Source of the DNA: Calcarisporiella thermophila CBS 279.70
Taxonomy: Eukaryota > Fungi > Calcarisporiellomycota
Length of the DNA stretch: 64,000 nt
Assembly (NCBI RefSeq): GCF_041956535.1
Contig: NW_027192198.1
Span: forward strand, 1-64,000
Direction: 5' to 3'
The position numbers and the translations under genes are program-made. Position 1 is the stretch's first letter. Every line of letters begins with the position of its first letter. The notes under the pieces are model-generated. The model worked only from the letters and a program-made list of their open reading frames with translations. It did not search any database and was not told the DNA's origin. Below are positions 1-64,000 of this stretch, in pieces.

Positions 1-42
1 ATTCTCCATCGCTTCTCTTTTTTCTGCTGATTTGGAAGGGGG

Positions 43-1917
43 TCAAGAAAAATAGTTGGTTTCCAGGCGCAACTTTTCATCAAGTTTGAGTCTACTTCTC
101 TCCAAGTTCACCCGCAATTGGACCACGTCGATCTTGTTTGTCAGCGGAGCATTGTATAAAGAAACTGACCTCTCTATACCAAGGAATGTATTGAGTTTGC
201 GAAACCAGGAGGCATCGTCGGGACGTGACACTAAACTCTTAATTCGATGACATATGTACGCCGCCAGCCATCTCGGCGGATGACCCCTTTCATCATACGG
301 TAAACTGGCAAGACTTCTCGAAAACTCGGAAAGGGCCAGGAGGCGCAGCATTTTGTATGCATTAACGCATTAACGCATTAACGCATTAACGCTTTGTCAA
401 GCTTGAAAAATGGCTTCGCGTCGATAAAGGACCCCAGTTTCTCGGGTATCGTCTCAATAAACCTGGGGACGTTCCGATAGTGGAGGCGATATTCAACGCG
501 AACGCCATAATTTATATCTTTTGCCTCCTTCCATGCGCGCTTCATTAGGACTGTAATAATACGATAGTTTAGTTGTATAATTTTGACTATTGACCCTGGT
601 TACTATTTGCGTAACTCTTGTAATGTAATTTGCCCATTGTATAATTTAATGGAACGTACACTGTAATAAAGATTATTTAGTTCTTTTCTGTGAATCGAGT
701 CGTAACCACTACAAGGACTGCTCCATCGGACTGCTGTAATTCGGCACATCCTGGATGGAGAATTTTTTTGGGCCCTTTTGAATTGTCGTACGTATAGAGT
801 CCCCTTTTTCGTTCATGTAGAACTGCATCTTCAAAAGTCCATATTGCTGCTCCACTACTTTTCGCGCCTCTCCTCGCATTCTAGCAACTTCTGAGGTATA
901 GCACCAGCGGTCCACCTGTCCCGCCTTCATCCCACTACGCCGGAACATTTCTTTAACTGAAGCCGCCTTCCAGGGAAGGGTGCTGGAAACACCTCGCTTT
1001 TGCTGCTTCTTGGGAAATATCTCGACATTGGGGTCGAGATAAAGATTGCTCATGTCGATTTTGTCCCAATCGATATCTCTCAGTTGAGCTCGCAATAAGT
1101 CAAGCGGATGTTCTTTGGACGGCCGGTGAATCATCTTAAGGCCTTTGGCGTAGATGTGATAGAAGAAACCCAGGAATACACTAAAGTGCTCATTGCTTTC
1201 GCATCTCTTACGCGAAGCCGAGAAAACCTTGGCCACATATTGGCTTGCAATCCATTTGCCGCTAAAGTGAAAACCCCCTTTACCACAACTTAAACCCTGC
1301 GCAACACGATAGGACGAAGGGAACCGGGTGAAATCATTTTCTGGGAGAATCTTTTTGAGTACCGGGAGTATAAGTCCGTCGTAAAACAATTCGTAGTAGT
1401 CTGAATCAACAAAGTTAACCCATCTCCCTTTTTTGCGGCGTAAGTTGGGAAAAGATATGAGCACCTTAATGCAACCATGTAGTCCACAAACTCTCAGCTC
1501 AAAGTCGGGCACTGTGGACAGTTTAACCCGTTCGAGCTTGCCTCGGCCATTTCGAATTTCAACCGTGACACTGTTGTCGAAGCGCAGTGTCGCATTCCGA
1601 TTCGGAAAAGGATAATAATAGAGATTCCCACGCACCGGTAGTGTGTCGCCTGTCCACAAAACGCTATCGATGTCTATGGTGCTTTTCAAATCGCTATGAG
1701 TGTAGGGCAAGCTCGATGCCTCGAAAGATATGGGCAATATGGCACCTTGATGAACCCCAGAAAGGATAATTTGCAAGAATTCGTTCCCGGACTTCGATCT
1801 GGCAATCTGCACCCATCGTGAAAGATCGACTGCTGAGTGAGCAATTCTCTGGCGTGCATCTGTTTCAGCAGAATTGCTCCAAGGATTTAAATCTGCTTGA
1901 ACATTCCGCGCGGGCAC
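43..1917 (-). pseudogene. Disrupted gene of an uncharacterised fungal protein family (DIDS...FFYHIYAKGLK...YGVRVEYR motifs), probably mobile-element associated
   Basis: 402-aa ORF 709..1917; reading continues after a break as VLMKRAWKEAKDINYGVRVEYRLH (~480-555) and ORF 43..351; stops/frameshift and an 8-bp tandem expansion interrupt it. Family memory only. Confidence 0.45.
361..392. repeat. Tandem repeat (ATTAACGC)x4
   Basis: Four exact 8-bp units read directly. Confidence 0.95.
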
Positions 1918-2650
1918 AAGAACCCGATCCTCTATCGACTTGAACTTAAACTTTCCCTTGTTCTTTGAACCGGATCTAATGAATCAACGACGAAAGTTCA
2001 TCGACTAATCTTCTACATCAGACTAGAAATCATCACTTACCTTTTTCGCGCTGAGGCACGGTTTGGCTCATATTCAGAGTGATCTGAATCGTCAGAAACA
2101 GAGATGTGGTCGGAGCTGGAGGCGTAGTATAGAAATATCCGCGTTAGTATGCACAGGGGTGGGGAGAGAGGAAAATTAAAATTAGGTAAGGCTGCAATTC
2201 AAGCTCCACGGCCACTCCCATACCTCTCGTCCGATAGGACCACCAGTTCAACACTTGGCTCTCGCTCCCCTCGGCCCTCAGGCCCAAAATAGTCAGTAAT
2301 TTCCAGAGACTGAAAAATTTAAAGGCCTAAGCCTTGCACTCCCTCACCTGGCTTTGTCGGTGTAGGGTCCAGGGACTTGCTCACTAAAAATAATAGAAAA
2401 TTTCCGCGTATTACTTGAGTGGATTTCAATCCTAAATGTTAGGGCAAATGATATTTCTATACACCTAGCCTGGATTAATAAGTATCTCGCGGGATGCAGT
2501 ACTTGACAGTATAGGGAAGAAATTCTCTTCCCAAGAGAATTAGGTATGTCCAATCAATGACCACTTACAAAAGGACCTAAAATCAAGTAGAAATTTGGAT
2601 AAATCTCTATTACTTGTATATAATACTCAATTGATTTCCTTCGCGCAGTA

Positions 2651-4495
2651 ATGCACAATTTGAAATCATCGCCACCAGTCAATACAAGAACTCAATCTGC
2701 TCCACTTCGATATCCAGGGCAATTGCTCAATGCCCCAAAAACTTCAAATGACCATGATGATACTGAAGATTGCTTCCAAGATCCAATGAATGCTTGGCAT
2801 CTCTCAACTGCAGATGCTTTGCGTGTTGAACTCCGATTAAATTCACTCGGAGATCTCGAGCGTCTTTTAAGTGCTCAATTTATAGGTTTAACCGCTTATC
2901 TGCACGAAAATCGATTTCAATTCAATTTTCCTGGGGATGGCGATAGCATATCTTCTCGACCCTGTACATTGTTTTTCTATAATCTAATCTCAAAGCCAGT
3001 CAAAGAAATAACATTCAAGAAGTCCGCAAAGACCCCTGCAGTAAAACGTAAACTTTTAGATTATCTCTTTCACACATACCTATCCGGATGTTTTGTAGGA
3101 CTGATGCATCCCGATGAGGCCTCCTTTCTCGATAGCTATTATCGCAACGAACTTGAACCTGCATTGGTCTATACCGCCACCGCTTTCTCAGCTGTCCACC
3201 TTCTCGTGGCACATCCCCAGGCACCCATCATAGGAAAACTTCGTATCGTTATAGGCGAAATACTTACCCAAGCACAACAATCCTTAGAAAATATTTTCGA
3301 TGTCCCTTCTCCACATGCGGTGCTCGCCTTTCTTAATATGGAAAATTGTATGCGCTGGCTTGGTCGCTTTGATGACGCATATCGCTTTTACTCTCATGCT
3401 GCTCTGATGTCTCTTTCACTACGATTGCATAACGACGACCCAGGTGAACACGATCATATACAAATAGAATTTCGAAAGAGAATCTGGTCAGTGTGGTTTA
3501 CTAGTCAAGTATACCTAAGAGATCATCTAATTATTTTTCATTTTTTTTTCATTTAAAGGGCATTGATTTTTAAGCGCGAACTCACATATAGACTTAGCTT
3601 TAACAAACCTGCACTGATTAGTTTGGAAATAGTTAAGAATTCTTCTAAACCTACAGTTAATTCGAACGATAGAGTAGGGTTCAAGCTGTTTATGGTAACT
3701 ATCTTCATTTCATTTTAAGATGAACGCACGCTAAACTAAATATTTAATTATGACAGCTACTTGCCATGATGGATGTTATTTCTGCAGAAGAGTATACATA
3801 TCTACGTGATATTGATTGGTCACTTCCTGACCATCTTATCGTCCACCATGTCCTCAGTATTGCTATCCTCTTACAGAAAGAACTAGCTGAATTGAAACAT
3901 TATTGCGATAATGAACTCCTAAACAAATATTATAATTTTGATTCTGAATTTTATTTTTGGCTTCAATGGTGCACCCTTTGGCAATGCTTTATTAAATCGA
4001 ATGCACCTCCCGGTAGACTAGAAACAGACTTGATGAAGCAGTTGCGTGAAAAAGCTCTCAATGAATATATCAAGGTAATACGCTGGATATTTAAAGAAAT
4101 ATCCAGCGATACAACAGAGGCAATCTTATCAGTTATTTTTTTTTCTTTATCAGGGCTTGCTTCACAGCCTTATGTCTCTGAAGACCGCAATTAGCCGTCA
4201 AAATTGGTGCAAAGATTATCCCTTTGTAGCTATTCAAATTATATGTGAGAAATGTAAATTCATCTCGCAGACTCATCCTAATATTGCAATGCGACGCCTG
4301 GTCTTTCAGGAGTTAGCTCAAGTACACCGTTTACTGCTCTCGGTTAAATTCACAGGTATAGTGGAACGGTGTTTATTGCAGCAAATTGTAGAGACGCTAG
4401 AAGAGATGAGACCAAACGTATTTTCGAAGAAGGAGCTTGAAAATTCGAACATTTCTAAATTAAGGCCTCTTGCCATTAAACCAACCGCACTATGA
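2651..4495 (+). CDS. Fungal-specific transcription factor middle-homology (Fungal_trans) domain protein, 4+ exons; no Zn2Cys6 cluster seen
   Basis: ORFs 2651..3556, 3766..4194, 4157..4495 join through GT-AG introns; motifs ALMSLSLRLHND...EFRKRIW(A), FNKPALI. Confidence 0.75.
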
Positions 4496-5518
4496 TCTAA
4501 TATTGTTCTCTTCTAAGTGGGCTGATGTAGATTTTTTATCCTCTCCCATCACTAATCAAATTTACAACGTATTATTAAAAAGGTGCTGGACGAAGACAGC
4601 ATAGCTTGTCTCTCATCTTACGGGACCGTCAAGTTGTGACTTATATGTAATATGATGTTTTATTTTTTTGTAACCTATGGAGTCAATTTTCAATTTCAAT
4701 GATATTTGGCAACTTCAAACCTATTCCCCTTTTGAATCTAGAATGAACGTAGGTTCATTATCTCCCGAAAAATTGGAGTAACCATATTTTGAATGTAATT
4801 TGAAAAGACCCAGGAATGAAATTGTGAATTTTTACCGTAACTTGAAGATAGATAGGGCGTTTTTTTGGCGGAGGGAGGAATAGGTAGGAGGGAGTCGCAT
4901 TAACTAATCATTGTAATACAAATGGCTCATTCTTGGCACTATATTACATACTGATTTGTTGTTCATATGATAGAAACTCGTGGCATTCCATTTACACTAT
5001 ATACAATTTAAAATAGACTGTGGGTTTCATCAACAGTCCACGCTTCCTGAGGATGAGACAGTTTTATTAACCGAAATGGGCTTTTCCAAAAGGATTATTT
5101 TGAATATAAAAAATAATTATGTAAAATCCTGAGGAGTGGAATTTATCAAAGGCCGATCTAATAATTAAATCAATAGCTATTTAAGATTCTTGTCTGGAAT
5201 ATGAATTCTTGGCCATTTTTAAGCCGGTGATTTCCGTTTGAAGATGGATTCCCGAACGATGAATTCGTGTACAGAACAAGGAGAGCTACAACCAGCACAA
5301 CTCTAATTAACGTGACGACAAGTATCTGTGATATAAATATTAATATTAATTAAATACTTAAAAATATACGCAAGAAATCTAACTGTTCAACCAAAACAGT
5401 GCGTTTTTAATGACTGTGGATAATTCAGTCCATTCTATTTATTTATTGCGGTATCGTCGATACCTAAGTCATCAACTATTCCTTGTGCCTGCCGTATGAA
5501 TAGGGAGGAGGGTGATTT

Positions 5519-5966
5519 TTAGGCACGAGTCACAGCAGTCCCATAAGCCAGGACTTCAGTCATGCCCTCCATAGTTTCATTAGCATCATATCGGATTCCA
5601 AGAACAGCATTTCCACCAGCTGCAGCCGCATGTTCCAGGAGGCGTTGAAAGGATTTCTCGCGTGCTTTTTCTGCCATTTCCAAATAACTAAAGTTTTCTC
5701 CACCGCTAATAGCGGCGAGTCCAGCTAAGAAAGCTTAACCAATCTAATCGTAACACCAGGTAAGAGACTAACATATACCAGTAGCCCCATTGGCTATGGG
5801 CGTTGTACTATCAGCGCATTGTTGAACATAATGGGGAGAAACTCACATTAGGATTTCGAACCGTAATTCCTCTCACCACCCCATGAACCCTGAGCAACGG
5901 TATAGCCAGGAAAATCGAAAGTAGTCTGATAAATTTGCGGTCAACTGCGTGAGTGGAGGTGGACAT
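5519..5966 (-). pseudogene. YbjQ/UPF0145 heavy-metal-binding family gene with introns and frameshifts
   Basis: Not in ORF track. Hand translation: TTFDFPGYTVAQ / VHGVVRGITVRNPN | ... | AGLAAISGGENFSYLEMAEKAREKSFQRLLEHAAAAGGNAVLGIRYDANETMEGMTEVLAYGTAVTRA*; indels near 5927 and 5890; middle exon cannot be spliced in frame. Confidence 0.8.
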
Positions 5967-6479
5967 GCTCGTAAGAATAAAGAATTATTTGAAATTTCAA
6001 AGCGATTTCATCGAGGCAATAATAAGTATGGCTTTTCAAAGAGCAATCGATAATATAGGAAAATATTTAAAAGTAGTATTCGAATCTTCCACGATGATAA
6101 ATTGGCAATATGCACAGCTCAGCCTCAAGTGTCTGTGGTAGTGTAAATTAGTTTAATAAGGGTTTGGTTAGGGACGATCTAACCTACTTTTTACTGCCAA
6201 AATGATCTACTAAGACGATAGTTTAGGAACCCATATTTGCACGTCGCATTCACGAAGTTGCTTTTGTGTTGTGATATTAAATTTATGTGCTGATATCAGA
6301 TATCCGGATGTTTTCGAGAAGTTTGATATGGAAAGAGAATGATTAAGAAATTGTTTGCCTTTAGTTTGTTAACATAACATTAAGCAGATCAGTATATAGA
6401 TCCGCTGTTTTCAGTATGATTAGTTTACCCCTTTATAAATAGTGATCTAAAATAAAATATCATGGGAACAAATAATCTG

Positions 6480-7270
6480 TAGGTATTTAAATCCTCTTTG
6501 AAAAGCAACCGAATCCTGAATGATTCCTGGATTCTCCAGCAGCTGTTTCAAGTTGATGAGCTTCTGGAAATAAGCGCATAAATGCTCATTTCGTACGTAT
6601 TTTTTTTTCAAACGCACACTTCAACTCTCCCCAACTTGATATTGTCTCATTCGGATGGTCGTTAAACCAATCCTTGGCATCATGCGACAATTTTTGAGCA
6701 AGGGCGTGGATTCTTAAGCGGTCTGACCAGTTTTGTACTCTTGCAGTGAATTCTAGCTGCTCGATCCATTCATTCGCGTTATTCTGCGTTGCTCCCATGA
6801 ATGGAGGAATATCTTGAAGGTCGGAAGTTGCTGCAAGTACATAGGCGGTATCTGTCTTGGGGGGCATCTTAGGATTCGATGCGAGTTCTCCACCAAATGT
6901 TATGGAGTGTTTGAGATAGGAGAGTAAGAGAAAACTCCGCTTATTATTCCAAAATGCAAAATGTCTTAACTATATACCCAAAGCAGAGTGATGTCAGCAA
7001 GTAGTCGCAAATTTAAGAATTATCTAAAACTAATTAATGTAACAGTTAAGTCAGCTATCCTAATGTCTACTCTTAAGATACGTAGGATAAACTCCATTAT
7101 ATGCTTTACCATTATCTTTGTTTGCTCACTTTTAACTCTCGCATTCACATTTGGTATCATTTCATTTTCTCACCATGACCTTCACTAGCCCTCCTAATCT
7201 CTACCAATCAGTTCTCGAGTCTAGCCGCAAATGTCGTGAGAACAGTAAGATCGAGGTGTGTTCTATAACA
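6480..7270 (-). mobile_element. Truncated Ty3/gypsy LTR retrotransposon A: 5' LTR (6898..7270), tRNA-Ala-like PBS, gag fragment
   Basis: LTR ends TGTTAT...ATAACA; minus-strand TGGTGGAGAACTCGCATCGAATCC follows the LTR; ORF 6586..6867 has gag motifs (PPFMG...EWIEQLE...AKDWF...SWGELKCAF), frameshifted in a poly-A run. Confidence 0.8.
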
Positions 7271-7371
7271 TCATGCAGAGAATAATATTGCATTAATTTA
7301 GTGTGACAAAAAATCAAAAAAATCTCACACGGTGTTTATTATCATTGTATTGTTACCTTTCATCTGAACAG

Positions 7372-8479
7372 ATTAAACGTGATGCAATCGTCCGATTCTT
7401 GACGGAGTTAACTGAAGAGTCATGGTCCCAAAACTCTGTAGCGAATGGTATGAGCTTCCCCCTCAAGTTCGAATCCTTGGAGCAAGAATGCAACATTCTC
7501 GGCTTGATTGATATCTTGAACACTGGCCATGGATTCCGCAAGGAATTGCACGAGTCGTGTGATCGCGGTGCATTTGAGACAATTGTGTTTGGTGTCATGT
7601 CATTCCATATTGGGTCGACATCTACAACTGCCGATTCGCTCTCTAGGCTGACTAGTTGGGAGGTTGCTTCACATTTTGGGTTAGAGATTGAACAGGATGT
7701 TCCCACAAATCTGCCACATGTCACAATGAGCAAGCCTACAGAGCTGGCTAAGCTCGCGAAGCAGATCCAAGAAGTGTTAAATGAAACCGGTCGTATTTTA
7801 CAAGAAAAGGGATTCAAGACCTTTGGCGCGTTTGTGATTGATGCCGCTAAGCAAGCCAATAGATCCGCTGAAAAGTTTTCTGAAGCTTTGATCAATACCT
7901 TCCCAGCATTCCAAGATGCCACTGAGCTGGATGGTCAACGTAAGTATATACCATATAGATCATTGCTTCCCTTATACTGAAATTATTAGACTTTCCCGAA
8001 AAACTATCTTATTTAACTTATCCTGGTCTAAATGATTATGCTATATTTCATAAAAAACAGCATTATACGTGTTCAAGAAGGCGTTATTATTGGCATCGAC
8101 ATTGCAGCGTCGATTTGCTACCACTGAACCTATCTTTGATTTCAAGGATATTCACAAGAGCCCTATCTTTGCTGATAATGTGATCCCGACGATGTTGGTC
8201 CATTTCGGAATGTTGGAGATACCAGTGAACTTGAAGCACACGGTTATAGAGGGTGCTTCCACTTCCGTTGAGGAATCGTATCGCTTGCGTGCAGCAGCGA
8301 TTGATGTGTGCCATGAGATTGCAATGATGGCTAATAGCAGTGAAATCAAGACCCAAGTCGACTTCAATGTCAAGCCCATGTTGGAAGTTGATTTAGATGT
8401 TTATCTGTGGCGTGTTGCCAAAGAGCCCCAGTACCGTAAAATCCCTCGTTTCCACTGCAAAGAGACCATTTTCTTTTAG
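7372..8479 (+). CDS. Queuosine salvage protein (Q_salvage/DUF2419, QNG1-like); first exon not found
   Basis: Exons 7372..7939 and 8061..8479; motifs FPAFQD, VFKKALLL, IFADNVIPTML, LRAAAIDVC, LDVYLW. Confidence 0.8.
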
Positions 8480-9775
8480 ATTGTCACCTATTTATTGTTG
8501 CTTGTAAACAAACTAATTAAATAGAGACAGTATCGTAACAAAGCGAGACACGAATCCTCCCGTGTTCAGTACGTGCTTTATTGCAACGTGATCTGATATT
8601 TAAAGCCTGAACCATGGCTCTGAAACAGCAGATAATATAAGGAACGAATGTTCAACTAAGTTAAAGTAGTCATCCATTATCATGCTTGGCCTTATCGTTG
8701 ACCCTACCAAGAACGTCATCGATATGAACATGCGGAAATAGTTTGGTTAAGAGTTTTAATAGATCTAAGGGGTCCAGGATTAAGTAGGCCTAATTAATAT
8801 AGAAAATAGGGAATGTATTAAGAGAAATTCATAAGAAATTATAAAACATTAACTATCCTCGCCTAAATTAATATGAAAAATAGGTGAGAATTCACAAAAA
8901 AATTAAGAGAACAAGGAATGATTGGAATTACATGTAGAGATTACTACAAAATAATAGAAGACATTTTTTACAAAGACAACCAACAATCTTATATGCTGAT
9001 ATACATACCTATTATAATTATGCCCGTATCTTCATTCGGATTATCGGCAACCCTGCACTTGAAGATTGTTCCATGGTGCTTATCTGCTATAATCTTATCG
9101 CTACAATATTCCATCCTGCTAAAATTTTGATATAAAGTCTTTATTCTCCTTAAATAGCAGAAAGATGAATGATCTACGAAATATATTCACGGATACCCCA
9201 TACGAGCCCAAGATCAGTAATCTCGGAATTAGGTCCATTCTATTCCAGCTCACTGGTTTATTTCCTCTGCTTTTGTTAGCACAGTGAATCTCTTAAGTAA
9301 TTTATTTGTATATACTCTACAACAATTGGACTGAGTTTTAATTAGTTAACTTTTTAGTGGTCAATTGAAATATTGAAACAATTAGGAGAGGCAGAAAAGC
9401 ATTCTATATGAGTGTAAAATACTAACACAGTCTACTGGAGAGAAAATCACCGAGTTATTGCAATCACCCCTTCAGTAACATCCAATCTGATATCTTATAT
9501 AATTTTGGCGAACCTGGGATATAGGAGTTAAACATCTGACGATGCTTTTTGAGCTTAGCACAACTTCTCTTACGAGGTCATTTCCTATTGATATCATGCA
9601 CCTATTTTTTTAAGAATATTGGTGAGCTTTAGTTTTTTAATATTTTATTTATATATTCTGCATTGCATACCCTATAGTTAAACTCTCAAGTTCTCATTCA
9701 GCAATATTAATAATACTATAGCATATCTCATATATGCTCACTGGACTAATGACCATCCATTCCCAAAGTATAATA

Positions 9776-9978
9776 AGTACAGTAACTAATATGTATTTAA
9801 TTTATCGACAATCGATATCGGATATATTTACTTTCGTATAAAAATTACTTGTTAAACACAATACGTTCTTACCGAATCTTAAATCGTATTTTCTACGAAC
9901 CGATTTTACGTCTTTTTACGAACTTATTATAGTGCAATAAACATTAGTATTTATCGAAGCCTACTGGTGCTTATTTCA
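9776..9978 (+). repeat. Solo LTR, diverged paralogue of the LTR at 14074..14451 (opposite orientation)
   Basis: Shared blocks AGTAACTAATAT, TCGGATAT, TATAAAA, TCTTTTTACGAACT, AATAAACATTAGTAT and end TTATyTCA. Confidence 0.8.
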
Positions 9979-10106
9979 ACTAGCATTAAAATTTATCCTC
10001 GAAAGAAATTAATAATTCCGCCCTACATTTGACTCTTTAATATACATCTATTATCTAATAAGAGGAAAATTCATGATGACGTACACAATGAAATCATGAA
10101 TAGTAA

Positions 10107-10166
10107 TAAGCCACCCCTCCTGTAGAAAATTTTTGAAAAAAAATTTTCGGCAGGAGGGGTGGCTTA
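10107..10166. repeat. 60-bp near-perfect hairpin / possible mini-MITE
   Basis: TAAGCCACCCCTCCTG (10107-10122) is the exact reverse complement of CAGGAGGGGTGGCTTA (10151-10166); inner GAAAATTTTT/AAAAATTTTC also pair. Confidence 0.85.
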
Positions 10167-10299
10167 AGATATGTGGCCCATTTTTTGGAATAAAAAATTT
10201 TTCGGGCATTTTTTCCTTATGAATCACCATTCCAATATGAAACTCCGGCTTGTCATTCATGTCTGCTGAATCCAAATCAACCTGCCTATTGCCGTTTTC

Positions 10300-11520
10300 C
10301 AAGCTCGTTCCTTTTGTCGGGCCCGAGGGTGGTGACTTCGCTAATAGAATCCTCGGTGTCTTCCATTAGCTGCTGCCTTTTCCCATTTGGTCTGCATGTG
10401 GGCAGTCGCTTTAGTAATGACCGTTTTGTTTACAGCCGAAATAGAATGGTGCCTCACCCTATGAACCTTTCTTTTATTGCGAAACTGGGGGCTTCTGGGC
10501 TTGCCCTTGTCGATATCGCGAGCTTGAGCGTCCATCACTGGCCGTATTCTTTTGCTCCTTGCTGTCTTTGTTAGGGTACCGGATTTTCAAACGACCATTT
10601 TTGCCAAATTTGGCTTCATCGTAACGAATGGCGGTGGATATCGCCTCTTCCAGGTTCTTCGGGAATTGATCGAGCACAAATCTCCTTGTCTCTGCCTTCA
10701 ACCCCCCTACGAACTTGGTCATGTACATCTGTTCCGGAATCCATGGAAAGCGTGCCCACAGTTTGTTCAGCCCTTGCACGTAGTTTCTCACGCTGCTCAC
10801 CTGCCGAGTATCCTCGTATTTTAGGAGCAGGTCAAACTCCTTTTCCATGGGTTCGAAAATTTCCAAGAACTCGTTTGAAAACTCCGCAAACGTATCCAAA
10901 CACCTGTCCTTGAAGTGTGGCTTTTGTGTACATAACCGGACAAACCAATCATATGCCTCGCCCATTAACAACGAACCGGTTGTTGCTGTCCAGCGTCCTT
11001 TAGGTATCTCCGCCAGCTCTAAATACAGTTCGACACCACTTAGCCACATCGACGCGGGCTTTGATTCCCCTCCTGAAAACTTTTCAGGTTTTTCAATGTG
11101 GATATCGGTTGGCGGTTTAGCAGCTTCCGGTGATGTTGTTCGATTAGCCTTGCCTTGTAACAATTCGAATATCTTTGCCAGTACTTGTGGCGAAAGATTT
11201 TCATACGAAGCTCCCTCTTGCGAAATGTCATCGTCTCGCTCATGCGAAGCAGCTTGAGCTGTAGCTTGAGTGTTAGGCATGGTAGCTAGTGCCTTGTCGA
11301 AGAGAGATAAAAGAAAAAGAAAATAATTTCTTGGTCGTCGCTACCACTTTGTGACGAAAGTAATATTCGACTTTTGAACTCCTATAGTATACTATAGCAA
11401 AATAATAGTAAAAATAAAGAGAAAAATAGGAGTATTTATTAGTAATGTAATAAGAAAAACAATCTATATCTGATCCTTACCTATAGTAAAATAGTTGTAA
11501 AAATAAAAGATAAAAATACG
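10300..11520 (-). mobile_element. Ty3/gypsy retroelement B: LTR remnant (from 11350), iMet-type PBS, gag ORF 10474..11280, no pol
   Basis: Minus strand ...TCACA aag TGGTAGCGAC; 268-aa ORF with KPEKFSG, AYDWF, RQVSSVRNY, KFVGGLK, NLEEAISTAIRYD. Confidence 0.85.
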
Positions 11521-11642
11521 AGTAGGGGTCAGAAAATAAATAGCTGAATTATTTGAAGGATAATAAGAAAACAATAAACAGGATTTATCATTTAATTTAC
11601 AAACAAATAAGTAAATGTTGGATGCATGTAAAATTAGGTTAA

Positions 11643-12603
11643 TTTAGAGCTTGTTAATGTATTCTGGCTCTATCTCTTTCCACACCTTTTCTGCTCTTTC
11701 CCATAGTTCATTCTTATTCCTTGGCATTTTTGAATAATTACTGAGTTTTCGCATCAACTCGCACTAGACATGCTCTATAATGTTCAAATCGGGAGACTTC
11801 GGGGGCCATTGTAGCACGCTTATTCTATTGTTCAACCATTCTTTGGTAACTTTAGCGGTGTGCTTTGGATCATTGTCATGCTGAAATCTCACTCTCGACT
11901 TATTGATCCCATAACGCTTCAAAGACCCTATGTAGTCTTCAGAAAGGATGGTACAATATAGTGCAGCGTTGAGCGCCCCATCGATACGGCGCAGATTTCC
12001 CACGCCATGATCAGTAACGCAACCCCACGCCATCACTCCATTTCCTGTCTGTTTCATTGTGGGTTGGATATGTCTGCTACGAAGCGGTTCTCCCTCGCGC
12101 TTGTAGTAGTATTACTTTCCTGTTACATTCGTAAACGTTAATTTAGTCTCATCAGAAAACATTACTCGTTTCCAATCTTCCACAACCCAATTTATATGCT
12201 TTCTTGCGAACTCCAGGCGACGTCTACGGTGCGCAGCTGAGAGAAGAGGTTTCTTTGGGCGCACTCGAGTCAGCACTTCTTCTCTTTGGATTACCTTTCT
12301 CACGGTATCAGCGGTCAATTCTCTGTTGTATTCCTCTTTAAGAAATTTTCTCACATCGGTTGAGTTTTTGCACTGACCCGACGTCATCAATGTCACTATC
12401 TTTCTCTCTTCTCTCTAACTCAAAATACGAGGGCAGCCAGCGGGTCGTCTATTAAGATCGGGGCGTCGCTTTACTTCTTCTCTTACAATCTTGGCTGCTG
12501 TAGTGAAATGAATGTCCAACGCATCGGCGATTTGATAGGTAGATTTTCCCTCCGTTGCGAGCTGAATTATGCTAGCGCGAATCTTGTTTGAAAGAGGCTT
12601 CAT
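11643..12603 (-). mobile_element. Tc1/mariner transposase pseudogene 1 (3' truncated)
   Basis: ORFs 12415..12603, 12112..12396, 11764..12057 are one frame broken by stops: HTH, WKRVMFSDE, FQHDNDPKH, WPPKSPDLNIIEHV. Confidence 0.92.
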
Positions 12604-12797
12604 TTTAATTTTTGATTAAAAAACACAAGTAGTGATTAAGTTGTTTTAATAAACGAGAAGTGAGAGAAAAGTATCAAATATATGAACAAAGAGCATTCAA
12701 ACATCAAAATTGTACCATAATCCAAAAAAACAGCAAATATAGATATGCATTTTTTTCAAATTCAGTACCCCGTTAAACCGGTTTTCTTTCTTTAAGC

Positions 12798-12941
12798 CAG
12801 GGTGGCATATACCTCTGAAAATAGTGTGGAAGCTGTAGATTTTTCTCAAAATATTTTCAGTGTTCCCTTGAAAGGAGCTACTGAAATATTTGGATTTTAA
12901 CAAAATATATCCATCTGTGACTATGTTTTTGCGGTCGGCTG
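12798..12941 (-). mobile_element. 144-bp Tc1-type terminal sequence, right end, followed by TA
   Basis: Ends GCGGTCGGCTG|TA; reverse complement of 35700..35843 with no difference seen. Confidence 0.85.
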
Positions 12942-12943
12942 TA

Positions 12944-14451
12944 AATTCAAAATAAAATCCTGACACTTCCAAGTAAATTTTCCGATATTTCTTTTTCTTT
13001 AATCGAAGTTGTAAAAGTTAATACAAGTTGTTTGTATGTTGATTGTTGTTGGTTCGATGTCGGTTTGCTGTTCGAGTTGGAAGTTGTATGTCGTTTATCG
13101 GATTCGGAAATAATATTTAAAATCTCGTTTGGCTTTCGTTGTTCATGGTTATTATTTCGGTTGTCGGATTCATTGTTCGAGTTCGAGGTATCAATAGAAA
13201 CCGACGCTTCTACTGACGATAGTCTATCGATTTCGGCGGGGCTGGTCTGGGGAATTTTGGGTAATTAATCCTCAATGCGTTCAATTTCGTGGCATCGTAC
13301 GCAGCGTCCTCTCTTGTAGCGCGGAAAATCAATTAACTTTTTGGATTTCATTTTATCAAGTTCCACCGGTGTTGCGCCATCGTGTTGTTCTGTTGGCATT
13401 CTGTATATCGTAGGAGTTCTACGCATAATAGGAGGCTTGATTCGACTGAAATTATTATTGAAGTGAGTAGCTTCGTATCGTACGGCAATCTTCACAGCAT
13501 CGTTGAACGTGGGTGGTTCTCTATATTCTAATTCACCTCTGGTCTGCGGCTTGAGTCCTCTAATATACTTATCGATCAGTTCATCTTCGGTAATATTAGG
13601 AATTTGTAGCACTATTTTCCGAAATTCATTAGAATATTCTTGTGCACTCCTCGTCTGGCGAGAGATGGCGAGTTTATCTCGAGCTTGTTTTTCCGTATTG
13701 ACTGGCGAAAAGTGGCATATGAGTTCATTTTTGAATTCCTCCCATTTCTCGTAAGGTGTGTTTCTGGTAATTCTGAATTCCCACCAGACTGCAGCATCAT
13801 CTCTTAGCAAGGCGACAGCATACGGGATCTTAATGTGTTCTGGAGCGCGGGTTACCGTAAAATACCTTTCTAATTGTGTTATCCAAGGTCGAGAGCTGGT
13901 GTTTTTTCGGCCGCTGAAAGTTGATGGTTCCGGCATTCGAATGCTGAAGTTGAGGGTCTCTTCTGAGCTATTGCTGAACGTTAGGTCGTTATTATTGTTT
14001 TCCTTCATAATTCGATATTGATTCGTTTTCGGTTCGAGAAAGATAAAGGATTAAAAAAACTTTCGCTATCACGTGAGATAAACACAAGTCGGGTTCGGAT
14101 TATACTAATGTTTATTACGCGAAAAAGAGTTCGTAAAAAGATTCGTAAAATTTTCGGTAAAAGTTCGATAAAAAAATCGGTAAAAAGAATAGGTAAAAAC
14201 CTGAAAGTTCTACAAGTGGGTTTTATAAGTAAAAAAATATCCGAGATTGGTTGTTGGCGAAATTAACAGATATTGGGGGTGTTCACGCTTCCAGCTTATT
14301 CGGATTATTTTGCTTATTTTTAAGCAAAATTCTACATTTTAACTGGCTACTAAAAATCATTAACCAATCACAATGCGCTATTTCGCTTATTTATGATCAA
14401 AATAATCAGAATGAGAGGGAGCGTGAACACCCCCATTAGTTACTCGTTACA
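12944..14451 (-). mobile_element. Ty3/gypsy retroelement C: 5' LTR 14074..14451, degenerate iMet PBS (TGATAGCGA), gag ORF 13265..14008, cut off at the Tc1 end
   Basis: LTR TGTAACG...TCA; gag motifs EPSTFSG, AAVWW, WEEFKNEL, RQTRSAQEY, KYIRGLK, PVELD, decayed zinc knuckle CVRCHE. Confidence 0.85.
14275..14434. mobile_element. 160-bp MITE (PIF/Harbinger-like) with 15-bp TIR GGGGGTGTTCACGCT and 3-bp TSD ATT, nested in LTR C
   Basis: Perfect TIRs 14275-14289 / 14420-14434; ATT on both sides; empty site present in the paralogous LTR at ~9781-9800. Confidence 0.9.
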
Positions 14452-15106
14452 GGGACTAAGCAATTTATTAAGATTTTTTATCAGGTTAATAGATTAGTTA
14501 AATAATTAAATGGTTAATAAAATATCATACCACGTATATGATTCGATGACCCTGTAATAAGTCCACATTTGGAAAATGCTTAGATTAATGTAACATAAAA
14601 TAGTTTGTTAATGACATAGGGAAAATGCAGATTTCCCTATGTCAAAAAAATATTTATTTGGAAAACGCTCGTAGCTCCCATAATCATTTTATTGCATTGC
14701 ATCTCGCACTACTACAGTTTAATACGAATAATGAAATTTTCACTTTACCTTTCTTTGTATTTCGTTTCCCGCAGTCGCTGTCTTTCTAGTAAATTTCTTG
14801 GCTCTTAGTTACCTATTTTTAGCAGTCTAATGGCCTATATCTCTATTAGCATATCTTGAACGACCAGAGAAAACAACGCCGCACAACCATCAAATCAAAT
14901 CACAAATGAGTGAGTCATAAGAGTAGCACAACACCGCATTAGAGAAAGTTGACGTGTTTCTTGGACAAAAAACTTGGTATAGCACCAAGTAATATAGGAT
15001 ATTGACAGACTTACTCATACACCATACAATAATGCACCATAGTCAGAGTATAAATACTTGGTAATTCGAAGGTTTTATTTGTAGTCAAATCACAATCATA
15101 ATATTA

Positions 15107-17340
15107 ATGATAAGAATTATAGCTCTTCTAGTGTTATTTACTAACATATCCGCTGCGCCAAGCGCGGAAAAACTCGGTCGCATCTCCATTGCCACAGTGG
15201 ATAATCTAGATCCTGCAGAGAAACAAGTGAGCTCACTACTCTTGCATCAGAAAATCAATGCTCAGAGTGCGTTGAATGCATGCCAGCATTGGAATGAGAC
15301 GGTCTATCCGCTCGACAAAATAGACACGGCTGCGCGTCAGATATTCAAAGATAGGGCATATAGAGAATATAAGCCGTTTATCAATAGTCCATACTGGGTG
15401 CAGACTGCTTCAGATTCGAATAAACAAACATGCAATGCATTAGATCTGAGCAAATTCAAATTAGTTCAGATGCCCTGTTCTCAAGAACTACCTGTCCTAT
15501 GCACCAATACACAAGACGTGAAGGTGAAGGAGCTTGACAAGGCCGGCGTGCCGCCACCGGCTTCCTCTTATGTGGAGATAGACATTACTGTAGGGCGCGT
15601 AAAGGGATACCGAGACTTGGACTCATTTCGGTTCCTAGGGGTTCCCTATGCTCAACCCCCTGTTGGCGAGCTACGATTTGAACCAACTTTGCCATTAGAG
15701 AGGCATAATGAAACTATCGATGCAACTGAAGCTGGACCATGGTGTCTTCAACGCAAATATAGCTTTATCCCCGCTCGACGTGAGAGTGAGGACTGTTTGA
15801 CTCTGAATGTATACACGTCTTATTTACCTCAAGAGGTGAAAGAAGACTTGCGCCCGGTTTTGTTCTGGTAAATGGAGATAACAAAACGCATGTAGTGATA
15901 ACAATACTAACCACCCAGCACACTAATACTGCTCTATATTAGGATTTATGGGGGTTCCTTTTCGATCGGAGCGTCATCTGATCCAGCCTTTGATGGTGCA
16001 GTGTATGCTTCGCGAGAAGATCTTGTTGTAGTAACCTTCAACTATCGTCTCGACTACCTTGGTTTCTTGACCATGAGTAAAGATAGTCAAGGCAAAGAGC
16101 TTAAGGGCAACCAAGCTGTGCATGATGCGCTACTCGCTTTGAAATGGACGCATGATAATATTGCTAAATTTGGTGGCGACCCTTCGCGTATCACGGTTGC
16201 TGGTGAGAGCGCGGGCGGAATAATGGCGGACGCTTTAATGATGGTACCCGAAGCAAAACAGTATTTTAACAAATCAATTTTGATATCAAATACTCCAGGG
16301 GATAAGGTGAGCTCTCCATATTCGACATGGAACCATTACGCTTTTGATAAGGCATAAAGTGATTAGATTATTGTATATATTCAAGTTCTATCGAAGTCCT
16401 GAAGTTTATCAGCATATCTCACAAGCAGTCGCAAAGGCAGTCAATTGCACCAACGATATCGCTTGTTTAAAGCGCGCAGATGCTAATCAAATCATAGCGG
16501 CATCACAATATAACGGGGTACCTTTTCCCACTGTAGATTCCTTTGTTACAAAGGAATTTACAGAGGTTGAATCAGTCGATATTCCTTTAGTATTCGGTGA
16601 GCTTTGAGACGAGATTTCATAAATTATACTGAGGGATAAAACTAAGTGATAAATACTAAACAATAAATGCTAACCCTGGCATATCGATAGGTTTCGATAA
16701 AAATGAAGCAGAAGTACTACTACAGTTCATGTCAGCGAAAGTAGATACGCCGCAAGAATACATCGCATATTTAAAAATATTCATCAACGAGACCTATATC
16801 CCTCAGATCCTTTCCTCCAAACTCTATGGTGAAACGTATGGACCCAATAATACTCAACGATGGCCACAAAATACCGCTGCAAACTCAATGGCGACCTTGA
16901 TTGGACACCGCCTACTACATTGCCCAATGCTTCGATTAGCCAAGCGTTTTGCCAAACAGAGCCCAGTATATATGTTTGCATTTGAAAAGGGATACAATGA
17001 GTATTATGATGTTGTTCAAGGTCATTCAGATCTATGTATGGAGCCAGGCAAGACTTGTCATCAGACAGAGCTACCCTACTTTTTCGGCAGCGTACGTCGT
17101 CCTGAATTCCGTACCAGAAATCCGGATTACGCTTTTGCTCGGCGAGTTGTGGCCAGGTTCGGACAGTTTATGCGCGAGGGTAATATGGCGGTGAAAGGCT
17201 TAGAGCCTGCTTGGGATGCTTTGAAACCTGGGCAAGCGGCCGACGTGTATGTGTTTGGTGAGGAGGACAAAATTCGTCCCGACTATGGCTTGCAAGAGAT
17301 ATGCGCCTTTTGGGACTCTCTACTTGGCGACGCACTTTAA
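15107..17340 (+). CDS. Secreted type-B carboxylesterase with N-terminal Cys-rich (C-type lectin-like) segment, 4 exons
   Basis: Signal peptide; FLGVPYAQPPVGELRF, SEDCLTLNVY, IYGGSF, FGGDPSRITVAGESAG, KNE, CHQTELPYFFG (S/E/H triad). Confidence 0.92.
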
Positions 17341-17697
17341 AGAAGAAATCAATGTTTTTTCTTCCATGCCTTCGACTGAACTTATAACTGAAACGATTCA
17401 AGAGTGCAAGACTTCTTAAAATAAAATTATTTCAATGTAGTGGTTCGTTTTGTAGACTACGGACTTAGGTTAGGTAAGCAATCCACGCCTCACGATTATG
17501 AGGCCAATTTATTGGATAAAATGAGTTGGTACAAAGAAATAGAGATAAAAATATAAAATATAAAATGGTATGATAATTTGAACGCGATTTTGCTATAACT
17601 ATGAACTTCCAAGGAGACGTTTCCTCGGCCGTCCCAAGGAGAAGGGAGGGACAAAAGAAAAAAAAAATCAAAACAATCTTTTCAACCAAAAAATATA

Positions 17698-18799
17698 CAG
17701 GGTGGGCAAAAATGGTTAACATACATAGACACGTTATCCATTCTTATAGGATAGATATTAATTTTTTAATATCTACCCTAGAAGAATGGATGGTAAAATT
17801 ATTGTAAATACAGAATATTCGGCATTTACGCTATTTTTAAGAACATATGAAAGCCACAATTGAAAGAGGAGAAACTAAACGCCGGGAGATTGAAGTTGAA
17901 AAATGTGTTGAAATGTACTTAGTGAATATACCAATTACATATATAGTTTTGATAAAATGTATTTAGTCCTCACTGTTTGCTAGTACTTTGTGTGTCCTCC
18001 TTTTGCATTATATACAGCGCGCACTCGCTCTGGCATGCTTGAGTAAAGCTTGCTGACATAATCCGCGTCTATGCTCTACCATTCCTTCTCGATTCGTTCC
18101 CACAGCTCAGTCTTATTCTTCGACAGTCTTTGATAATAACTGAGTCTTCGCTTCAATCCGCTTCACAAATGATCCATAAGATTAAGATCTGGAGACTGAG
18201 AGAGCCACTCTAGTACCTCTATCCTGTTATTCCACAACCATTCTAGAGTGATTTTGGAATTATGTTTGGGATCGTTGTCATATTGAAACGTGATTTGTGA
18301 TTTATTGATCCCATAATACTCCAGCGATGTAAGGTAGTCTACATTGAGGATGGCTGTATATAATACGGCGTCGAGTCCACCATCGATACGGCACAAATGA
18401 TCAACGTTTCAATATTTCCTTGCAAACTCTATCCTCCGTCTTTGGTGCGCAGTTGTGAGAAGAGACTTCCTTGGTCGCACACGGGCAAGCGGTTCGTTAC
18501 GTTTGACCGTCAGCCTTACAACGCCGACAGACATATTGAGCTCGAATTCGTTCTTGAGATACCTTTGAACTGCAGTTGTATTTTTACGCTGATAGTAGTG
18601 TTACTATCTTTCTCTCTTGCCTCTCACTTAGAATTCGAGAGCGACCACTAGAGGGCGTTTTGAAATCGAGGCAATGCCGCCTTTCTCCTGCGATGACCTT
18701 CGCAACTGTTGAATAATGCATATCGAGAAGTGTAGCTAGGGTTTGGTGGCAAGGCATTCCCTCTTTGGAATACTGGATTATGCTGGCACGAGTTAGCAT
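17698..18799 (-). mobile_element. Tc1/mariner element 2, internally deleted; TIR-like end TA|CAGGGTGGGCAAAAATGG at 17698
   Basis: FQYDNDPKH...SQSPDLNLMDHL (18163..18396), C-terminus AKGGHTKY* at 17980, HTH remnant 18584..18799. Confidence 0.88.
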
Positions 18800-19499
18800 T
18801 CTAGAACAGTCGCAGAAGTGACATAATGTATAGGTCCTTACCGAGTATTAATTATAAATGCGTGGCGCATATGAGAAAGATATTCCATTAGCGCTCAGCA
18901 GATGGGATCGAGGGTAGTGATACTTACCAACTATTTAACGTGAACACGATGGCACAAAGGAAAAGGTCACTCCATTAAAACCAATGAAATTGCACTTATA
19001 TTGTAGTATAACGATACCTAGCGCCTATTCAAAGTAGGTGGGAGGCAGAAATTGCACAAATACTTTCTCAGCATGCAAAAGAACAAAAATGTATTCATCA
19101 TGAATAAAGGAAATTTACGCACTTTTGGTGAGAATAAATCGCGCTAATTATGAAATAAAAGTTAGCAAATTGAATGAATGACAATGTGGCAGGGTACTTA
19201 CTCTCTATTGTTAATGGATGAGACAATAGAATAGTAGTAGAATATATCAGAGTTAAATGGTATAATGGTGCATATATTGTAGACTAAGTATACTTACCGA
19301 CTAAATACATAGCACAATTTGAGAGGTATATACTCGATGAGGTCGAGTATTTCATTAATCATCAATTGAATATCTGCTTAAGTGATAGCAATAATCTAAA
19401 AAGGACGGGCTAATTTTGCAATAGAATTTTAATGAAAAATGCATGGTAATCGTGGGGGTATGGTAAGCAGCAATTAGTTTCAAATTGCATTCATTGCGA

Positions 19500-20000
19500 A
19501 TAAGGCTAGCGGTAGCCATGTGCTGGATGGCGCAAATATCCACGAAGTTGACGCTGAATCTGACGCGCTGCATGTTGGCTGATTTCACTACCTAATAAGT
19601 CTGCGGTTAATGCTTTGTCAAAGGGGTTAGAAAAAGAGATGAAGAGAACGGAGAGCAGCGGAATGCACCGCCGAGACCTTTATTTGCTTGCGAGTCCAAG
19701 AGGAATCGATTGCGCCAGGCGATATGCTGGATGAGTGCATGCAGGCAGTGGAGTTCAAACCTGTTGTGCATTTCTCCCTAGGAGAGGTGCTGATGGGCAA
19801 TGCGATCTCCCGGTGCCCAAGCCATCCACCAAATCAGAATTCAGTCAATCTTTTTCAGCCGCAATCTCGGGACCATTGCGTGTATATTGGTCAACGACCA
19901 AGCCCTGAGTAGTGCGGCATAACCTTAATTAGAGTTGATGATCGCTGTATTTGCAAACCATCCAGGCACCCATACAAATTCTGGCATTTTGATTGAGCCG
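19500..20000 (-). pseudogene. Possible heavily decayed ORM1/ORMDL-like pseudogene
   Basis: Fragments AWSLTNIHA, WEK..GLNSTA and KSANMQRVRF in the expected order with GT-AG remnants; similarity is weak. Confidence 0.3.
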
Positions 20001-20449
20001 TTGACAGTCAGCAGGATGCAGCGAGGAGAAAAAAGCAAGAAAGCGACGCAGCCGTGCTGGTGAGGATGCAATCGTTGAATTATACTAGCTGTAGTAGCTT
20101 CGAGAGACTGCGGAATGTCTCGAAAAAGTCCCCGTAAGAAAAATAGGCTGAAATCGAACTGACGTTATTTTCAATGTTTCAAAATTTTATATAACATGGT
20201 CCAAAATTGGAAAAAATCTAAAAGCCAAAATTTTTGCTTTGAAAGTCAGGAGACCAGTTTCGGCCGTAATATCAAATAAATTCATGATAAAACCCATATT
20301 ATCAGTTAAATAGTGTATATTTATCTAGAAAAGAAAGGGCTTAGTTTTAGCATCAATGCTCCGGAAATAATTCAACCATTCCAAATATTTGTCAGACTTT
20401 GTTATGCACAAAGCTATTATACTAGAAAACCATAATAATAATATAGATT

Positions 20450-22330
20450 TTCTGGACCTTGCATAATTTTTCGTAAAAATTCCATCAGGTTGTAATTTCC
20501 CAGGGCAAGATACTGAAACTGTTTTTATCCACCACGTAGATTCGTGATCCCTTTTGTATCCACATTACATATTTACCCATTACTTCGACGCCAATAAACT
20601 CCCAAGAGCTACGGGTTTTCTTATATCATATGCATCTTTGTGACAAACCACTGTTCAACGCACGAACGCCGGCATAAGATCTTCTTGAAATTTATGGTGG
20701 AGATAAAACTACGTTGGATAACGATTTGGTAAGTGGAAAGTTTAAAAAAATTCATCTTCCAATGCTCATGTTGAATAAGTAAAGAGTACAAAGAGCCTAT
20801 AAATATTTCGCGGTGGTCTTCCAATTCCACCGCTTGTTGGGATCTCCTTCTGATATTTCTGCATTGAGGTGCCAACTTCTTCCAACATAGCTGTAGATAA
20901 AACATGCTCAGGTTTGAAGTCAGCTTCTTTAGGTAAAGGAAAATCATCAGACCAATGTGCGTACATAAGTGGGGCTACTACAAATTGATGAAACAGTTGA
21001 CGCTGAGCTGTGCTTGAAGGAAATAATACTATGATATTCAATACAATATCTACTATGCTTACCAATGTTTTCGAAAACCAAGTGCACTGTGTATATAGGA
21101 AATGATATTGGGAATAAGGTAATATTGAGGTTAAAGAGGATTATGCTTGAACCACAAGGTAAAATAAAAAACAAAATTAACCATCGATTTTTACTATCCA
21201 CTCCGTGGCTAATTGATAATCAATTATATATCATTTACCAATCCCCTTCATTAAAACTTTGTGCTCTTGGTTTGATCTTCTTTCCGCTGCGGCTAATTGC
21301 TGCAAGATATCAAGAGTCTGTCTGTGAGTTCTCAGGGCCGGAATTTGAATGTTAACTAGCGGAAAATAAAAGTATCTCGATTGAGGTTGATAGGTTCTTT
21401 GAATCATGCAGTAGTGGCATCCTCGATATGAAATGGTTCCAATAAGCCCTGCTAATTTCGAAATAGCACGAATATCGCCAGACTAAAACACTGTGTATGC
21501 ATGTAGTGTGAAATTATTGTTGGTAGACCGGTTAAAACAAAGTACCCCATTTCGAGTTTAGAAAAAATAGAAAATGATATTGATACAGTAACTATTTAAT
21601 GTAAACTAGTGAAATATATCGTACTTTGAAGTTGCTTTAACTTGTCCACTATAGACATCAATAAGGAGTTGAAGTCTTTCAGTTGTTCAGGGCCAGGAAT
21701 GAATGTTGCAATATGGTTATTATCTTTTTTTTTTTGTGTGTTCTTTGAGTGACAAATTATGATTGACGAAAATTACTGCCCAACACTCGTGTGTTTTTCT
21801 ATGAAAAAGAATGCGTCAACTATAATACTGTAGATGGTATGAGTAGTATACATATCCGCCAAAATAGCTGCATGCAGCGATTCAATTCCACCAGATTCAT
21901 TATTGATGTAAAATTCGTCTGGAGATGAAACCTTACTGTTTGAAAATTTGGAACCCATCGGAAGATCCTGAAAATGCGACATCATATGGGCCCGTAAAAA
22001 ATCCCATTAGAACAAGTTCCTTTTAGCGCCTGCCATCGAAAATATCACCATAATCTTTTTCGAGAGAATTATGGGTTGAAGTAATGCAGCTCGAATGATC
22101 TGTATACCACTTCCCTGTAGCTATGATAAGATATACTGTAGTTTATGCCAGAAATTTATACTTCTGATGTTTTATTATATTTCCATGACTATGAATAATT
22201 CACGATTTGTGCTTCGAAGGAGCAGATATCATCCAGGAAGAGAGTCTGGGGCACGATGCCTAAAGGGCATTGGCCAAGCCTGTGAATGCTTATTTCTGAT
22301 ACAGTACGTACTTGTACGTATGTCTGTAGC
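20450..22330 (-). mobile_element. Decayed CACTA/EnSpm (Transposase_21-type) transposase
   Basis: Hand translation: YGDIFDGRR*KELVLMGFFTGPYDVAFSGSSDGFQIFK; FIPGPEQLKDFNSLLMSIVDKLKQL; GDIRAISKLAGLIGTISYRGCHYCMI; VHLVFENIGKH; IGRPPRNI. No TIR found. Confidence 0.88.
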
Positions 22331-22478
22331 CAAATTTTACGTGAAAATGTTTTTAGCACTTTTCGCCATATGGACCTTTATTTTCAACTACTTTCTCAAT
22401 ATCATGAGGTTACATATTATCAAATCGAAGATATCATGGACATAATTATATAGAATATAAAAAACTGGAAATGGCCCT

Positions 22479-22868
22479 CTAATAGCATCCATCATGGTCA
22501 CCATTTTTACTTCCCCATTTGTTTATACAGCACTCATAGAAGAGGCGACATTTTTTACTTCCTTGCAAACCATAGCATCTACGATTTCCGTGTACACTTC
22601 CTCCTACTCTGTCGCAGCAATCTCCGGTAGATTGTCCCCAGAATTTTTCTTTCGAGGGCTTGTAGCACCAAGAGCCCGATTCAGCAACGGCTTGACTACG
22701 TGGCTCATCTTCTGCTTGATTAGCAGCAACAGATTTATTCTGTTGCTGGAGGATACACTCGTTCTTTTGAGTATCGGTCAACGCAGACTCGGCACACACA
22801 TCCACGGCTTGGACGGTCAAAGAGAGAGTTGCGAAAAGAGCAGCAATAATATAAAGCTTCATTTTCAA
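22479..22868 (-). CDS. Small secreted Cys-rich protein (129 aa), KP6-like 8-Cys C-terminal domain
   Basis: Intact ORF, signal peptide, acidic pro-region, C-x15-CC-x12-C-x8-C-x5-CC-x13-C; TATA-like TATAAAT upstream. Confidence 0.8.
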   Translation of the reverse strand: MKMKLYIIAALFATLSLTVQAVDVCAESALTDTQKNECILQQQNKSVAANQAEDEPRSQAVAESGSWCYKPSKEKFWGQSTGDCCDRVGGSVHGNRRCYGLQGSKKCRLFYECCINKWGSKNGDHDGCY

Positions 22869-24612
22869 TTATTTGCTTATTATCTACTGTAGATAGAGCA
22901 CTTATTGGAATGAGAAAATTTTAAATGTACTAGAACGTGTATTTATACTTATTTCTGTAAAGATGTTGATCCTCGAATAATTGCTAAAATTTCCTTAATA
23001 GTTTCATCCAGGGGACAGATTGATGCTGTTTGACTCATGGGAAATCTTTGCAATTAAAGGAAGGTAGCATACAGCGCCCCTTTCTACGTTTCTGATTTTC
23101 TTAATTATGTAAGGCACTTTTAATATAATTGCTTATGAGAGAAGAATAAAAAATAGGATAGAAAAAAAAAAATGAAAGTAAATATGAAAGTAAAAAGCCT
23201 TAATTTCTCCACCCATCATATAGTCCCCTCTCCCCTACAAGCATACCTTATAGTGGCGCTGGTATTTCGTAATTTTCAGATCTTTAGAAAAATTACTACA
23301 GTATGTTTAATAATGGCATATCTATATTATTAATATAATGAGAACAGATATAAAGTTAGAAAGAATTAAAGATACAAAAGCTAATTTTGCACCTAATTTT
23401 CGGCAGAGTAGCTTATGTTATGAAAAATCCTAATTCTGACACTCATGCTATTCATAAACTTATAATGAACTTCAAGGGGAATATTTTTTATTCTTCCTTT
23501 AAAACTTGATAAAGCTAGTCAAGGGTTAAATGATGGAAGAGGAAAAATGCATCCAACTCAGAAAATATTGAAGAAATAAAGTCTTTTTCGACATCTTCTC
23601 ATTTGTACATAGGTAGTGTAACCCGAATATGTGATGAGAACTTGAAGTCTACAATCGAGAAAAACCCATTTAGAGTTAATTAATAGAAGTTTTACCTCAC
23701 CATTGAAGCTTGCTTCGAATAACGTGGGGCCAGTAGTATTTTGTCAAACAAATGCTCAGCTTAAATATCGATGTTTATTATATTACTAATCAATAACAAG
23801 AGTTGTCATTTTTGACAAAAAATTCGAGAATGGTTTAAATATCGTATTCAGATACTACATTTTCACTTCATGAAATTATATACATGAAACTCACTTATAT
23901 GATAATTCACCATTTTTAGAAATGGATTGCTCTATTCTCTTTGTATACTACTGTTAATAATGTATGATATGCTATTATATGGGTTGTAGCGATGTTTGTC
24001 TATATTTTTTAGGTTATTGGCTGTGCTGGTTCTATTTCTATTATTCTTTTTTTGTTAACTCTAAATACAAAAATTACGATTTCTATTTCATTTTCCAGAT
24101 CTCTAATCCAATGGTTTATCTAGTACGACGCGAAATGCGGAGGTATGTCAAAAGAGAAACTTCTAGCTTGAACTCGATCGAATAATTCAGCGTTTAGAGC
24201 AAAAAAAGCTAAAAAATAACCCAATGACTACTTTATATAAAATCACGTATACAAATACTTGGATGCTCATAGCCACGTGTTAGGCAGATTATTTATGATA
24301 AGATTATTGAAAAATTAAATTTACGATGCAAATTTAATCTACTAAAATAATATAACTCGGAGATCATCTACAATCACAACATTATCAATGCTCCTCTATC
24401 CCATCTAAAACAACGTCAGCCTTTATCTTGTTTCATACTCTTGTCTGCTCCATAGCCACATAGTCAACCATTAGCCACTGCATCATTCTTTTATCTGATA
24501 CTCTAAATATGTATTTTTTATTTGATTTTAATAACAACAACTATAGTTTTTTCTCCTTGGTAATTCCTCGATTTTCCCACCGAACACTGACACATCAACT
24601 CCAGTTACACTA

Positions 24613-24649
24613 TTAAGCCGTCGCGTACGCTAGTTTTATGTAAGAATTA
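24613..24649 (+). repeat. 37-bp direct repeat copy 1 (Harbinger-like terminus)
   Basis: TTAAGCCGTCGCgtACGCTAGttttatGTAAGAATTA; 31/37 identical to 29004..29040. Confidence 0.75.
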
Positions 24650-24930
24650 AATACTATAAGTATGAAAGTAGTAAATATTCTGTCGTGTTACAGTATTCCA
24701 ACTCTAACATCGCCCCGCCAATGTACTTCATAGGATGCTAAATTAAGAGGAATTAAAAATTATGAATATTTATTTTTATTCATCATCACTTCAATATATG
24801 ATCCAGATCCATAAAAATAAATAGGAGCATTACGATCATATTACAAGCAAAATAAAAAAATCAACAAATAAATAAATATATAGAAGGGTATTGCAAATAC
24901 CCTAGCACTGATAGGTAAAAGGATAGAATA

Positions 24931-27318
24931 CTAAGCTATCAGTGGCTTATTGGCCAAGGGACAATACGCACTATCGTCCTGATTTCCCCACCAGTCTACG
25001 GTAATTGAATCCTTAAACTGAAATGCGAAGAAAATAAAAGGAAGACAAAGGCCAACACCGGCATCCAAACCAGCAGACAACAAGTAGTTGAAGTTTGACC
25101 ACCAGTTGCGCCGGTAACGTTTGACGAGAAATTGGAAGATGAAGCCAACGAGGAACCAGGATGGATAAGAGACGGGGGGTGTTTGCGCGATAAAGCCGAG
25201 GGCGGCCAGCATAGCGGGGATATTGACGAAGCGCAGCCAAGAATTGGGATACTTCTTTCCGAGGTAGTAAAATGGGATGGGTAGCACCACACCGAGAAGG
25301 AATCCATACAGCAGAGGTCCATAAGGTGTGGTGGGGCCAAACAGTACTTTCGGGCCAACCAAGCCCCAAAGAACAGAGGCGCTATAGAATACGCGCGCAT
25401 ATCCGGCACACGACCACATGCCGGCATCTTCTTGACAAATGTTAGGGATGGAGCCCATCATGAAGTACGCAGTACTAAGATTGACCAAGCCGCCGACGAG
25501 GGTGGAGACGATCTGGGCCCAGAACATAGCACGAGGCGGGATCTTCATGTAATGTCCCAGCTTTAGGTCTGAAGTGAAGCCGAGCGCTTGGTATACGCTG
25601 ATATATCCGTATGTTTTGAAAGTTTGGTTTGCAATAGGCTCGCCAGGATGCAGAAGACCAATGACGAATTCGGTGAAGATGTTGAGACCGACTTGGTAAG
25701 TTGTGACGGCTTGAACGATACCAACAGGCAGCATGAAGAAGGCGCACATTGCGATGGCAAGTATCACACCCCACCATGGCAGATTGATTCCGAAGACCAC
25801 GCACACTACAAAAGCGAGAATAAGATTGATGACGAACACAATCAGATACCAGAAGTGCGGGACTTCGGCATAGCGGCGCATGAGCTTGCCATGGATGTCA
25901 TCATCTTCTCTGCGGGCTTTGCGGAATTGGCGCACTATATCATGGCGATAGTGGAGGAAGACATGGGTCAGGACAGAGGTCAGATTGGCAAACCCCAGGG
26001 CGTAGTTGAAAGCAAACATGATGGACATGCGTGGCGCGCCGTATTCATCGAGTAGCTTGGGGTCGAATTTGTTATCGGGAGCGACCTTTGTAATATCATA
26101 CTTTTTAGAAGCGTCCTTGGAGTTGAAAAGACTAACAGAATATATAGGGTATTTCATGGCTTCCAGGATGTTAGTGTAGTAGCCAGCGGGGAGGGCAATC
26201 CATGCAAAGATGATGAATCCGATGATGACATTGACTTGGACGTAGAACGGTACCATAAGTGGCGAAAGCAGAGTGGAAGTAATGGTGTTCCAGTCGAGAG
26301 AGAAAGCGCCGAGACTGAGGCCGTAGAAGCCGGAACCCAACTGATTTGCAATATGTGAGTTTGGTGCGGCCAGACAGATCCACGAAATGGAAGTAAGGAA
26401 ATTGAAAAGAAATCCTGGAAAGAGATAGTATATAAAGCTACCCAAGGCGGCAAACAGAAAAAATTTTAGACGGTGCGTGTTTTTCTTATTAATGGAGGGA
26501 GCGGCAGAGGCGCGGGGGGAGGAGGTTCGGTCGGACTGTGTATAATCGACCTTCTTTTCGTCGTCGATAGATACGTCCTCGTCCACCATATCCTCTTTGG
26601 TATCATTCTCATGGAAGGAGCGGAACAACGCAATGTTGGGGAAGTTGTTGGGCCAAATCATAGCAGAGGGCCATACTAAGAATTCTCGGAGCATTCCGGC
26701 CATGCCGTATCCAAGACATTGAGTAGTTGTGACGAGCAGGAAGCTTGGGAAGAAACCCATATCGCTTTTATAAAAGAGTTTCTTGATGACGACGATGTCG
26801 ACAGCATAAGCGGTGGTCAGGGTGACATTGGCCATGGAGACGATCAACACGTGCTCTTTGATGTTGAACGGGCCGGGGTTGAGGGTAAAGGTGGAGTTGG
26901 AGAATGGGATGTGGAAGTGCCGCGTGGGAAGTACCCACGCGAAAAACCGGCCGATCGGATAGCTCAGCAATTGCACGACCATAGGCGTCACCATGAAGGG
27001 CGGGTAGTGGAACTGAAACATTTGGTTGATGAATGCAAAGACTATCACGAAGAATAGGCCAATGAACCACATTCGGAACGTCATGCATGGCATATTGGGA
27101 TCGTCGCGGTTGCTGATTGTATCCCGGACCTCTTTGATGGGGCTGTTCTCGTTTGGATCGGTGATACCAATTTCTGCGTCAGAGAGAGTGTGTAGCGGCT
27201 TGCCGTACGGGTTGTTGTAGCGGAAGAAGGAGAGCCATGATTTTTGTGGTGTAGAGACTTGAGAGGAGGTTTGCTTTTCGGCCGGGATGGCCGGTAGACT
27301 GTCTTGACCTTTCTCCAT
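24931..27318 (-). CDS. OPT-family oligopeptide transporter (Isp4/Opt1-like), intronless
   Basis: 795-aa ORF; SPIKEVRDTISNRDDP, NPGPFNIKEH, DDIHGKLMRRYAEVP, DLKLGHYMKIPPR. Confidence 0.96.
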   Translation of the reverse strand: MEKGQDSLPAIPAEKQTSSQVSTPQKSWLSFFRYNNPYGKPLHTLSDAEIGITDPNENSPIKEVRDTISNRDDPNMPCMTFRMWFIGLFFVIVFAFINQMFQFHYPPFMVTPMVVQLLSYPIGRFFAWVLPTRHFHIPFSNSTFTLNPGPFNIKEHVLIVSMANVTLTTAYAVDIVVIKKLFYKSDMGFFPSFLLVTTTQCLGYGMAGMLREFLVWPSAMIWPNNFPNIALFRSFHENDTKEDMVDEDVSIDDEKKVDYTQSDRTSSPRASAAPSINKKNTHRLKFFLFAALGSFIYYLFPGFLFNFLTSISWICLAAPNSHIANQLGSGFYGLSLGAFSLDWNTITSTLLSPLMVPFYVQVNVIIGFIIFAWIALPAGYYTNILEAMKYPIYSVSLFNSKDASKKYDITKVAPDNKFDPKLLDEYGAPRMSIMFAFNYALGFANLTSVLTHVFLHYRHDIVRQFRKARREDDDIHGKLMRRYAEVPHFWYLIVFVINLILAFVVCVVFGINLPWWGVILAIAMCAFFMLPVGIVQAVTTYQVGLNIFTEFVIGLLHPGEPIANQTFKTYGYISVYQALGFTSDLKLGHYMKIPPRAMFWAQIVSTLVGGLVNLSTAYFMMGSIPNICQEDAGMWSCAGYARVFYSASVLWGLVGPKVLFGPTTPYGPLLYGFLLGVVLPIPFYYLGKKYPNSWLRFVNIPAMLAALGFIAQTPPVSYPSWFLVGFIFQFLVKRYRRNWWSNFNYLLSAGLDAGVGLCLPFIFFAFQFKDSITVDWWGNQDDSAYCPLANKPLIA

Positions 27319-27914
27319 CTTAATCTTGGTTCAATAATTGAGCAAAAGGAGAGAGTAAAAGATAAGAGTTGGGATTTCTTGAAATGCAAGAGAAAAAAAG
27401 AGGAATACATAAAGCCATGAGGTCGAAGGCCTCGGTTTTTATTTTCGGAATGGTCTATAGACTTAATTTATACACTGAGGGAACGCATGACCCAAAGTTG
27501 CACAGCAAGGGGACACAGACAAGACAAAGCTACGGCAAGACTGAGCGTATAAGAATAAGAGCAAGCTAGGACAATTTAGGAACATAGCAAAGAGAACGGA
27601 GTATCATGCTAATTTCTATATCTAACATCATAGTAATTAATGATTATCTTGCCATACCCTCACTATAGCTCTGGTTATCACTCGGACTCTTTCTTATAAT
27701 TAATTGTTATACATATGAAACTAATAGTAGAACTTTGGATGAAGTACGAGTATTTTTCCAAACTTTGATTTTATAGTAAAAAAACTTTTTTCTATACGAT
27801 TCAATACAGTTTTTATTCCAATCTTGAAGCTTTGATCAAAGCTAATCGAAAAGGGAAAAAATTTAGGCGATAGGTCTTGGCTGTGGAACGAACACTAAAG
27901 GGAAAATGTATTAA

Positions 27915-28899
27915 AAATAAACCCGGAATTTGCGTTATCTAGATGGTAAAAGAAAAAAATTTTCAACTCACTAATCGCTGATACTCTGATAATCCACTTC
28001 TTTTCAGCTACCAGAATAGTAGGAGAAACGCAAAGCGACACCTCAATCTTAAAAGGTCAGTCGGGCGTCTTCTTGTTTGAGAGATAAGAGCTAGATAGTT
28101 ACACTAATGACTTCTTGAAAGTGCAAAAATCCATCCAACGTGTGAGAATATTTCAATGGAGAATACAATAGAGATATAACAGCTAATACCACGAGGAGAA
28201 TAGTCTAGAGAGAAGAGACACTGATTCGAGTGCCTTCAAAGAATTCTCTCCTTTCAACTTCGCATCGCAAACGAAATTGGAGCTCACGAAAAAGTGTTTG
28301 AATTGGATTGCGAAAGATTGGGAGCCGGCCTTGTTTTCCGATGAGACTAGTTTAGTGTTCATTTATGTGAAAAAAATAGCAACATTGCAAGCCAGGGAAG
28401 AACATTTTCGTAATAGATATATTCGACCTACACTGTAACAGCGGGAAAAGGCATCGACGACGTGTGGATACATTATCGACTATACCGTTGAACATTTGTA
28501 TAGTGCCAATGAACTTATTAATGGTTCACGCTATGAAACAGTTCTTGATGAAAATTATCTAGTGTCTTCGTATTATTATAGGATCGAAGAGTACCATGTT
28601 GTATTTCTGTTCGACATCTCAATCTCAATCTTACTCTTAATTTCACAAAATGAATAAATGTACTAGAGTGGAGTGAACCCTAGAGTTTCCACGTTTGAAC
28701 ATCTTAGTGCATGTCTAAATTGACTTGAAATGTTGATAGCTCAATTCTTATTCAAGAATGACAAAGAATAAGAACAAATTTTAGTGGCAAGTGGAGAAAA
28801 CATAGAACAAAACAGGACTGGAATATATGGGATACTATATAAATGTTCTGGTATTGTTACATGCTCTGATTTCAGCTAAGGGAAAGTATATATTACTAG
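27915..28899 (+). mobile_element. Tc1/mariner transposase pseudogene 3, highly decayed
   Basis: WIAKDWEPALFSDETS at ~28304-28351; AKGKYIIT-like end at ~28876-28899; possible TIR remnant at 29259-29283. Confidence 0.75.
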
Positions 28900-29003
28900 G
28901 GTCAGCCTATCCTTTACTGTTATCTTTTATAATTATTTATACACTCGCCTCGGCAATTGTATAAGAAAATAATAGACTGCTGACTTTGCCTTGTCCATTT
29001 TCC

Positions 29004-29040
29004 TTAAGCCGTCGCACACGCTAGGCTCAAGTAAGAATTA
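29004..29040 (+). repeat. 37-bp direct repeat copy 2 (Harbinger-like terminus)
   Basis: TTAAGCCGTCGCacACGCTAGgctcaaGTAAGAATTA. Confidence 0.75.
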
Positions 29041-29529
29041 TTTTTCACTTTTTATCCTTTCATATCATCATATCAACCTATAACAAGTTGCGCTACAGAC
29101 AGCAAACATAACTGCTTATGCTCCATTTGTTTTCCTCCATGGACTTGTAAAAAACCTTTTATATCATGAGTTATACGTTAAAGATGAAATTTCAGACATC
29201 GAAATTTCGCTTTGATACCCAGTGTAATATAAAAGTAAAAAAAAATTTTCACAATCTTTTTTAACCACTTTTGCTTTCATTATATCATCTATATTCTCTG
29301 ATATCGTCTCTCATATCCACTTGGAGTACTTATTCAATTTTACAATATTCACTCTACACTGGATCACAAAATACCTGGGTATTGATGGATTTTATAATCG
29401 ATTTTTTCATTTATCTATATATATTTTCCTATATAATCTCTTGGGAATATAATCTATAATATAATATAATATAATATAATCTATAGTCAAACGAGAGTTT
29501 AAGAATATAATCCAGTATCTCTATGGCTT

Positions 29530-30288
29530 AAATAACATTTGGCCTTTTCAGCGCACTGCTATCTTGGTATCATCAACCTGTGTGAATAAAACCTTATTTT
29601 TTCTAGACTTTCTCATCTGAGTGCTTATCGTATTTCTACCTAGTATATTCAGGTGGTCATTTACATTGTACTTCCAAGCATTCTGAAAGTTAAAATAAGT
29701 TTCCTGATGAGTGAGAGGTACTGCTTACTTACCCCTTTCTCACGTATCAAACTTTTTCTTCATTTAACGGATTCATATTGGATTACCTGGAGAATTGCAG
29801 TTGTATAATATTCTACATAAGCCAAAGGTTATTATATATGCACGTCTGACCACATGATTCAGTTAAAATCCTTCAAGGTCCTATTACAATATTTACGGGC
29901 AAAGACAATGGTGGGATAATAAGTCTAGTTTATAATGGAAAACTTTTACTACACAATCTTGGATTCACTTAGTTTATATTCAGTGTATGGCTCATCTCTA
30001 TCGGGGATATATTGAGATTGTAATTCTTCTAGAGTTTTTAGTTGGCATCCAAAAAAAAAAAAATATTATTCTGGCCAGCATTGAAGTTTCGAACTAGGAT
30101 CTTTTCCTGTCTCTTTGAAAGAATAAGTGATCTTTAGATGGCTCGATTGCATGAGATGCATACAAGCTTTGATATTTATCCACACAACCTCAGCTTATCC
30201 CAAGTGTACGCGAGATCTTTCTGGTGGTTAAGCCTTCATTACTTAAGGAGGCGACTCTAGTTGTGCCACTTCTAGGGAGTTTCTTCAT
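29530..30288 (-). mobile_element. Tc1/mariner transposase pseudogene 4, highly decayed
   Basis: MKKLPRSGTTRVASLSNEGLTTRKISRTLGIS HTH start at 30288; IMWSD at ~29845-29859. Confidence 0.65.
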
Positions 30289-30813
30289 TGAGCATGGCAA
30301 CAAAGTATTGGCAGTAAGGAGAGCAATAGAAAGAGAAGCAATCAGTTTTATTATTGTTTGGATATAATTATGGTTTCTTTCACGAAAAATTCAAAAAATA
30401 TTTGATTCTACGAGCGAGCGTGAAAATTGTTCATTTAGGTAATAATTTTAGGCGCTCATAACTTTTAAGAATGACATATTGGCGATTGCATTTAGTACAA
30501 CAGATGAAGTAGGAGTAATGTGGTAAATACTACGTGACACCCTCTATTACGCTTCTATTTGAGGAATGGATAGCAATCCAAAGTTAAAATATAGAAGCTT
30601 TTATACAAATTCCAAGGCCAGTTTATGATCCTTGTTGGATTTTAATAAGAGTATATTGATAAAAGGAAAGTAAACAGACAAAAGGGATAACACAAATAAC
30701 ACACACTAGAGAATTAAAAAGAGAGAAAGCACATACTATATATATATCTGATGGGATAGGGTAGGAGATAAAAAGAAATAAAGATGGTGAGACGCATGCT
30801 CGTACATGTAACC

Positions 30814-31505
30814 CTAATACTTGGTATACCCTCCCTTGGCTGTAACTACAGCACGTATTCTCTCTGGTATGCTTGCATAGATCTTGTTGATATATTCGGG
30901 CTCTATCCCCTCTCAATTCTTTTTCGTTCTCCCCCATAATTCATCATTATCTTTTGGCATTCTCGAATAAGAGCCGAGCTTTCGCTCCAACGCGCTCCGG
31001 ACATGCTGTATGGTGATCAAATCGGGAGACTGCGGAGCCCTCTCTAGCACGTTTATCTTACAGTTCTTTAATCACTCTTTCGTGATATTGGCAGTGTGCT
31101 TAAGGTTATTGTCTTGCTGAAATATAGCTTTCGACTTATTGATACCATAATACTTCAATTACCTCTGATAATCTTCAAAAAGAATGGTAAAATAGAGTGC
31201 AACCCTCCGTCGATACGATTCAGATTTCCAATCCCACGATCTGTAACACAACCTCTCACCACCAATAAATTTCCTGTCTGTTTCACTGTGGGACGAATAT
31301 GCATACTACGAAGCATTTCACCCTTTCGCTTGTGTTAGTATTGCTTTCCTGACCCATTATTAAACATTAATTAGCCCTGCTGGAAAACACTACCCGCTTC
31401 CGGTCCTCCACACTCCAATTTAAATACTTTCTTTAGAACTCCAAGCGCCTTCTACAGTGCACAGCTGAGAGATAAGGCTTCTCTAGGCGCACTTGAGTCA
31501 GTACA
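30814..31505 (-). mobile_element. Tc1/mariner transposase pseudogene 5 (close relative of copy 1, 5' truncated)
   Basis: Collinear nucleotide similarity to 11650-12275; QSPDLITI; ends TAKGGYTKY*. Confidence 0.88.
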
Positions 31506-31942
31506 TTTAGTCAGTGTTATATTAATATCGAGAAAAATAGGTGAAAAGTTTGTAAAAATTTAGGGCATCGCGAACCCCCTCCATCTTTTCTACGTGCTCC
31601 TATACGTTTTCTAGCAGTTTTCACCAGGCGGGTTTTTTGTAGGGAATGTTCCACAATCTGATAAAGTAATGAATATTAAATAAGAGGAAATGAGAGATTT
31701 TAAGCAAGCTGTAGCATCGCCTCTATTGCCTGTGACCATTAAATCCATTCGGTGTAGTTTGGCGAATCGTCTAAGTTATTAAGCAAAATCTTTTGTCAAA
31801 TTGAGTATTTGTTCACGGCCACATCCTCAACTCCTCGCTACATTAAATCAAAATAAAATTAAATGCTGAAAGTGGATATTAAAAGTTTGACTAGAAGAAT
31901 GAAAAAAACTAGATACAGGTGTTTCGAATAAATCAGAGCAAT

Positions 31943-34326
31943 CTATAGTCCTAAATATCTTCGATCATAATCTCTATACCGTTCACATACTGAATTATAA
32001 TCAAGAAGAGGAACAGTAGAGATTTCTCGTTTTCTTCTTAATGAGCGTAAAAACTCCATATGGTCATTAGAGTTACCACGCACTTGTTTAGTACAATTGG
32101 ATCCCGCTTTTGTATGTGATGTGCTCCCCGTATCTTCGGCTAAATTAGAATGTGTAAATGTGGGAAATATGGGGCCAAGGGTATCATCTGGCTTACCTGT
32201 TGCCTTCCTCAGATCCTCAAGAGCATGCTCTATATGAACCATTAAGATGGTTCTGAAGCTATATTGCCCTTTCCCCTGCGGCTTCGGGTTTTCACTTTTC
32301 AATGCATTGAACTCGGTATAAGCTTCACCCAGTTCACCTAGGTACATTTGCACACGAGCTCGTTCGAAACGCGAGAAGTAAAAAATGTAATGATCAAGCG
32401 CGATTTTGGAACTGTGTTGTATTACGATGTCAAAGCACGCCAGAGCAAGTTGGACATATTCATCACACGGATACGAGTTTGAGCCATTTTCATAAAAGGC
32501 GAGTTTAGAAGCGATGATCCCCTTAAGCATGTAACCGAGACAGTAGTCATCCCAATAATTAGCATATTCTTTTTTGTTAGCAGGAGACCCTGAATTGGGT
32601 GTTGAAAGCATATTTTTATGCATTAGGCGAGATAAGGTCGAAGATTGTGCACGTGATCGATGTTTTTTGCCCAAACAAGGTTCAATGACGTTTACAGAGA
32701 CAATATTTTCCACAAGTGGCTCGAGATTCGCCAGCTCCGCTGCCACGAAAGCCAGGCTATCCTTCAATTGCGAGACATTCATGAAATTAAAACAGTTCCA
32801 TATGTACATGAGCTCAAATAAAGGTAAGAACAGCCGGTGTCCTTGCGCAAAGAATTTGCGGGCCTTTCTTGCTACGAATTTCTAAGTTGGAGAAAAATTA
32901 AAATTGCGGTTTTTTCAATGAACCAATACATTTTGATGACAGTCAAATTACCTCTATCGGCAAACAAACTCTACCGTAGGGGCATACTAGATGGTTTACA
33001 TCTGACATCACGTCAATTGCCTCTTGCAAACTCTCTTCTGTGCTTAAAGTGTAAGAAGCCGCGGCTTTATGGTAACAATAGGTTGCCTTGGACCACATAC
33101 TTTCCGCTGCAAGAATATTAATCGTGTCTAATGCCTTTTTCCAGTCAAAGACGATGCAGTAGCACTGGAATAGGTACCAGCAAGAGCAATGAAGCACTTG
33201 CCTACACTCTTGTCTCGTTCCAATGGTAAATTCAAATATTCGAATGGCCGCATCTACATCGTGGGAAAGCATGTGGACTACCCCAAATATATCAAGAAAC
33301 ATAATGCTGTGCTCATACCGTGCCACTAGAGAATTAACAATCTTGACAGCGGTGGATAAATCATAGCTAGGATTAGGAACAAAGCTATTAACTACGACGT
33401 GAAAAATACAAGTGGTAGCATCACAGACGACACTACGTAATCCGCTGCAGCCACGTCCTGCTGCACGCTCGAAATGACTGAGCTTTGTACCCTGTTTCCA
33501 CCCACCCGGAGCTTTAAGAAGCTCGAGTCCGTATTCGCGATCGCTTTTGAAGCCAGCAACTCGAAGAAGGGGGGCGTATTTTGGGTGGAGAATTTTAGCA
33601 TAGCTGACACAGATCATCATCAACGCAGGATCATAGGCGATACCCGAGTAGAAATCTTTATCGATATTGATGCAAGTGATATCGATTCCCTTTTCATGCT
33701 CTTCCTCGATATTCACAGTGAAATTTTCTATCGCGCTGCAGATAACCTGACACCGTTTGGTATGCAGCGCAGCCTTGAATAAGGATCCATCGCTACCTTG
33801 TATGAACATTACCAAAGATAGCAAATAACTAGCCTCAGCAACTACAAGCTCCTGGTGGAAGTATCGATAACCGAATGAGAAAAGATAAAAATGTACTGTG
33901 TTTAGTTTTCAGAAAGAGAGAAGAACAAGATGGACTAACCGCATGCATTTGGCGAGATGTCATTTTTTTGAACACCCTTATCGAGGGTCCGCCTAGTAGA
34001 ATATCGCCGAGAAGTGTCCTACTGAATCTTCGGAATCGAGTGGCTAATTTAATTGTGCGTTGCAAGGCCTTAGCGGCTATATCAATATCGTCTGGTTTGA
34101 AAGTCAATAAGGCACGAAATGTGAGAATGGTGCTATAACCGTGAGTGGAGTAGAGAGATTTGTTGTGGCCCTTTAACAAAAGAGCTTCAGCATCGCTCAT
34201 GCGAGTGTTGCATAATAAATCTATTGCACGTTGAGTTTGAGCAATGTCCGTTTTTAAATCATCTTGTTGCGTCCTTCGCTGATGGCGGAGGAGCAACTTC
34301 TGTACAAAAGGCATAAAGTCACACAT
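31943..34326 (-). CDS. IML2: IML2/TTC39 (DUF3808) TPR-like protein, 3 exons
   Basis: ORFs 33835..34464, 32943..33824, 31943..32809 splice in frame; SLYSTHGYSTI, GFKSDREYGL, WSKATYCY, PIE|KFVARKARKF, ELMYIWN. Confidence 0.82.
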
Positions 34327-35228
34327 TAAACAATTCTCGACTGTTTTTTGGAGCCAATGTACAACGGTAATGATATTAGGTCGAAATAGATCAGGGTGAC
34401 AAAGAGCCCGATTAAATAAGACATCAGATTGTGTAAGTGTGAATAGCCTATTAACATGATTCAATTGAAAATGAAGTTCATCCCCTGCTCTGAAGAGCTT
34501 TGACCAAGAGGCGTCGACATATACATAAGTTACGCCAAAAAGTAAGAGACTTTCCTTAGCAGTTGAGTTGAAATGAAGTCAAGCTGTACGTCTCCCACCT
34601 TCCTTTTTGTAATAATTTGCATGGCCAATCCGCATGCTAAATGCTGGCAATTAAAACCTGACATGTATGGGTCCTTAGCCACCAGAATAGGCCACTGTTA
34701 ATGGATGATACTGACACCTGTTGTTATTTGAGCTCTGAGTTTAAACCATCAATTGCTGTGCCATTTCTATCCTGGCTATTTCTCAAACCAGGCTGGAATC
34801 ATTTCGACCTTCACATGCAATCTGGCCGTATACTATATATATTCTTATTCGTACCGCATTTCAGCGCATTCAAACTGGATTGATTATACGTATAACCTAA
34901 TACTCTTTGTAAATTTTCTATAGTTTTTTCATAATTTCTAAGCTTTTTACCCGTAAAATAAATTTACGGGAAAACCACTGGAATTTATAGGGAAACTGAC
35001 GCATTCACCTAGGTTTCCACATTATTCTCCCATATTTTTTCTAATTTTTCTTTAGTATCTTTTTATAGGTATAGTGAAGTCGATTACAAAGGTAGATTGC
35101 TACGTCTAAATCTGTAAATCGACACAATAAAATTTAGGACGTTTAGATATAAAACCAATAAGTTTTCTCGAATCTACTCTGGATTTTTATTATTATAGCC
35201 AAACTTCAACCATCATAAATTTAGATAT

Positions 35229-35549
35229 CTAGCACTGCCAACCATCGGTCCTACAGTTGATACATATGCTATTTGCTTGTGCTCTGTAATCATAGCAGCA
35301 TTCGTTCCTTTTTGCCATGTACAACACCGTGCCTTGACAACCACTACCGTTGTATATTTTAACATGCTGCCCGCCATAGTTAGTAGTGTAACTATGCATC
35401 AGTGGACAGGATTGTATATTGTTATACCCGCACGCAGATGTTGTCCAAACAGTTTTTGCCCCACAGTCGGCCAGTTTCTGCCCATCTACAGAAGTTGCGC
35501 TGACACCAGCAACTGTAAGAACTAATAATATCATGAACTTTTTATACAT
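35229..35549 (-). CDS. Small secreted Cys-rich protein (106 aa), MiAMP1/beta-barrelin-like
   Basis: Signal peptide; C...CG..I...Y...YGGQ...YNGSGCQG...SICINC; 9 Cys. Confidence 0.75.
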   Translation of the reverse strand: MYKKFMILLVLTVAGVSATSVDGQKLADCGAKTVWTTSACGYNNIQSCPLMHSYTTNYGGQHVKIYNGSGCQGTVLYMAKRNECCYDYRAQANSICINCRTDGWQC

Positions 35550-35699
35550 TTGGTTACAAGAAGTAATACTGAAATGGAGCTCTAACTGAGATAGGAATTG
35601 CCAGCTCAGAAGATTAAATCATAATAGGAAATTTTTTGAGCTTTTAAATATATCTACTATTTAAAGAAAATGAGGATTGTTATATAGCTAGATGATGTA

Positions 35700-35843
35700 C
35701 AGCCGACCGCAAAAACATAGTCACAGATGGATATATTTTGTTAAAATCCAAATATTTCAGTAGCTCCTTTCAAGGGAACACTGAAAATATTTTGAGAAAA
35801 ATCTACAGCTTCCACACTATTTTCAGAGGTATATGCCACCCTG
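35700..35843 (+). mobile_element. 144-bp Tc1-type terminal sequence, left end, preceded by TA
   Basis: TA|CAGCCGACCGCAAAAACATAGTCACA...; reverse complement of 12798..12941. Confidence 0.85.
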
Positions 35844-37882
35844 ACTTCAGAATATCTTATTTTATACCATTGCTTTGTCATATCAATATTGTTAGGTATA
35901 TAAGAGTATTAAATAAACACATCATTTAGTTATGAAATAAAAAATATTAAGACAATTTGTCGTCATTCTATACATTATTCAGAAGAATTAAAGTCGAATG
36001 ATAAGCCGGCCACAGCCTATTTTGTCCAATTTATGATAAAATAGACTATAGCTAAGACTTAATCTCTGTTTGTTGATATTGTTCTAATTGACATTTAGGT
36101 ACATATTTTGGCATCTTTACTCTTATATTTATGATGCATTCAGGATTAATGAGCACTTTTGTAAATTAAATAATATTTTCTTTTCGCTTTGTTGGATTTG
36201 GCTGGCGTTTTCGTCTGTTTAACCATGTTCTCACTAAAACGAGCAACAATAGCCATATTCCAAAAAAAAAACTCCATCATAACTCTATTAATTCCAGGAG
36301 AGGGCATGTCTAAGCTGGGTGTTCCTGAAAGCAAGGAGAGCAAATAATAGGAAGGTTTCCACCTGTCTTAATGACTGAAATTAGCCCTTTCTAAGTAGCA
36401 ATATAAGTTCTATGAAGAATTACTTAAATGTGGAGCTTAACAATGTTCACCTTAAATAGATCCGACAAATTGAGGGATAGCTATTTCAAGCAACTCGTAT
36501 CCGGCTGGAACACCAGCCTCAGTAAGGTCGCATGACAGTTTTGTAACATTTCGAAGTCCTTCGTTGATTTGAAAACTTTAAATTGCAAATATAATTCTTT
36601 GCTTTTTTCAGTATATCTAAGATTTGTGTATTACCTTCCAACGACGCAGGGATCATTAAAAATATCTTTCCATCCCACAGTTGTACGCAGTTGTTCAAAG
36701 TAGGTGCACAGGTAAAATACCAGCTATTTTTATAATCTTTCGCTTTATATTATTTGCTTTTATGTCTATAGGACTTACTGCCTTAGCATACCATATACTT
36801 AAGTTGCTTCTAATTTATGAGTGAAACATTATCCTGCGACCACAAATAGTCGATCGTCCTCTCTGCAGGAGACCTAAACCCCTTCTTTGCGGGCATTAAT
36901 CTCTTTTTTGGATAACTGTTGTCTAAAAATAACTTAATATGCTTTAGAGTACAATATTACGAATTACCAACGGGCATTCTCCCTGTGAGATTCGGAGGAG
37001 AGGAAGGGGGAAACCAGAAGGTCAGAACCAAAGATGCGCACGCTTAACATACTTGAATATTTGTAGGTATATTTTCTTCCATTCCTGTAATACACCCCTG
37101 TCTCTAATGAAAGTGAATGCTTATTTTAATTAACTAAAATCTCGCTAAACATCAGTGTTTAGTTTATAAAACCCAAAATGGAATCGTTTAAATATTAAAT
37201 TAAGTTGGTCAAGTGTTATTTTTCTTATTAGGACTCGTTTATTATTAACACAAGAATGAAATAATCATAGGATGGCGATTAGTCATCAAAAGTGACCATC
37301 ACACTATAATGTATATTCACAAATTATGCTGAGATTGACACAATCTACAGATATTTTCACTCAATGCAGTACATGAAATAAATATTGTTCATTCGCATTA
37401 ATGCTATTTATTATTAATAAAAGAGATATCCAGCCTTTTTCACTTATTTATGTTTTTATTTTTATAGGTTAGAGTATTAAATAGCCAGCTCGATCAAACG
37501 GAATTAACTTGAATAAAAGCTACATAATATTTTACTACTGATAGTGAAATGTTATATAATCAGTGAAGCATTTGGGTTCGACTCGGAAAAATATCCTCTT
37601 ATGTATGTATTGTATGTTTATATAACTATTTTAGCTAGAGTGTAAACTAGGTTTTAATGATAGGTATTCGCATAGTTTTCATACGAAACCTCTAATTACT
37701 AAATACTAGCAACCGTAATTTAGATGAGGTTAAACAAAATTTCTGTCGCTATGGTGACCTTACATCAGCATCTCAGTTTTTTTTAATATAAAAATCGTAA
37801 CGAAAATCATTAAAAAATAAAAGACAAAATTGCTAGCCAAGTATAACTGTCTTGCAATTCCTTGAATTTGAAAATCCCTGTT

Positions 37883-38838
37883 ATGAAAATCTATTATTCT
37901 TTCTTGGTATTGTTGGGCGCTAGTCTAGTAGCTGGTTTTCCAACCAAACCGATAAATGAAACTGATGAAGAGCTACCCATTCGTGCACATGTGGTAGGTG
38001 GAACTAAGGTGGATCAAGGGGAAATGCCTTTCGCTGTATCGGTGAACATTCGAGGTAGTCAAGGCGGTGCATTCTGTACTGGTTTTCTCATTACAGAATC
38101 GATCGCACTAACAGCAGCTCACTGCGTGGAGAATTGGCAGCAAGTATCCATCAAGTACGGTGATGTTGCACTCAACAATCAGAAGCAAATTGCCGCGAAG
38201 AATGTCGTGATACACGAAAAATATCAATCTTCTCGGAAAAATTATCTAGTAAATACTATTCTCTTGATTCTCTACACAACTACTTACTAGGATTATTTAT
38301 AATGGATGCAATAGCACGACATTGCGATTATCTTTTTGAAGGAGAAGATTGTAACCGGCCCAAATGCTAAGCCAATCACTATTGACACCATTAATCCTCA
38401 GCCCAATCAACTTGTGATATCGGCTGGGTGGGGTGCCACTAGCGATCCGGGAGGTGGCCTCTCTTCTCAGCTCTTAAAGGTGAATCAAAATATTGCTGAT
38501 GCCGAAACCTGCAAGAAGTACGATGAGAACTTCACCGGATTCGACGGTCCCGATTTCTGCGTTTTCCCTGTTCGTGGCAAATCCATCTGTTATGGGGATA
38601 GTGGAGGTCCTCTTCTATCTGGCGTAAAGGGCAAATATAAGCTGCTTGGTATCACATCTCATTGGAGTCGGACGGGTCGCTATTGTGCAGGTGAGTAGTT
38701 TTGGTCTTTATGTGCTGAATATAAATCCGAGTAATGATCCTTTCAAATCTGTGTTTAGACGGTACTATGTTCCCATACTTCACTCACGTTAGTTACTATT
38801 TGGATTGGTTGAAGTCTAAAGGTGTTCCTCTAAAGTAG
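37883..38838 (+). CDS. Secreted S1 (trypsin-fold) serine protease, 3 exons
   Basis: Signal/pro-peptide, VVGG, LTAAHC, HDIAI, SAGWG, SICYGDSGGP; last exon FTHVSYYLDWL. Confidence 0.93.
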
Positions 38839-39011
38839 CGAGGAAGAGCACTTCTTTTAATTTCCATGATTTTCGTCAAGTTGAATGAAATTGGAGTTCC
38901 ATTATACTTGAATAAAATTCCAAGCCACTTCCCCACATTATTTGAATTTACAAAATTAAATTGCACGGTTATCCAAAGTTATATTTTAATTATCCTCACA
39001 TTGTCCTGCTA

Positions 39012-41487
39012 CTATCGTATTTCGATATTTAATATCTTGATATCTTCCTGCGGTCTATCGGACTTATCGGTGCGGACTCGCTCGATTGCGTGGATAACAT
39101 CCATTCCAGCTGATGCTTGCCCAAAGATCGTGTGCTTGTTGTCTAGCCAAGGAGTCGGTACAACAGTGATAAAAAATTGGGATCCATTTGTGTTGGGTCC
39201 CGCATTGGCCATACTGAGACGATACGGGCGGTCGTGTCGTAAATCACGATGAAACTCATCTTCAAACTCGTTTCCCCAAATGGACTCACCGCCAGTCCCA
39301 TCACCAAGAGGATCTCCTGTTTGAATCATAAAGCCTTTGATAACGCGATGGAAGATCACATTATCATAGTAACCATTACGGGCATGAGTCACAAAATTCT
39401 CTACAGCCTTGGGTGCGTACTCGGGGAATAATCGTAAATGGATATCACCAGCAGTGGTGCGTAATATTGCGGCAGTTCCCAATTTTTGTTTCGAAGTAGC
39501 TGTTGCTGCGACAGTCTGTTCCTCACGTGAAGGTTTTTCGTTGAAAATATCACGTTCACCCTTATGTGAGTCTTCTGAATCGGGTTCTCGTTGTGTGAAC
39601 ATGAAGAAACGATTCCGTTTGAAAGCGGTGCAAAAGAGTGTGGGGTCAAGAGATTCACTTTCCTTTAGCAAAGGATTATCTGAAGCTGCCATAGCCTAAT
39701 GGTGCAATGCCGTGTGAGTATATATGTGAGATACTACTAAATGAATATATGAAAGTCCTCTACTCGGATATCCTCTTACCAAGGTCATCATTGTTTTTTT
39801 TCTTGGCTGACCCTGATAGAGTGACAAGTTCAAAAAACGGTGTGTCTCATCTTTGCCCAGAAGCCGCGCAACCCTATTTGAATGAATGTTGACCACTTTA
39901 ATCCCCAAAAGTGAAGGATAAATGATAAAGTGTCCGCTTTCGTCAAAAACTACTCAGAATTAAGACGGTTAGATATATTATATTGTTTTTCACAGAGATA
40001 TTGCACAACCCACCAGCATTGACAGTAGCGCTCTGAGGAGATTTGCTCAACTCGCGCTCTAAGGCAAGTCGTCGACCAAATTCCATGTCATCAAGCCGAT
40101 ACACCGCTGTCCCTGCCTGTTGCATTTCACTGTTTGCTTCGAGTGACTCATCATATTTACGAATGAGCTTGCCCGTTAAGAATTTGAATACTCGCACTTG
40201 GCGGTCATCCATGCTCATCGAAACGAAGTGAGTAAAATCGGGAGAGAAATTGATGGAGGTAGGAGTAGCTTTACACTATAAATAGTCATATAAAGAATAA
40301 GACATTGCTCTACCCAACGGGTGACAGTAATCAAATTCCATGCAAGGCATACTTTTTTGAATTCGTACAAATCAGTTTCAGATTTATACTCAAAATTAAC
40401 CTGCTTCGGAAGGTCGAATGGCTCCACTGGTTGCCAATACTCAACCATCCCAGAAGTATCCGCTGATACAACTGTATTGAAGCGCGCATTGAACTGGTGG
40501 GAGAAAAGGTCAAAATGTGAAATATTATTTTCTTTTGAGTGTGTAATACCTCAATAATATGCACTGGTGCTGAGTGTAGTTTTGTAATTTCATGCAAAGC
40601 CTGCCCGTCTGCTCGCCCATCATATATCCGAATGGTGGAAGACTCTTGGTCGGAGCTAGTTAAAACTGGTCAGACAAAAACCGGATGGAATAACCAGAAA
40701 AATTCTCACCATGCTATTAAAGCTTGTGCTTGTCCAGGTTGGTATATCCAGCATACAGTTTGTGGGACATAATCCAGCTTAATCATGTTAATCATGTCTA
40801 AAGGTTGACAAGTATAAAATTAAAAAAGAACCGGCGAAACGGGGAAGTTCCAAGGATATACCAAAATTAATAATATCAAACACCTTCAAAGACTTGTCGA
40901 CAGAAATGGTAGCAAGCAACTGCCCATTATCTGATACCGTTATTCCATTAATAGCACCTACAAGATAAATTCACAGACAAAACATAAGATTACCACTAAA
41001 ACTGAGATAGACCTGTACTCGATCCTTACCTAAGTGAGCTCTAAAATGTTTCACAAATTCAATTCCTTTCTCCGTTTTCTTCCAAAACTTAAGGTGTCCG
41101 TCGGCGGATGTTGTGATGACAAAATCCGTTCTATTTCGAGATTAAATGTATATTATTGTGACTCGATATATATTTTAACCATTAAACTTACTTTGTGATA
41201 GCAACGTAACTTAGAACATCCCGATGCATATAGCTTATTTCGTACATGTTAGCTGAAGGAAGTTTTTCGAGATAGAGGCGCTCATGGGCAAGTACTAAAC
41301 AAATACAGGAGAATTAAGGATCATGATTTCGTTTACAGCAAAATGATCCATTACCTCTTTTCTTCTTTTTCGGTGCGGCATCAGCCGATGAAGGAGGTAA
41401 CGGCCCAATATCAGCTTCATCGCCGTCTTCTGATGCAATTGGTCCCGGATCGCGTTCGTGTTTGCCCAAAGTTTGATGGGTTGGCAT
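39012..41487 (-). CDS. PPWD1: WD40-repeat cyclophilin (PPWD1/Cyp15), multi-exon
   Basis: Start MPTHQ...DIGPLPP; [15 protein letters not shown]; [12 protein letters not shown]; RDIFNEKP; [15 protein letters not shown]; [15 protein letters not shown]. Confidence 0.95.
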
Positions 41488-43635
41488 TATAACTGTGCAT
41501 GAAAAGATCTATTAAAAAACTAACTATATATAACTGCGCCATTTCAACAACATTTAATGCAAATTTCAGATTCAAGTTGAATTCAATAAATTCTGGAATT
41601 CTATGAAAAGCCATTGTAAAAAGTAATAATAATGCTAATATGCTACCCATCGGTCAACAGTCTGTAAAGCACCTTCTCATTTGTAAATATTCAATGCATC
41701 CGCTATTCTTATGAATACATGTCCATTAATTATTCACTTGTATTTTGAATAGTTATTATTTTTTTAAAACTATGCTTTAAACAATTAAAACACTGATACA
41801 AAAGAAATAAAATCGCCAAGTCACCACCAATAGTTGGACACATGTCCAAGGATTTATGCTGCCTATATTATTATAGTGCGTTGAAACGTTAAATAGAAAA
41901 GTGACTCAACCTATGAGCAAGTGAAAATGCTAACGAGCTCAGCAAACAATTCTCAAAATAATAAAAGGTCTTTATAAATTTTGCAGCCTCTTCATTTAGC
42001 CGTATATACTGTACTTGGCAAACGGATATTTTTACAAATTTTTACCAATTAGGAGCTAGACTTGCATGGCCATTTTCTTGGTGAAGTCGCACAACTTCAT
42101 TTGATTGCCTTAGCCGAAAGGCTAATATGATACGATCGAATAGAGTAGTCGGTGAGAGCATGCACGGAGTTTCTTAGAGGGTAGAATTGTAAAACCGAAA
42201 CTCAATCCTTTGAGGTGTGCATCAGAGAAATCTCCAAATCAACTGTTTGATAACATCTAAAAAAAATGAAAAACAATTACATACCGCCATGTGAGAATAT
42301 CTGAAATCAAACCCGAATTTTAGATACCGCTGCAATTCTCCCGATTCATTCCCTCCAGTTCCCGAACTGCCAGCTTCATAGCTAACTAAGGATATTGATT
42401 AATCATCAATTATTATAACCAACCAGCTTAGAGACGAGCCTCTAGCTTTTCCCTGAGATTATGGTGTTTTGGGTTAGTTTTTATGAGCCCTGTTCGTATA
42501 AGAGTTCGGATGATGGTATCTATAATGTTAGGAATACAGCTAATTAAGCTCTATTTGATGGCGCAAAATAGATGTAAACTTAAGTCCAATAACGGCTTGT
42601 AGATCTATCAGTAATCCATACTACCCACGAATTTTCCATGTTCTATTCCATATTTGAATGTATAAAATACGGGAAATATTAAATGATTCAACAGGCGGAA
42701 TTCCTCAACTGTTGGGCTATTAGGCATAAATAGGTGTATCGAAATGCTACGGTATGGTCGATCATCATATGCCCAAGATAGCCATCTGTTGTGCTTGTCC
42801 CTAGGAGGCTTACTCCATTATTACTATACAGGAAAGAGTATTTGCCATCACTTCCCTATCTAGATTTACATACAGATATTGATACTATACCAACACTAAA
42901 TAGCAATATACAAGCGTGTCTCCTCATCCCTTTCAATTGCGTAATTTGAGAGAGATTGGCAACCTCGACATGACCCAAAGAAGTCAAGGCAATTGCAGTC
43001 TTGAATATACACAGCAATATGACTATTTTATTTTGCTCTGCATACTCAAATTCTCATCGAAATGGATGCTGCTAAGAAGGCAGGCACGCGGCTAAATGCA
43101 ATGAGCGGTACTGTGCTCATAAATTCACTCAATTTCCCGCCCCTCTCATTGTTGCCCATTTTCTTGGGCAATATTATCCATAATCAAGCTCCGTGCGTTA
43201 GGGAGAAACCGAAAAAATTGAATTTACGTCATATAATTTGCAATATCCGATTCTATCAGGTTCAACAATAAACACTCGTTAACTTGCACAAAAATTCTCC
43301 GTGTCAAAGAACAAGATGCACCCTAATCATCATCTCGATTCTTGATCATTATCCCTTTTGTTTTTCAATTTTGGATTTATTTATTATACTCCTTTATTTC
43401 ATTAAAGTTTAGTTTTTCCTCTCTTTCACTGCTAACTTTCTCCCCTTCGTGCCTATGCATTTTTCGCCTCTACTCCTTTATTCCCATTGAAGCTTTTCAA
43501 TATTATCTTGACTAACCGCTTCATTTGCTCTTTCAATAGCAGATACCACCCCCTTTGCTATTGATATTCTTTCTATATTTTCCTTCAATCGTCACCCCCT
43601 ATTCAAATTTTCCTTCAATTTTCTCACCCACAAAA

Positions 43636-46223
43636 ATGCGTATACTTTTTTTTCTCTCTTTTGTTAATTTATTGCGAGCAGCGCTCGCTCAGAGCCTTAT
43701 GCCTCTACCCAAACTCCAGTGGCTCAACATCAAGGTGACAGATACTTCTCCCTCTCCCTCTCCCAGACGTGATTTCGCTATGGTATATGATGCAAAATTT
43801 AACATGATTGCTCTATTTGGTGGGAGGTATGTTATTTGTAGAACAAGTTGACCAAATGATCGATTAGTAACAGTCTATACTTTATTCTCCCAGATCTGAG
43901 GCCGGGATCCCATTAGGCGACACTTGGCTTTTTGAAACCAAGCAGCTTGTTTGGTCGAGGCCTGCTCCATCTGGTTTATCTACGGATGGTGATCCTCCGG
44001 CGCGATGGGGCATGGCATATGGGCTAGACAATCCACTAGACAACTCTCGTAATAACATGATCATCTCGATGGGACAAGGTGTAAACAATGTCGCTCTGAA
44101 TGATACTTGGGCATTTGATTTCAACTATAAAACTGTAATATCTATTTCTTTTTTGAATCTTTCTCTTTTAACTCATCCAAATGCATATTTTTATAGTGGC
44201 ACAGATTACCTACTTCTGGAGATGCCCCAACACCTCGTTGGGGTGTTGTGAGTGGCATCGACATCAGTCAAGCTAAAAACCCTAACCAGACCATGCTCGT
44301 GAGTCATGGAATGGATTCCAAGAATACCTATACCGAATTGTATAGCTTGACGATATCTGGCCAATTTGCAACAAACGTCGCATCCATGTCTGCCACTTGG
44401 AAGAAGCTTGAAACTTCTGGAAATGCTCCTGGTAAACCTATTTACGATTGTAAATTCAGATTGCATCGTAACTTTTCTTTTCTTAATTAGGCCGGAAGTT
44501 TACTGCTGGCACAATTCTATCCAATAATCGGCTGACGCTCTATGGTGGATGCATCGGCAATAATCTGGATACTTGCCCCCTTCAGGATGGATATGTTCTC
44601 AACACCTCTCCTAATGGCAATACGTGGACAAAGGCAGAAAATTGCTTTGCTCCTCGTGCATATGCTGCCATGACTTACAACCCTAGCACTAAAGATCCAC
44701 AGTTTAGCAATCAGGTTTTCGTGTACGGTGGGGTAGGATTACAGCAGCTTGACAATGGGCAAGAGGGTGAAGTGGGGGTGTTGGATGTCGGCGGAGGGAG
44801 GTGGAACATTATTCTTCCTTCGGGTGACCCGCTGGTACAAGGTGCTTCCAAATACCCTCCGCGTCGCGCTGGTGCTGCTCTTGTTGCATTGGATCAGCCT
44901 CTTGGTAACTCGAGCCTTCCCGCGTACGACATGTTTCTCTTCGGCGGGGAAGATCTTCCCGCAAAAGGATCAAAGCGCACAGGCATGTCAAGTGATATAT
45001 GGGTTCTGAGGGTGTACAGCGATGCGTACTTCGAAGGGAATAATACAGGGATGCCGACGACTGGAGGTGTAGCCGCAACCGGCCAGGGAGTGAATTTACA
45101 ACTCTTTCCGTGCGTCTCCAATGTTCCAGAAAACTCGGACACCGGATCATCGACCAAAGTGTCAGGCATAACGTCAGAGTTGGGTCAGCATGCTACCCTG
45201 ATGGCTTTGTCAATGGTGTTTCTCCCTCTTGCCACTACTGCAGTACGCTTTTTCTCAGGTGAACACAAAGCCGCTTTCAAGTTTGGGGCATTATTGTTGT
45301 ACGCAGCCGCCATTGGTACTGCTATTGCCGGTGGACTTCAAGGCCACTCTGATCAATCGAGCATATCTACACATGGAGCGCTTGGCATAGCTGTGCTCGT
45401 ACTCTCGCTTGGAGTAGCGCCCTTATTGACTGCGTTTATGGTGTTGATCCATTCTATTCAGCGCCGGCGTAAGGCCAATCTCTCCCCTATGTCTTTTGAT
45501 GTATCCAATTGGCTGTCCTCTTTACGCCCATCCCACCGAGCACCACAGAAATCTTTCGAGGTATCGCGTCCCGGAGGAACTGGTAGCCTGCTCCCCGCAA
45601 GTTCAACCAACACTTCTCGAACAGTTGCCTCCCAGAATGGAGCAAGAAAAAGTGTGAATTTCGAGGATTATTCCGGCCACCAACGAGAGACCTCGGCTAA
45701 TCAGAGCGCAATCTCCGCCTACTCCGTATACTCCTCTCAGCTAGATCCGGGTAGTTCTGATGTGCTCTCGACCCCGTGGAAAGTAGCGCGAACCATAGTG
45801 AAACTGATCGTGTATGCTTCGGTAGCTCTCGCCATTTGCTTCGAACTCTATTCTCTGTTCGTCCTTCATGCAGACCATACTTGGTTCTATCTATATCTTG
45901 TATTTGTGCTTGTCATTCTTGTTGCGTGGTTTGTCGCAGCATGGTTCGGATATCCCCGGTTCCAAGGATCGTGGCTTGTTGCCATGATGGAGACCTGCGG
46001 AGGGAGAGGTCAGGGCAGAGACCAATTTCGAGGTGAAGAGATGAGCGAAGCAACTGGCCCATACACTCGTCGGGATTATGAGCCACCCCGCCGAGGCTAT
46101 ATGGGTCAAGAGCCAGAAATGGATGAAGAAGAACAACAGAGAGAACTTGAGGAAGAGGTGAATAGCAGAGATGTCGTTGTGATGACGATTCCGAAACGAA
46201 GATTAACAGTGGTAAATGCATGA
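43636..46223 (+). CDS. Signal peptide + Kelch/galactose-oxidase-type beta-propeller + multi-pass (cytochrome b561-like) membrane protein
   Basis: Repeated PxPR...hhFGG...DTW blades; about six hydrophobic helices; QHATLM and STHGALG; C-terminus RDVVVMTIPKRRLTVVNA. Confidence 0.8.
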
Positions 46224-46558
46224 TATCAAAGATGATAAGTCGTTCGGTGTGTGTGCTTGTTAGTGTGTTTTTTAACGTCTTATCTAACTTCGATGACTTT
46301 TTCTTCTCATTGTTTATTTCTTTTTCTATCGCCTTTTGTTCTATTTTATTCCATATATATATAAATGCGTATATATATTGGTTTTGCCTTTTGTCGAATT
46401 TTTATTTTATTTTGATTTCATTCTCAAATATCGAGTACAATAGTCTCCGACGTTCTAGCTATATATCTTTACCTGTCCATTTTATGATTTCCGTGCGTTA
46501 ATTGAACTTTTCTTTCTCACGCCGTTCCAAATGTAACTCTTCTAGATAATTCTCAGCA

Positions 46559-46591
46559 AGAAAAACTCTGAAAATTTTTCAGAGTTTTTCT
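46559..46591. repeat. Perfect 33-bp palindrome upstream of the NLR
   Basis: AGAAAAACTCTGAAAA-T-TTTTCAGAGTTTTTCT. Confidence 0.9.
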
Positions 46592-46924
46592 CCATTTAAT
46601 GGAGATAGATAAATTTTGAATTTGCTCTTTTTTATGTATTTAGTCATTTCTATTCCAACAAGTGACATTATTCAATCTACTTCAACGACCGTATAATTCC
46701 ATTATAAATGTAAGATATCAATTCTATCCATACATTGAAATCCAATCACGGATAATATATTTGATATTGCAGACTTTTTTCTTACTTTTACTAATAATAT
46801 AAGGTTCCTGTGATAACGCTGGTGAACCGTAAAAGGGTTTAGACTGTAATGAGATCTGCCAGAATCAATCCACGCGAATTTACTAGATTTCATTGCTCAT
46901 GAATCTATTAATAAATCAACCAAC

Positions 46925-49900
46925 ATGCCATCACAAACAGCACCTGTCGACGGAAGAATAAAGGTACTTGAAGGGGCGGTCAACGCAGGAAATATGTATT
47001 TTGCTAATAATAAATCTGTTAATTTCGGTAAGCAAAGCTCAACCCTGATGCCTGACCCTTTCATCTTATTCTCCTACATCCTCAGGCTGTACCGTTATCA
47101 ATAATGTTAGTGAAGTCAATCTGGAGCTCAGGGCGAAGGATCCCTCCTTTGGTGTTCCCCTTGAGAATAAACAATTCGTCGAACGTAGGGACATCTTCGA
47201 CAGGATTCTCACCGTTTTCGGCGAGGAAAAACCAACAAAAGGGTGTAAAATTGTGGCACTGAAGGGACTTGGAGGAATGGGAAAGACACAATTGATGCTT
47301 CGGTATTGCTACCACCATCGCAAGGAATACAAATATGTATTCTGGCTCCAGGTGGATAGTTGGATGGCGGCTCTGGACTCCTTCCGTAAGCTGGCTATCA
47401 ATTTAGGGATTGAGGAGGGGAGGCTGAAGGAGAAGGATGCACAGGAGGGGATACTGGAGCACATCCGAGGATGGCTTAGGAAATCGACAAAGTGGTTATT
47501 ACTCTTGGACAATGCAAACAAAGAGGTGATCCAGAAGGTGTTTGATCTGTTTCCCGGACTGAGCGGGGATATCATCCTTAGCACGCGAGAGCCTGTTCCT
47601 GAATGGAAAGCTAGGATCATTGAAGTTGACAAGATGTATAGGGACGAAGCGCTTTCACTACTTTTAATGCAAGAGAAGGCTACGATTGACAGGGAGAGTG
47701 CGCGATTCCAAAATGCTATCAGAGTTGTAGAAGAACTTGACTATATGCCACTTGCAATTGGACTTGCAAGAAGCTACATTGATAATACGCTCCTTACCTT
47801 CCAGGAATATTTAAGCCGTTTACATCAACGTCGCAAAATTATACTTGAACATCAAGATGAAAACAGTCCTGGAGAATACAAGCATACCCTTGCAACTGTA
47901 TGGAAAATATCCTTTGAACGAATTCAAAATGTTTGCCCACTGGCAATCTCCATCCTTGAAGTATGTGCATTTCTCCATCCGGATACTATTCCAGTTCACC
48001 TTTTTGAATACCAGCGTTCGATTCTTGGATTCGGTTCAGTTTCTGCAGACCCATCATCCAATATACTCGATAATGAAGATATTAGAAGAGCGGTTTATTT
48101 ATTGAAAGAATTCTCGTTTGTATCGCTTTCATATCACGAAACGGATGGAACGGATGATAAAATTGCGAGTAACAAACTGAGAATCCATCGACTTGTTCAA
48201 AAGGTAGTTTATGAGAACATCACCATACAAGAGAAACAAAGATGGATTAGTAACTTAATTAGCGCCTTGAACAGCGAAATAAACCCCATTGACTCTCATG
48301 ATAGCTTTCACATTCGCACTCGGTCTATCATGGAAATATATCTCCCTCACCTTCGCTATTTGGTTGGACTATTCGACGATTTCAGTAAAACTTGTTTCAA
48401 CTCGAAAAGTTTGAACAATCTTTTGAATTATACAACAGCCTATTTACTGCATAATGGTGAGTTTTTTGGAACTGAAACATTCGCGCAGCTTTCCGTTTCG
48501 CTATCCGAGTCCGTAAACGGAGCTGAGGACCAGCAAACTGCAATTGCTCTTAATAATATGGGATATCTCTACAGTCAACAAGACAAAATTGAACAGGCTA
48601 TTGACCAATACGAGCGTGCTCTAAGAATCCTGGAAAAATGTCTGGGCACAGAGCATCCTGATAATGCACTCATTTTTGATAATCTCGCATCACTATATGC
48701 TGATTATGGCCGATATGATGATGCCGAGCTATTATATCAAAAGGCTGTGTACATCAATGAGAAAGCTTTGGGACCGGAGGATTCTCTTACAGCTCTTTCT
48801 ATAAGTCACCTGGCTGCACTATACGTAATACAGGGCAAATATGATCAGGCTGAATCCTTACATTGGCGTGCACTGAAGATTAGAGAGAAATGTCTTGGAC
48901 CCGAGGATCCAGTCACTCTCCATTCTATACATGATCTGGGCGTACTCTACCAGCATCAAGGGAAGTACGATCAGGCTGAATCGCATTACCGAATTGTCTT
49001 GGAGTCTCAAGAGAAAGTACTCGGTATTGATCATCTGCACACTATAAGTTCTCTTATCCACCTGGCTGGTCTTTACGAAAAGCAAGGAAAGTATGAGCAA
49101 GCTGAACCACTACTGCAACGCGTGCTGAAGGCGCGAGAAAACAAATATGGGACCGATCACTCAATCACTGCAGATGTCTACAATAGTATGGCTTCGCTCT
49201 ATGTCTGCATGGGCAAATATGAACTAGCCGAACCACTATATCAACGCGCATTGAACATCCGAGTAAAAACGTTTGGATCAGAACATCCAGAAACAGCCAC
49301 TTCATATAACAATCTAGCGCATTATTTTGAACAGCAGGACAAATATGATCAAGCTGAAACACTGTATCAACAAGTATTGATAATTCGCTTGAAGACGGTA
49401 GGCTTCGAGCACCCACTTACCGCAAAAGCATTTAATAATATGGCTTCCGTGTACGAAAATATGGGCAGATATGATCAGGCAGAGCTGCGATTTCAATCTG
49501 CTTTGGAGATCCATAAAAAAACGTTGGGTACCGAACACCCGGACACCTTGAGCTCTATTAACAATTTGGGATATATTTACTTAATTCAAGAAAAATATGA
49601 CATGGCTAAGCCGTTATTTCTACACGCTTTAGGGCTTGGTGAGAAGATATGGGGACCTGAGCACCCTAAAGTGCTTCCAACTCTTATTAACCTAGCCTCA
49701 TTATACTGGCATTGCGCCAAATACACTGAGGCAGAAGCGCTGTATCGACGTGCATTGATAATCCAAGAAGAGAAATTAGGACCAGCACATCAAGACGCCG
49801 CAAACACTTTGTGTCATCTAGGCCGTCTCTACATAGATCTAGATAAATATGATCAAGCTGAATTCATGCTCCAGCGTTCACTGGCGATCCGAAAGAAATC

Positions 49901-50539
49901 GTTGGGTGGTGAACACTCGGATACTGCAGTCACTCTCTATTGGCTTGGGCTTCTCCAAAAGATCCGAGGCAATTTCGATCAAGCCGAGTCGCTCTATAAG
50001 CGCGTTTTGGAGATCAGAGAGAAGGTGTTGGGGTCTGATCATCCCATCATAGCTCAGACACTCACCGAATTTGCTGATCTTTATTCACGCCAATGTAAAT
50101 ATAACCTTGCTGAGACTCTCTATCGCCGTGCTCTAACTAGCTATGAGAACGCTTTTGGATTTGAGCATCTTGAATATGCTCGGACGCTCAAAACCTTGGC
50201 TGAGCAGTATGAAAAGCAAGATAATGCGATCAGGCTGAACCGCTTTTCCAGCGCGCACTGGCAATCTTGGATACGCTTTTAGGAGCTGACCATCCTGACA
50301 CTATTGCTGTTCAAATTTTGCTATCTCAGCTCTACGAAGCTCGAGAAAACGCTATGCAAGCCAGACTTCTCTATCAATATGCACAGACTAGCTTGAATCA
50401 TCTTACTAGAAATCCAAATACCCGCTGCTATAGATTTTTCATACTGGATTATCGGTTTATTTCACTCTTCGATCTCCTCATAATACCCATACTCTATGTC
50501 ATAAAGAAAGCAAGCTATCATGAATTTATGCCCAAGTAG
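46925..50539 (+). CDS. Fungal NLR: short N-terminal N/G-rich motif + NB-ARC + 14-15 42-aa TPR repeats; frameshift at ~50223
   Basis: Exon 1 46925..47027, intron GTAAGC..CCTGAC..CAG 47028..47085, exon 2 in frame with ORF 47253..50282; GLGGMGKT, WLLLLDN, LSTR, YMPLAI, IHRLVQ; GxEHPxT...LA.LY..QGKY.QAE.LY.RAL repeats. Confidence 0.92.

Positions 50540-64000: not shown

Follow-up and report, generated by a model that had tools for sequence, protein, structure and literature searches.

The genome of Calcarisporiella thermophila, an early-diverging fungus outside Dikarya, encodes an NB-ARC-TPR NLR whose first exon specifies a short N-terminal motif and no effector domain. The same kind of motif begins about 15 paralogous NLRs and recurs at a terminus of two caspase-like Peptidase_C14 proteins and one patatin-like protein. 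We consider it probable that these proteins act in an NLR-to-effector relay by amyloid templating, in which the gene described here is an effector-less NLR bearing a divergent copy of the family motif.

The gene was found in a stretch of 64,000 nt, here called the window, and its neighbours are a Kelch-type membrane protein gene and unrelated ORFs. Its features, in window positions, are as follows.

46925..47027, + strand, exon 1: starts with ATG at 46925, 103 nt (34 codons + 1 nt), encodes the N-terminal motif only.
46952..47026, + strand, motif core, residues G10 to F34: from alignments and HMM tests, collinear with the patatin and C14 motifs.
47028..47085, + strand, intron of 58 nt, phase 1: donor GTAAGC, acceptor CAG.
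47086..50282, + strand, exon 2: linker, NB-ARC and then a TPR array, from Pfam and translation.
~47238–47783, + strand, NB-ARC domain: Pfam NB-ARC at 3.3e-9.
47265–47288, + strand, P-loop GLGGMGKT: read in the sequence.
~48534–50225, + strand, TPR array: Pfam TPR_10 at 2e-126 (13 stretches) and TPR_12 at 2e-116.
50222..50539, + strand, continuation of the TPR array in another frame: the shifted frame reads as a regular TPR repeat.

Exon 1 is real and belongs to the public annotation. The preliminary description had proposed a motif-only first exon followed by a canonical 58-nt GT..AG intron, exactly as in the public model VTP21DRAFT_10838 (P0031), of which exon 1 forms the N-terminus; the exon was thus not "hidden", as had been thought. 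The spliced product and the public protein have the same length (1099 aa) and the same N-terminus. Exon 1 and exon 2 were used as separate queries, and the spliced product entered the analysis only in the form of the public protein P0031. The intron also contains a branch-like site, CTGAC, at 47052–47056. A gene-model artefact, with exon 1 lying outside this transcript, is extremely improbable. The NB-ARC frame is closed on its 5′ side by a TGA at 47046–47048 and offers no in-frame ATG before 47277, which is within the P-loop, so that the NB-ARC exon lacks a usable start of its own and needs an upstream exon, while an unspliced reading of exon 1 meets a stop at 47102–47104. The canonical splice signals, the identical public model and the two-exon structure of the paralogues and of the patatin gene, given below, argue against an artefact as well. 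Splicing and expression in this form are predicted from the public model and the structure of the paralogues.

The protein has the architecture of a STAND NLR, with a P-loop NB-ARC domain and C-terminal superstructure repeats of the TPR type. No Pfam domain was found in exon 1, and all Pfam matches (NB-ARC and the 13 TPR_10 stretches) fall in exon 2. Because the P-loop begins near residue 96 and the motif occupies residues ~2–35, there is no space for a folded effector domain at the N-terminus, in agreement with the preliminary description. The same description had considered that upstream coding exons might add such a domain. No upstream exon adds one: translation begins at this Met in the public model and at the aligned Met in every paralogue. 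In the window gene, 24 codons 5′ of the ATG are open. On the NLR side, amyloid signalling motifs (ASMs) are generally placed in this way, as short sequences at the very N-terminus of a protein with no effector domain.

About 15 paralogous NLRs in the genome begin with a motif-only exon of the same kind, homologous to exon 1, which bears out the conservation that a signalling motif was expected to show. Similarity among the fifteen first exons begins at the start Met; upstream of it they have nothing in common. Their consensus is M-S-x-Q-T-S-x3-G-N-V-H-A-E-T-G-x2-I-N-V-G-N. In 12 of the 14 paralogue exons the motif is followed at the corresponding position by a phase-1 GT donor, as it is in the patatin gene; one exon has a phase-2 donor, and for two none is listed. 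In the window gene the conserved span covers residues ~2–27 (S-Q-T ... G10 ... G22-N23). The motif of the preliminary description is therefore present, but it is wider than was delimited, and the exon-2 stretch T-V-I-N-N, which had been included, shows no conservation in the paralogues. In a tree of NB-ARC domains the window gene fell within an 11-member TPR clade, which has support 100/100, and its branch length of 0.62 was ordinary (median 0.56); exon 1 was therefore inherited by descent.

The genome-wide motif searches scored a shortlist of candidates, and further partners may therefore exist. A second genome profile, with the effectors included, yielded no additional member. The degenerate DNA pattern G-x-x-[VI]-N-x-G-N gave 9 matches against 2 in the control, and the 5 new ones, which lacked motif context, were set aside as chance matches.

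Within the family the window copy is divergent and does not represent the prototype. It keeps G10, I12, V14, G17-A18, V19-N20 and G22-N23, and its aromatic tail ends in V-N-F; 13 of the 26 residues from G10 to G35 are N, G, V or I. One residue is deleted, and R-I-K-V-L-E stands in place of N-V-H-A-E-T. Significance of HMM scores was assessed with composition-preserving shuffles (n = 5000). With an HMM built from the other 14 NLR exons (leave-one-out), the window exon scored 9.5 bits, which was reached by 5 of 5000 shuffles, whereas strong members score 20–48 bits against the NLR consensus. Against an HMM built from the three effectors only it scored 10.7 bits (3/5000 shuffles), which places it mid-range among the NLR exons. 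Aligned end to end, the window motif is 34% identical to the patatin motif (z 3.8); for the C14a tail the z was 3.1. Given the weak consensus match, the deletion and the replaced N-V-H-A-E-T, the window copy may not cross-seed with the others.

These data bear on the alternative that the motif is a relic, i.e. that the exon derives from a functional signal that has drifted out of compatibility in a gene that is becoming a pseudogene or works with no effector. Among intact members of the TPR clade, the window copy resembles the NLR consensus least, besides lacking one residue. The TPR array is also broken near its end by a 1-nt frame break near 50222–50228, with the public model ending at 50282; this could reflect decay or a fault of the assembly. 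Decay is evident in other paralogues: the reading frame of L007 ends after 21 codons, L010 lacks a start codon, and stops occur in several loci. On the other hand, the 1099-codon frame, the P-loop and the splice sites are intact, and the motif retains its glycines, its G-N turn and its alternation of hydrophobics. The effector-only score of the window exon exceeds that of 7 of the 14 paralogue exons, and the branch length of its NB-ARC domain, as stated above, is ordinary. We regard a relic as unlikely.

We found that the profile of NLR exons, run against the whole genome, matches a pair of paralogous C14 proteins (C14a and C14b) at their extreme C-termini and one patatin gene in its N-terminal exon. 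With the NLR-only HMM, the C14a, C14b and patatin motifs scored 20–26 bits. The motif thus stands at the terminus of separate effector proteins of the same genome, as is general for ASMs, with one copy on each C14 tail and on the patatin exon. The preliminary description had predicted that an effector sharing the motif would be unlinked, and this is what was found: contig C8 holds the window gene, and the effector genes are distributed over C1, C16 and C39. The adjacency (~5–20 kb) used to recognise NLR and effector gene pairs is absent for the window gene, and because the effectors are unlinked to it, their proposed pairing with this NLR is drawn from similarity of the motif. L009 (VTP21DRAFT_386), located 10 kb from C14b, was considered as a linked partner of the latter and was rejected, since its N-terminus does not resemble the motif significantly (z below 2).

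Both classes of effector look competent, as far as sequence and structural model can tell. Pfam Peptidase_C14 was matched by the two C14 proteins at 6e-12 and 4e-16. His89 and Cys140, the His/Cys dyad of the caspase fold, are invariant in 20 C14 homologues. In the AF2 model the core has a pLDDT of ~90, while tail residues 300–351 are below 50, as for a disordered tail. A Foldseek search with the core returned MALT1 paracaspase as the top match, followed by metacaspases and legumain, at ~1e-10, and PADLOC assigned the C14 protein to its 'caspase' model. The patatin gene contains the GGGxRG and GTSTG motifs. Complex prediction for the C14a tail with NLR residues 1–45 gave a score of 0.01, which weighs neither for nor against binding. 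No gasdermin, a possible caspase substrate, was found in the genome by a search with Pfam PF04598.

The motif was compared with known amyloid signalling motifs. None of the 15 motif exons matched any Pfam model at E up to 10, HET-s (PF11558) and sigma included. A PDB profile search with the family alignment returned no HET-s or HELLF chain; its only matches, TIGIT strands, were rejected as chance. The G-phi-Q-phi-G core of PP, RHIM and BASS3 is absent from both the window motif and the family consensus. The PUASM pattern FxGxGxQxxGxGxF is likewise absent from both, and the effectors here are C14 and patatin, not PNP_UDP. An HRAM unit has 21 residues with hydrophobics at 3, 6, 8 and 14 and G at 17 (PMC5485727). 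By eye, the consensus fits this spacing at 6, 8, 14 and G17, with position 3 variable, and the window copy needs a one-residue gap to do so. The lack of HET-s, PP and PUASM matches is compatible with the suggestion that the motif represents a new family, although the generic HRAM spacing can be fitted by eye. The two pseudo-repeats that HRAM effectors carry were not seen on the C14 and patatin proteins, each of which has a single copy.

That single copy, in place of the R1-R2 pair of HeLo effectors, and the lack of a HET-s profile match would also suit a homotypic contact that is not self-templating, such as beta-strand addition or a docking motif, or a shared regulatory or targeting tag. Against this, ASMs are ~25 residues long and rich in N, G, V and I, with G-N turns and alternating hydrophobics (Dyrka 2020; Wojciechowski 2022), and the composition and pattern of the present motif appear to match them. 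In known systems, too, the motif is terminal on both partners and the tail is disordered, and effectors with a single motif copy are known from HRAM3-like/PNP_UDP pairs (Wojciechowski 2022, PMC9815663). A non-amyloid contact or tag is accordingly held to be quite improbable.

In the amyloid relay that we favour, a ligand would cause the NB-ARC-TPR body to oligomerise and so to gather several N-terminal motifs, which would take a cross-beta fold (beta-arch or solenoid-like). This fold would then be templated onto the homologous single-copy motif of the separate executioners, namely the two caspase-like Peptidase_C14 proteins (C-terminal motif) and the patatin-like phospholipase (N-terminal motif), and the clustering that follows would activate them. 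The ~15 sensors would converge on 3–4 executioners. Amyloid formation, templating and the effector belonging to this particular NLR are what we infer here.

The same relay logic is described in the literature for HRAM, PP, sigma and PUASM in Dikarya and for BASS in bacteria. In NWD2/HET-S and HRAM of Pezizomycotina (Daskalov 2012, 2015; PMC5485727), a motif of ~21–25 residues at the NLR N-terminus is likewise repeated on a separate executioner, and the present consensus, read by eye, may resemble HRAM in its hydrophobics at 6, 8 and 14 and its G17 followed by N. The system described here differs in showing no HET-s profile similarity, in having one effector copy, in its effectors (a caspase-like protease and a patatin lipase instead of HeLo/HELL), in its unlinked genes, in its lineage outside Dikarya, and in NB-ARC-TPR in place of NACHT-WD. 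HRAM3-like (NLR12)/PNP_UDP pairs (PMC9815663) share the single-copy enzymatic effector, the many NLRs for few effectors and the non-adjacent genes, although effector enzyme and lineage differ. Non-adjacent ASM pairs have many NLRs per few effectors, with a mean ratio of 5.7:1 (Wojciechowski 2022, PMC9815663); that paper does not mention Mucoromycota-grade fungi or caspase/C14 effectors. In the PP cluster HELLP/SBP/PNT1 of Chaetomium globosum, the motif of one NB-ARC/TPR NLR also serves more than one effector class, lipase included; here the G-phi-Q-phi-G core is missing, and the lipase is a patatin with an N-terminal motif and is not SesB-like.

Bacterial BASS pairs include a CHAT metacaspase effector (Dyrka 2020, Fig. 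S5), where an NB-ARC/TPR NLR is the partner of a protease of caspase fold whose amyloid motif is C-terminal, an arrangement like the one proposed here. The bacterial pairs are adjacent. The fungal genes have introns and carry the motif on its own exon, and homology of the motifs is not demonstrable. The animal ASC-caspase-1 inflammasome and BCL10-MALT1 are alike in logic, since there too a polymer, nucleated by an oligomeric sensor, clusters a separate protease of caspase fold and activates it. Their polymers are death-fold helical ones in contrast to short cross-beta motifs, and the likeness is one of analogy, not of adaptor homology.

Relatives of the effectors were found in other organisms. 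Beyond Calcarisporiella and Endogonales, the best matches of the fungal C14 and NB-ARC domains are bacteria-like sequences, some of them with comparable tails. C14 homologues of Jimgerdemannia and bacteria likewise finish in G/N/V/I-rich tails, and on one bacterial contig a C14 gene with such a tail lies 3 kb from an NB-ARC gene; the NB-ARC N-terminus and the C14 tail of this pair have the ending N-(I/L)-H-I-G-D in common. The Jimgerdemannia and bacterial C14 tails scored no more than 5 bits against the NLR-only HMM, too little to demonstrate that the motif is homologous between species. No recognisable motif exon was found within 800 nt upstream of the Jimgerdemannia NLR P0041, and the bacterial C14 gene P0009 is located at a contig end, where its neighbourhood is uninformative.

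In the literature searched, fungal NLR amyloid signalling has been described only from Ascomycota and Basidiomycota, with HeLo/HELL, SesA, SesB and PNP_UDP effectors; no report concerned Mucoromycota-grade fungi or a separate caspase-like effector in fungi. It is possible, and we put this forward tentatively, that C. thermophila has a non-Dikarya inflammasome-like relay, in which many NB-ARC sensors with a self-templating motif on its own shuffled exon signal to free caspase-fold proteases and a patatin lipase, with an ancestry common with bacterial NLR/C14 amyloid pairs. If so, NLR amyloid signalling predates Dikarya or came by bacterial transfer, and caspase activation joins its outputs. Should the motif be a working amyloid switch, this type of signalling would be older or more mobile than believed, the fungal and bacterial (BASS) systems would be joined through homologous C14 and NB-ARC domains, and a simple model for polymer-nucleated caspase activation would be at hand. 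In this gene, the divergent motif within one family would serve as a natural experiment on the amount of sequence drift compatible with templating, and on whether such drift makes private sensor-effector channels.

The NLR gene of the window consists of two exons, and its features are as follows.

Features of the window NLR gene
46925-47027, forward strand: exon 1, with the ATG at 46925; 34 codons plus 1 base
47028-47085, forward strand: intron of 58 nt, starting with GTAAGC, with a branch-like site CTGAC and ending with CAG
47086-50282, forward strand: exon 2, ending at the stop at 50282
47265-47288, forward strand: P-loop GLGGMGKT, in exon 2

This structure matches the gene model of the preliminary description base for base (ATG, exon 1, intron and exon 2). 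In the 5′ direction the NB-ARC frame runs into a TGA at 47046-47048, and its first in-frame ATG, at 47277, lies within the P-loop, so a gene start in exon 2 is impossible. Unspliced exon 1 reaches a stop at 47102-47104. A word search of proteins showed that the N-terminus of the public protein VTP21DRAFT_10838 (P0031, 1099 aa) is exactly the spliced product, indicating that exon 1 is real by independent annotation, yet not hidden as had been claimed; it is very improbable that exon 1 is an artefact of the gene model. The two exons served as separate queries in the searches, and for the spliced product the public entry P0031 was taken. Exon 2 encodes an NB-ARC domain and a 13-unit TPR_10 array (Pfam), and exon 1 has no Pfam match. 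The stretch of about 85 residues ahead of the NB-ARC match is too short to hold a HeLo, HET, TIR, PNP_UDP or patatin domain, and the earlier statement that there is no space for an effector domain holds. The upstream neighbour (44670-46223) encodes a Kelch-like protein of 517 aa for which membrane-spanning stretches are predicted; this protein was rejected as a partner since it has no amyloid-like terminus.

The 28-Mb genome contains at least 20 paralogous NB-ARC loci, most with a short ATG-initiated exon upstream. A GT donor in phase 1 is listed at the same place after the motif in 12 of 14 paralogous first exons (phase 2 in one, none listed for two), and the window gene is arranged as in these 12. 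Fifteen NLR first exons were aligned from the start Met (alignment A1), giving the consensus M-S-x-Q-T-S-x3-G-N-V-H-A-E-T-G-x2-I-N-V-G-N-x2-Y-N; the motif is thus conserved among homologues, a point that the preliminary description had marked for checking together with possible upstream coding exons. Upstream of the Met, no similarity is common to the aligned first exons, which argues against more 5′ coding exons. Three paralogue motif exons depart from the pattern: one is damaged by a stop after 21 codons (extracted locus L007:2761-2823), one has no start codon (L010:2304-2390), and one has Leu (TTG) at the position of the others' start Met and an ATG six codons before it (L020:1298-1390).

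In the NB-ARC tree, the window gene falls inside an 11-member TPR clade with support of 100/100, and its branch length is ordinary (0.62 against a median of 0.56), which indicates that exon 1 was inherited along with the gene. Its motif retains G10, I12, V14, G17-A18, V19-N20, G22-N23 and the aromatic tail, but is divergent in that one residue is missing and R-I-K-V-L-E stands in place of consensus N-V-H-A-E-T. Scored with an HMM built from the other 14 exons (leave-one-out), the exon reached 9.5 bits, a score that 5 of 5000 composition-preserving shuffles also attained. The window motif could be a drifted, non-functional relic, a reading that we consider unlikely and that draws on a frame break in the terminal TPR at ∼50222. 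The last TPR repeats go on in another frame (50222-50539) after a one-base break near 50222-50228, and the public model stops at 50282; the break reflects a recent truncation or else an error of assembly in a short run of A.

The profile of NLR exons was run against the whole genome, with only shortlisted candidates scored, and detected four additional sites. One adjoins NB-ARC fragments. Two others correspond to the very C-terminal ends of the paralogous proteins VTP21DRAFT_327 (C14a) and VTP21DRAFT_383 (C14b) (P0001 and P0002; 365 and 351 residues), and the fourth is exon 1 of a gene on contig C16 for a patatin-like phospholipase. Effectors sharing the motif, which the preliminary description had proposed to look for, are therefore present in this genome. 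VTP21DRAFT_327 and VTP21DRAFT_383 are Peptidase_C14 proteins (Pfam 6e-12 and 4e-16) and match the PADLOC 'caspase' model, with His89 and Cys140 invariant among 20 homologues. In the AF2 model the core is confidently predicted and resembles MALT1 paracaspase, metacaspases and legumain most closely in structure (∼1e-10), and residues 300-351 form a tail with pLDDT <50. In a third Peptidase_C14 paralogue (L053:1507-2556; G000:C39:19122-20177), a TGA or else an unrecognised intron breaks the coding sequence, and the C-terminal tail is degenerate.

Feature of the lipase locus
L047:1486-1596 and L054:4900-6364 (G000:C16:694920-696364): patatin-like phospholipase gene with a motif-only first exon

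The patatin gene contains GGGxRG and GTSTG motifs, and Pfam Patatin matched a 94-aa exon fragment (1.5e-5; 25.8 bits, under the 27.7-bit cutoff). The gene ends ahead of an unrelated GST gene, indicating that the lipase is free-standing. As in the NLR exons, the motif exon terminates at a phase-1 donor, which suggests a modular motif exon that has travelled between gene families.

The effector motifs scored 20-26 bits with the NLR-only HMM. With an HMM of the three effectors alone, the window exon scored 10.7 bits (reached by 3 of 5000 shuffles) and outscored 7 of the 14 paralogue exons. Over its full length, the window motif could be aligned with the patatin motif at 34% identity (z 3.8) and also with the C14a tail (z 3.1). 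Neither a second profile nor a degenerate DNA pattern gave further effectors among the shortlisted candidates scored. The motif-bearing effectors found are all unlinked to the window gene, which had been predicted. C14b (G000:C1:901032-902087, L050) lies 10 kb from the NB-ARC-TPR NLR VTP21DRAFT_386 (G000:C1:911587-912492, L009); the annotated N-terminus of this NLR shows no significant resemblance to the motif (z <2).

Fungal amyloid signalling motifs (HRAM, PP, sigma, PUASM and orphan basidiomycete/Tuber motifs) have been described only in Dikarya, with HeLo/HELL, SesA, SesB and PNP_UDP effectors (Wojciechowski 2022; Dyrka 2020; Loquet and Saupe 2017; Daskalov 2023; 2025 review). According to the same literature, bacterial BASS motifs are at times paired with a CHAT metacaspase, and fungal caspase-like CHAT domains occur only within NLRs or beside gasdermins. 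Calcarisporiella thermophila belongs to Calcarisporiellomycota, outside Dikarya (NCBI taxonomy), and our literature search found no published mention of Calcarisporiella NLRs or of amyloid signalling in Mucoromycota. The architecture of the window gene fits a generic amyloid signalling motif except that NLR and effector genes are not adjacent, an arrangement known from other cases. The preliminary description had named no consensus fitting the motif. This stands in that the HET-s profile and Pfam sigma models gave no match and the motif lacks both the G-phi-Q-phi-G core of PP/RHIM and the PUASM pattern, but the generic spacing of HRAM broadly fits the family consensus by eye; the effectors here differ from HRAM in carrying one motif copy, not two. 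Because of these outcomes the motif is filed as one that would work like an NLR amyloid-signalling motif, of a family that could not be assigned to those named. That the shared motif is instead a non-amyloid docking tag seems to us quite unlikely.

The nearest C14 relatives are from Jimgerdemannia flammicorona (Endogonales) and bacterial-looking metagenome sequences, and several have G/N/V/I-rich terminal tails. The prokaryote-style metagenome contig ERZ1740060 NODE_2885 (L058:745-6076) carries, besides a C14 gene whose product has an amyloid-like tail, genes for an unknown 324-aa protein and a CHAT protein, and an NB-ARC gene 3 kb from the C14 gene; an N-(I/L)-H-I-G-D ending is common to the C14 tail and the NB-ARC N-terminus (z 2.6; 31 of 2000 shuffles). 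Across species, motif homology is not demonstrable (scores ≤5 bits). With one Jimgerdemannia protein and some unnamed sequences set aside, the best annotated NB-ARC matches beyond Calcarisporiella and Jimgerdemannia were bacterial-type HTH_XRE-NB-ARC-TPR proteins (E ∼1e-40; P0044-P0057), whereas Dikarya NLRs matched far more weakly (E 1e-17 or worse; P0085-P0108). These match scores hint at a bacterial affinity of the window NLR family.

The mechanism that we favour as the most likely is that the window NLR motif nucleates cross-beta templating. The NLR would oligomerise and its N-terminal motifs would stack into a cross-beta nucleus; this nucleus would template the motif that the C14 proteases or the patatin lipase carry in single copy, and these effectors would be activated through clustering.
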